Shown here: piece after piece, positions 1 through 40,294 of the stretch
How positions within the stretch are numbered: the first letter of the stretch is position 1
Layout: each line of letters begins with the position of its first letter
Origin: Candidatus Aenigmatarchaeota archaeon
Lineage (GTDB): Archaea; Aenigmatarchaeota; Aenigmatarchaeia; Aenigmatarchaeales; JAHLMS01
NCBI GenBank assembly: GCA_018920245.1
Contig: JAHLMS010000003.1
Span: forward strand, 4,588 to 44,881
Length of the DNA: 40,294 nt
Direction: 5' to 3'
Made by a program: the position numbers and the translations under genes
Notes under the pieces: model-generated
Databases searched by the model: none
What the model was told of the DNA's origin: nothing
Seen by the model: the letters and a program-made list of their open reading frames with translations, nothing else

Positions 1-15
1 AGCACACACAGGCAT

Positions 16-1230
16 TTATTTCACCGTTCCAACACCTATCAGCCGCCATCTATCGTTGACACGTCTGCTCAGTACAGCCTGCGCACCAACATCGCAGACT
101 ACTGGCAGCTTAAGTTCGATTTCCGTGATGCCCTTTTTGATAGCCTTTACTACGCCTACTGTTCGACTTGTTCCAACATTGAGCATAAGCATTTCTCCAG
201 GTTTTATCGGGTCTATTTTTGCGGCATCGATTGTGCGCTCCAGCATTCTTGTTTCGAGCGACAACGATAACCGCGTTGCCGGCAGCTCTACTCCAGCCAT
301 GGAACCTGCAAGGTTGTCCGCCTTTGTCAGGCTTGGGTCAAGAGCTGTCATCACACCTAACAGTCCTCCTGGTCCAGCCTCATTGATATCTCTGCCAGCT
401 TTCTGCAAACCAACAACCTTGGTTTTGAGAGGTTGCCATTTATCTTTGACCTGTATGCCGGGAGCTATCATTATCATATCACCAACCTTCAGCGTGCCTT
501 GTACAAGCGCACCGCCTAGCACACCACCCTTGATTTTTGATATTGGCGTGCCTGGCTTGTTGATGTCAAAGCTACGCACAATAAACATGCGCGCAGGCTT
601 TGAAGCGTCCCTGGCAGGCGTGATGATGTTTTCCTGTATTGCAGCTAGTAGCGCATCTATGCCTGCACCTTGCTGGGCGCTGACAGGTATTATCGGTGCA
701 TTCTCGGCAACCGAGCCATTGACGAATGCCTTTATCTGTTTGTAGTTCTCAAGTGCCTGATCATGGGTTACAAGGTCGATCTTGTTCTGGACAATTATTA
801 TGTTTTTTATTCCGACAGTATCGAGGACCATCAGGTGCTCTGCTGTCTGTGGTTGTGGACATTTCTCGTTTGCTGCAATTACAAGGAGTACGCCGTCCAT
901 GAGCGCCGCACCAGCCAGAACAGTGGCCATCAGCGTTTCGTGGCCAGGGGCATCAACGAAGCTCACTGTGCGTTGTGGTTCTGCAGGGCCTCCGCAATCG
1001 AGGCACTTGTTTGTGCTCAGAAGCTTGCCGCACTTAGGACACTTGTAGATTGTGGCATCAGCATAGCCAAGTTTTATCGTGATGCCGCGTTTCAGTTCTT
1101 CAGAATGTAGGGCAGGCCACTTGCCCGTGATTGCTTGCACGAGCGTGGACTTGCCGTGGTCGACGTGACCAAGTGTGCCAATGTTCGCTTCTGGAATCAA
1201 ACGCGGATCGATTTGTTCGAACTTACTCAC
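16..1230 (-). CDS. eif2g: Translation initiation factor aIF2 gamma subunit
   Basis: GHVDHGKS P-loop, HSEELKRGITIKLGYA, CxxC..CxxC zinc knuckle, DAPGHE, QNKID, RSFDINKPG and C-terminal WRLIG motifs. Confidence 0.98.
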   Translation of the reverse strand: MSKFEQIDPRLIPEANIGTLGHVDHGKSTLVQAITGKWPALHSEELKRGITIKLGYADATIYKCPKCGKLLSTNKCLDCGGPAEPQRTVSFVDAPGHETLMATVLAGAALMDGVLLVIAANEKCPQPQTAEHLMVLDTVGIKNIIIVQNKIDLVTHDQALENYKQIKAFVNGSVAENAPIIPVSAQQGAGIDALLAAIQENIITPARDASKPARMFIVRSFDINKPGTPISKIKGGVLGGALVQGTLKVGDMIMIAPGIQVKDKWQPLKTKVVGLQKAGRDINEAGPGGLLGVMTALDPSLTKADNLAGSMAGVELPATRLSLSLETRMLERTIDAAKIDPIKPGEMLMLNVGTSRTVGVVKAIKKGITEIELKLPVVCDVGAQAVLSRRVNDRWRLIGVGTVK

Positions 1231-1647
1231 CTATTTTTTCTCTTCGGTGGGCTTTTCGCTCTTCTCTTCCTTTACTTTGGGCTGTATGCCCAGTATGGCG
1301 CCGACGTCGCCCTCACCTGAAATTATTTTACAATTCACCTGCGCTATCGCATCGCTGACTGTGTTGCCACGCACATACTTGCGCTTGCGCATGCCCTTGC
1401 GCCATGGTTTGAAGCCCGGCGGTCCTGAGAGCAGCAATTTCTTTCTGCCCGGTCCCGGCACTTCGGCTCGCATCGGAAAGCCATCCTTGTCCGAGCCGCC
1501 TGTTATCTGCAAAGTAAATCCTGTAAGTCCTATAAGACTGCCATCGAAAGTGTCTCCTATCTTTAATCCGATCAGAGAAGGTACATCGCGCTCTATCTGG
1601 TACGCCTTACGCGTCTTCGGTTCACCAATCACTATTTTAAAAGGCAT
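1231..1647 (-). CDS. rps6e: 30S ribosomal protein S6e
   Basis: ITGGSDKDGFPMR and RKRKYVRGN motifs; GAGGTGA SD upstream; conserved position next to eif2g. Confidence 0.97.
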   Translation of the reverse strand: MPFKIVIGEPKTRKAYQIERDVPSLIGLKIGDTFDGSLIGLTGFTLQITGGSDKDGFPMRAEVPGPGRKKLLLSGPPGFKPWRKGMRKRKYVRGNTVSDAIAQVNCKIISGEGDVGAILGIQPKVKEEKSEKPTEEKK

Positions 1648-1655
1648 GCTATCAC

Positions 1656-1727
1656 CTCACCCAGTTCTGGCTGACACGGCCCGACGGCTCAAGGCCGTCA
1701 GTTACTCCAGCCACACATCCGGGTAAG
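1656..1727 (-). promoter_or_regulatory. Structured 5' leader (long interrupted hairpin) of rps6e
   Basis: On the minus strand CUUACCCGG/CUGGGUGAG, UGGCUG/CAGCCA and CUGACGGC/GCCGUCGG pair, with G-U pairs possible only on that strand; TTTATATA box at 1753-1746; the base of the stem overlaps the SD. Confidence 0.6.
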
Positions 1728-1756
1728 AGAGCATTGGCGCCAAGATATATAAATTT

Positions 1757-2437
1757 TCATCTTAGAATGTCCATCGGAACACCAAAACCCAAGAACCAGA
1801 GCACAGCAATTATTATGGGCTGGTGCATGAAATAAATCAATAGCGAGTGTCTACCTACCCATTCAAGCGGGCCGAATTTCAATTGCCATTTGAAGCTCCG
1901 TTCACCATCTGGATAAATCAACCTGCCAAAATATATGCCAAATGCATAGACACCGAGCCATGGCAAGAGTGGAAAATAGTCGAACGTTGCGAAGCTCGTT
2001 GGCAGTAGCCATAATAGATATGGGTTCGTGTTGCCGACTGTTGCCAATGCGAAGCAAGACATTGCGATCAATGCGAGCGCTCCCCCACGCAAACGCAGCA
2101 AGGGTATGGCGAGCACGCCAGCAAGCGCAAAGAAGTGCAGTATTCCAAAGATTATCCAGCCGCCTCTGAGTAATAGGAATGACAACGCCGTTATGATGCC
2201 CGCCGCAGCAGCGAGCTTTGCTGACCGCCAGACAATAGGCTTTATACTTCTATAGCGGTGCCAGCTTATGTGCGTGCATATTCCAGATATAAACATGAAG
2301 GAGCCAGCGATGGCAAACGCAACAACGACCGCCGGCGCTTGACCAGTTTTAAAATATGTGATATCGAACAGCGCATGGTAGGCTATCATTGCAATAACTG
2401 CTATGCTTCTGCCTATGTCCAGTTCAGAATAGCGCAT
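1757..2437 (-). CDS. DUF1624 / heparan-alpha-glucosaminide N-acetyltransferase-like membrane protein
   Basis: ELDIGRSIAVIAMIAYH start, FGILHF, DYFPLLPW and GRHSLLIYFMHQP motifs; multiple TM segments. Confidence 0.88.
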   Translation of the reverse strand: MRYSELDIGRSIAVIAMIAYHALFDITYFKTGQAPAVVVAFAIAGSFMFISGICTHISWHRYRSIKPIVWRSAKLAAAAGIITALSFLLLRGGWIIFGILHFFALAGVLAIPLLRLRGGALALIAMSCFALATVGNTNPYLLWLLPTSFATFDYFPLLPWLGVYAFGIYFGRLIYPDGERSFKWQLKFGPLEWVGRHSLLIYFMHQPIIIAVLWFLGFGVPMDILR

Positions 2438-2461
2438 GTTGTTGTTTTGTAATGCCTCTAT

Positions 2462-4189
2462 TTAAACGATTGCAGAGCCTAAGATCTGCTTTGCTAATAC
2501 TGCCTCTTCAGTTAGTCCCAGCTCTTCCAATACTTTCACGTCTGCATTGGTTATAATGACGCTCAACTCGTCGTTCTCGAAGATATGCCTGCCGACCTGT
2601 GGACCGTCGATGGAAACGGCTACGCGTTGCCCGGCTTTTGCCTCGAGAAGGCTCATGCCCTCGTGCTGTATTGCTTTGACCTCGCCTACTTCCTTTCCAT
2701 CCTTCTGCAATTTCACCCCGGGCTTGAGCACACCCGCGAGCACCTCTACGCCCACGATAGCCGGCTTGCTGATATGGAATACCATGCCCGGCAGCAGTTT
2801 GATTCGTGCGGGCCTCGTTATCGATGCGAGCTTCGCTTCTCTAAGTTTTGCACGCTCAGCTGAAAGCCAGCCCTCGAACTCCTCGATCAGACGATAGATT
2901 ACATTGCTCGAAATTATCTTCACATGCCTATCTGTCGCTTCCCTGATTATATCCGGATCAGCAGGCACGTTGAACGCAAGAATGACACGCTTTAGAGGAT
3001 CTGTTAACGCCTCAGATTCAACAATATCCCTGCGGTTCACGGGCCCGACATGCGCACGCTTTATCTGGATTTTTTTATCTTTAAGAACTGATATCAATGC
3101 CTCGAGGCTGCCAAGCGTGTCAGCGCGGATTATAACACCCTCCTCTGCGCTCTCGAACTCGATGGCCGAGATACTGGCTTGTAGTTCGGCTTTTGCTCTC
3201 TCTATCTGGTCATCTGAGCTTACAATGGCAATCGGGCTGCCAGCGATAGCTGTTTCGAGTTCAGGCGCTGCTATGCGTATGCCGGCTGCTGCGCTGACAG
3301 CATGCACAGGTTCAAATTCCTTTTCTACACGTATCTCTTTTAGAGGCTTTGGTTTAAGCAAGGCGCGTATCCTTGTGACTATCGGCTTTGGGCCACCGAC
3401 AATCAACCAATCTCCAGTATGCGCAGTGCCATCATAAAGCACGACATCAATAGTCATTCCCAGACCCCGTATCTCTTTCACCTCAAGAATGCTACCTTTA
3501 CCAGGACCGGTCGTCAGCTTGAGTTGTTCGCTTAGAAAGGCTTGTGCAAGACCAGAAAGTATCATAAGAAGTTCAGGTATGCCTTCGCCCGTCACACCGG
3601 AAACAGGCACTATGGCCACTGTCTTGCGAAAATCAGTGATACGATCAAAACGTTCGGATTCATAACCCCTTTCAGACAGCTGGCCTATAATACGATATAT
3701 AAGGCCATCAAGGATGTTCCTGACATGCTGCGGCTGCTTAGCAAGGCTCTCGTTGAACCCTGCACCTGGATGGCTGACCCAACCCTCCACACAGTCCACT
3801 TTCGTAGCTGCCACAAGAAAAGGCGTCCTGAACTCTTTGAGAATGCTCATGCTTTCCTCGGTCTGTTCCTGTATGCCCTCGTTGATGTCTATGACAAGTA
3901 TAGCGAGGTCTGCAATCGAACCTCCTCTGCGACGCATCGCAGTAAAGGCGGCATGGCCCGGCGTGTCGAGAAGCAAGAGACCAGGCACTTTCAGCTCTAT
4001 CTTCAATTTTTCAAGCAATGGCCCGGCTATCTTCCGTATCACGTCGGCCGGTATCTCGGAAGCGCCTGCATGCTGCGTTATAGCACCTGCTTCGCGGCTG
4101 GCGACGGCCGTGCCTCTAATCTTGTCTAACAGCGTGGTCTTGCCGTGGTCGACATGGCCGAGCACGGCTACTATCGGCTGTCTCATCAT
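2462..4189 (-). CDS. infB: Translation initiation factor aIF5B (IF-2)
   Basis: RQPIVAVLGHVDHGKT, REAGAITQH, DTPGH, RRRGGSIAD and DTLGSLEAL motifs. Confidence 0.98.
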   Translation of the reverse strand: MMRQPIVAVLGHVDHGKTTLLDKIRGTAVASREAGAITQHAGASEIPADVIRKIAGPLLEKLKIELKVPGLLLLDTPGHAAFTAMRRRGGSIADLAILVIDINEGIQEQTEESMSILKEFRTPFLVAATKVDCVEGWVSHPGAGFNESLAKQPQHVRNILDGLIYRIIGQLSERGYESERFDRITDFRKTVAIVPVSGVTGEGIPELLMILSGLAQAFLSEQLKLTTGPGKGSILEVKEIRGLGMTIDVVLYDGTAHTGDWLIVGGPKPIVTRIRALLKPKPLKEIRVEKEFEPVHAVSAAAGIRIAAPELETAIAGSPIAIVSSDDQIERAKAELQASISAIEFESAEEGVIIRADTLGSLEALISVLKDKKIQIKRAHVGPVNRRDIVESEALTDPLKRVILAFNVPADPDIIREATDRHVKIISSNVIYRLIEEFEGWLSAERAKLREAKLASITRPARIKLLPGMVFHISKPAIVGVEVLAGVLKPGVKLQKDGKEVGEVKAIQHEGMSLLEAKAGQRVAVSIDGPQVGRHIFENDELSVIITNADVKVLEELGLTEEAVLAKQILGSAIV

Positions 4190-4235
4190 AACATCATCTT
4201 ACCAGAATTGGCCGCCGGACCTTTAAAATGTTGCT

Positions 4236-4454
4236 TTAGCGTTCCTTCGTGATCAGCTTGTATAAAGTTCCAGTCCCTTTCAATATCTCATGCAGCTCAG
4301 TTACAATATTAAGATACTCTTCTTCCTTCGTGAACTCTTTTGAAGCATCGTACTGGCCAACTTCCGGGGCCCAACCCCTTTCTCTAACCTTCCTTATTAT
4401 CTCGAGCGGGCTGGCCCCCTCGCTGCTGAAATGAAACTTTACATATGTCCGCAT
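4236..4454 (-). CDS. Small hypothetical protein (~72 aa)
   Basis: Intact ORF; GAGGTGA SD 5 nt before the ATG at 4454; FSSEGASP motif; fills the gap between rpl24e and infB. Confidence 0.75.
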   Translation of the reverse strand: MRTYVKFHFSSEGASPLEIIRKVRERGWAPEVGQYDASKEFTKEEEYLNIVTELHEILKGTGTLYKLITKER

Positions 4455-4522
4455 TTTTGTCACCTCTTATGGAATAGAAAAATGAGACATGAAAAGTATT
4501 TAAGCATTTTGTGGTCTGAAGA

Positions 4523-4684
4523 TTACTTTTTCTTCTTTATCCAGTTGAGTTTCTTTGGTTCGCGGCCGAGCGCAGCATTGTTCTTACATTTCGAGCCGCA
4601 ATAGTACGCAATCCGGCCATCGTTCCAGACAAACATGCTTCCGCTACCGGAGGGTATTTCACGACCACATATGCTGCACTTCAT
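4523..4684 (-). CDS. rpl24e: 50S ribosomal protein L24e
   Basis: Below the ORF-track cutoff; manual translation MKCSICGREIPSGSGSMFVWNDGRIAYYCGSKCKNNAALGREPKKLNWIKKKK (CxxC...CxxxC, PKKLNW); conserved position after rps28e. Confidence 0.95.
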   Translation of the reverse strand: MKCSICGREIPSGSGSMFVWNDGRIAYYCGSKCKNNAALGREPKKLNWIKKKK

Positions 4685-4689
4685 TCCAT

Positions 4690-4917
4690 TCACCTTGGTT
4701 CGAGCGCACCGGCAGTTTCCATTTCTGTCTCTCGCAACATCAGTATATCGCCCAGTCGAACGGGTCCGAGCACATTGCGAATAAGTATCTTGCCAGCGTC
4801 CCTACCCTCAAGCACCTTGCAGCGCACCTGCATGACGCCCTTCACACCCGTCCTGCCCAGTAGCTGAACTACTTCAGCTGGTGTTGCATCTGCCGGTTTT
4901 TTTGCTTCTGCCGGCAT
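4690..4917 (-). CDS. rps28e: 30S ribosomal protein S28e
   Basis: [11 protein letters not shown]...QVRCKVLEG...[19 protein letters not shown]. Confidence 0.97.
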
Positions 4918-4925
4918 CGAAACCC

Positions 4926-5249
4926 TCAACCCTTGAGCTCCTTCAGCACCTCATCAAGAGCCTTCTTACCTTCGCCAGGTTCTATTATTGCTACAGCTGC
5001 TGTCGGAACGCCAATACCAGCTGCCCTGCCCAAATCCTGTTTCGACTTGACCTTTGTGTAAGCAATCTTCTTCTCATTACAAAGGGTTGGCAGGTGCATG
5101 ACTATCTCAGGTGGGCTAACGTCCTCTGCTACAATGACAAGCTTTGCAATTCCACGCTCGACGGCCTTCGTGGTCTCGTTTGTGCCTATGCGTACCTTTC
5201 CCGTGTTCTTGGCAAGTTCTACAGCGCGCAATATCTTGTCGGTTTCCAT
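4926..5249 (-). CDS. rpl7ae: 50S ribosomal protein L7Ae
   Basis: [31 protein letters not shown] and LGRAAG motifs; GAGGTGA SD. Confidence 0.97.
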
Positions 5250-5251
5250 CC

Positions 5252-5283
5252 AATCACCTCATACTTTTGTCGGTTCATCTTTT
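5252..5283 (-). promoter_or_regulatory. Putative K-turn in the rpl7ae 5' UTR, overlapping the SD
   Basis: Minus-strand GAUGAACC...GGUGAUU gives a GAU bulge, tandem G.A/A.G pairs, then A-U, C-G, C-G; the GGUGA strand is the SD. Confidence 0.55.
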
Positions 5284-5323
5284 CATACTTTGCAAAGGTT
5301 TCGTTTCCTAACGTATTTAAACC

Positions 5324-6970
5324 TTATCTGTGGGCGTAGTAAAACGTCAGAGGCTTGGTTGAATCGCATCTGCAAAAGCCGATGCGTTCGAACTGCACTA
5401 TCGCATCCTTCTTCAGCTTTGCAGCCGCTGGCTCAACCATACCATTGATTTCTTTGCCATCCGGCATCACCAATTTCGCGTTCATGGCCTTTGCAGGTAC
5501 CCAATGTATTTTCGGTATGTCCTTCACAGGTTTCCCCGTAACCTTTGCATTCTTGTCGAGCACGATGTTGCAAAAATGCATGAGCCGCACTTCTCGGCCC
5601 TTGTTCGCCATGTAGTCGAGCTTGTCGATGAAGATTTTCCTGCTCGCAGGTATAGTCCTGTACTTGCGCTTGCCGGGATACAAGGGCGCCTTCACTGACC
5701 TTGTCACGAGCCTGTCCAATGTGATCTCGACCGGCTCTGCAACAAAGAAGTACCTGTTCGCGATCGCATCGATCATTTTTCTATTCTCGGCATATAGGTT
5801 GTCTATTGGTATGGTCACATCATGTTCTGTGACACCACCGGCCAGAACGAACGCCCGTATTGCATCTGGCAGGAAGCCCCGCTTGCGTAGCGATTGTAGT
5901 GACCATGTGCGCGGATCGTCCCAGCCCTTGAATATGCCCTTGGCAATTTCGAGCTGGGATTTTGATTTGCTTACCTTCACGCCTTCAATCCGTACAAGTC
6001 CGGTGTGCACTATCTGCGGATGTGGCCATCCAAAGACGTTCCAGATAAACCGTTCCATCTCAGATTCCATCATCAAATCCTTGCCACGCAAGATGTGCGT
6101 TATTCCGAGCAGATGATCATCTATTGCCCAGCTGAACTCGAGCAACGGCCATACCCTGTATTTATTCTTCACCCTCGGATGTGTGCGGGTTGTTATCCTG
6201 AACAATACACGGTCCCGGAACGCCGGGTTGGGATGCCCCATGTCAGTCTTCAGTCGTAGCACGGCCTGACCTTCAGCATATTTTCCTTCAAGCATGTCCT
6301 GCCACTTGGACATGTTCTCCTTTATGCTATAGTCCCTATGGTTGCATGGTATCCCATTAGCCCTATTGTGTTTGAGCTGGTCGTACGAGCATTCACAGAC
6401 ATATGCGAAGCCCTTCTCTATGAGCAGAACTGCATATTTGTAGTAGATGTTCAGCCTGTCCGACTTGAAAATTATTTTCGGGTCGAAGCGCACGCCGAGC
6501 CATTTCAGACCTTCAGGAATGAGATTGTAGGCTTCAGGCACTATCTGTTTCTGCGGCGAGCCCATAGTGTCATCGATTATCAGCAACAGTTTGCCCTTAT
6601 ATGCTCGCGCATACTCGTCATTCAAGATGTATGGTTTGGCGTTGCCGATATGCAATGGCCCAGACGGGAAGGGTGCGAGCCGCATTACGACCTTACCTTT
6701 TTTCGCTTCAGGTAACGGAGGCAGTCCTGTGCGCTCGGCCTTCTTTGGCTTCTCGATTTTGCCGAACTTCTTCAATTCAGCCTTCTGTTTCTCGATATTC
6801 CAAGAATTTACCTCCTTGACCACCTCTGCAACAGCCTTACTAACAGCAGCCATGTCGGCCTTTAGCTCCGGCTTCTCAGCAACAACCTTTCCTATTACGG
6901 CACTTGCATTGGCCTTGCCCCCGAACTCGATTGCATTCAGCAGAGCGTGCTTGAGAATAATGTCGCGCAT
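5324..6970 (-). CDS. gltX: Glutamyl-tRNA synthetase (archaeal type)
   Basis: RLAPFPSGPLHIGN (HIGH), NPAFRDRVLFR, THILRGKD, VSKS (KMSKS) and GWDDPRTW motifs; start placed at MRDII. Confidence 0.97.
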   Translation of the reverse strand: MRDIILKHALLNAIEFGGKANASAVIGKVVAEKPELKADMAAVSKAVAEVVKEVNSWNIEKQKAELKKFGKIEKPKKAERTGLPPLPEAKKGKVVMRLAPFPSGPLHIGNAKPYILNDEYARAYKGKLLLIIDDTMGSPQKQIVPEAYNLIPEGLKWLGVRFDPKIIFKSDRLNIYYKYAVLLIEKGFAYVCECSYDQLKHNRANGIPCNHRDYSIKENMSKWQDMLEGKYAEGQAVLRLKTDMGHPNPAFRDRVLFRITTRTHPRVKNKYRVWPLLEFSWAIDDHLLGITHILRGKDLMMESEMERFIWNVFGWPHPQIVHTGLVRIEGVKVSKSKSQLEIAKGIFKGWDDPRTWSLQSLRKRGFLPDAIRAFVLAGGVTEHDVTIPIDNLYAENRKMIDAIANRYFFVAEPVEITLDRLVTRSVKAPLYPGKRKYRTIPASRKIFIDKLDYMANKGREVRLMHFCNIVLDKNAKVTGKPVKDIPKIHWVPAKAMNAKLVMPDGKEINGMVEPAAAKLKKDAIVQFERIGFCRCDSTKPLTFYYAHR

Positions 6971-6992
6971 GGCACAATATGGCAAGGCTCAT

Positions 6993-7832
6993 TTAAAAAA
7001 TTACTATCCCGCAATATCCAACGATTGCGGACGCATCTTTTGATGTCTCGAAACTAGTGGTGTAGTCCACAATGCTTCCTTGTTTTGCACCTAGCTTCTG
7101 GGCCGCCCAAATAGCAGCAGCAATGGCACCATATCCGCATACCGTCCGGCTCTCACATGTTTCCATCAGCCGCTCTGGCATCAGCTTCGTTGCATAGCCA
7201 GCCACCTCCATATCCATCTCCTTTATCTTCTTGAGCGTCTGTGAGATGTTGCCTCTGAAAGGCATGTATCCGTATGCAGGACCGTAATGCGTGAAATCTG
7301 AGGATGCAACAACAAGAATTTTTCTTTTCAATATGTTCGAGGTTTCGGCAATCTTGTTCCCCAATGACCTCATGTGTTCGATGTCAAAAAAAGCGGGGTT
7401 TATCGATATCGGCACAAACTTGAAGTTTCCGAAACGATGTTGCAACCATGGTAGATGGACTTCTATTGAATGCTCGCGGAGATGGCTTCGGCTGTCAATG
7501 CTTACAATGTTGTTTGATGTTAGTTCCTTGACGAAATCATTATCGATACTGACAAGCCCAAGAGGCGTGCGCCATTGTCCGCTGTCCGTTGATATAGTGC
7601 CAATGCCTGCGTGGTTCGGACCGAGAATTATGGCAGTATCAAAGTCAGGCGCAATGCTGGCATAGACGGTTGCGGCAGTTTTTCCACAATATTTGTAACC
7701 TGCATGCGGCGCGACAGCCGCAATCACATGCTGAGCTTTTATATTCGTACGGAACCTTTCTAACAAACTGTGTAGTTCGCTTGCTGACATTGGATAGAAG
7801 GCGCCCGCCACAGCTGGCTCACGTATGTTCAT
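6993..7832 (-). CDS. amrB: AmmeMemoRadiSam system protein B (MEMO1 family)
   Basis: REPAVAGAFYP, PHAGY, GPNH, EHSIEV, SSDFTHYG, TVCGYG and VGY motifs. Confidence 0.95.
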   Translation of the reverse strand: MNIREPAVAGAFYPMSASELHSLLERFRTNIKAQHVIAAVAPHAGYKYCGKTAATVYASIAPDFDTAIILGPNHAGIGTISTDSGQWRTPLGLVSIDNDFVKELTSNNIVSIDSRSHLREHSIEVHLPWLQHRFGNFKFVPISINPAFFDIEHMRSLGNKIAETSNILKRKILVVASSDFTHYGPAYGYMPFRGNISQTLKKIKEMDMEVAGYATKLMPERLMETCESRTVCGYGAIAAAIWAAQKLGAKQGSIVDYTTSFETSKDASAIVGYCGIVIF

Positions 7833-7846
7833 AAGAATGATTGTGA

Positions 7847-8269
7847 TTACTTTTTAATATGCTTTTTGCTGTAAAGTATGATCGTCCTTCTTGTGTAAGG
7901 TTCCAACGGAAGCCTCAACGCTTTCTTTATCGGAACCCATACATGTTCTTGCCCTTCGGAATTCAGTTTAACTTTTGTAGATTTTGTTCTGCATGAAAAA
8001 TCAAAGAATATGAAATGCCTTTTTTTCCAGAATACATGATCGAATATGAATTCTTGAAAGCCTATAAACTCGATGTCGTGTATGTTCAGTCCTGTTTCTT
8101 CTTTTATTTCCCGTTTTAGTGCATCAACCATCCTTTCCCCAAGCTCGATATGTCCGCCAGGCATTACGTACTTCCCTCTCCACTTGTGCGATTTTATCAG
8201 GAGGATTTCGTTCTTTTTGTTGAATATCAGGGCCCCGACAGTCGGCTCAGGAAATTGTTGCTGTGACAT
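7847..8269 (-). CDS. NUDIX hydrolase
   Basis: Nudix box GGHIELGERMVDALKREIKEETG; start placed at MSQQQ to avoid overlapping rps2. Confidence 0.92.
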   Translation of the reverse strand: MSQQQFPEPTVGALIFNKKNEILLIKSHKWRGKYVMPGGHIELGERMVDALKREIKEETGLNIHDIEFIGFQEFIFDHVFWKKRHFIFFDFSCRTKSTKVKLNSEGQEHVWVPIKKALRLPLEPYTRRTIILYSKKHIKK

Positions 8270-8282
8270 AGAATCAAAAAAT

Positions 8283-8927
8283 TCATTTTTTGCGCGTTCT
8301 TGACCTTCGTTTTCGTTCCGGTCGCTCCTCTTTGCGCTCGATGCGAGTCTCGGCTTCGGCCATCTCAAACTCCTCAGGCTTAGGCGTGAACTCTTCGTCA
8401 GCCTTTATCGTGCCACGCACCTTTAGTATCTCTCGGGCGAGCAGCCAGTAGACCATCGCTATTGCCTTACGGCCCTTGTTATTGACAGGAATTATCAGGT
8501 CTATGCATGCTGTCTCGTTCAATGTGTCACACAGACTGACAATCGGAATGCGAGCTTTCATGGCTTCAATGATTGCCTGTTTGTCGACCAACGGGTCGGT
8601 GATTATGACGACGTCCGGTTCATAGTAGCCTGGAAACGCTGGATTCGTTATCGTGCCTGGAAGAAATCTGCCTATCACAGCCTTGCCACCTATGGTTTCA
8701 GCGAACTTTGTAACAGGCCTATGGCCGACCAGCTTTCGACTTACCACAAGTGGTCTGTTGAACTTAGCAATGAAAGCCGCAGCTATCTGTATGCGCTTCT
8801 CTATCGTGGCGAGGTCAAGTATTGCCAAGCCATCCTCGCGTATCTTGTAGACGAAGCGCTTCATGTCAGCGGTTGTCTGGCGCATGCCTATATGCATACC
8901 CGAAGACAGATAGTTTTCGTAAGGCAT
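8283..8927 (-). CDS. rps2: 30S ribosomal protein S2
   Basis: YLSSGMHIG, GRFLPGTITNP, DPLVDKQAI and PVNNKGRKA motifs. Confidence 0.97.
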   Translation of the reverse strand: MPYENYLSSGMHIGMRQTTADMKRFVYKIREDGLAILDLATIEKRIQIAAAFIAKFNRPLVVSRKLVGHRPVTKFAETIGGKAVIGRFLPGTITNPAFPGYYEPDVVIITDPLVDKQAIIEAMKARIPIVSLCDTLNETACIDLIIPVNNKGRKAIAMVYWLLAREILKVRGTIKADEEFTPKPEEFEMAEAETRIERKEERPERKRRSRTRKK

Positions 8928-8945
8928 GAACAACCTTCATAGCTG

Positions 8946-8961
8946 GAATATTTAAATATTC
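8946..8961. promoter_or_regulatory. Palindromic bidirectional TATA element GAATATTTAAATATTC
   Basis: Perfect 16-bp palindrome; TTTAAATA on each strand begins 29-30 nt before the divergent ATGs at 8927 and 8981. Confidence 0.65.
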
Positions 8962-8980
8962 GCACTGTCAGCAGTTTAGC

Positions 8981-10270
8981 ATGGCATTTGCTCCAAGGAA
9001 AGGATTGCGCAAGCATTCTGGCGCATGCGTCGTTACGAAGACCGACTTGCTTTTCGGCGAGCATGTCACACAGTCTGGTATATGCTCGGTATGCATGCGC
9101 GAAGGCAAGTGTGAAATAGGAAGGAAGGCTAGGGAAGGCACACCCCTTTATCCCGAGCCTTTCGGCATCGCCCAGTTCGGAGCTGAGAAGATTCTGCCCA
9201 ATATCGAGGACATACAGATCATTCCAGAGCTCTGGGGCAATGGCGTCTGGTTCAACGAGGTTAGCACAGAGGTGAAAATTGGAGGCTTCAAGGCACTTGC
9301 ACCCATTGTTTCAACAGGCCTCGGTTCTACCAAGGTCGCTTCTGATATAGGCAAAATAATTTCAGCTGGTTGCGCAGCAGCCGGCATACCACGTGTAATC
9401 GGAGAGAATGTGCTGGTCACGTTCGGTGAGAATGGTTTGAAAGAGCTCATAGATGCTTATAAATCCGCTCAAAGAGGCTATGGCGCGATAATAGTTCAAA
9501 TCAATGCCAATGAACATAAGCTCGGGCTGGACGAGATTGCTGTCAGACTCGGAGCGGATGCAATAGAGATGAAAATAGGCCAGGGTGCTAAGCAAGGCCT
9601 TGGTGGCGAGATACAGTTTGATGACCCGGTCGCTGCCGAGAAGTACAAAAAGGCCGGCTATCATGTCGTACAACGCGGAAAGGTCTTTGATAGGCATGCA
9701 TATCCTGGTGACCTTTCCGAGGACGGGCTGAGGAAAACGTTGATACAATATGCAAACCATGGCAAGCCTATCTGGGTGAAGACAGGCCTGGGTCATGGTC
9801 TGCTCAAGCTCATTGAGGTTCTGGACAAAATCAAGACCGAGCAGGGAATTCCCCTCAATTCGCTCACAATCGACGGCTTTGGCGGCGGTACAGGTATGTC
9901 CCCTTGGCACATTATGAACGAGTGTTCAATACCTTCAGGTTCTGTTTTTAGTGCTCTTGGCCGCAGGCCGAAATTTGACCTCCTGCTAGCAGGTGGTTAC
10001 AGCGATGGTGCTTCCATAGCGAAAGGCATTATGCTGGGCGCTGATGGTATTGCATTAGGACGCTCAATGATTATCGCCGCGTTCTCAAACAAGGAAACTG
10101 GCATACAGAATTTTGTTAAGGCATTGCGCGATGAAATCCAGATGATCTGTGCGACACAGAAAGTGCGCAGCGTAACCGAATTGAAAAATAAACGCGGAAA
10201 TCTTTTCGCTCTTTCAACCGCTGCAGGCAAGATGTTCGGTCTGCCGACTGAACCGAAGAACGTCCTTTAG
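8981..10270 (+). CDS. FMN-binding glutamate synthase family protein (stand-alone GltB FMN domain)
   Basis: IEMKIGQGAKQGLGGE, TIDGFGGGTGMSP and AGG...KGIMLGA motifs; N-terminal CxxCxxxxxC. Confidence 0.88.
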   Translation: MAFAPRKGLRKHSGACVVTKTDLLFGEHVTQSGICSVCMREGKCEIGRKAREGTPLYPEPFGIAQFGAEKILPNIEDIQIIPELWGNGVWFNEVSTEVKIGGFKALAPIVSTGLGSTKVASDIGKIISAGCAAAGIPRVIGENVLVTFGENGLKELIDAYKSAQRGYGAIIVQINANEHKLGLDEIAVRLGADAIEMKIGQGAKQGLGGEIQFDDPVAAEKYKKAGYHVVQRGKVFDRHAYPGDLSEDGLRKTLIQYANHGKPIWVKTGLGHGLLKLIEVLDKIKTEQGIPLNSLTIDGFGGGTGMSPWHIMNECSIPSGSVFSALGRRPKFDLLLAGGYSDGASIAKGIMLGADGIALGRSMIIAAFSNKETGIQNFVKALRDEIQMICATQKVRSVTELKNKRGNLFALSTAAGKMFGLPTEPKNVL

Positions 10271-10572
10271 ACACCAGTTATTTTCATCAGCTTCTCTTTG
10301 CGTCTGCGTAGTTCGGCCATTGCACGGCGATATCTCACTATGCGTCTGAAACTCTCAGCTATCTCGACGACACCTACTGTAACCAAACCCCAACCCACGA
10401 GTTGCGTGTTAAATGACTCGAAAATGTTGACTATCACGAGGCCGACACCAACGAATGCGAGCGCAGTTTGCATGAACGAAAGAATGGTACGCTCCCGCGA
10501 GAGCAGTGTGCGCTCCTCTGAGAGTATTGTCTGCTCCAGTGATAGCATTTCCATACGCGATTGCCTTTTCAT
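10267..10572 (-). CDS. DUF202/YidH-like small membrane protein
   Basis: LSRERTILSFMQTALAF motif followed by two TM helices; 4-nt overlap with the eno stop. Confidence 0.85.
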   Translation of the reverse strand: MKRQSRMEMLSLEQTILSEERTLLSRERTILSFMQTALAFVGVGLVIVNIFESFNTQLVGWGLVTVGVVEIAESFRRIVRYRRAMAELRRRKEKLMKITGV

Positions 10573-11726
10573 AATCTCAACTTTGTCATTACTGGTTTTT
10601 TAACCTTATCCCACAGCTCTGCCAGGCGGTTCGCTTTCACCACGCGCTCCTCGCCAGATATGCCACATTTTATCAGCGGCGCTCCTGTGGCAACAGCAAG
10701 GTCCGCTATAAATGTATCGCAGGTTTCGCCCGAGCGATGCGATACAACATGTGCAAGTCCGCCGTCCTTTGCTATGTGTATTGCGCGCAATGTTTTTGAT
10801 ATTAAGCCTGCCTGATCCGGCTTAATAATGGCTGCCCTTGCAGCCTTCCTGTGCACACCAATATCCAGCCGTTCGGGCTGGGTTGCAAACAGATCGTCTC
10901 CACACACCAGAATTTTTGTCTTTTTCATCAGTTGTGCAAAACTTTCCCAGTCAGTCTCCGTGAAAGGGTCCTCCACATAGACAAGTCTGAACTCCTTGAT
11001 AAAGTCAAGAATCTTGTCCATCTGTTCGCTTTTGCTCATGGTCCTACCAAGCGATGGCCAGTAATATTTTCCTCTCTTGTAAAGCTGGCCAGCTGCGACA
11101 TCAATACCCACCTTTGCGCCGAATTTCTTGGCAGCATTAGTGACTATGCCGAGCGTTTCCGCCTCATCAGCTGTAGCTACCCACGCGCCCTCATCATTTC
11201 TGCCTGTGATTCCATGTGCGCCAAGCTCGTTGCCGACAGCATGCCATATAGCGAAGTTTGTGTCTATGGCTTCGCGCACGTTTTTAGCTTTTACAGGTAT
11301 TACAAGCACTTCCTGTATGCTCAGCCCTCCACCGTGCACACCACCGCCGACAACGTTGCCCAGTGGATACGGAAAACTCTTTATGCCGCCCAGCGCGGCA
11401 TATGCTTCACCGTTGCCAGCGGCGCGCACGGCTGCCATTGACAGGGCAATTGCCAGATTGCTGCCCATACGGTCTACACCGATGCTTTCAAGCGTATCAT
11501 CTATTATTGAGAACTCGCTTTCATCCAGACCGACAAGTTTTTTCCTGACTGCTGGAAACAGCTTTTTGATTTTTTCAAACGGCTGTGCCTTCGCCTCGTA
11601 TGCCCCTTTTGATTTTCCTGATGGTGCGCTAGCAGAATATGTGCCACGGTTCGTGATGATCTCGGCAAATATTGTGGTTTCTCCACGGCTGTTCAGGACA
11701 GGCTCTATGCGCACGTTTTTAATCAT
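10569..11726 (-). CDS. eno: Enolase (compact archaeal form)
   Basis: NSRG, PSGKSKGAYEA, GGGVH, DEG, YVEDPF, GDDLF, VVSHRSGET and IKCG motifs. Confidence 0.96.
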   Translation of the reverse strand: MIKNVRIEPVLNSRGETTIFAEIITNRGTYSASAPSGKSKGAYEAKAQPFEKIKKLFPAVRKKLVGLDESEFSIIDDTLESIGVDRMGSNLAIALSMAAVRAAGNGEAYAALGGIKSFPYPLGNVVGGGVHGGGLSIQEVLVIPVKAKNVREAIDTNFAIWHAVGNELGAHGITGRNDEGAWVATADEAETLGIVTNAAKKFGAKVGIDVAAGQLYKRGKYYWPSLGRTMSKSEQMDKILDFIKEFRLVYVEDPFTETDWESFAQLMKKTKILVCGDDLFATQPERLDIGVHRKAARAAIIKPDQAGLISKTLRAIHIAKDGGLAHVVSHRSGETCDTFIADLAVATGAPLIKCGISGEERVVKANRLAELWDKVKKPVMTKLRL

Positions 11727-11762
11727 GACTCAGAATTGAGCAGACACCCAAATAAAACTATC

Positions 11763-11966
11763 CTAGGCAGCGCGTTGCTTGGCTGGGGCTTTCCTCCGCA
11801 CCTTCAGCGGTATCACGCCAGCAGCGAACTCGGCCTCAGCAATACGCACGGGGTCCGTCTCTTCTGTTTTCAGCAGTATTGGAGCCCCACGAGCTATTTG
11901 CAATGCCCGCGCACCTATTATCCTTGCGCGCTCAAAACGAGTTAGGGTGTCTTTCTCCTCTGACAT
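11763..11966 (-). CDS. rpoK: RNA polymerase subunit Rpo6 (K/omega)
   Basis: [22 protein letters not shown] motif. Confidence 0.96.
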
Positions 11967-12012
11967 GGTAGTCACAATTCTTAGAATCTCTTGCACGGTA
12001 TTTAAACCTTGC

Positions 12013-12798
12013 TCAGCCGATGTATTTCAGCTCTTCCGGCTTTTTGCCGCTTTTTTGCATCTGTTCCATTGCTTGGCTTTGTATTTCCTCGAGTTTCTTT
12101 ATGAACTCGTGCATGGCCTTAACCTTTTCTTCGAGCTTCGTCAAGTCCACCTTTATGTTGATTATCTTCTGCAATACAATGAGCACTGACTCGGCAGCTG
12201 TTGGGTCTGTTATTATTGGGAAGCCGGAGGTTTCACCGAGTAACACAAACCCCTTCATTCCCTGCATCTTACCTATACCAAGAATAAGGCCTGATGCGCC
12301 TACTATTGTTCCTATCTGACCGGTGACCTTGGTTTCGATATCGTACCTTTTAAGGTCCTTAGCAACATCCGCATCAGTTGCGATTCCGAAAACCTTCGGC
12401 TTCTCAGTAATCTTTCCTGTACTGAAACCACCAATTGTTATCACTTCCTTGCATCCCAACGCCCTGATAAATTCCAATATCTTCCCCGCAACTTCGTAGT
12501 GACCCTTTGGGTCGTAGGTCTGGCAGTCTCCTATGAGCATTATGATGTCCCTGCCTTTTGGGTTCTTCCAGTAATAGAATTCGTTGCGCAGTGTGTGTAT
12601 CATGTCATTATGAATCATGACGAACGGAAAGAAGTAGGGCGAGTAGAGCTCAGCAAACTTTTTCGCCTTTAGTTCGTGGACCAGATATCCGACAGCTATT
12701 CTGCCTATGTTGCCTATGCCTGGTAGGCCGACGAGTGCTATGGGATTCTTGAGCTTCGGTTTTTCTTCACATATTATTTTCGTTTCAATCAGAAACAT
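12013..12798 (-). CDS. PAC2 family proteasome assembly chaperone
   Basis: [25 protein letters not shown] and LLGETSG..DP motifs; conserved position after nop10; exact start uncertain. Confidence 0.92.
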
Positions 12799-12833
12799 CA
12801 CCTGTGCAATTTTTGTTCCTTGCACATTTAAAG

Positions 12834-12986
12834 TTATTCCTGTGCTGCCCTTCTATACTTACCATATTTCGTTTCCTTGCCCAATGAAAAGCGCGGTGGA
12901 TGTGCGCTAACAGTTGCGGAGCCGTCTGTAGGACACTTCTCCTTTAGGGTATATCGTCCGCACTTTGGGCACTTTCGCATGCGCAT
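12834..12986 (-). CDS. nop10: H/ACA RNP protein Nop10
   Basis: Below the ORF-track cutoff; manual translation MRMRKCPKCGRYTLKEKCPTDGSATVSAHPPRFSLGKETKYGKYRRAAQE (YTLK, HPPRFS, YGKYR). Confidence 0.95.
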   Translation of the reverse strand: MRMRKCPKCGRYTLKEKCPTDGSATVSAHPPRFSLGKETKYGKYRRAAQE

Positions 12987-12991
12987 ATTAA

Positions 12992-13582
12992 TTACCACTT
13001 CTTTTGCAATATAAGGTATCGTTTCAACTTCTTTCCACTGCCCTCTTCAGTTACATGGCCACCAAAAGCTGCGCCCTTGAACGCTTTCTTTACAAGCTCG
13101 AACTCAGCAGATGTTGCAGGATAGAACTGGATACCTGCCTTGCCTCTTGATTTGAGCACACGATTGCTCTCGGTCGCGATTTTTTTGTATTGCCTTTTGA
13201 CATCTTCCATGGTCTTTCCAGATATCCATTGCAATGTTGAAACGGAGATTAACGCATCAAGACTGTTCTCGCGAAAAGGGAGGTTGCGCCAATCGCCGCG
13301 CACCAGCAGTCGCATGCCCTTTGCCTTCGCCAGCTTGAGCATCTCAACAGAGACATCTATACCAATAGGCAGACAGCCGAACTGTTCAATCACTTTCATG
13401 CTGAAGCCGGTGCCGCATCCAACATCGAGCACAAGACTGCGCGGTGGCAACTCAAGCTCCATCATAATGTGTTGGGTCATCTCTTCCTGCGTCTTTTTGA
13501 TGGACGAGCTACGGTCGTATTTGGCAGCTTCCTCGCCAGTCCAATATGCGACAGCACTTAGTCCGCTGATTTTTTCGGGCAT
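12992..13582 (-). CDS. Class I SAM-dependent methyltransferase, Bud23/WBSCR22-like
   Basis: VLDVGCGTG motif I; EAAKY, Q..MT, LPFR..S.D..ISVSTLQW, QFYP, FGG and KK.K.YLIL match Bud23 family motifs as recalled. Confidence 0.85.
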   Translation of the reverse strand: MPEKISGLSAVAYWTGEEAAKYDRSSSIKKTQEEMTQHIMMELELPPRSLVLDVGCGTGFSMKVIEQFGCLPIGIDVSVEMLKLAKAKGMRLLVRGDWRNLPFRENSLDALISVSTLQWISGKTMEDVKRQYKKIATESNRVLKSRGKAGIQFYPATSAEFELVKKAFKGAAFGGHVTEEGSGKKLKRYLILQKKW

Positions 13583-13583
13583 A

Positions 13584-14351
13584 TTAACCTGCCGTGAATG
13601 TGCCGCTCCCGCCAGCCGCCTGGATGCTTTTTATGGCAGCCTCGGCAGCGCTCCGCAAGGCCTTCTCGCCGGTTTTCGCATCCCTCGTCTTCATTGTCAG
13701 CATATATTTGGGAGCAGAAATGTAGCTCGCTGTTATGCCAGAAGGCAATTTTGTCAGAATGTTCTTTATCACTTCAACACCATCAGGTGCTGGGCATTTC
13801 AGTTCCAGCGTACCCTTCAGCTTCACTTCCTTGACTGCCAGCGCAGTTTCAGCGACAGCCTTTATTGCAGCAATCCATTCTGCAGGATAGCCCTTTGCAG
13901 AAAAAGCGGCTTCGTTCTCCTGCACGGTCTGGAATGCGCGGAACAGCTCGCCGAAGTCTTTTCTCATTTTGAAGCCTACCTGCTTGTAGGCAACATCTAG
14001 ACTTACATTCAGCTTCTTTGCGGCAGCAGCGAGCATCTTCTCGGCTTTGGCCTCCCGCTTGTATTCTTTAAGTTTTTCCTCTGCCTCATGATCACTGACA
14101 CGCTTCAAGCTCAGCGCGATATGCCCTTTGGCCGGTTCTACGTTCAGAACGAGCGCAACAACTGGTTGTCCTTCCTTCACGAACTCGCGGATGTCCTTAA
14201 TCCATTTTCGCGCGACTTCAGAGATGTGGACCATACCCTCTTTGCCAGGATATTCCTCAAGGGCTACGAAAGCTGAAAATGGATTCACCTTCGTGATTTT
14301 TCCTATCACGAGCTCGTTAGGCTCAGGCCACTCGCGCTCCTTCTTTGGCAT
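13584..14351 (-). CDS. eif2a: Translation initiation factor aIF2 alpha subunit
   Basis: WPEPNELVIG, LEEYPGKEGMVHISEV, KGHIALSLKRV and YISAPKY motifs. Confidence 0.97.
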   Translation of the reverse strand: MPKKEREWPEPNELVIGKITKVNPFSAFVALEEYPGKEGMVHISEVARKWIKDIREFVKEGQPVVALVLNVEPAKGHIALSLKRVSDHEAEEKLKEYKREAKAEKMLAAAAKKLNVSLDVAYKQVGFKMRKDFGELFRAFQTVQENEAAFSAKGYPAEWIAAIKAVAETALAVKEVKLKGTLELKCPAPDGVEVIKNILTKLPSGITASYISAPKYMLTMKTRDAKTGEKALRSAAEAAIKSIQAAGGSGTFTAG

Positions 14352-14375
14352 GCCATAGATTCAGCCAGCAGGCTT

Positions 14376-15527
14376 TTAAGGTTTGGTGTTGGGCACGGCA
14401 AATAATAACAGCACTGCGCCGCATGTCGCCAAAATAGCACTGAACATGAATGCGCTTGTCGGGTTGATGGCCTGCCATAAACCTCCGGCCACAAGACCTC
14501 CAATCAAACCGCTGGCACCGATTGCTGCATGGAGTGTTCCAAGTGCGGTCCCCTTGAGTTGTGCGGGTGCAAGGTCGGCAGCGAGTGCACGCTGATTGCC
14601 GTCGAACAGCGCATATGCAATTCCGTAGCAGGCAAACATAATTGCAACCATGATCATATCCGTGGCGAGTGCGAAACCGGCAGCCACGACAGCAAACAAC
14701 AACCAACCAAAGAGTAGGACGTTCCGTCTGCCGATTCTGTCTGCAAGCCTGCCGGCTGGAACGAGCATCACTGCCATCAAGACATTGAGGACAACATACA
14801 GCGCGACAGTGGTTAGCACTGAGCCTGTCAATTGCTGGACGCGCAGTATGAACAGCATGTATGTGAAGTTTCCCATACCGAATAGCGTCGCTGCAGCCAC
14901 ATATAGCCGAAGAGGCAACGGCAAAGCCTTCAGACCAATACTAAGCGCGATTTTTCTAGCATGTTTGGACACATCTTTCACAAAAAACATCGGTATAAGT
15001 GAGAGCAACGAGATGGCACCGGCCAGCAGAACTATAGTCTGATATTGTGTTCCTATCACAGCAATCAGCATAACAGCCGCAATTGAACCTATTATTGCAC
15101 CGACAGTATCCAGAGTGCGCTGGAGTCCAAATGCCGCGCCACGCACCCCCCATGCAACAGATTCGGCTATTAGCGCATCGCGTGGTGCATCGCGTATGCC
15201 CTTGCCAGCCCGTTCAAGCGGACGGAGTATAAGCACATGCTGCCAGGTGGCAGCTGCCGCAAGTCCGAGCCGTGCCAATGCCGACGATAGATATCCAATC
15301 CACAGGAATGGCTTGCGCCTGCCTATACGGTCTGACCACCAGCCAGAAGGCAGCTTGAGTCCGGTTGCAATCATATCACCTACGCCCCCTATCAGCCCAA
15401 CAGCGAGCGGCCCACCCCCCAGGCTCACAATGAGCAACGGCAGTATCGGCATCAACATTTCGCTACCCACATCGTTAAGGCCGCTGATTATACCTAGTAA
15501 AATAACATTGCGACTGAGTCCTAACAT
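14376..15527 (-). CDS. MFS transporter
   Basis: About 12 TM segments; SDRIGRRKP and ADRIGRR motif A; GKGIRDAPRDALIA. Confidence 0.93.
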   Translation of the reverse strand: MLGLSRNVILLGIISGLNDVGSEMLMPILPLLIVSLGGGPLAVGLIGGVGDMIATGLKLPSGWWSDRIGRRKPFLWIGYLSSALARLGLAAAATWQHVLILRPLERAGKGIRDAPRDALIAESVAWGVRGAAFGLQRTLDTVGAIIGSIAAVMLIAVIGTQYQTIVLLAGAISLLSLIPMFFVKDVSKHARKIALSIGLKALPLPLRLYVAAATLFGMGNFTYMLFILRVQQLTGSVLTTVALYVVLNVLMAVMLVPAGRLADRIGRRNVLLFGWLLFAVVAAGFALATDMIMVAIMFACYGIAYALFDGNQRALAADLAPAQLKGTALGTLHAAIGASGLIGGLVAGGLWQAINPTSAFMFSAILATCGAVLLLFAVPNTKP

Positions 15528-15557
15528 GCAAAAAGTGATGTGTAATGACAAATAAAA

Positions 15558-15743
15558 TTAATCCATTACGCTCAGCACTTTTGCCTTTAGCCTTCCGCGG
15601 CCGCCAGTTGTTTCGGCCAGCTCAGCACCGCAGACGAGGCATTTGACCGTGCTCGAAGGCTTATTAAAAATAGTCTGCTCGTTTTTGCACTTGCCACATA
15701 CGACCTTCAAGAACTTGCTTGTAGGGCGTCGTACACTCCTCAT
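15558..15743 (-). CDS. rps27e: 30S ribosomal protein S27e
   Basis: SKFLKVVCGKCKNEQTIF...CLVCG...TGG. Confidence 0.97.
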   Translation of the reverse strand: MRSVRRPTSKFLKVVCGKCKNEQTIFNKPSSTVKCLVCGAELAETTGGRGRLKAKVLSVMD

Positions 15744-15745
15744 AG

Positions 15746-16033
15746 TTACACCTTCACGAGCTCGAACTTCTTAACGCGGAAGCCCGAACCTATATTGTGC
15801 CCTTTGCCGCATTCCTTGCAGACATAGCTAAGATCGAGTTTCCGTGTGGGCTTCGCCCTGTCACGTGGATTGCTTTTCGGGAATGAGCCGTAACCGCGCA
15901 TCTTGCGTTTGAACCTGCGCTGTCCGCTCGCAAGCATGCGTTTGATTTTTCGCACACTAACACGCTTAACCTCGTGTTGTGTGTGCTTGCGGCAATATGG
16001 GCAGTATCGGTTCTGTATTTTAGGGGCATTCAT
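15746..16033 (-). CDS. rpl44e: 50S ribosomal protein L44e
   Basis: YCPYCRKHTQH, GQRRF...GYGSFP and KPTRKLDL..CKECGK motifs. Confidence 0.96.
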   Translation of the reverse strand: MNAPKIQNRYCPYCRKHTQHEVKRVSVRKIKRMLASGQRRFKRKMRGYGSFPKSNPRDRAKPTRKLDLSYVCKECGKGHNIGSGFRVKKFELVKV

Positions 16034-16149
16034 GATTATCAAAAGAATTTAGAATATTGAACCTATTTAAAGGCTATTCTAATGTGAGCTGTAAAGTTAG
16101 CGACACCTATTTGGGTGCAAAAAACAAAATCGGGCACCGACACATTTAA

Positions 16150-16270
16150 AAACTTCGGGCAACTCCTTCGCTCCTTTCAGTCGCTCGGGGACGTTGCACT
16201 CTCGCTATCACTCGGCTCCACTCCAATTTTTCCTTCGGAAAAACTGCGTATAAGCTTATAAGTTAGTTGC
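16150..16270 (+). repeat. Left attC-like palindromic element (degenerate)
   Basis: Ends in GTTAGTT (16262-16268); shares CGTTGCACT, GCTCCACyC.AATTT and AAAACT blocks with the element at 18880-19031; internal TTTTTC/GAAAAA hairpin; no clear R'' box. Confidence 0.5.
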
Positions 16271-16344
16271 AATTGGCGGGCTTTAACGGAAAGTCGCTTA
16301 ACTATTTCAGAACATTTAAATAACTCTTTTACTTTTTAATCAAT

Positions 16345-16605
16345 ATGGAGAAAAACTAAGAAATAGAAACATTACAGGATGTTCTTAATCAAACCTTGAA
16401 ATTGATTTCTTTATATAAAAAATCAGATTTAACGATACCATTTGCCCTAAAAGGTAATCTTGGTGAATTTATTGTTGCTATTGAATTACTGAAAAGATTT
16501 CCTAATCATAAAATAGACTATCGTGGCGGAGCATTTCCTGGTATTGATATTTCTGTTGAAAATGTAAAAATACAAGTTAAAACTCAGATCAAAAGACCAC
16601 GATGA
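16345..16605 (+). pseudogene. Truncated PD-(D/E)XK-type nuclease fragment
   Basis: ATG at 16345 is in frame but has TAA at codon 5 (16357); KGNLGE...PGIDI...IQVKT motif; ends just after the catalytic motif. Confidence 0.6.
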
Positions 16606-16682
16606 TAAAGAACATTATGTGAAAAAAGCAGTTGAATGGATAAAAAGAAAATTAAATACCACGTCTTAACTTAAAATTTCTT

Positions 16683-17392
16683 TTAGATCTTTTGTTGTGC
16701 CAACTCAAGACAAAGGGCGGTTGATTCCCATTTTGACACCCAAATTCCAACACCGCTTCTCCAATATTTTTCCATATATATCCTTCTAATTAATGATTCC
16801 AATGCCCTTTGAATTATCATATTAATAGGATCTATGTCCGACTTATCACATTCCTTGCCAACTGCCACATTAGGATCTTAACTTCTTAGGAGGACGTCTA
16901 TTAATTTCTCGCTCGTGTTCTTCATGTCAATGCTGTTTAAGTAATCAATAGCTGCAGCGAGAAATCCCGATCCTCTCCATTCCGAACTTCCTGCAAGAAT
17001 AGAGTCTTCATTAATACATTTTAGAATTGATTTATGTAGTTTTTCATAGGATGGAAAATGATCTTTCAGGTCAAATGTAGCAATTAGTTTTGCTAAACGG
17101 CATGCATCCCAAAAATCTGTTCCAAACGAGCCATCATCATGAATCTTTGAATTGAGGTATGAAAAAGAATCTTTAAGTGAGAATGATTTGTAAGTGTGAT
17201 CATCTTTGCGCACAAGCCACTGGTCGTTTTCTTTTAAACCGGTCATTAAAAGTAACTCTGTAATTATTGTTGTACGTATAGGGTTCCAAGATTCTCAAAA
17301 TTTTGCCAACAACCCTCATCCGAAACTGAGTCTAAGATGAAGTTTAATGATCTACGAAGCGATTCCTCTAGCTCATAATCATTTAATGACAT
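16683..17392 (-). pseudogene. Frameshifted gene, possibly prenyltransferase/squalene-cyclase repeat-like
   Basis: Three consecutive fragments (17392-17264, 17246-16878, 16868-16683) with DEGCW, DDGSFG and WESTALCL repeat-like motifs; the frame switches near 17295. Confidence 0.5.
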
Positions 17393-17982
17393 GCTTCCCC
17401 TCGTTTTTGTTTTATATATTCGTCCGTTGTGAGTATAACTGCCCAACCATTTGCAAGAGTTTCACTGACTACTTTCTTGATTTGATTTTGCGTTAAGGAA
17501 GGAAGGTCGGGACATCCTGTAGCGTCAATTATGAAATCAACGAAATAATCCATATCATGAGCTTCACGGGCAGTTGATTCACAACAGAAATTTGTCATGA
17601 AGCCACAAATTACCACTTTTTTAACCTTATGTTTTTTCAAAATCCGATCTAAATCAGTATTTTTGAAAGCCGAATACCTGTTTTTCGTTATCTCGATGAC
17701 ATTCTTCGGTCGCTTTAAATTTTCCGCATATTTGACTTCATTAGAGTCTTCTTTGAAATTGAAATCTTCAGATTCTCCGGCAAAGTCAAACATTCTACCA
17801 AGGTCACTACCGTCTTTTTTATGCATGTGTCGAACCATGATTATCAGTTCGTTTCGTTTCGTGAAATTATCTATTAATTTGTTTATATTTTCTATAGTTT
17901 TATCATTTCCGACACAAAACAAATTGGAATCCGACTCAGTATATATCTTTTGTACATCTATAACCAATAATGCTTCTTTCAT
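17383..17982 (-). CDS. Isochorismatase family cysteine hydrolase
   Basis: LLVIDVQ, KNRYSAF and GFMTNFCCESTAR (D-K-C triad); GAGGTGA SD. Confidence 0.93.
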   Translation of the reverse strand: MKEALLVIDVQKIYTESDSNLFCVGNDKTIENINKLIDNFTKRNELIIMVRHMHKKDGSDLGRMFDFAGESEDFNFKEDSNEVKYAENLKRPKNVIEITKNRYSAFKNTDLDRILKKHKVKKVVICGFMTNFCCESTAREAHDMDYFVDFIIDATGCPDLPSLTQNQIKKVVSETLANGWAVILTTDEYIKQKRGEACH

Positions 17983-18095
17983 TTTTTCACCTCACTTTAA
18001 TTTTTCCTCCTTTCCTTGAGTTTTCATTTTTTCAACTGTTGTTGGTGCATATATACATCGACCATATATTGCATGCGTTGTTTTAACCCTTTTGC

Positions 18096-18440
18096 TCACT
18101 CTCTTATCCACATTTTTTGTTTAAAATGACCGTAACCTCCTGAAATAGCAGTGAAAATTACTGCAAAAAGGGTTGTTCCGACAGCAATAGGTGCAGGAAA
18201 TCCTAACCAGAAATGCAATATTGGAAGCATAACACTGCAACCACCAGTTCCTATCCATCCACCTAAAAGTCCTGCAGCTAACCCCACAAGAATTAGTATT
18301 ACACCCATTGTGACATTAATCTGCGGAACATCTTTAATAGTTTGTTTTCCAGCAGAAAATACAAAAATAGTTATTGCTATCATAACCAATAGCAAAAAAA
18401 TAGTAAATTTGTTTTTATTAAAAAATGATTTTATATCCAT
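18096..18440 (-). pseudogene. Truncated sulfite exporter TauE/SafE (TSUP) family permease
   Basis: GLLGGWIGTGGCSVMLP and AVGTTL motifs; ends after less than half the usual family length. Confidence 0.75.
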
Positions 18441-18705
18441 TTTTTAATACCCCCAATACTCTGAAAATGCTATAAACCTTACGATTTTTTATTGAGTAAA
18501 TTATTTTTCTACCTTCTCTTCTGGACTTTAAAACACCTAAATCAACAAGTTTTAACAGTTGCATAGAAGTATTGGATTGTGTCCTATGAATCAAAAAAGG
18601 AATTTCACAAGCACATTTTTCTCCTTTGAGAAGAGTCTCAATTATTCTATATCTGGTTTCTTCTGATAGTGCTTTTAATAATTTTAAGTTATCTGCTCTG
18701 CTCAT
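18418..18705 (-). CDS. ArsR/SmtB family transcriptional regulator
   Basis: KALSEETRYRII..L..GEKCACEI, QSNTS and GVLKSRREGR..IY motifs. Confidence 0.93.
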   Translation of the reverse strand: MSRADNLKLLKALSEETRYRIIETLLKGEKCACEIPFLIHRTQSNTSMQLLKLVDLGVLKSRREGRKIIYSIKNRKVYSIFRVLGVLKNGYKIIF

Positions 18706-18727
18706 ATATCAATAAATAATGATATAT
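18704..18727. promoter_or_regulatory. Putative ArsR operator (inverted repeat ATATATCA-N8-TGATATAT)
   Basis: Perfect 8-bp inverted repeat overlapping the ArsR start codon. Confidence 0.6.
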
Positions 18728-18928
18728 TATATAAAATTTTCTATCAGGAAACACTCAAAATTAAGCCTAAACGAAATCCCTCCATGACAAACGAACCAAA
18801 ATTGCCCCTTGATACTTATTCTTTATGGCTTACTGTGTTCGCTTGATTGAATACGCCCCTGAAATTACTTTGATTTTTTGCCCTTCGGCACCGTTGCACT
18901 TTTCCTCGGTCCCCGCTACGCTTCGACA

Positions 18929-19031
18929 CAACTAACAGCGATTTAACGGTTCCGCTCACCTGCGGTTCGCTCCACCCAAATTTTGCTCCATTTCATTTCG
19001 CAAAACTTCTTTTATCCCGAAACGTTAGGTG
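18929..19031 (+). repeat. attC-like recombination site
   Basis: CAACTAAC (R''-like, 18929-18936) ... GTTAGGT (GTTRRRY R', 19024-19030), about 100 bp apart with internal hairpins such as TTTTGC/GCAAAA. Confidence 0.65.
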
Positions 19032-19047
19032 ACGTTTGCTTTACAGC

Positions 19048-19668
19048 TCATTCTAATGCAACCTTTGCCATGCCCTTGTCCAGCAGGAGCTTCGCTGTTT
19101 CAGCAGGTAATGATATCATGTCCCCTGCTTTCATTGGGCCATAACCCACCATGTCAGTGCCAATGAACCGAGGCAGGTCGGTCAGAATGTTGAGCAATAT
19201 GTGGCCGTTCTGAGATTTAGACACAGAGGTGGCTGGCGGTTGCGGCTGTTCCTTTTTTGTTTCATCCTTCATTGCAGCGACACTCTCAATAGCTGCCGTA
19301 ACCTTGCTTTCAGCCAGAGCTGCAGGACCTATTATGCTATTGATGGTTGTGGTTCTGAATGCCGTGAGCTGGGCAACAATGCTGTCGAAGAAAGCAGCCT
19401 CGGCAGTAGTCATACCTGCTGGTGGAGGCGAGCCGCGGACAGCACGGATTGCCGCCATGACTATTTTTCGCTCTCGCCTATTTATCAGGTCTTCTATCAA
19501 CTTTTTCGCGTTATCAGCCTCGAGCAGACTCATGGTATCTTGCTTTGCCATCTTTGCAGCCAACCATGCACGTACAGACTGAAAGAAATTTTCAGGCAGC
19601 ACCTGCAGTGCTTCATCTTTCTCTGCCCTGTGGCAGGCGCGGATAGTTTCATAACTGATAAGGTCCAT
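19048..19668 (-). CDS. GINS complex subunit (Gins51/15 type)
   Basis: ISYETIR...EK...LQVLPENFF, RERKIV and C-terminal B-domain LPRFIGTDM..YGP...GD motifs; immediately downstream of the primase. Confidence 0.88.
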   Translation of the reverse strand: MDLISYETIRACHRAEKDEALQVLPENFFQSVRAWLAAKMAKQDTMSLLEADNAKKLIEDLINRRERKIVMAAIRAVRGSPPPAGMTTAEAAFFDSIVAQLTAFRTTTINSIIGPAALAESKVTAAIESVAAMKDETKKEQPQPPATSVSKSQNGHILLNILTDLPRFIGTDMVGYGPMKAGDMISLPAETAKLLLDKGMAKVALE

Positions 19669-19682
19669 AGCAATCACGCTAA

Positions 19683-20945
19683 TTATTTGATGCTCTTATT
19701 ATTAATCTTTTGTTTTGCTGCCTTTGTGCAGGATAGACGAGTGAACGCCGCCGGGTTTTTTATTCGTGCGCAGAGTTCTGTCGGCTGACATATGCCTATG
19801 GAACGGTAGAATGTGTCATTATCACAGTTCGCCGGCAAAAGATTTCTTGCTTGCCTCTTGTGCCATGCCAGCTGCGTTGATATGAAACGGTTTGGCAGAG
19901 GGCCTTTGGGATTCTTGTTGTTCCACTCATTTACAGCAATATCTATCTTTTCCCATGGCCAGTTAGCCGCACGAAGGAAAGATACGAGCGTGAAGAGCGA
20001 GCGCTTGCGACCGTCTGAGATGCCATTGCGGAGCAATCGTATGCATGGAGGAAAATGCTCTTCCGGTATTGGCGCACCTTTTTGCATAGACCTTTCTATA
20101 TTCTTTTCTTGAGGCTTGTGCTTAGCTGACCAGTCCAAAGCACTTACGAGTAGCTCTGTCGCCTCTTCCGGTTTGTTCACTAAGAACGGCCCGCCAGTTG
20201 CTCCCGGTCTGGCGTCCTCAGGCTTGAATTTTTTCAGCTTGAACAAACGTAACGGAAGTGAAACGAGCCAGGTTTTCTCATGCAGCGAATATGGTGCACG
20301 GAACAGGTGGCGCGCACCCCAATTGGACTCAATGTCCAGAAAATTCCATGGGGTTATTTCGGATATCGATGCGCCTTTTGTGAGCGCCGCCATTCCTCCT
20401 GCCTCTGCAATTAGTGCATCCATTAGTTCGTCCTCGATCTTAACCTTCAAGAAGCCCGCAATTGCTTGAGGTATCTCAGGATATCGCGCAGCACTGGGCT
20501 TGTAGTCTATGCTCGCAGGCAATGCCTTAGAGGCTATTGCAACATGAAATCCGCGTCTGCCCGAGAACTTTATTGTCGGCTTAACACCCATATCAGCGAG
20601 AAAATTACAAACCACTATTGCAGCTGTTCTTGCGTAATTGAACTCAGACTTGCTATCAATGTCAAATATGATATCGAAGCCCTTTCGTGCGGCATCCAGC
20701 TCAGCCCTGCTCAACGAAGTGGACAACGCCATAGGTGAATGCCAATGTTCAACGGAGCAGTGCCAGCTCACTATGCCGGTCCTGACCTTCGCGGCAATGT
20801 CAGATGGATATTGCAACACATCAGGCCTTTTCGAGTAGCGACCATCTCGGTAGGCACCGACCACTTCCCTGTCGCGTGCTATGTCGAGCAGTCCTTTGAT
20901 GACCTCAGGCCGCGAATAGTAGGCAAGAATCTCGGTCTGATTCAT
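19683..20945 (-). CDS. priSL: Fused DNA primase PriS-PriL
   Basis: AEP motifs FDIDSK, KFSGRRGFH and RAPYSLHEKT, followed by a PriL C-terminal Fe-S domain (FPPCI, DGRKR, ANC, GIC, LC..IKNP); start MNQTE at 20945. Confidence 0.92.
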   Translation of the reverse strand: MNQTEILAYYSRPEVIKGLLDIARDREVVGAYRDGRYSKRPDVLQYPSDIAAKVRTGIVSWHCSVEHWHSPMALSTSLSRAELDAARKGFDIIFDIDSKSEFNYARTAAIVVCNFLADMGVKPTIKFSGRRGFHVAIASKALPASIDYKPSAARYPEIPQAIAGFLKVKIEDELMDALIAEAGGMAALTKGASISEITPWNFLDIESNWGARHLFRAPYSLHEKTWLVSLPLRLFKLKKFKPEDARPGATGGPFLVNKPEEATELLVSALDWSAKHKPQEKNIERSMQKGAPIPEEHFPPCIRLLRNGISDGRKRSLFTLVSFLRAANWPWEKIDIAVNEWNNKNPKGPLPNRFISTQLAWHKRQARNLLPANCDNDTFYRSIGICQPTELCARIKNPAAFTRLSCTKAAKQKINNKSIK

Positions 20946-20997
20946 GGTCTGTAATAAAGTATAAAAGGATTTAAAATGATTACACAGATGTGATTGC

Positions 20998-21939
20998 ATG
21001 ACCATGCTGGACAAGCCTGAAAAGGATATGCGCCTGGACGGTGCTGACATCAGTGATGTTGTGGAGCAGATGTCTGTCGCTGGTGGCTTTGGTGCTACCA
21101 ACCTTGCGAGAGCAGTTGACATACTTCGGGCAATGAAAGCAGACAAAAACTGCCTCAAGTTCCTCTCTTTTCCGGCGTGCATCGTTGCTACAGGACTGCG
21201 CGGTGCAATAGCGGAGATGATTGATAAGGGTTTTGTTGACGTGATAATAACTACATGTGGTACACTGGACCACGACCTGGCCAAGGCTTGGGGCGGCAAA
21301 TACTACCATGGCGCCTTTGAGCTGGACGATGCAAAGCTCCACCGCGAGCATATCTACAGGCTTGGCAACGTGCTGATACCTAACGATGAATACGGCGGGG
21401 TTCTCGAAAAGAATATGCAACCTATACTCGAAGAGCTCGCAAAAATAAAGTCAGAATGGTCGGGGCGTGAGCTAATTGCGGAATTTGGCAAGAGGCTGAA
21501 TGATGAGAGCTCGATTGTCTGTCAGGCAGCGAGGCATAACGTTCCGATCTATGTTCCAGCCATCACAGACGGTGCTTTCGGCACCAACATTTTATGGTTC
21601 TCACAAGACCATAAATTCAAGCTCGATGTCCTCGCGGACGAGAAGGAGCTTGCTGATATTGCTTTCAAGCACAAGACAACAGGCGCGCTGATGCTAGGCG
21701 GCGGCATTTCCAAGCACCATACCATATGGTGGAACCAGTTCAAGGGTGGGCTGGATTATGCTGTTTATATAACCACAGCAACACAGTACGATGGCTCACT
21801 CTCCGGAGCGCGCCTGACCGAAGCCGTGAGCTGGGGCAAGATAAAGGAGAATGCGAAATACGTGACAGTGGACGGAGATGTAACGATAATTCTGCCGTTT
21901 ATGCTGGCTGCTCTGTATAAAGGATCTAATCCTCGCTGA
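20998..21939 (+). CDS. dys: Deoxyhypusine synthase
   Basis: GGFGA, TGLRG, TTCGTLDHD, RLGNVLIP, GGGISKHH and DGSLSGARLTEAVSWGK motifs. Confidence 0.97.
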   Translation: MTMLDKPEKDMRLDGADISDVVEQMSVAGGFGATNLARAVDILRAMKADKNCLKFLSFPACIVATGLRGAIAEMIDKGFVDVIITTCGTLDHDLAKAWGGKYYHGAFELDDAKLHREHIYRLGNVLIPNDEYGGVLEKNMQPILEELAKIKSEWSGRELIAEFGKRLNDESSIVCQAARHNVPIYVPAITDGAFGTNILWFSQDHKFKLDVLADEKELADIAFKHKTTGALMLGGGISKHHTIWWNQFKGGLDYAVYITTATQYDGSLSGARLTEAVSWGKIKENAKYVTVDGDVTIILPFMLAALYKGSNPR

Positions 21940-22672
21940 CACGCGGCGCAAGTATCATGGCTATGGAAGCATTTGCACCTTTGAATTCGAGCCGCATCGG
22001 ATAGTCTGTTGATATAGAGAGTACTCCGGTGTCTGCGATGCGTGCGGCTTTTGATATCTTCTTGAGATAATCGAGCGGATACTTCGCCTTCGCTGGCGTC
22101 TTGACATCCAGTTTTGTAAGTGCGGGACTGCCAGTTGCAAGCTTGAGTTCTGCCTTTGATGAGTCGCCTTCCGCGACCATGCGGAAACCATCATTCGAAA
22201 GCTCGAATGCAACTGCATCCGAAACTATGTCCGCATCATCTATGCCCTGGCTCAGCACTTCGGTGGCCAATTCGGCGTTCGCTGTCCAGTTGAGGTTATT
22301 TATGGGTGGTATGTCTTCGATGTTAACATCAAGCAGCGGTAGCTCAAACACCCGCCTAGAATTCCCTTCAAGAATGACCTCAAGACGGTTGTTGCCGAGC
22401 TTAAGTGTGAGCTTATCTCCAGGACCGGCACGCTTAAGCACCGTGAGGAAGTTCATCATGTTCAGGCCTGCATTGGCGAGGGCATCACATTGGTAGCTTT
22501 CAAAAGCCTCCTTGTTAATTTTAAACTCGATAACAGCGACCATTGCGCGGTCAGCAGCCATCAGCTCGATGCCTGTTGGCGTCAGCCTGAAAAGCCCCTC
22601 GTCTATCAGGCTTGCTATACAATCCACACAATCCTTGAACATTTTGGTGTCACTAAGCGTTGCTGTGAACAT
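21926..22672 (-). CDS. pcn: PCNA sliding clamp
   Basis: LIDEG, A.DRAMVA, YPLDYLKK, DYPMRLEF and LAPRV motifs; GAGGTGA SD. Confidence 0.97.
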   Translation of the reverse strand: MFTATLSDTKMFKDCVDCIASLIDEGLFRLTPTGIELMAADRAMVAVIEFKINKEAFESYQCDALANAGLNMMNFLTVLKRAGPGDKLTLKLGNNRLEVILEGNSRRVFELPLLDVNIEDIPPINNLNWTANAELATEVLSQGIDDADIVSDAVAFELSNDGFRMVAEGDSSKAELKLATGSPALTKLDVKTPAKAKYPLDYLKKISKAARIADTGVLSISTDYPMRLEFKGANASIAMILAPRVSED

Positions 22673-23018
22673 TCGATATCACCTCTTTTGCTTTTTTCCA
22701 CAACCCGAGGTCGAAGTCATCCAAGTTCTGTATAACTTCTCCTCTGCATTCGAAGCCGTCTATCAGCGGCAGCACGCGGCATATGACGCGCACGAGCTTG
22801 CCCGTTTCGATGCCTGCCAATGCCTCGGGAGAATCGAACACGATTTCGGTGCGATTCCTGCCGTCATCCAGCATAAGGCTGCTTGCCGACATGCCCAGAA
22901 CCGTGCCCATCAAACGCACGCGCACATCCTGTTCCGGGTTTATCTCGGATATGGTCCGCTCGACAGCAGGCAATCTCCTTCGTATAATCTGCTGTCCATT
23001 GAGTTTAGGTCTTTCCAT
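22653..23018 (-). CDS. Single OB-fold protein, RPA small subunit-like
   Basis: RRLPAVERTISEI..DVRVRLMGTV...LDDG OB-fold pattern; overlaps the pcn start. Confidence 0.8.
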   Translation of the reverse strand: MERPKLNGQQIIRRRLPAVERTISEINPEQDVRVRLMGTVLGMSASSLMLDDGRNRTEIVFDSPEALAGIETGKLVRVICRVLPLIDGFECRGEVIQNLDDFDLGLWKKAKEVISNVHSNA

Positions 23019-23063
23019 ATTATCTGCGTTAAACTAATAAATACACAGATAAATAGTTAACTC

Positions 23064-23861
23064 ATGGTTTTGGAATCGATATTCCCGGCAAAGAAGATAG
23101 AAAACAAGCCAGTAGACATGATACTGCTCAGCACTATTGTCTCTTTTGTCAGCGTTTTTGCAGCATCCTGGATTTATCCTTCCGGTGCAGGGATAATCTC
23201 GCCTATGCTTGTTACGATCGCAATGACACCGGTTGTCTATCGCATACTGATGCACGAGGAAGAAATCGAGGCAGCCGAGGCCGAGAAGAAGATAGATATG
23301 AATTTCTGGCAGAGGCATGGCGAAGTGGTATGGCTTTTCGCGCTGTTCTTCATTGGAAACTTCATCTCGATATTTTTCATCTCGCTCGTCTTTCCTCAAC
23401 AGTTCGTCGAACAGGCCTTTGCCCAGCAATTGGCCGATATAGCAGCTGTATCCGCGATATCGGGCGCTGCTATCACCGGCACATCACTGTTAAAACCCAT
23501 AATTGAAAACAATCTGCGTGTGATGCTATTCGCATTCGCACTATCCTTTCTGTTCGCAACAGGTGCCCTTTTTATACTGAGCTGGAATGCATCGATACTG
23601 GCGCTGTTTCTCGCAGGCTTTCTGCGCCAAGGCCTTTATTCCGAGTTTGCAACTACGACAGCAGGCATAATGCCACATGTGCCCATAGAGATGCTGGCCT
23701 ACTTCCTTGCCGGCATAGCGGGAGGCATGCTTTCAGCTGGCGTTATCCGTGAGAAGTTCATGAGCCCGGAGTTCAACCTGGTGCTTAGGGACAGCCTGTT
23801 GCTACTCGGACTTGGCTTGCTTTCCATTTTCATCGGCGGAATTGTTGAAGTATATTTGTGA
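23064..23861 (+). CDS. Stage II sporulation protein M (SpoIIM/DUF95) family membrane protein
   Basis: IIENNLRV, ILSWNAS, PHVPIEM.AY and GGIVEV motifs; multiple TM segments. Confidence 0.88.
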   Translation: MVLESIFPAKKIENKPVDMILLSTIVSFVSVFAASWIYPSGAGIISPMLVTIAMTPVVYRILMHEEEIEAAEAEKKIDMNFWQRHGEVVWLFALFFIGNFISIFFISLVFPQQFVEQAFAQQLADIAAVSAISGAAITGTSLLKPIIENNLRVMLFAFALSFLFATGALFILSWNASILALFLAGFLRQGLYSEFATTTAGIMPHVPIEMLAYFLAGIAGGMLSAGVIREKFMSPEFNLVLRDSLLLLGLGLLSIFIGGIVEVYL

Positions 23862-23896
23862 TATCTTTAAGAAATATTGGAACCGAGTTTTGCTTA

Positions 23897-24019
23897 GGGC
23901 CCGTAGTCTAGCTTGGAACCCTTTTGCTGTGCAAAAGCGTTCACGGAAAAAGGTTGGGCAATTTAGGATCCGAGGTTCGGGACCTCGAGACCCCGGTTCA
24001 AATCCGGGCGGGCCCACCA
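23897..24019 (+). tRNA. tRNA-Pro(CGG) with a ~45-nt D-loop intron (about 23917-23961)
   Basis: GGGCCCG/CGGGCCC acceptor stem, encoded ACCA, CGAGG-TTCGGGA-CCTCG anticodon arm, GGTTCAAATCC T-loop; relaxed BHB (GCTT/GGGC helix, GGA and AAT bulges). Confidence 0.92.
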
Positions 24020-24766
24020 TTATATTTTTCTAGCGAAAACAAGGAAGCCGGTATGCCCCAACATTACAGATTTTGGCCTCGTCCATGTGCGTTTGCCAAC
24101 ATGTATCTGCCAGTTGCGCTGGAGATTCTCCACGATCCTTGGTTCGGTGAAGCTCCTTTTCGTCAGCTCCCTACATACAGCCTGCACCTCTTCGACGTGC
24201 AAGCAATAGACGACGAGCCAGCCTCCAGCTTTCAGAGCCTTTTCAGCGAGCTTTATTATTTTTTCAGGTCCTTCGAGGTCCAGCGTTATCAGGTCAACGT
24301 TCCTCTCCTTTATGCCCTTTGAAATGTCGGCTAGTTTTATTGAAATGTTCTTCAATCCAGAATTCTTTATGTTCCTGCTTGCAAGTTTGTAGAACTCTTT
24401 CTTTTTCTCGTAGGTGTAAATCTTGCCCACGTAATTCGCCAGAAACAGAGAGAGGAAGCTGCTGCCCGTGCCCGCATCGACTACTACGGCATCGCGGCCT
24501 ATACCTGTCACAGCCAATATCGTGGCAGCGTCTTTGGGCAGGATGACCTGCGGTGCGCGCTTGGCGAGCTTGAACAGAAAATCAGTTACAGTAGGTTGAA
24601 CAATGCTGAAATTGTACTTGTCGATCTTGATTTTTGTTCCGAACGCCTTGCCAACAAGTTTGTCGAGCTGAACACTTCCATATTCGCAATCAAATCTGCC
24701 CTCAGCACGCACGAGATAGCTCTTAGGGCCGAGCAGCAGTATCTGTTGTTTTGGTTTTATGCGCAT
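24020..24766 (-). CDS. trmI: tRNA (adenine-57/58-N1)-methyltransferase TrmI
   Basis: KRAPQVILPKDA, DAGTGS, TLDL..P and TRP...MLGHTGFLVFARK motifs. Confidence 0.93.
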   Translation of the reverse strand: MRIKPKQQILLLGPKSYLVRAEGRFDCEYGSVQLDKLVGKAFGTKIKIDKYNFSIVQPTVTDFLFKLAKRAPQVILPKDAATILAVTGIGRDAVVVDAGTGSSFLSLFLANYVGKIYTYEKKKEFYKLASRNIKNSGLKNISIKLADISKGIKERNVDLITLDLEGPEKIIKLAEKALKAGGWLVVYCLHVEEVQAVCRELTKRSFTEPRIVENLQRNWQIHVGKRTWTRPKSVMLGHTGFLVFARKI

Positions 24767-24825
24767 GTCATAATTTTGGGCTTCTGGCATTTAAACTTTC
24801 TTAACAGTTTCTCGACATTGAAATT

Positions 24826-25053
24826 TTAAATCAGTTGTTTGAATAACGGTAATATGAAAATCAGCAGTAGCATCACACTTATCAATATCACTGTCCAGAG
24901 CAACCGCGGATCATTACCGAAGCCGAACGGTATCGGTCCAATAAAGCCACCAACGGCCCACTTTATCTCGCCACGCGAAATCGTGCCGAAAATTATCAGA
25001 ATTATTGCGATAAACAGTAGCACAATACCCGACAGCACAAGTACATTTGGCAT
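24826..25053 (-). CDS. DUF131 family small membrane protein
   Basis: GGFIGPIPFGFG motif between two TM helices. Confidence 0.85.
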   Translation of the reverse strand: MPNVLVLSGIVLLFIAIILIIFGTISRGEIKWAVGGFIGPIPFGFGNDPRLLWTVILISVMLLLIFILPLFKQLI

Positions 25054-25088
25054 ATCCTTTTATGTGCTTTGCAAATTAAAAGATACCT

Positions 25089-25931
25089 ATGTTTGAACTG
25101 CTTCGCGTCGCCATTGCCCTTGTCGGCAGCGCTGGTGCTGGACTGTGGGACCTTAAGACAACCAATATTCCTGACTGGGTCTGTGCCGTTATGATCGCCA
25201 CAGGTCTTTTATTATTCGGTATAGAAGGCGCACAGACAGGAGACTGGTCAGGTCTTACAATGTCAGTGGTTGTCGGAGGCATTTTCGCGTTATTCGGCTT
25301 GGGCATGTATCTAACAGGTCAGTGGGGCGGTGGTGATGGCGAGTTGATGGCCGCGATAGGCGTGCTATTGCCATTGTGGCCCTTTGGACAAATGTCAGTT
25401 TTTCCCATGCCGTTGGCGTTTTTCATAAACGTTTTCTTTGTCGGTGCGATATATACCGTAGGGTATGCTGCTGTCCTGGCATGTTCGAAACCCACGCTTC
25501 GGGCAGCCATATCCCACAAAGTCAAGGCGGATGCCCATATCATAGTGCCGATTAGCATAGGCGTGACAGCCGCCGTTGCTGTACTATGGTCGATGTCGGG
25601 CATGGCTTGGTTGGTTATCCTTCCCTTAGTTGTCATTGCTATGCCTATCCTTTATCGCATGTTGAATGCTGTAGAAAAAAGTTTCTATGTGAGGATACCT
25701 GCAAGCAAGCTTAAGGTTGATGATATGCTCGGTGAGGACATCCCCAGGCTTAAACTCTACAAAAAATATATCCGCGGTCTGACAGCCACTGAAGTTAAAA
25801 AAATACGCAAATACAGATCATATGTGATGATTCGTGATGGTGTGCGCTTCGGCATAGTATTTCATATAGCGCTCATTGTGACGCTCCTAGTAGGGGACAT
25901 AGTAACATTTATTTTGCCGCAGATAATGTGA
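25089..25931 (+). CDS. A24 family prepilin/preflagellin peptidase (FlaK/PibD-like)
   Basis: WDLKTTNIPD and GGGD aspartate motifs; multiple TM segments. Confidence 0.9.
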   Translation: MFELLRVAIALVGSAGAGLWDLKTTNIPDWVCAVMIATGLLLFGIEGAQTGDWSGLTMSVVVGGIFALFGLGMYLTGQWGGGDGELMAAIGVLLPLWPFGQMSVFPMPLAFFINVFFVGAIYTVGYAAVLACSKPTLRAAISHKVKADAHIIVPISIGVTAAVAVLWSMSGMAWLVILPLVVIAMPILYRMLNAVEKSFYVRIPASKLKVDDMLGEDIPRLKLYKKYIRGLTATEVKKIRKYRSYVMIRDGVRFGIVFHIALIVTLLVGDIVTFILPQIM

Positions 25932-25935
25932 TGTT

Positions 25936-26304
25936 ATGAATGGTGAGTTGCAAAGGCTCGAGGACAAGGTGAAGTTGGCAAACCTCCAGATAGACAAGCG
26001 CCTAGCGACACTCGAGATAGAGATCGAAACGCTCAAGAAGGAGGTGCGCAATATCAAGGAAGAATTTGTTGCAATGAAAAGTGGTCAAAAAGCTCCTCAG
26101 CCAATCGTACAATCAGTTACTGTTGCCGATATCAACGAACTGGCAGAACAGTTCAAGGAGTTGCGGACAGCTTTCATGGAGATGCGCCTGCGGTTGACGA
26201 ATCTTCCAGCTGAGGACCTCAAGCCAGCAATCAATGAGCTGGCAAAAAGGTTGGAAACGCTTGAGAAGCAGGTAGCAACTTCGAACCCTATTATTCTCGA
26301 ATGA
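25936..26304 (+). CDS. Hypothetical coiled-coil protein
   Basis: Heptad-rich ORF directly after the peptidase; ends PIILE. Confidence 0.75.
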   Translation: MNGELQRLEDKVKLANLQIDKRLATLEIEIETLKKEVRNIKEEFVAMKSGQKAPQPIVQSVTVADINELAEQFKELRTAFMEMRLRLTNLPAEDLKPAINELAKRLETLEKQVATSNPIILE

Positions 26305-26829
26305 TTAGCCAGCAACAATCCTACATGCACCAGGCAGTTTGGCAGATGCTCGGCGCAACGCCTCTTTAACAATATCATCCTTTCCGGCCAGTGTTCGTAC
26401 GGTCATAACCTTTTGCCATTCCTTGATGCGTGCTGCCTGGCCAATGGGCTTGCCGAATGAGTGCCTCATACCTTCTGAGAATCGGTCAGCGCCTGCGCCC
26501 GTCGCCATAGCATTCTCGCGCAGGACATGATGTGGAAACGGAAGTATCTTTAGGAAAAAGCCTGTGGCACCGAGATTCTTCTCAAGCCATTTCGTGGCAG
26601 CCATGCGTGCTGCCTCAAGGCAGTTGGAGCGCATCTGCACATCCCTGCGGCTCACGAGATGGTAGACCAAAGGCAGGTCGGCTTTGCCTGCGATATTGCC
26701 CACCTCGAATTGATGGATCTTGCTTGCTGGCACACCCTTGACATAGCTCTTTGGTGGCTTCCGCATTGATACGCGTGTCCATGGCCGTTTGGTTATTGCA
26801 TGATAACATCTGCCGGGTCGTATCGCCAT
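26305..26829 (-). CDS. rpl10e: 50S ribosomal protein L10e (uL16)
   Basis: RPGRCY, LEAARM and PHHVLRENAMATGAGADRFSEGMRHSFGKP motifs. Confidence 0.97.
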   Translation of the reverse strand: MAIRPGRCYHAITKRPWTRVSMRKPPKSYVKGVPASKIHQFEVGNIAGKADLPLVYHLVSRRDVQMRSNCLEAARMAATKWLEKNLGATGFFLKILPFPHHVLRENAMATGAGADRFSEGMRHSFGKPIGQAARIKEWQKVMTVRTLAGKDDIVKEALRRASAKLPGACRIVAG

Positions 26830-26868
26830 ATTAATCAAGTCCTGATAGCTGCTGAATGTTTATAAAGA

Positions 26869-28050
26869 TTACGAAAAAGACCATTTCTTTTTCTCAGGTT
26901 TAATCTTGCGCAGCGCCGTGCGAACTTTTTCTTCTGCCGCCTTTGCGGCCTTCGGGCTGTTGCCGATACCGCATGTGTTTCCTACACCCATTATCAGTAT
27001 GCGCTCGCGGCGGTCTGCACGTCTAACCGCTTCTTCCACCGCTGATATTGCATCATGAACCGAGGCAAGCACGTTTTTGTGCATAGGCGAAAGGGCCTCC
27101 TCCTCATTGACCTTTATCACGACAGCATCCAACGGTATTCCATGTTTAACCGCGAACTCCTCTATCTCGTAGCGGTCCACACCAGTGCCGCCCATAGCAA
27201 CACCAACACCTTCTGCCACGCTACCGGTCTTCTCACCTTCCAATCTTAGTCCAGCATCGATAGTGATTATCCTATCTATGCGCTCCCTTTTGGTGAGTTT
27301 AATAAGGAATTTGCCAGGATAGCCCGTGCTGGCGCCAGGGCCGGCCGCTTTTGCCACAAGGACCTTTCTGCCCGCCACTGTTGATTTGGAAACAGCAAAT
27401 TCTTCATCTGCAAAAATCTTTGGCTTGCCCTGCATGAGATGTGCAGCAACCAGCGATCCTATACCATCACCAATGGGTACACCATCAACGAACGCACCTG
27501 TTGCTGCCTCTGCAGCCTTTGCCATCTGGCGTATCAGCGGCAGCTGCATCTGGAAGATCAGCGCGAGCTGGTATATTTTGTATTTCTTTATGAGCTCAAG
27601 GAAGTGTCGCACGACCTTGGCTATTTGGTGCACGGTCATCGCGCCGGCAAGCGCGTTCTTCACGTTCGCTGCCTGCTCCGCATTCAGGTCAGGAGCTATT
27701 TGCTTCACAAACCACTTGAAGCGCGCATCCGACTGCCGCACTACCATGTCTATTTTGCGTATTATTCCATAAGGATCAACGCTGACTGGAGATACAGAAA
27801 AGAAGTCCATGAATTTTCCTATTCGTGAACGAAGCAACGGGGTTGGTTTCTTTGAGATGAATTTTGCAATCCTTTCACGGCTGTGGTTTGCCATAGTCTC
27901 CAGTTCACTCACATCCTTTTCCAGCTTTAACACAGTCTGGGCGATCATGAGCCGCGGTCCGAATATTATGAACATTAAGAAAATCAGAAACCATAGTATT
28001 GTCGATATGAGGTCTGTCTGACCTCCAATTTGTGCAAGCATAGCAATCAC
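26869..28050 (-). CDS. DUF1512 family archaeal protein
   Basis: PVSVDPYGI, PIGDGIG, IDAGLRLEGEKTGSVAEGVGVAMGG and GVGNTCGI motifs. Confidence 0.85.
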   Translation of the reverse strand: MIAMLAQIGGQTDLISTILWFLIFLMFIIFGPRLMIAQTVLKLEKDVSELETMANHSRERIAKFISKKPTPLLRSRIGKFMDFFSVSPVSVDPYGIIRKIDMVVRQSDARFKWFVKQIAPDLNAEQAANVKNALAGAMTVHQIAKVVRHFLELIKKYKIYQLALIFQMQLPLIRQMAKAAEAATGAFVDGVPIGDGIGSLVAAHLMQGKPKIFADEEFAVSKSTVAGRKVLVAKAAGPGASTGYPGKFLIKLTKRERIDRIITIDAGLRLEGEKTGSVAEGVGVAMGGTGVDRYEIEEFAVKHGIPLDAVVIKVNEEEALSPMHKNVLASVHDAISAVEEAVRRADRRERILIMGVGNTCGIGNSPKAAKAAEEKVRTALRKIKPEKKKWSFS

Positions 28051-28066
28051 TTGTATCTCACCCTAT

Positions 28067-28651
28067 TTAAATGTTGAAATAAGCGAGGATGGTGAGCAGG
28101 GCGCCAGCTGTTATCGGAACAGTGATATTGTCGTCTATTCGCGGTAATGCTTCTATCGTCATCGTTATCCAAGCTGTCAAGAAGGCTCGCAATGGATTCA
28201 CAAAAAAGAGGAGAACTAAAAAGGCCGACAGCCAGAACGTTATCGAACCTTCCCAGCTCTTTTTTGGGTTGACTGGAAGCTTGTGCCTGCCGAAATAAAA
28301 ACCAATTACAGTGGATGCCGAGTCCGCGAGAGCCAGAACAGCTATCGCCGCAGCAGCCGCCACCACATCGAACAGCAATATTGAGATAGTTGCTCCTGTA
28401 TAAAATGTTATGGCGCCCATCAATGGCCTCTCGCCGGAACGCTCATAACCTATGGCGAAACTCTCGGCAAGCCTGTCCATACCAGTTGCTGGTCTGTGTC
28501 TTTTGCGCCTCCAGAATGCCCATAGCACAAAAAATGCTAGCACAGCTACTGTGACAATTGCACCAATCCATTTTCCCCACCACAGCAGCGGAATTATGCT
28601 TATTATGCCTGCAGCATGAACTGCCTGCCTACGCAACTCGAACCAGTCCAT
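28067..28651 (-). CDS. CTP-dependent polyprenol kinase (SEC59/DGK1/VTE5 family)
   Basis: ELRRQAVH, ADSASTVIG..FG, KKSWEGS and DDNITVP motifs. Confidence 0.9.
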   Translation of the reverse strand: MDWFELRRQAVHAAGIISIIPLLWWGKWIGAIVTVAVLAFFVLWAFWRRKRHRPATGMDRLAESFAIGYERSGERPLMGAITFYTGATISILLFDVVAAAAAIAVLALADSASTVIGFYFGRHKLPVNPKKSWEGSITFWLSAFLVLLFFVNPLRAFLTAWITMTIEALPRIDDNITVPITAGALLTILAYFNI

Positions 28652-28655
28652 AATT

Positions 28656-28985
28656 TCACTTCTTCTTGAATGCTGCCCTGAAAGGCCATGTTATCAGTTT
28701 TAAAAAATAGAGTATGAAGTGCAGGAACTCATAGACGATAATGAGGCCTATACCGGCGAGAGCGAACTTTATGCCCATGTCCACTGTTGTTGGTATGACA
28801 AAAGGCAATGATATGCCGAGATAGGCAGCAACTCCATTGATTATCCATGGGAAAGCAAATCCTATCATTCCGGCTATGCTTGCCCTCACAAGTAACTTGA
28901 ACAACTTGTAGAGCACGAACAGCGAGATGATGAAAACTATCGCCACCATGGCAACCTCGGGCGTGAGCCAAGTCGGCAATACCAT
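28656..28985 (-). CDS. Hypothetical membrane protein
   Basis: Three hydrophobic segments; in line with downstream genes. Confidence 0.75.
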   Translation of the reverse strand: MVLPTWLTPEVAMVAIVFIISLFVLYKLFKLLVRASIAGMIGFAFPWIINGVAAYLGISLPFVIPTTVDMGIKFALAGIGLIIVYEFLHFILYFLKLITWPFRAAFKKK

Positions 28986-29047
28986 AACAAGTTATTGGCT
29001 TGTCTGTTTAAAAAGTTTTATTAGTGTTTTCTGACAATATACAGGCC

Positions 29048-29674
29048 ATGCCAAGGGCCAAAATAATAATCATTGGCACATCCCACATCTCACCCCAGTC
29101 CGTTGAAGCTACGCGGGATAGAATACTTCGCGAGCAGCCTGATTGTGTGGCTATTGAGCTTGATCCTATACGTTATAGGGCGTTGCAGCACCCGCAACCG
29201 CCTAGCATACGTGCAGGCGCCACTGCATGGCTTCTGCACACGCTGCAGAATCGTCTCAGTAAGGCCACAGGTGTCCTTCCAGGAAGCGAGATGCTTGCAG
29301 CCATAAATACTGCAAAGGAAATCGGAGCGGACATTGTTCTCATAGACATGTCTATAGAACGTATACTAGCAGAGATGCGTGCTGTGCCCATGATGCGCAA
29401 GTTCAGCATGCTCTTACATCTCTTGGTCAGCGCGACTTTTGGACAAAAGACCGTTAATCTCTCGGACGTGCCAGACGAACGGTTGGTGCGGCAAGTGCTC
29501 AGATACATGTCAAAGAAAATGCCTGATTTCTACAAGATACTCGTGACCGAGCGCAATGCCTATATGGCTAAATGGGTGCGCGAGCTGGCAAAGAAGCACA
29601 AGAAGATAGTTGTCGTTGTTGGTATGGCCCATGTCGCAGGTCTTAGTAAGCTTTTAAAGGTACGGGCAAAATAA
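29048..29674 (+). CDS. TraB/PrgY domain protein
   Basis: IGTSHIS, VAIELD..R, PGSEM, ERNAYM and VVGMAH motifs. Confidence 0.92.
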   Translation: MPRAKIIIIGTSHISPQSVEATRDRILREQPDCVAIELDPIRYRALQHPQPPSIRAGATAWLLHTLQNRLSKATGVLPGSEMLAAINTAKEIGADIVLIDMSIERILAEMRAVPMMRKFSMLLHLLVSATFGQKTVNLSDVPDERLVRQVLRYMSKKMPDFYKILVTERNAYMAKWVRELAKKHKKIVVVVGMAHVAGLSKLLKVRAK

Positions 29675-29680
29675 TTCAAC

Positions 29681-30250
29681 ATGAATTTCAGCCGCATAGA
29701 GCTCAGGGACCTTGCGATATCTGCAATTGTTCTCGGTTTTGCACTTGGAGGTTTCGAAGGATTCTTTCAGGCGCTACTCATAGTAGCCATAGTATTCCTG
29801 AGCCACGAGGTGCTCGGGCATAAGCTGGTAGCGCAGCACTACGGTTGCTTTGCGGAATACCGCATGTGGCCGATGGGACTAATGCTCGCGCTAATAACAT
29901 CCTTCTTCGGCTTCATATTCGCAGCTCCCGGCGCTGTCTATATCTCACCCGTGACGAAACAACGTTTTGCATTCACGGTCGTGCATCTTACGAGGCGCGA
30001 ACATGGATTAATATCAATAGCAGGTCCAGCACTCAACATAGCTATGGGCATTGTCATGCTTGCAGCAAGTATCGTCTGGCCTATAGCCTTGTTCATGCTT
30101 GCCGCGCGCTTCTCAGCCTTCCTTGCAATATTCAACCTTCTTCCAATACCACCGCTGGACGGACAGAAGGTGCTGGAATGGTCTAAGCTTGCCTGGGCCA
30201 CAGCGATAGCAACGGCTGCATGTCTCTACATAGCCACTATTATTTTCTAA
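29681..30250 (+). CDS. M50 family (site-2) membrane metalloprotease
   Basis: HEVLGH, AAPGAV, ISIAGP and FNLLPIPPLDG motifs. Confidence 0.9.
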   Translation: MNFSRIELRDLAISAIVLGFALGGFEGFFQALLIVAIVFLSHEVLGHKLVAQHYGCFAEYRMWPMGLMLALITSFFGFIFAAPGAVYISPVTKQRFAFTVVHLTRREHGLISIAGPALNIAMGIVMLAASIVWPIALFMLAARFSAFLAIFNLLPIPPLDGQKVLEWSKLAWATAIATAACLYIATIIF

Positions 30251-30610
30251 TTATTTTCTCAGGCCGACCTTCGCTATAAGGCTGAGCGCCACAATGAACC
30301 CGGTTATTCCGAAGGCAACGAGGAGGTTTATGAAGAAGGCCTTGGCGGGCGCCGAAAGCGTGGCGAGCTCAGTTATGCTGGTCATTGCGAACAATATCAC
30401 TGTCAGGGCTGTCACGCCTATCAGCAGGTCCCGTTCCTCTTCCACACGGATGTTCAGTATTGCCACTGCCGCACCACAAATGCCTAGCATGAGCACCGTG
30501 AGTGCCATATCGAAGTTCCACAGTGCAGCTGCTGCTGATATCAGCAATATCGCTAGAAACCAGCCCGTGCCAGCCTCGAGTTTGAAAGGTGTTCTTCTGG
30601 TTTTTGGCAT
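30251..30610 (-). CDS. Hypothetical membrane protein
   Basis: Four hydrophobic segments; LNIRVEE loop. Confidence 0.75.
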   Translation of the reverse strand: MPKTRRTPFKLEAGTGWFLAILLISAAAALWNFDMALTVLMLGICGAAVAILNIRVEEERDLLIGVTALTVILFAMTSITELATLSAPAKAFFINLLVAFGITGFIVALSLIAKVGLRK

Positions 30611-30640
30611 AACAATAAAGGCAAGGACTGCCTTAAAAAA

Positions 30641-31327
30641 CTAACCTTGGTATTCAGCTTCGGACACTTCTCGTAGTCGCTTTGCCTTTTCCGGCCCTAT
30701 ACCTGCGACTTCGCGGAGCTTTTCTTCATCGGCTGTAATCACATTTCTTATTGTCCTGAACCTTTTCAGCAACCTCCGCGCAAGCGTTATCGATATGCCT
30801 GGCAGTCCGGAAACGACATACTCCTGCAGTTCGGCCATCGTCATGCGTGGTTTCTTCTCCCTTATGGCAATGCTTCTTTCTAGGTCTACCTGCTCACGTC
30901 TTGCCAGCCAATATATCATTCCAGCTGTTTCAGTTTCATCAGCTGTCCAGATTATCGGTATGCCCCAGTCAATGGCTATTGTTGCGAGAGCGCCTCGAAT
31001 GGCGTTCGGTGTCAGTCCGCTCCTACCATAGAGGCTGGGGCCCTCGATTATCAGCAGGGGCTTCTCAAAGTTTTCCTTCAGCGCTTTCATCTGGTCGAAC
31101 AGTCGCTTGTCGATGATGCTCGAGATAAAATCATCCGTGACCTTCCGCTCTATGCAGACACGGTCGCTAACGACATAGTCGCCGACGAGCAGCATTCTAG
31201 GCTGGAGCGTGCAATCATATGCAGCGAGCGCGTCGACCACACGGTTCTTGGCCTCTCTGTTGTCCACAAATATTAGTATGCTCTTCTTCGCTCTCGATTC
31301 AGCCAACGCCCTTGACAGTCCACCCAT
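30641..31327 (-). CDS. ERCC4/XPF nuclease-HhH protein (Hef nuclease half)
   Basis: VDNRE, GDY, CIERK..DDF, IIEG and two HhH motifs (LPGI, VAGIG). Confidence 0.94.
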   Translation of the reverse strand: MGGLSRALAESRAKKSILIFVDNREAKNRVVDALAAYDCTLQPRMLLVGDYVVSDRVCIERKVTDDFISSIIDKRLFDQMKALKENFEKPLLIIEGPSLYGRSGLTPNAIRGALATIAIDWGIPIIWTADETETAGMIYWLARREQVDLERSIAIREKKPRMTMAELQEYVVSGLPGISITLARRLLKRFRTIRNVITADEEKLREVAGIGPEKAKRLREVSEAEYQG

Positions 31328-31341
31328 ACAAATCAGTTAAA

Positions 31342-31349
31342 CTTAAATA
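31342..31349 (+). promoter_or_regulatory. TATA box CTTAAATA for the downstream ncRNA
   Basis: Same AAACTTAAATA sequence as upstream of tRNA-Pro(TGG); begins 30 nt before the first base of the terminal stem. Confidence 0.6.
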
Positions 31350-31371
31350 TATCAAAGAATTAATATAAATT

Positions 31372-31476
31372 GTTGCCTGGGAAGATTTCAGCGTTCAGAC
31401 AGAAAGTCTTCGGACTTAATGTCAGCAGCATCTCGTAAGAGAGCTTCAAAGAACATTGGACTTCGGACCGGGCAAC
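31372..31476 (+). ncRNA. Novel structured ncRNA closed by a BHB motif; predicted precursor of an 80-nt circular RNA
   Basis: 9-bp terminal stem GUUGCCUGG/CCGGGCAAC, 4-bp GAAG/CUUC helix with AUU and GGA bulges, cUUCGg and cGUAAg tetraloop arms, GAA/UAA internal loop, own TATA box. Confidence 0.75.
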
Positions 31477-31477
31477 G

Positions 31478-32998
31478 CTATAAGAATTTTTCTAATGTAT
31501 TTTCTTCCTGCATGTGTTTTAAAATTTCCTTCATTGTAGCTTCCTTGCGCCGGGCAATAAAATAGTAAGCCTCGTCGCGCGTACCTTTGGTTAGCAGGAA
31601 AATTATTTTTCCTACCTTTGTCCTACCAACACGGCCTCTGCGTTGAATCATTCTTATTTCAGATGGTACCGGTTCGTAAAATATTGCCACGTCCGCAGAA
31701 GGTACGTGCAGGCCTTCCTCGGATACTGGAGAACCGATAAGGCAATTGTACACGTCCACGTTATAGTCTCGTATGACATCTATCTGTTCCTTCTGGCTCA
31801 TGCCCTTCGAGCCGGCCTGTCCGATAAGGATGGCAGGTCTGCACCCTTCGACCCGTTTGAGGACCTTTTTGATACGCTCGATGTTGTCGCGGTAGTGACT
31901 AAAAACAATTATTTTTAGCTTCGAATTGTTTGCGAGCAGCTTCGAGACCGTTTCTGCCAGCGCGCGCATCTTCGGATGCTCCGCACCTTCCTCGTAGAGT
32001 TTCTCTACAATTTGTATAGCACGCGCTACACCCGGGTTCGCCAGCAGCCTCTTTGCAGAACGTGTATTGTCCTCGGATAGTTTTATGAAATATAATCGCG
32101 TGGCTGCTACGCTCTGCGTTTCCAAAAGTTCTAATGCATGCCAGACCTTCAATACAGTGGCCAATTGCGCAAGAATGTAGTAGCAGGCAGGGTTATGGTC
32201 TGCCTTCAACTCCTGCTGAATACGTTTCTGAGCAACCAATACATCCTTTTTGGAGCGTATGTGAAGGTTGTATTTCTTCAAGGCTTCTAGCGTATCTCTG
32301 AGCACACCTTTCAAAGCATCCTGCGCGTTTTTCATCTGTAGAGGTAGCTCGACCTTGATCCATTCGGTTTCAATCTGCTTGACGTACGGCGTGACGTCAG
32401 CATCAGCCTCGGTTCGTATCTCAACAGCCTCGATGAAAAGATTTTTTCTTATCTCGTTGATTATGATTTCATTGCTCCCCGGACTTGCTGTTAGGCCGAG
32501 GATTCGAGGATTGCTGGCATCTTCGATATATCTCTTTGCGACTGCTGGATAGGCGTATTTTTTGACAGACCTATGGCATTCGTCAACAACGAGCACCGAA
32601 TAGTTGCTCAGGTCAAGTATGCCGCTTGCAATATCATGCTGTATGCATTGTGGGGTTGATATAATGATTCTGGCTGACTTGTATAGTCTGCTGCGCGCAT
32701 CAGGTTTGATCTTGCCTGTTATGAGTACGATGTCTTCTTCCGGTAGGTTGAAGGCGTTCTGAAATGCTTTCTGATGCTGCGCGCAAAGCGGTCGCGTTGG
32801 TGCCATAATCAGCGCGCGAGAGTCGTTGAACTGTTTCAACCTCTCCGCTGCAAGCAATATCGCTATCGCCGTTTTGCCAGTTCCTGTCGGTAGGACGCAG
32901 AGCGTATTCTTGTTCAAAACCGTTGTTAATATGTTCTTCTGATATTCACGCTCCTCTACGGTCTCTGGCTTGAGAAGGGGGTGGCTGACGAACGGCAT
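31478..32998 (-). CDS. hef: Hef/FANCM-like SF2 helicase (helicase half of Hef)
   Basis: REYQ, LPTGTGKT, PTRPL, DECH, LTASPG, YEPVPSEIR and QRRGRVGR motifs; C-terminal PIP-like ENTLEKFL. Confidence 0.94.
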   Translation of the reverse strand: MPFVSHPLLKPETVEEREYQKNILTTVLNKNTLCVLPTGTGKTAIAILLAAERLKQFNDSRALIMAPTRPLCAQHQKAFQNAFNLPEEDIVLITGKIKPDARSRLYKSARIIISTPQCIQHDIASGILDLSNYSVLVVDECHRSVKKYAYPAVAKRYIEDASNPRILGLTASPGSNEIIINEIRKNLFIEAVEIRTEADADVTPYVKQIETEWIKVELPLQMKNAQDALKGVLRDTLEALKKYNLHIRSKKDVLVAQKRIQQELKADHNPACYYILAQLATVLKVWHALELLETQSVAATRLYFIKLSEDNTRSAKRLLANPGVARAIQIVEKLYEEGAEHPKMRALAETVSKLLANNSKLKIIVFSHYRDNIERIKKVLKRVEGCRPAILIGQAGSKGMSQKEQIDVIRDYNVDVYNCLIGSPVSEEGLHVPSADVAIFYEPVPSEIRMIQRRGRVGRTKVGKIIFLLTKGTRDEAYYFIARRKEATMKEILKHMQEENTLEKFL

Positions 32999-33050
32999 GA
33001 TACTTTTTTAAAACACAAACTTAAATACGTTCCAAATACAAATAACTTTC

Positions 33051-33230
33051 GGGCCCGTAGTCTAGCTTGGAGCCCCTTTCTTTTCCCGAAAAGAAAGGCC
33101 CTCGGGTTCAAAGAAAAGGGACGAGCAATAGGATTCCAGCCTTGGGGCACTTCTTTGCCTGATGGCAAAGACATGCACTAGAAGAGCAGGAAAGCTGGTG
33201 ACCTGCGTTCAAATCGCAGCGGGCCCACCA
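33051..33230 (+). tRNA. tRNA-Pro(TGG) with two introns (D-loop about 33071-33128; canonical 37/38 at 33147-33192)
   Basis: GGGCCCG/CGGGCCC plus ACCA; CCAGC/GCTGG anticodon stem with CT-TGG-G; BHB CTTG/CAGG with GGG and AAA bulges; D-loop BHB GCTT/GAGC with GGA and AAT bulges. Confidence 0.92.
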
Positions 33231-33267
33231 TAGAAAAGCATAAATGTTCTCTATACTTTCTTTTGGT

Positions 33268-33888
33268 ATGCACGGAAAATTTCTTGTCATAGAGGGAATG
33301 GACGGCTGTGGCAAATCTACACAGGTCAAGCAACTGGTAAAACTTCTAACGAAGAAAAATATACCATTCCATTTGACAGAAGAACCTTGGACAAAGGGGC
33401 TCAGGCCAATAATTAAAGAGCTTATCTCCTCTGGCACGAAGCTGGATGATGCAGCCCTGGATGCTTTGTTATATACAGCCGACAGGCGCCTGCATATAAA
33501 AAAGGAAATAGAACCTGAGCTGGCTGCTGGCAAGCTCGTCATTTGCGACAGGTATTATCATTCCACGTTCACTTACCAGCAGGTGCAGGGCATCGAATTC
33601 TCATGGTTGCGCGAGATAAACAGATTTTCGATGAAGCCAGACATCACAATAATATTTGATGTGCCACCCGAAACTGCCATCGAACGCCTAGTAAAAGATG
33701 ACAAACGCAAAACATTTGACAAATTTGAGAAGCTTGAATTTTTGAAAAAATTGCGCGCAGCATACCTTGCTCTGCCGGCATTGCTGAAAGACGAAAAGAT
33801 TGTGGTCATTGATGCCAATAGGCCACCGGACAAAGTGTTTGAGGACCTCAAACTCGTGTTGGTCCGCGAACTTGAACTGAAGCTTTGA
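33268..33888 (+). CDS. tmk: Thymidylate kinase
   Basis: IEGMDGCGKSTQ, LLYTADR, ICDRYYHS and KPD motifs. Confidence 0.96.
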   Translation: MHGKFLVIEGMDGCGKSTQVKQLVKLLTKKNIPFHLTEEPWTKGLRPIIKELISSGTKLDDAALDALLYTADRRLHIKKEIEPELAAGKLVICDRYYHSTFTYQQVQGIEFSWLREINRFSMKPDITIIFDVPPETAIERLVKDDKRKTFDKFEKLEFLKKLRAAYLALPALLKDEKIVVIDANRPPDKVFEDLKLVLVRELELKL

Positions 33889-33927
33889 TTCAAAATATAT
33901 TTATCCTTTTGCATGCATATAGCGCGA

Positions 33928-35211
33928 ATGGTAAAAATATCCTATATTGAAAAGGTTAACGCCAAGTCTCCTCCTGACATATCCTATATTTTTAACACCG
34001 ACTCTTTTGTCATTCGGGCGCTTGCCGCGAGCTTTTCGCAGAAATTGAAGCTAGAAGAAGATTGGAAAAAAACGTACGAATATTATAATGAAAACCCAGA
34101 AGAGGCCAAAGAATATGTTAACAGAGTGGTCAAAGGTTACGGCCACAATATACTCCAGGAGATAGATTATGATGCTATTGTCTTTGACGGAATTTCAAGA
34201 TTTGCTACACTTTACTTGTGGAGAAACATAAATACACCAAATGAAACTTATGGTGCTGGTATTGAAACATCCTTTCGAATAGCAAAACCTACAAAATATC
34301 GTGGGGAAGTAGAAGAAATTTATCTTAAATGCCTTGAAGCATATGAAGAATGCTTGAACCGCAATATTCCACCCCAAGATGCACGCTATCTTATTCCAAT
34401 GGGCGCAACAACACGGATGTTGATATCTGCAAATTCAAGGTACTGCAACAAAATAACAAAAGCGGCAGCACAGTGCCCATTACCTGAGCTCCAAAAGATA
34501 TCTAAAAGGTTGAAACAGATTGTTAAAAAAATAGGTTGCGAGACTGATGAAAAAGTGCCTTCTAAATGGGAGTTGTTTGGGGATTCTCAAGAAAAAGATG
34601 TTTCCATCGATATATTCGGTAAGAGCAATGATCCCTTTAGCATTTCCCTTTCAGCTTACATCCGCGGAAGTCTTTCGATGTACGCGGAGCTTGTGCGCCA
34701 GCGGCAGTTGCGCTGGAATATAGAACCTGTAAGCAGGATTGCCGAAAAAGGAAGATTTGTAATACCACCAAGTTTTGACGAAGATGTAAAGAAAATATAT
34801 AAAGAGATAGCGAAGAAAGCTCACGACAATCAAATGGATTTGCTGAGAAAAAAAGATCCTACGTTTGCTTATTATTTGCTTATGGGTCAAGAGGCGACTG
34901 CAGACGTCTATGCGCATAGTGCCGGAGCATTTGAGCTGTCACAAGCCAGGACATGCGGCACAGCGCAATGGGAAATCCGAAATTTTGGCACAGAAGTTGC
35001 GAAGAAACTTGCAAACCTCGGTTATGAGAAAAAGGTTGGACCAAAGTGCTGGAGAGAAGGTATCATCTGTACCGAACCCAATACTTTCAAAACAAAATAC
35101 AACAAATGCCCAGTTCTCTCAAAGAGGACATCTGGCGAAAAATTGAAACTCAACGAAGCATTAGAATTGCTAAAAACAGAATATGAAGTATTTGAGGTCC
35201 AGATTAGCTAA
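33928..35211 (+). CDS. thyX: FAD-dependent thymidylate synthase, tandem-domain type
   Basis: YGHNI, GISR, ETSFR, PPQDARYLIP, ELVRQRQ, AQWEIR and GPKC motifs; directly after tmk. Confidence 0.82.
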   Translation: MVKISYIEKVNAKSPPDISYIFNTDSFVIRALAASFSQKLKLEEDWKKTYEYYNENPEEAKEYVNRVVKGYGHNILQEIDYDAIVFDGISRFATLYLWRNINTPNETYGAGIETSFRIAKPTKYRGEVEEIYLKCLEAYEECLNRNIPPQDARYLIPMGATTRMLISANSRYCNKITKAAAQCPLPELQKISKRLKQIVKKIGCETDEKVPSKWELFGDSQEKDVSIDIFGKSNDPFSISLSAYIRGSLSMYAELVRQRQLRWNIEPVSRIAEKGRFVIPPSFDEDVKKIYKEIAKKAHDNQMDLLRKKDPTFAYYLLMGQEATADVYAHSAGAFELSQARTCGTAQWEIRNFGTEVAKKLANLGYEKKVGPKCWREGIICTEPNTFKTKYNKCPVLSKRTSGEKLKLNEALELLKTEYEVFEVQIS

Positions 35212-36055
35212 CAATGCTTCCGTTGCCAGCCGGTATTGCGCGCTGAATTTCATCTATAGGTATTTGTTCTATCAACACTTTATCATCAGGCAATGCCTTG
35301 ATGAGTATTTGCCTGCGTATCTCTGCTGCAAGCCGAGCCTGTGGCATGTCACCGGGCTGAATGGTGACAAAATATTTTGCATGCTTGTTTACAGCCTGCA
35401 CGTTGCCATAGATTAGTTTTGCTGCTCGCTTGCCTTCCTTGTCGGTTTCAAACTTTATTCCAATCGCGACCTTCAGTTCCATCTTCTTCAGATAGTTTTT
35501 TGTGCCTCTTATCATGAATGCGCCTTTTGGTAGAAATTCGCCAGCAGGGGCGGTTTTACTGACTTGTTCTGGCCTGACCCAATAGACATCAACACCACCA
35601 AGGCCTGCTGCCCATGCTCTGCTGTAGGCTGCGGCAAACTCAGCCGCTTCTCGAATGGCCAGAGGTGTGATGGTCTTGCCTTCAGCCTTTATTACAGTCA
35701 GAGGCGCACCTGTTATTTCCGCGTGTAGCACGATGTCCGTCGGTTCGATTCGCTTTGCAAAAATGATTTCATTCTGCTTTGCATCACGGCCAGCAATGAC
35801 GAGAAATCCTTCTGTAGTAAACATCCATCGGAAAGATTCGTACCATTTCCCTCGTGGCCTTCTTTTCTGTGGCAGCACAGATTTTTTTATTTCAGATACG
35901 GCAGCACCGGCTTTCATATTTTCGATCTGCTTCAACGTCTTTGCTAGTGCGGCCTCGGCAGTTGCGATCTTTGCCTTGGCCTTTTTCGATTCCTGAAAGT
36001 ATTTCTCGGCGTTCTGTCTCGCGTTCTTTCTAATATCTATCTCTACTTCAATCAT
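35204..36055 (-). CDS. rqcH: NFACT/Rqc2 C-terminal part (NFACT-R RNA-binding domain)
   Basis: NAEKYF, WYESFRWM, AGRDAKQNE, LHAEITGAP and QVSKTAPAGEFLPKGAFMIRG motifs. Confidence 0.92.
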   Translation of the reverse strand: MIEVEIDIRKNARQNAEKYFQESKKAKAKIATAEAALAKTLKQIENMKAGAAVSEIKKSVLPQKRRPRGKWYESFRWMFTTEGFLVIAGRDAKQNEIIFAKRIEPTDIVLHAEITGAPLTVIKAEGKTITPLAIREAAEFAAAYSRAWAAGLGGVDVYWVRPEQVSKTAPAGEFLPKGAFMIRGTKNYLKKMELKVAIGIKFETDKEGKRAAKLIYGNVQAVNKHAKYFVTIQPGDMPQARLAAEIRRQILIKALPDDKVLIEQIPIDEIQRAIPAGNGSIVS

Positions 36056-36070
36056 TGCATCCTACCCTTA

Positions 36071-37180
36071 TCAATTTAACATAAGAATTATTTTTCCTTT
36101 TCGTTCCTGGATTTCCTTTACAGCAGGCATTCTTGTCTTGACTTGTTCCTTGATCTGCGCCCACTTCTGGCCTGAAGCCCGCGCAGCATGTAGGCTGTTG
36201 ATTATTTCTTCTATAAGTTGTACATTCCTTATTATTGCTTCAGCCTTCAATCTGTTGATTTCTGCCTCTTCTTTTAACTTCTCGATGGTGGCTTGCTGCT
36301 CAGCAGCGATGTGCTCAAGTCTGGCAAGCTGGTTGCTTACAGCCTTGGTTTTTGCGATTTCGGTTTCGCTGATTGTGCCGGCAGTATAAGCCTCGTCGAG
36401 CGCATGCATGAATGTTTGGACCCTTTCTGTACGCTTATCTTTGTATATCAGAAGCTCTATCGGAACAGCATCAACTATTTTAGAGTCTTCATATACTAGC
36501 CTCGGCGAGAATTCCTTTACAAGCGAGTGTATAGCCTCGTACAGGGCAAGCAACTCGCTATCAGTCACTTTTTTGCATAGTTTGTTCTTGTCGAGCTGCG
36601 CCCTTGCACACACCTCTTCGGCATACAGACCAGACAGACTGAGCTCAACGGCAAGAAAGCGTACAATCTCTTTGTCGCTCTTCGCAAGCATGCCGTGCAA
36701 TTCTGTATGTGTCAACATGAACGGGTTGACAACGTCTGGAGGATAGCTGTAAGGTTTGCGCGGCACGACCTGTCTGTCCTTCCATAGTTGCACCTCAAGC
36801 GGCATTATAATTCTTTTTGTCTTGTCACAAATTATCACATTGCCCTTGGAAAATACCTCAAAAATAATGATATTCTTTTCAGTGTCCAGCTCGACGATGC
36901 GGTCGAAACCATGCTGTCTGACGTCTGTTATCCGCTGTCCGCCCACATGCTTCCTTGCGAACATTGCGAAGCTTTCAGGCTGTTCAGGCGCTCTGCGCCT
37001 GTATTCAGTGATGAATATCTTTCCAGGCTCGAAGCGAAGCGTGAACGCACCCTTGGCCGGAACGTAGACCTCGAGCCAGAAGGCTTTTCCCTGCTGGTAG
37101 ATTTTCTGTATTTGCCCGCCAATTAGATTGCGCAGTTCGTTAACCACGAAAAATACATCCAAGCTCGACATATCACGCAT
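36071..37180 (-). CDS. rqcH: NFACT/Rqc2 N-terminal part (NFACT-N, HhH, coiled coil)
   Basis: MSSLDV, FAMFARK, QHGFDRIV, EVFSKGNVI and GLYAEEVC motifs. Confidence 0.92.
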   Translation of the reverse strand: MRDMSSLDVFFVVNELRNLIGGQIQKIYQQGKAFWLEVYVPAKGAFTLRFEPGKIFITEYRRRAPEQPESFAMFARKHVGGQRITDVRQHGFDRIVELDTEKNIIIFEVFSKGNVIICDKTKRIIMPLEVQLWKDRQVVPRKPYSYPPDVVNPFMLTHTELHGMLAKSDKEIVRFLAVELSLSGLYAEEVCARAQLDKNKLCKKVTDSELLALYEAIHSLVKEFSPRLVYEDSKIVDAVPIELLIYKDKRTERVQTFMHALDEAYTAGTISETEIAKTKAVSNQLARLEHIAAEQQATIEKLKEEAEINRLKAEAIIRNVQLIEEIINSLHAARASGQKWAQIKEQVKTRMPAVKEIQERKGKIILMLN

Positions 37181-37204
37181 GCAAAGAATGGGCAGGCTTA
37201 ACTT

Positions 37205-37720
37205 TTATTTCTGCTCTTCTGGTGCGGCAATCATTTGGTTAAAGAATTTCTTTATATCCTCTTCGCTTTCAAGACCGAAGTAGCTCGCGAATTCCTTTGT
37301 CGCGACTAGTGCTTTCGTCCGTCCAGTTTTCACTGTCCGTATCAGACCGCGCTGTTCAAGCTGCTTGACATATTCGTATGTGCGGTTGCCTATTACACGA
37401 ACAATCTGTGACTGAGTTATCGGCTGCTTGTACGCTACCATCGCAAGAACGCGTAGCAAGCCTCGGGACAATTCGTGATAAGGTGTGAGATGACGCACTT
37501 GCGGTGCGAACTGCGGTTTTACCCTCATCTGCCATCCCGCACTTGATTCTATAATATTGATGCCATGTTCATCACTAGCGAAGCTCGCAGCTATCTCCTT
37601 CAAAAGTTCCTGAATTTTGTCTGGGCTTATCCGCAAGATTTTCTCTAGCTGCCGCATGCTGAGCGGCTCGGCTGCCATGAAAAGCGCTGCCTCAAGCAGC
37701 GCCCTTTTGGATTGTTGCAT
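37205..37720 (-). CDS. scpB: Segregation and condensation protein ScpB
   Basis: LEAALF, LAMVAYKQPITQS and TKEFASYFGL motifs. Confidence 0.94.
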   Translation of the reverse strand: MQQSKRALLEAALFMAAEPLSMRQLEKILRISPDKIQELLKEIAASFASDEHGINIIESSAGWQMRVKPQFAPQVRHLTPYHELSRGLLRVLAMVAYKQPITQSQIVRVIGNRTYEYVKQLEQRGLIRTVKTGRTKALVATKEFASYFGLESEEDIKKFFNQMIAAPEEQK

Positions 37721-38420
37721 TCGAATCCTTCCTTCTCAATTCAACCAATATTTCCTTAAAAAGTTCTTCTTGTTTGACGCGTACCTTGCCGTCTTGGCTA
37801 AGATGGAGTAAAGGTATCAGCGCACGGACAATCTCTGCACGTTCCCACCTGTTTACAAGCTTTGAGAACTCGACATCATGGTGCAACTCATCGATAGCCT
37901 GATTAATGGCAGCAAGCAGGTTTTCGATGCGCTTGGTGATGTCAGTGTCACCCGCAGGCACTGCACGTTCGACTATTGCACGTATCTTCAGTTTGCGTCT
38001 CTCGCGGCGTTCCTGCACCTCGAATGCCTTCCTGAGCGCTGTTATGAGCTCATTCATGGTCACAGTGCCCAGAGGTACGCGTTTGAGCGGCGGCTGCAGT
38101 GGGGGCAGGGCTGCGAGCGTTCGCATGAGTTCTTCGTCCTTGGCAACTGATGTTGATTCAGGTATCAGTATGCGTTGCTTCTTTTCCGCCAAAATATCAG
38201 ATTTCATGCGCAGCAAAATAGCCGTTATCAGAATAAACCGCGCAGGCACGCGCAGATCGAGCTGGTCCATCTTTGCCAGGTAGGTGCTAAACACATCAGC
38301 AAGCGCGCAAATGTCCACAGCCCAAGGATCCATACCCTCCTCTGCCACTATCTTGACTATGACGTCCTCCCAACTAGGCTCTGAAATCATAAGGTTGATA
38401 AGGTCATTATCCGAAAGCAT
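37692..38420 (-). CDS. scpA: Segregation and condensation protein ScpA (kleisin)
   Basis: MDPWAVDI, AILLRMKS, VTMNELI.AL and LLHL...G...Q.ELF motifs. Confidence 0.93.
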   Translation of the reverse strand: MLSDNDLINLMISEPSWEDVIVKIVAEEGMDPWAVDICALADVFSTYLAKMDQLDLRVPARFILITAILLRMKSDILAEKKQRILIPESTSVAKDEELMRTLAALPPLQPPLKRVPLGTVTMNELITALRKAFEVQERRERRKLKIRAIVERAVPAGDTDITKRIENLLAAINQAIDELHHDVEFSKLVNRWERAEIVRALIPLLHLSQDGKVRVKQEELFKEILVELRRKDSNATIQKGAA

Positions 38421-38477
38421 ATAACCACTTGGTATTCAATCTTTTTATGTCAGAGTTAATAAACATTATTGAGCGCT

Positions 38478-39797
38478 ATGCCCAAGAAGAAAGTAGTTAT
38501 AATGGGCGCGGCGGGACGCGATTTTCATAATTTCAACGTAGCTTTCAGAAACAATTCTGCCTATCAAGTCGTGGCATTCACAGCTGCCCAGATACCGAAC
38601 ATTGCTGGCAGAAAATATCCGAAGGAGCTGGCTGGCAAGGGTTATCCGTATGGTATTCCAATTTATCCAGAGGAATATCTTCCAAAAATTATAAAGAAGT
38701 ATGGCGTCGACGAGGTTGTTCTTGCTTACTCGGACCTTTCCCATATTGACGTGATGCACAAGGCATCGATCGCATTGGCTGCTGGCGCTGACTTTAGGCT
38801 TATGGGTCCGACTAGCACAATGCTCAAATCCAAAAAACCAGTGATATCTGTGACTGCCGTGCGCACCGGTTCGGGCAAAAGCCCTGCGGTTCGCAGGATC
38901 GTTGAAATTCTCAAGCGGTTCGGCAAGCGAACAGTGGTGATCAGGCATCCGATGCCCTATGGAGATTTGCGAAAGCAGGCTGTGCAGCGATTCGCGACTT
39001 TGGATGATATGAAGAATCAGAAATGCACCATAGAGGAGATGGAAGAATATGGTCCGCACATTGCTGCAGGCACCATCGTCTACGCTGGCGTAGATTATGA
39101 GAAAATATTGAAGCAGGCCGAGCGCGAGGCCGATGTGATAGTCTGGGACGGTGGCAACAACGACTTCAGTTTCATCAAACCTGACCTGAGTATAGTTGTT
39201 GTGGACTGCAGACGACCAGGCCATGAGTCAACATATCATCCGGGCGAGGCAAATGTGCGGATGGCTGACTTGGTGATTCTTAGCAAGGTAGATACAGCAA
39301 AGCCGGCGGACATTGAGGCTGTGGCTCGTGCAATCTCTGAAATGAATCCAGATGCTGTTGTGATACGTGCCGCGCTGCCGATAACAGTCGACCAGCCTGA
39401 GCTGCTGCGCGGCAAGCGCGTGCTTGTCATAGAGGATGGTCCGACGCTCACACATGGTGGCCTGGCAACCGGTGCAGGCGCGTTAGCGGCCGAAGCCAAC
39501 GGCGCATACATGATCAACCCGAGGCAATATGCCGTTGGCTCGATCAAGAATATTTTTGTAAAATATCCACAGCTCGGACCTGTGCTGCCCGCAATGGGCT
39601 ACAGCACAGAACAGATGTCTGAGCTCGAGCAGACCATAAATGCGGTGCCTGCTGATGTCGTCTTGTTCGGCACACCCATAGATCTGAGGCATTTTATGAA
39701 CATAAATAAGCCCGCTGTGCGCGTGCGATACGAATTGCGGGAAGTTGGTAAACCTGAATTGGAATCTAGAATATTGCAAGTGTTGAAAAGGCATTAG
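38478..39797 (+). CDS. P-loop NTPase of the cyclic-2,3-diphosphoglycerate synthetase-like / arginine synthetase (ArcE) family
   Basis: MGAAGRDFHNFN, AVRTGSGKS, RHPMPYG, WDGGNND, EDGPTLTHGG and LPAMGY motifs. Confidence 0.85.
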   Translation: MPKKKVVIMGAAGRDFHNFNVAFRNNSAYQVVAFTAAQIPNIAGRKYPKELAGKGYPYGIPIYPEEYLPKIIKKYGVDEVVLAYSDLSHIDVMHKASIALAAGADFRLMGPTSTMLKSKKPVISVTAVRTGSGKSPAVRRIVEILKRFGKRTVVIRHPMPYGDLRKQAVQRFATLDDMKNQKCTIEEMEEYGPHIAAGTIVYAGVDYEKILKQAEREADVIVWDGGNNDFSFIKPDLSIVVVDCRRPGHESTYHPGEANVRMADLVILSKVDTAKPADIEAVARAISEMNPDAVVIRAALPITVDQPELLRGKRVLVIEDGPTLTHGGLATGAGALAAEANGAYMINPRQYAVGSIKNIFVKYPQLGPVLPAMGYSTEQMSELEQTINAVPADVVLFGTPIDLRHFMNINKPAVRVRYELREVGKPELESRILQVLKRH

Positions 39798-39799
39798 TG

Positions 39800-40294
39800 T
39801 TAGCTGGGCATTCTGATTCCGACAAGCTTGGATTCACCATCTTCCATAGACACGCCATAGACACAGTCAGCGGCAGCGACCGTGGAGTCGTTGTGGCTTA
39901 TGACAATGAACTGGGCGCGGTCTGAATATTTCTTAATAAGATCTACCATCTTCTTTGTGTTCGGCTTGTCCAGGGCGGCATCAATCTCGTCCAGCACGTA
40001 AAACGGTGCCGCCCTGAAGCGCTGTATTGCGAACAGGAAGGCCAGTGCTGTCATTGTCTTTTCACCGCCTGACATGGCATCGATGTTCAGAACCTTCCTG
40101 CCCGGTGGGCATGCCTCTATCAGAAGACCAGACTCTATATTTTCGGGATCTTCGAGCTTCAGATTGCCCTCCCCGCCGGTAAGATCATTATAGATGATTT
40201 TGAATTGCTCGGCAATAGCTGTCAGTGTTGTCATGAACGAGCTCTTGCGCCTACCCTCGATATCTGCTATTATTCCTATTACACGGTCCCGTTC
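39800..40294 (-). CDS. smc: Chromosome segregation protein SMC (3' end; runs off the window)
   Basis: MSGGEK signature, LDEIDAALD Walker B/D-loop, QFIVISH. Confidence 0.96.
   Translation of the reverse strand, partial: ERDRVIGIIADIEGRRKSSFMTTLTAIAEQFKIIYNDLTGGEGNLKLEDPENIESGLLIEACPPGRKVLNIDAMSGGEKTMTALAFLFAIQRFRAAPFYVLDEIDAALDKPNTKKMVDLIKKYSDRAQFIVISHNDSTVAAADCVYGVSMEDGESKLVGIRMPS

Follow-up and report, generated by a model that had tools for sequence, protein, structure and literature searches.

The closest characterised counterpart of the protein described here is yeast Bud23 (human BUD23-WBSCR22), which together with Trm112 (TRMT112) is the methyltransferase for m7G1575 (m7G1639 in human) of 18S rRNA (PDB 4QTT/4QTU, 6G4W, 7WTN-7WTW). 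Yeast G1575 corresponds to E. coli G1338 according to a published table (PMC13215694), and G1338 and A1339 are described as contacting the anticodon stem of the P-site tRNA (PMC7668247). Two specialist reviews (PMC5372719, PMC6144793), in their passages on this enzyme, state that archaea are without a Bud23 relative and that the archaeal 16S rRNAs analysed to date had no modification at this position. None of the organisms behind the latter statement belongs to the carrier lineages dealt with below. The first-pass annotation of the present DNA spoke of a factor usually regarded as eukaryotic; this is true of the reviews, but BUD23 had already been listed for Asgard archaea, not for DPANN archaea, in Supplementary Table S10 of Birikmen et al. 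2021 (PMC8481954). A literature search for Bud23 with Asgard or with DPANN yielded no paper, the supplements of other papers being out of reach, and relatives already bear the label "18S rRNA (guanine1575-N7)-methyltransferase" from automatic pipelines. Another archaeal class I methyltransferase, Hvo_0019, is known in complex with Trm112 (PDB 6F5Z; van Tran et al. 2018, PMC6144793).

The window, i.e., the whole stretch of DNA that was analysed, comprises 40,294 nucleotides and belongs to a genome of 515 kb with 89% completeness; all coordinates given here are on the minus strand. The gene of interest (12992..13582; MT in the following) starts with ATG and encodes a Bud23-type class I SAM-dependent methyltransferase of 196 aa, which consists of the methyltransferase domain only. 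Upstream of it, Pfam and NCBIfam identified ribosomal protein L44e (15746..16042; PF00935, 2e-21) as the first gene of the cluster, followed by ribosomal protein S27e (15558..15743; PF01667, 1.1e-19), which is a member of the conserved L44e-S27e-aIF2a cluster, an MFS transporter (14376..15551; PF07690, 3.1e-41) and the aIF2 alpha subunit (13584..14351; PF07541 and an S1 domain; NF003064, 259.9 bits with a cut-off of 252). Downstream are the H/ACA RNP protein Nop10 (12834..12998; PF04135, 2.4e-19; GTG start, alternative ATG at 12986), a PAC2-family proteasome assembly chaperone (12013..12825; PF09754, 1.1e-47; TIGR00162, 243 bits with a cut-off of 200), Rpb6/RpoK and enolase. The stop codon TAA of aIF2-alpha is followed by one T and the ATG of MT, which leaves a gap of 1 nt; between the TAA of MT and the ATG of Nop10 there are 5 nt (TTAAT), or, with the GTG start of Nop10, the two genes overlap by 7 nt. 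The tight packing between aIF2a and Nop10 that had been claimed was thus borne out by the reading of both junctions. The order L44e-S27e-aIF2a is the same in relatives, and in those outside the genus S27e stands directly before aIF2-alpha; the MFS gene, like MT, is a lineage-specific insert into this cluster.

The family of MT could not be decided with Pfam or NCBIfam, because the matches were generic or below threshold: Pfam gave Methyltransf_11 alone (1.1e-16), and no NCBIfam model reached its cut-off. The protein contains motif I (LDVGCGTG, residues 52-59) and the conserved acidic residues D76 and D97. Further motifs are Y13....E18AAKY22, Q32EEMT36, P102FRENSLDALISVSTLQW119, Q152FYP155, F173GG and K184KLKRYLIL192; in a HMMER alignment, which placed residues 12-192 of MT opposite residues 12-198 of the yeast Bud23 chain, their counterparts were ..EAHKY, QAKMT, PFRAGSFDAAISISAIQW, QFYP, FSGG and KKNKKYYLV, respectively. 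The first-pass annotation had listed these motifs as those of yeast Bud23; all are present and in the stated order, except that the first spacing is Y+4 and not Y+3. Its statement that the long basic C-terminal tail of Bud23 is missing was confirmed, since PF12589 (WBS_methylT) was absent from MT in the Pfam search, the protein ends 4 residues past the last strand, and MT covers columns 4-205 of a eukaryotic Bud23 profile of 287 columns (hhalign). Among 148 library relatives, 29 carry PF12589, every one of them longer than 225 aa. Because the WBS_methylT extension is absent, MT was filed under the methyltransferase-domain family only and not under the eukaryotic two-part architecture.

A phmmer search of 177,635 PDB sequences matched Bud23 with an E-value of 3.2e-23, a likeness which chance would not explain. 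The top five of 47 matches were Bud23-type chains (67-86 bits, residues 8-192), the best one with 85.7 bits vs 43.9 bits for the next family. When a profile of 42 archaeal relatives was used against the PDB, Bud23 reached 173 bits (E 3.6e-50) and the next family 79. Comparison with 18 eukaryotic Bud23 sequences by hhalign, an HMM-HMM check which had been suggested beforehand, resulted in a probability of 100 and an E-value of 1.7e-60 over 195 columns. The AF2 model of MT (pLDDT 95.7) has the seven-strand Rossmann topology, and in a Foldseek search ranks 1-8 were all Bud23 (TM 0.81-0.92, rmsd 1.5-2.1 Å), followed on rank 9 by Hvo_0019 (TM 0.67). The reciprocal check likewise led back to MT: a eukaryotic Bud23 with complete PF12589 (P0099), searched against the genome, matched the MT reading frame with 80.7 bits and the next protein with 14.7 bits. 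The genome holds a single strong match to the family (243 bits). These results from sequence, profile, fold, reciprocal best match and conserved family motifs support the Bud23-like identity that had been proposed; MT is a member of the Bud23 methyltransferase-domain family (KEGG K19306), and its nearest characterised relative is Bud23.

In comparison with Bud23, the whole methyltransferase domain aligns (about 31% identity, TM 0.88-0.90, rmsd 1.9 Å), and the N-terminal helices, the SAM motifs and the S.S..QW and QFYP motifs are shared. Unlike Bud23, MT is without the basic WBS_methylT domain of about 80 residues, which is described as binding helix 18 in the pre-40S particle, and its gene shares an operon with those of aIF2-alpha and Nop10. 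As the host is a prokaryote, neither a nucleus nor a 90S processome nor a partner like Dhr1 should be expected for MT. Hvo_0019, the best structural match outside Bud23, has an identity of only 17% to MT (22-54 bits) and does not contain the Bud23 motifs. Family columns were compared in 56 archaeal, 29 eukaryotic and 25 outgroup rows, the latter biased, as they were picked with the family's own motifs. In this set S115 is present in 100% of the archaeal, 100% of the eukaryotic and 16% of the outgroup rows, and Q152 in 98%, 100% and 4%, respectively; the motifs at 22, 32, 113-119 and 152-155 are kept in 88-100% of archaeal and 86-100% of eukaryotic rows. Judging from class I methyltransferase topology, the residues Y22 and Q32 and those of S.S..QW and QFYP would line a guanine pocket.

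A search of the genome for Trm112, as had been recommended, revealed a protein of 56 aa encoded elsewhere (G000:C2; 36.8 bits with a cut-off of 22). In the predicted complex of MT, Trm112 and SAM the ipSAE value was 0.93 (best control 0.00), a mark which 116 of 157 solved complexes attain, as do 2 of 215 mismatched pairs, and which may in this case be due to likeness to the solved Bud23-Trm112 structures. The runs had at least 93% of contacts in common, and the pLDDT of the partner was at least 93. Residues 91-97 and 100-105 of MT face residues 44-50 of Trm112 in the model. This interface coincides with the beta3/beta4 zipper as described in a review (PMC5372719), which is also the site of Trm112 in the Hvo_0019 complex. 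Binding of Trm112 by MT as a heterodimer, with the interface at the known beta-zipper, is therefore predicted. Trm112 was found in 15 of the 17 genomes of the phylum which carry MT; in the remaining two (82% and 85% complete) it was not found, nor in three of five carriers from other phyla. Among 32 non-carriers of the order, 16 were found to have it. The presence of Trm112 was considered as specific evidence for MT and rejected, because other likely clients, namely an Mtq2-type protein (138.7 bits) and a UPF0020/Trm11-type protein, are encoded in the same genome, and so it does not single out MT.

Within the phylum the distribution of MT is patchy, with 17 carriers among 371 genomes and none among the 21 genomes of one family (f3); thus, the gene is dispensable. 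The gene for aIF2-alpha is immediately upstream of MT in eight of the 17 carriers, which belong to two orders, and the full arrangement aIF2a-MT-Nop10 is present in five. Relatives without the gene have aIF2a followed directly by Nop10 (5/5), with an empty junction. Relatives of the family occur also in Micrarchaeota and Woesearchaeota. Among named homologues, those nearest to MT bear the labels Aenigmarchaeota and Micrarchaeota, which is consistent, together with the small genome and those of the relatives (0.3-1 Mb), with a DPANN-type host as had been supposed. No consistent translation context was noticed for the copies of Micrarchaeota, Woesearchaeota and other DPANN archaea, whose neighbours include an M24 peptidase, a radical SAM protein and a DEAD-box helicase, among others.

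Asgard archaea have a family match in 81 of 301 genomes, many of them with two diverged paralogues, unlike the genome of MT with its one strong match. The Asgard Bud23-like proteins resemble MT in being tail-less (200-220 aa), in falling into its family in both profile and tree, and in having a ribosomal gene adjacent: in all five Loki/Hermod loci examined, the gene stands back to back with eS25. The Asgard neighbourhood consists of eS25, a tRNA and a RagA-like GTPase, that of MT of aIF2a and Nop10. An rRNA gene had been considered in the regions downstream of the Asgard copies, where there are few or no ORFs; this idea was dropped, since Rfam showed only the upstream tRNA at 8/8 loci and no rRNA.

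Phylogenetic trees separated the family from the outgroups with an SH-aLRT value of 99 in a quick tree of 110 rows. With 98 rows the value for the same branch was 46 in a quick tree; a careful tree of these rows gave it moderate support (86/50, and presence in 84% of 200 bootstrap trees), the outgroup sample being limited and picked by motif. The archaeal clade nearest to eukaryotes in the careful tree is a Loki/Hermod Asgard clade (64/91). One group of Asgard sequences (Asgard-A) falls with eukaryotes and Micrarchaeota (91/92); a second (Asgard-B) forms a separate clade (98/87), which is basal only through outgroup rooting. MT belongs to another clade, of 25 rows and weak support (45/88), which is not the nearest sister of eukaryotes. 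One sequence (P0041) was sister of the eukaryotes in the quick tree of 110 rows (support 96), but the careful tree did not confirm this position, which was therefore dropped. Family likeness and host type fit the designation of MT as a DPANN orthologue of Bud23; in the strict sense it would be a putative orthologue, Loki/Hermod being nearer to the eukaryotes in the tree.

On balance, it is somewhat more likely than not that MT is a functional, tail-less enzyme of the Bud23 family, which acts together with Trm112 and produces m7G at the equivalent of G1338 in 16S rRNA. The partner of MT would be the zinc-knuckle Trm112 of 56 aa, whose C-terminal strand would form a beta-zipper with strand beta3 of MT (residues about 91-97). 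SAM would be bound by motif I and two acidic residues, D76 and D97, and a flipped-out guanine could be held by Y22, Q32, S113/S115, Q118-W119 and Q152-F-Y-P155. As substrate, N7 of the 16S rRNA guanine which is equivalent to yeast G1575 and E. coli G1338 would be the most likely candidate; this nucleotide is situated in the head, where it should contact the anticodon stem of the P-site tRNA, and methylation may take place on a late pre-30S particle. For MT we infer the guanine-N7 chemistry, the rRNA target and this timing. MT would be co-transcribed with aIF2-alpha and Nop10 and so be produced alongside factors of translation and ribosome maturation. As it is without the C-terminal extension by which Bud23 holds helix 18 in pre-40S, its role would probably be that of a simple modifying enzyme and not that of a scaffold for assembly.

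The enzyme could perhaps have the Bud23 fold and modify RNA at another site, in 16S or 23S rRNA or in tRNA, on guanine or on a different base, as a paralogous branch whose specificity drifted once it had parted from the lineage of eukaryotic Bud23. This we regard as rather unlikely, but it has to be taken seriously: the clade of MT lies apart from that of eukaryotes and Asgard-A, on a weak backbone, and the two diverged paralogues in many Asgard genomes indicate that the family does sub-functionalise. The missing tail, which helps to position eukaryotic Bud23 on pre-40S, would fit such a change of target; in the human pre-40S structures, however, as they are described in the same source (PMC9723619), it is the methyltransferase domain alone that holds G1639. 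Residues of the family which would line the pocket are kept in 90-100% of the archaeal and eukaryotic rows, and the gene stands in a ribosomal or translational context in two independent lineages, both of which speak against another target.

A role as an assembly or quality-control factor of the small subunit, at the P-site region of pre-30S, with methylation being dispensable, is improbable. In eukaryotes it is the presence of Bud23 that is needed and not its activity, as reported for yeast and human (PMC5372719; PMC5699541), and competition of Bud23 and Rio2 for the P site has been described (PMC8848936). For its scaffold role, however, eukaryotic Bud23 relies on the C-terminal extension, placed on helix 18, and on partners like Dhr1; this tail is absent in MT. 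Since all SAM-binding and pocket residues are conserved, selection on catalysis can be argued, and a distribution as patchy as that in the phylum is unlike that of an essential assembly step.

Very little probability is given to a small-molecule or lipid methyltransferase of the BioC, UbiE or DVU_1556 type, in which the likeness to Bud23 would be due to the shared Rossmann fold. The best NCBIfam matches were indeed models of this kind, yet their scores are far below the cut-offs: DVU_1556 (NF045667) with 58.9 vs 155 bits, BioC (TIGR02072) with 53.2 vs 184.95 and UbiE-MenG (TIGR01934) with 34 vs 158.35, the cut-offs of the MenG/UbiE models ranging from 158 to 327. BioC, the malonyl-ACP O-methyltransferase, resembles MT in being of the Methyltransf_11 type, with a conserved Tyr in the N-terminal helix and ..QW after strand 4, and BioC-like outgroups share parts of the ..QW and Y..P motifs (32-44% of the outgroup rows); these rows form, however, a separate clade. 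Over the full length of MT, Bud23 is ahead of other solved methyltransferases by about 40 bits in the sequence search and about 94 in the profile search. A grouping with BioC/UbiE, which had been named beforehand as evidence against Bud23, was not obtained, and the AU test rejected a clade of the MT group with BioC-like rows (delta lnL 33.3, p 0.0017). Finally, the operon is translational and not biosynthetic, and no biotin genes were present among the neighbours of MT.

An origin of the gene by contamination or by recent insertion of foreign DNA, or its decay to a functionless remnant, as its patchiness in the phylum and the other lineage-specific insert in the cluster, the MFS gene, might suggest, is hardly credible in view of an intact frame with junctions of 1 and 5 nt inside an archaeal operon, GC (0.487) and GC3 (0.548) values which match those of the neighbours, a position kept across two orders at 38-67% protein identity, and active-site residues conserved in 42 archaeal relatives.

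With the reading of MT as a tail-less Bud23-type methyltransferase acting with Trm112, a broader proposal may be made, which is tentative and somewhat unlikely to hold in full: methylation of the P-site guanine (G1338-equivalent) by Bud23-Trm112 could be an archaeal trait, present beforehand with tail-less enzymes in Asgard and DPANN archaea, and not a eukaryotic invention, and in this DPANN class the L44e-S27e-aIF2alpha-Nop10 operon would have taken up the gene. A copy of the DPANN type is present in members of the Asgard phylum with small genomes, which would be a sign that genes were exchanged between the two groups. If the proposal is true, the mark would be produced together with the very factor that delivers initiator tRNA to the site which G1338 inspects. 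MT predicts an rRNA mark which has not yet been mapped in archaea, and the presence or absence of the gene at one operon junction provides natural pairs of carriers and non-carriers for mapping it. With a complete tail-less enzyme of the Bud23 type and Trm112 in an archaeon of 0.5 Mb, the existence of m7G at the P-site guanine before eukaryotes becomes testable, and so does the role of a bare methyltransferase domain without the assembly-factor tail of eukaryotes.

The methyltransferase ORF (12992-13582, minus strand; 196 aa, ATG start) lies in the minus-strand order L44e, S27e, MFS transporter, aIF2-alpha, methyltransferase, Nop10, PAC2, Rpb6/RpoK, enolase, as assigned with Pfam and NCBIfam. 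Read on that strand, the TAA of the upstream aIF2-alpha gene (13584-14351, minus strand; Pfam and NCBIfam) is followed by a single T and the ATG of the methyltransferase. Between the TAA of the methyltransferase and the Nop10 ATG stands TTAAT; if Nop10 begins instead at an alternative GTG, the two genes overlap by 7 nt. The tight packing reported in the first-pass annotation was thus found in the junction sequence, with spacers of 1 and 5 nt. GC and GC3 of the gene are like those of its neighbours.

With Pfam the protein matched the generic Methyltransf_11 (1.1e-16), and no NCBIfam model reached its cut-off, the best being DVU_1556 (58.9 vs. 155) and BioC (53.2 vs. 185). Among 47 matches to PDB sequences the top five were Bud23-type chains: yeast Bud23 4QTT_B scored 85.7 bits (E 3.2e-23; chain 12-198 aligned to query 12-192) and human Bud23 6G4W_q 67 bits, against 43.9 bits for the next family; a profile from 42 short archaeal relatives gave 173 bits for Bud23 and 79 for the next family. 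Both the profile-profile and the reciprocal-search checks suggested earlier agreed with this assignment. Comparison of the 42-row archaeal alignment with 18 eukaryotic Bud23 sequences by hhalign yielded probability 100 (E 1.7e-60, 195 columns, 31% identity), and a eukaryotic Bud23 representative (with complete PF12589, the C-terminal tail domain) searched against the 515-kb genome returned the methyltransferase ORF at 80.7 bits, everything else remaining at or below 14.7. The hhalign match covers columns 4-205 of the 287 eukaryotic columns, i.e., the entire methyltransferase domain, and stops before the C-terminal extension, so that the tail is indeed absent. The yeast Bud23 motifs listed in the first-pass annotation are all present in the order given there, but one spacing is off by one residue (Y13 + 4 + EAAKY22). 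The AlphaFold2 model was confident (pLDDT 95.7, pTM 0.92); with Foldseek against the PDB, ranks 1-8 were yeast or human Bud23 (TM 0.81-0.92, rmsd 1.5-2.1 A) and rank 9 was Hvo_0019, a Haloferax Trm112 client (TM 0.67).

A joint alignment of 56 archaeal, 29 eukaryotic and 25 outgroup methyltransferase rows was inspected for columns common to the archaeal and eukaryotic rows, generic SAM motifs being set aside. Such columns (archaeal, eukaryotic and outgroup conservation, respectively) were Q32 (98%, 90%, 40%), G69 (86%, 97%, 24%), S115 (100%, 100%, 16%), Q118 and W119 (both 96% and 100%; outgroup 44% and 40%), Q152 (98%, 100%, 4%), Y154 (95%, 97%, 32%) and P155 (93%, 93%, 40%); as the outgroup rows had been gathered by patterns built from these same motifs, the true contrast should if anything be larger, but the sample is not a neutral one. 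The shared columns fall in the N-terminal lid helices and in the loops after strands 4 and 5, which is where the substrate sits in class I methyltransferases. Judging from this topology, the family-specific residues probably line the guanine pocket.

In a first quick tree (110 rows, 199 columns, 25 outgroups) all of the short archaeal forms and eukaryotic Bud23 stood together against the outgroups with an SH-aLRT of 99, and eukaryotic Bud23 was monophyletic (99). A second set of 98 rows was obtained by omitting 12 eukaryotic, 9 outgroup and 7 near-redundant rows and adding 16 from Asgard archaea; the branch between ingroup and outgroup then had a support of only 46 in a quick tree and of 86/50 (ultrafast bootstrap/SH-aLRT) in a careful tree, occurring in 84% of 200 bootstrap trees. 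In the careful tree the eukaryotic clade (100/100) had a Loki/Hermod Asgard clade as its sister (64/91), both within a 45-row clade (91/92) that included Micrarchaeota, and a second Asgard paralogue clade (98/87) was basal. The library protein P0041, sister of the eukaryotes in the 110-row quick tree, was not recovered in that position in the careful tree. The window protein belonged to a weakly supported 25-row clade (45/88) with metagenomic DPANN-type proteins, the MAG chromosome L015 and three members of the Asgard phylum. The genomes of the latter are small (1.3-1.4 Mb), and their copies (G376:C1:26811-27386, G388:C2:66611-67186 and G410:C12:18141-18719; loci L144-L146) are not among the Loki-type copies, which may point to transfer or to a more ancient split.

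A grouping with BioC-type methyltransferases, named in the first-pass annotation as one finding that would speak against Bud23, was rejected: joining the window clade, delimited after the tree had been seen, to the BioC-like outgroup cost a delta lnL of 33.3 (AU test, p 0.0017), and as an identity for the protein BioC or DVU_1556 scored well under the NCBIfam cut-offs. Membership in the Bud23 family is well supported; the support stops short of strict one-to-one orthology with eukaryotic Bud23.

A representative library of 1.84 billion proteins contained 268 relatives at E <= 1e-10. The PF12589 tail was present in 29 of the 148 scanned, the remainder being mostly 180-215 aa long. Full-length matches on genome contigs came from Micrarchaeota (3), Promethearchaeota/Loki (5), Hermodarchaeota (1), Woesearchaeota (1) and further archaea, and the cluster mate of a close relative carries an Aenigmarchaeota label. 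Within the window's phylum, 20 of 371 sampled genomes matched at E <= 1e-25, 17 strongly and over full length (>150 bits) and three partially at about 90 bits; all 21 genomes from family f3 lacked the gene. Of 301 genomes sampled from the Asgard phylum, 81 matched, many with two copies. These are two diverged Bud23-like paralogues, in tandem in at least five genomes (G540:C36:124611-125831; G469:C296:3173-4418; G611:C96:2433-3656; G662:C435:168-1392; G659:C27:4264-5518), with an in-frame TAA within one copy of the G611 pair.

Among the 17 phylum carriers, aIF2-alpha is directly upstream of the methyltransferase in eight (the window's genome G000, and G001, G011, G017, G025, G248, G249, G251), and five (G000, G001, G248, G249, G251), from two orders, show the complete order aIF2-alpha, methyltransferase, Nop10. 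In four genomes from family f4, Nop10 lies further downstream, at 0.5-2.4 kb and on the methyltransferase strand; the other carrier loci have different neighbours or reach a contig edge. The complete order is also seen in L015, which was left out of the carrier counts because it may duplicate a sampled genome. In five of five non-carrier relatives Nop10 directly follows aIF2-alpha, so that a single operon junction is polymorphic for the presence of the gene. All five Asgard loci examined place the Bud23-like gene back to back with eS25 (3/5 over the Pfam cut-off); a translation-gene context has therefore arisen independently in two lineages.

In the Asgard loci L020-L028 (about 3230-3840 and 2180-3270) the gene adjoining eS25 is the A-type Bud23-like copy. 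Beyond eS25 a tRNA of 104-106 nt, probably intron-bearing, was present in 8/8 loci, followed by a Gtr1/RagA-family GTPase gene in three of the four with the upstream ORF scanned and by a PfkB kinase in the remaining one, L027. In two Micrarchaeota loci (L017:2949-3980, L018:2967-3974) an M24 metallopeptidase gene ends 4 nt inside the Bud23-like gene, and the two are therefore probably co-transcribed.

In the window, the MFS transporter gene (14376-15551, minus strand) sits inside the ribosomal/translation cluster between S27e and aIF2-alpha. Outside the genus S27e directly precedes aIF2-alpha in relatives, with no MFS gene between; a same-genus genome has an MFS homologue at this site on the opposite strand. 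Positions 16001-20000 are low in GC (0.35-0.42 vs. a window mean of 0.475) and contain an isochorismatase-family ORF (17383-17982), a TauE/SafE fragment of 114 aa (18096-18440) matching profile positions 1-59 of 237 only, an ArsR-type HTH ORF (18418-18705) and two further ORFs with no Pfam match; no tRNA was found near this stretch.

The search of the genome for Trm112, proposed earlier, was successful: a 56-aa zinc-knuckle protein matches PF03966 with 36.8 bits (cut-off 22). Matches were obtained in 9/9 carriers and 16/32 non-carriers of the order, in 6/8 further phylum carriers (the two misses being 82% and 85% complete) and in 2/5 carriers from other phyla, both in longer ORFs; these counts come from related, non-independent genomes and a short Pfam model. 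A complex with SAM, predicted from the alignment of the methyltransferase and one of 17 Trm112 rows, scored 0.93 (best control 0.00), a mark met by 116/157 solved complexes and 2/215 mismatched pairs, but since Bud23-Trm112 structures have been solved, the high score may be due to resemblance to these and not to binding of this pair. The runs had at least 93% of contacts in common, with Trm112 pLDDT of at least 93, and placed methyltransferase residues 91-97 and 100-105 against Trm112 44-50, corresponding to the beta3/beta4 zipper reported for Trm112 complexes (PMC5372719). Mtq2-type and Trm11-type genes are also encoded, and Trm112 would thus serve more than this methyltransferase. In G039, a 351-aa ORF (L126:1489-2544) has a Trm112 zinc-knuckle fused N-terminally and, as read from the sequence, a class I methyltransferase motif I in its mid-region, resembling Trm112-methyltransferase fusions reported in some Euryarchaeota and Thaumarchaeota.

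The eukaryotic Bud23-Trm112 product is m7G1575 in yeast and m7G1639 in human; on nucleoplasmic pre-40S the guanine is held in a pocket of the methyltransferase domain, and the C-terminal extension keeps helix 18 immature (PMC9723619). Processing is described as needing the protein, not catalysis (PMC5372719; PMC5699541). The E. coli equivalent of yeast G1575 is G1338 (PMC13215694); this nucleotide and A1339 contact the P-site tRNA at its anticodon stem (PMC7668247). For the archaeal protein, the observations are limited to its fold and motifs, its gene context and the presence of a partner gene. By analogy with eukaryotic Bud23, this G1575/G1338 equivalence and the P-site contact, we propose that the methyltransferase, stabilised by Trm112, would carry out SAM-dependent N7 methylation of the G1338-equivalent 16S guanine, presumably on late pre-30S particles and without the scaffold function of eukaryotic Bud23.

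Two specialist papers state that archaea have no protein significantly similar to Bud23 (PMC5372719; PMC6144793). An older orthology study reported BUD23 "orthologs" across all taxa, bacteria included, without one Pfam domain (PMC3919561). In Supplementary Table S10 of PMC8481954, BUD23 appears for Asgard both unfiltered and after the abundance filter, for Euryarchaeota and TACK only when no filter is applied, and in none of the DPANN lists; the main text of that article makes no mention of BUD23. No paper on Bud23 in Asgard or DPANN was found by literature search, the supplements of other papers being outside its scope; three relatives carry the JGI label "18S rRNA (guanine1575-N7)-methyltransferase". 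What the window locus adds is a conserved operon junction, a polymorphism between carriers and non-carriers, and co-occurrence with Trm112.

Follow-up and report, generated by a model that had tools for sequence, protein, structure and literature searches.

A lineage-restricted family of small structured RNAs beside the split Hef gene of Aenigmatarchaeota, with the bulge-helix-bulge geometry of a candidate splicing endonuclease substrate

The known substrates of the archaeal tRNA-splicing endonuclease (EndA), with their bulge-helix-bulge (BHB) motifs, are tRNA introns, the processing stems of rRNAs, a few mRNA introns, and one permuted SRP RNA. Here we describe an RNA gene located between the two halves of a split Hef gene, a member of a noncoding RNA family that has not been described before. 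The family is lineage-restricted: it is found in one order of the Aenigmatarchaeota, with a few matches in the rest of the class. Both the RNA family and its fixed position in the split Hef gene are new, while the route by which it would be processed is of a known kind.

Among the closest described systems is the SRP RNA of Thermoproteus tenax, which the available text of Plagens et al. (2015; PMC4731332) presents as circular, permuted, and dependent on EndA. As far as that text goes, it resembles our family in being a stand-alone noncoding RNA gene, not an intron, whose termini form the EndA site. It differs in being the universal SRP RNA and in that its circularization was seen by RNA-seq, whereas the family described here is known from genes alone. 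In the Aenigmatarchaeota lineage, unlike the T. tenax case, the SRP RNA is a separate gene. With the stems of 16S and 23S pre-rRNAs and with tRNA introns the family shares the order of outer helix, 3-nt bulges, 4-bp helix, and inner helix, with the excised part as the product, and EndA and RtcB would act on both. In contrast to these substrates, the product here would be an orphan RNA of approximately 80 nt from a gene that has a promoter and a terminator to itself, no function can be recognized for the “exons,” and the copy that we started from has a 2-nt 5′ bulge.

Two other comparisons are instructive. Like our family, the small RNAs of Nanoarchaeum equitans, as presented in the accessible part of the literature, come from a DPANN archaeon in which a small RNA gene with a box A and a T-stretch lies at the split point of a protein gene, and some of them are circular. 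The layout of box A plus T-stretch, which the available text of PMC3491384 gives for tRNA and sRNA genes of N. equitans, matches that of the family. However, the N. equitans RNAs are there described as C/D box sRNAs that are not flanked by a BHB; our family has no C/D boxes, and its position at the Hef halves is conserved across many genera. The metazoan tricRNAs are stable circles made by the tRNA splicing endonuclease and RtcB (PMC4536317, in the portion available), but they come from true tRNA introns, whereas no tRNA body surrounds the BHB of the family.

The window, by which we mean the whole stretch of 40,294 nucleotides analyzed here (GCA_018920245.1, JAHLMS010000003.1:4588-44881), contains a 150-bp gap (31328-31477) separating two minus-strand ORFs, a nuclease ORF that starts at 31327 and a helicase ORF whose stop codon is at 31478-31480. 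The nuclease ORF (30641-31327) has ERCC4 and HhH domains (Pfam and NCBIfam) and matches positions 564-780 of the 781 positions of the NCBIfam model “Hef nuclease” (268 bits); the helicase ORF (31478-32998) matches positions 3-508 of the same model (589 bits). These matches identify one ORF as the helicase half and the other as the nuclease half of a single split Hef gene, and together with the ORF coordinates they confirm the gap between Hef halves given in the preliminary description. For an RNA gene on the plus strand of the gap, the nuclease half is the divergent neighbor and the helicase half the convergent one. Four sequencing runs, all of DNA and all from one hot-spring study, contain the stretch, and no RNA run does. 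The sole substitution between their contigs and the window is A31442G, in X4 at low depth, which leaves U31431 paired, as U·G.

The RNA itself occupies 31372-31476 on the plus strand. Upstream of it lies a TATA/box A-like promoter element, AACTTAAATA (31340-31349, plus strand), 13 nt from the nuclease start codon. A TATA-like box recurs in the family: in 20 of 27 copies it begins 29-31 nt ahead of the first paired base. By analogy with the tRNA-like sequence discussed below, transcription of the window's gene would start at approximately 31372, the first base of the outer stem. A second AT-rich box (31360-31369, minus strand) is a candidate TATA of the divergent nuclease gene and is found again approximately 12-16 nt before the outer stem in many homologues. 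Downstream, a run of five T (31487-31491, plus strand), inside the 3′ end of the convergent helicase ORF, is the likely terminator; a run of at least four T is present within 18 nt 3′ of the stem in 15 of 27 members. These comparative data strengthen the earlier proposal of a stand-alone plus-strand RNA gene with its own promoter. It had also been proposed that the TATA box is identical to that of a nearby tRNA gene. The 10-mer AACTTAAATA does occur exactly twice in the window, at 31340 and at 33018, the second copy being 24 nt upstream of a tRNA-like sequence (33051-33231) of 181 nt with a 7-bp acceptor stem, a T arm, an encoded CCA, and large insertions. However, the tRNA identity of this sequence is a reading by eye, since it is missed by ARAGORN, which reports no tRNA anywhere in the window, by Rfam over the whole window, and by the Rfam tRNA model applied to 33030-33250.

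The plus strand of 31370-31480 folds at -43.4 kcal/mol (z -4.98; none of 200 shuffles as good), compared with -33.8 kcal/mol (z -2.99) for the minus strand. The parts of the RNA can be read from the outside in. An outer, or processing, stem of 9 bp (31372-31380 with 31468-31476, by sequence, fold, and family alignment) is followed by a 4-bp central helix, GAAG (31381-31384) with CUUC (31461-31464, also by family alignment), by a 5′ bulge of two nucleotides (A31385, U31386), and, on the other side, by the 3-nt 3′ bulge GGA (31465-31467). By the canonical BHB rule EndA would cut after 31386 and after 31466, and the predicted excised core is thus the 80 nt of 31387-31466. It comprises an inner stem (31387-31396 with 31451-31460, interrupted by a C31392/A31455 mismatch) and a three-way junction with two hairpins. 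Hairpin A (31398-31423, from the fold and the family alignment) has a cUUCGg loop and the conserved apex GUCUUCGGAC; hairpin B (31427-31445) has a cGUAAg cap with a GUAA loop, and its length and sequence vary in the family. The conserved junction strand UUCAAAGA, taken from the consensus of 27 sequences, is at 31445-31452, and the stop codon of the helicase ORF is 2 nt past the outer stem. Much of this had been anticipated: the outer stem, the GAAG/CUUC helix, the GGA bulge, and both hairpin caps are all present, and fold and comparative data support the three-way-junction core. The 5′ bulge is an exception. It had been given as three nucleotides, AUU, but is effectively two, with U31387 pairing to A31460 in the sole register that gives a good inner stem; the BHB of the window is therefore a relaxed one. 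The minimum free energy fold of the window's RNA does not contain the isolated 4-bp central helix.

We delineated the family with covariance models. A BLAST search with the 121-nt region finds a syntenic copy, 84% identical, in G001, which is of the same genus as the window's genome (G000), and partial matches in G005 and G032. A first model (R1), built from four sequences and used with a cut-off of E ≤ 0.01, matches 23 of the 42 genomes of the order (Aenigmatarchaeota), with 27 copies in total. A second model (R2), rebuilt from these 27 copies, adds G004 and G008 and brings the number to 25 of 42. Covarying homologues, for which the preliminary description had proposed such a search, are thus found. 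In a class-wide sample R2 matches 20 of 151 genomes, 16 inside the order and four outside, and among these four G145 alone is strong (65.5 bits). Most carrier genomes have a single copy; G000 has one, and R2 with filters off gives no further copy in the window.

In the 27-copy alignment, 90.5% of the cells at paired positions form standard pairs (shuffled mean 73.1%, with none of 500 shuffles reaching the observed value; slid-partner controls at most 50.4%), and 31 of 37 base pairs change on both sides; because the alignment used for these counts had been fitted to the model's own structure, the counts favor that structure. RNAalifold, making its own prediction from the same 27 rows, returns both stems, outer and inner, along with the apices of the two hairpins, and 17 of its 20 pairs show compensatory changes; its consensus lacks the isolated 4-bp central helix. 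Every part of the outer stem covaries (9/9 pairs change on both sides; 93.7% of cells pair). In the inner stem 93.0% of cells pair and six of nine pairs change on both sides, and in hairpin B, whose loops are GNRA, UUCG, or others, all seven pairs do so. Eight homologues folded singly give this same architecture, with z from -2.75 to -7.81. Cells with G·U or U·G outnumber those with A·C or C·A by 118 to 20, of 899, which identifies the plus strand as the RNA. We have very little doubt that this is a genuine structured RNA gene. Over the whole window, a search of Rfam with the linear sequence gives no match, whether at the gathering score or with E ≤ 0.5, and for 31300-31520 it gives only chance-level matches at E ≤ 10, in agreement with the earlier statement that the RNA matches no recognized family; a description of the family is likewise absent from Rfam 15 and from the main texts of the literature searched.

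Sequence conservation is concentrated in the core. Family members differ hardly at all in the apex of hairpin A, GUCUUCGGAC, and also conserve the junction strands CAG-A, UCAG, and UCAAAGA, while the outer stem covaries fully without conservation of its sequence. Such a distribution would be expected of an RNA whose product is the excised core. A specific protein or RNA partner is suggested by the conservation of the junction and of the hairpin apex. Two details of the fold that had seemed distinctive are local. A GAA/UAA internal loop, likened to the UAA/GAN motif, is present in hairpin A of the G000 copy, but in the family alignment G000 alone has it, and G001 and the others are paired there. 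Similarly, the cUUCGg loop that ligation of the core ends would create is predicted only in G000 and G001, which are of one genus, whereas other members would form varied 7-nt loops that open with the pyrimidine-rich strand of the central helix (CCUY). In several members (L025, L023, and others), hairpin A contains CUUUGA in its 3′ strand, to which the conserved junction strand UCAAAG is complementary, so that an alternative pairing, and hence a conformational switch, is conceivable there; this complementarity is absent from the window's own copy.

How often does the family have the geometry of an EndA substrate? We scanned for a strict motif (3-4-3, outer helix at least 4 bp, inner helix at least 5 bp) and for a relaxed one with bulges of 2-4 nt. 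The strict motif is present in 12 of 27 copies, always at the homologous place, compared with 10 of 2700 shuffled sequences, and the relaxed motif in 20 of 27, compared with 95 of 2700. (These scans supersede an earlier one with helices of at least 3 bp, which was too permissive, being positive in 182 of 1080 shuffles and giving several off-site matches.) Seven of the 27 have no BHB even by the relaxed rule, and in some of these the outer stem is weak or absent. Of the 27 copies in the model alignment, 26 have a 3′ bulge of 3 nt; a 5′ bulge of 3 nt is found in 12, of 2 nt in 10, and of 4 nt in five. The central helix (alignment columns 14-17 and 146-149; window 31381-84 and 31461-64) pairs in 91.6% of cells, with three of its four pairs changing on both sides. 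The bulges sit 3′ of the central-helix strands, which is the handedness of the canonical 37/38 BHBs of pre-tRNA introns, and the predicted excised length in the 12 canonical members is 73-102 nt. As for the window's own copy, it has the 4-bp helix, the 3-nt 3′ bulge, and the correct handedness, and it is flanked by helices on both sides (hBHBh′; outer stem 9 bp, inner stem 9 bp plus one mismatch), both of which covary. Hence a BHB flanking the core, as first proposed, is conserved with covariation in the family, but the window's motif, with its 2-nt 5′ bulge, is a relaxed example of it.

On balance we lean toward the view that the gene encodes a dedicated EndA substrate, in which a core of approximately 80 nt is excised from a transcript of approximately 110 nt and is most likely circularized by RtcB. 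We infer transcription, cleavage, the cut sites, and circularization, and picture them as follows. The primary transcript, of approximately 110 nt, would start about 25 nt downstream of the TATA/box A and end at the T-run. Its ends would form the covarying outer stem, in the manner of a processing stem, followed by the BHB and then by the three-way-junction core. EndA, encoded by two tandem subunit genes, would cut both bulges and free the core of approximately 80 nt (31387-31466), which would carry a 5′-OH and a 2′,3′-cyclic phosphate. RtcB would then ligate these termini to form a circle, a reaction that it also carries out on archaeal introns, pre-rRNAs, and the Thermoproteus SRP RNA. Function would reside in the core, with the apex of hairpin A and the three conserved junction strands, and the ligated “exons” would be a hairpin of approximately 30-45 nt, set by the transcript ends and without sequence conservation. 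Cleavage by EndA is likely, and the balance tips somewhat toward the circle as the main product. If this is true, there exists a conserved, free-standing RNA family whose sole recognizable feature is that it is built for excision, and probably for circularization, by the tRNA-splicing machinery, and the role of that machinery extends to the production of a dedicated small RNA in DPANN archaea with reduced genomes. With the RNA, its junction, and the enzyme genes all defined, these predictions can be tested directly.

The enzymes that this route calls for can be sought in the genomes. G000 encodes a splicing endonuclease as two tandem EndA genes of 174 and 180 amino acids (L056:1264-1788 and 1793-2335, contig C18, plus strand; tRNA_int_endo and endA models), which correspond to the N- and C-terminal halves of the 350-position two-unit EndA model. 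According to the available text of PMC5829648, relaxed BHBs are cleaved only by EndA types with a specific inserted loop. RtcB was not found in G000, a genome that is 89% complete; it is present in all five RNA-carrying relatives tested, including G001. Nearly all tRNA matches in G000 span 92-188 nt, and its 5S rRNA (L021:1498-1684, contig C19, minus strand, approximately 2.0 kb upstream of the window start and flanked by two intron-containing tRNA genes; 50.1 bits) has a 74-nt insertion in the loop of helix III. An intron-like insertion in a 5S rRNA is unusual. From these tRNA spans and the 5S insertion, G000 is rich in introns and plainly uses EndA heavily.

Cleavage need not lead to a circle. 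EndA may cut at the BHB and the mature product still be linear, either never ligated or reopened after a circular intermediate. There is precedent in the archaeal 16S and 23S rRNAs, which in the established view, as given in the available text of PMC12918454, are excised at BHBs and relinearized, and the covariation of the outer stem without sequence conservation is like that of a processing stem. However, a second processing signal cannot be seen within the core, its two ends would be kept by the inner stem in a position suited to ligation, and RtcB generally circularizes excised BHB RNAs, according to the same text. We consider a linear product fairly unlikely.

An alternative in which EndA plays no part is that the RNA is an uncut linear sRNA whose BHB-like internal loops bind a protein or are purely structural. 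The departure of the window's own motif from the canonical form and the members without even a relaxed BHB speak for this alternative, and one further feature fits it: in the central helix the 5′ strand is always made up of purines (GRRG) and the 3′ strand of pyrimidines (CYYY), with pairs that almost never flip. We know of no need for such a strand bias in BHB recognition; its effect would be that the 7-nt loop of the excised circle contains a CCUY-type sequence. On the other side, the 3-4-3 geometry with the correct handedness is approximately 100-fold above shuffles, the central helix covaries, and the lineage is plainly a heavy user of EndA. An uncut sRNA is therefore, in our judgment, unlikely, and we retain the dedicated EndA substrate as the preferred reading.

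The strongest contextual fact, absent from the earlier reading, is that placement divergent from the Hef nuclease gene is conserved across families of the order. The Hef nuclease ORF and the best RNA copy are divergently oriented, with the RNA no more than 150 nt from the start of the ORF, in 18 of the 25 carrier genomes (G000, G001, G003, G004, G006, G011, G015, G016, G019, G022, G025, G030, G031, G032, G035, G037, G039, and G040). In nine of the 18 the 3′ end of the helicase gene is within approximately 50 nt of the RNA 3′ end, and in six more the helicase is 0.4-1.3 kb off on the expected side. In G010 and G036 the RNA is 2.7-3.5 kb from the nuclease gene on one contig. Copies away from Hef are found in G005, G013, G008, and G145, and as extra copies in G019 and G032, next to unrelated neighbors (P-type ATPase, permease, S6e, adenylosuccinate lyase, Trm5). 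At 13 nuclease loci, in genomes without the RNA or without the RNA there, R2 with filters off gives no convincing copy, and G025 and G017, labeled as one genus, differ in its presence. The pairing with the XPF/Hef nuclease gene may reflect ancestry and interleaved signals, or a functional link. It makes the split-Hef gap a clean case for studying the link between small RNA genes and gene fragmentation in DPANN archaea, an idea that has been raised for Nanoarchaeum equitans.

This arrangement invites the proposal that the main role of the RNA is to regulate Hef, as a cis-antisense RNA in the helicase-nuclease spacer that overlaps the helicase 3′ end, or through promoter coupling in a bidirectional promoter region shared with the nuclease gene. 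The divergent placement close to the nuclease start, the nearby helicase 3′ end in nine genomes, and the T-run inside the helicase ORF all point in that direction. However, the copies away from Hef (G005, G013, G145, and the paralogues of G019 and G032) keep the full structure, and an antisense role needs no conserved junction, hairpin apex, or BHB. Moreover, in G017, G027, G007, and G021 the two Hef halves are neighbors with no copy of the RNA there, so the RNA is not needed for a split Hef. Regulation of Hef as the main role is thus quite unlikely. In G021 an open frame was suggestive of a fused Hef, but an in-frame stop separates the halves and we rejected a fusion. We also rejected a minus-strand BHB intron whose removal would fuse the Hef halves: in the reverse complement the bulges have the wrong handedness relative to the central helix, the G·U excess given above speaks against that strand, and the two ORFs share a frame in only some genomes. 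Separately, the Hef nuclease gene of G019 (contig C7, 74884-75378 and 77032-77193) is interrupted by approximately 1.65 kb, possibly an intein, within an open frame of 811 amino acids, and the RNA gene there still abuts the N-terminal fragment of the nuclease.

In G032 and G019 a unit of approximately 135-146 nt, promoter plus RNA, is duplicated with 86-91% identity between unrelated flanks. Near these paralogous copies we also observe a repeat of approximately 40 nt common to the loci of the two genomes (L045:3073-3112 versus L046:1774-1735 and L045:3071-3112 versus L047:1327-1369; 91-95% identity). The duplications raise the question of mobility. One form of the idea, which we regard as unlikely, is that the RNA is an autonomous BHB-bounded module of approximately 145 nt that propagates as a unit, is lodged in the Hef linker or spacer, and yields a circle made by EndA and RtcB with a cellular role. 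Since the RNA is constantly paired with the XPF/Hef nuclease gene, that role could be one of branched-nucleic-acid partner or regulator of the XPF/Hef nuclease. In that case a class of free-standing “introns without exons,” with an influence on gene architecture in DPANN archaea, would have to be counted among EndA substrates. In the other form, the RNA is an element bounded by a BHB, either selfish or a relict, that was inserted in the Hef spacer as an “intron without a host gene” and has no cellular function of its own. The duplicated unit of approximately 146 nt in G032, at 91% identity between unrelated flanks, and the similar one in G019 would fit such an element, but the junction strands and the apex of hairpin A are strongly conserved across families, most genomes have a single copy, and there is no similarity between the family and the tRNA and 5S insertions of G000. 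We therefore consider a functionless element very unlikely.

Finally, it is exceedingly improbable that the RNA is a diverged, reduced, or permuted form of a tRNA, 5S rRNA, SRP RNA, RNase P RNA, or C/D box sRNA: although the SRP RNA model (Archaea_SRP, RF01857) has no match in G000 and permuted BHB-flanked genes exist in archaea (PMC4731332, in the text available), the SRP RNA is a separate gene that scores 153 bits in G001 and exceeds the cut-off in 29 of the 42 genomes of the order, co-occurring with the family, and RNase P RNA (55 bits), 5S rRNA (50 bits), and tRNAs are elsewhere in G000, which excludes all four. Comparison of the linear sequence 31300-31520 with the known models gave no tRNA, C/D, or other meaningful Rfam match at E ≤ 10 (snoZ5 scores 13.7 bits, E = 8, on the wrong strand), and neither box C (RUGAUGA) nor box D (CUGA) can be read in the family consensus.

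Two minor observations concern other parts of the window. The tRNA-like sequence at 33051-33231 (plus strand, approximately 181 nt) has a counterpart at 23897-24019 (plus strand, approximately 122 nt), with the first approximately 20 bases in common and an encoded CCA in both. The counterpart also has large insertions and is missed by ARAGORN and by the whole-window Rfam search; its 3′ part alone scores, at 23.2 bits, in a genome-wide tRNA search. An ORF of 432 amino acids at 33913-35211 (plus strand) matches the ThyX (Thy1) domain in two stretches and adjoins a gene for thymidylate kinase (33244-33888).
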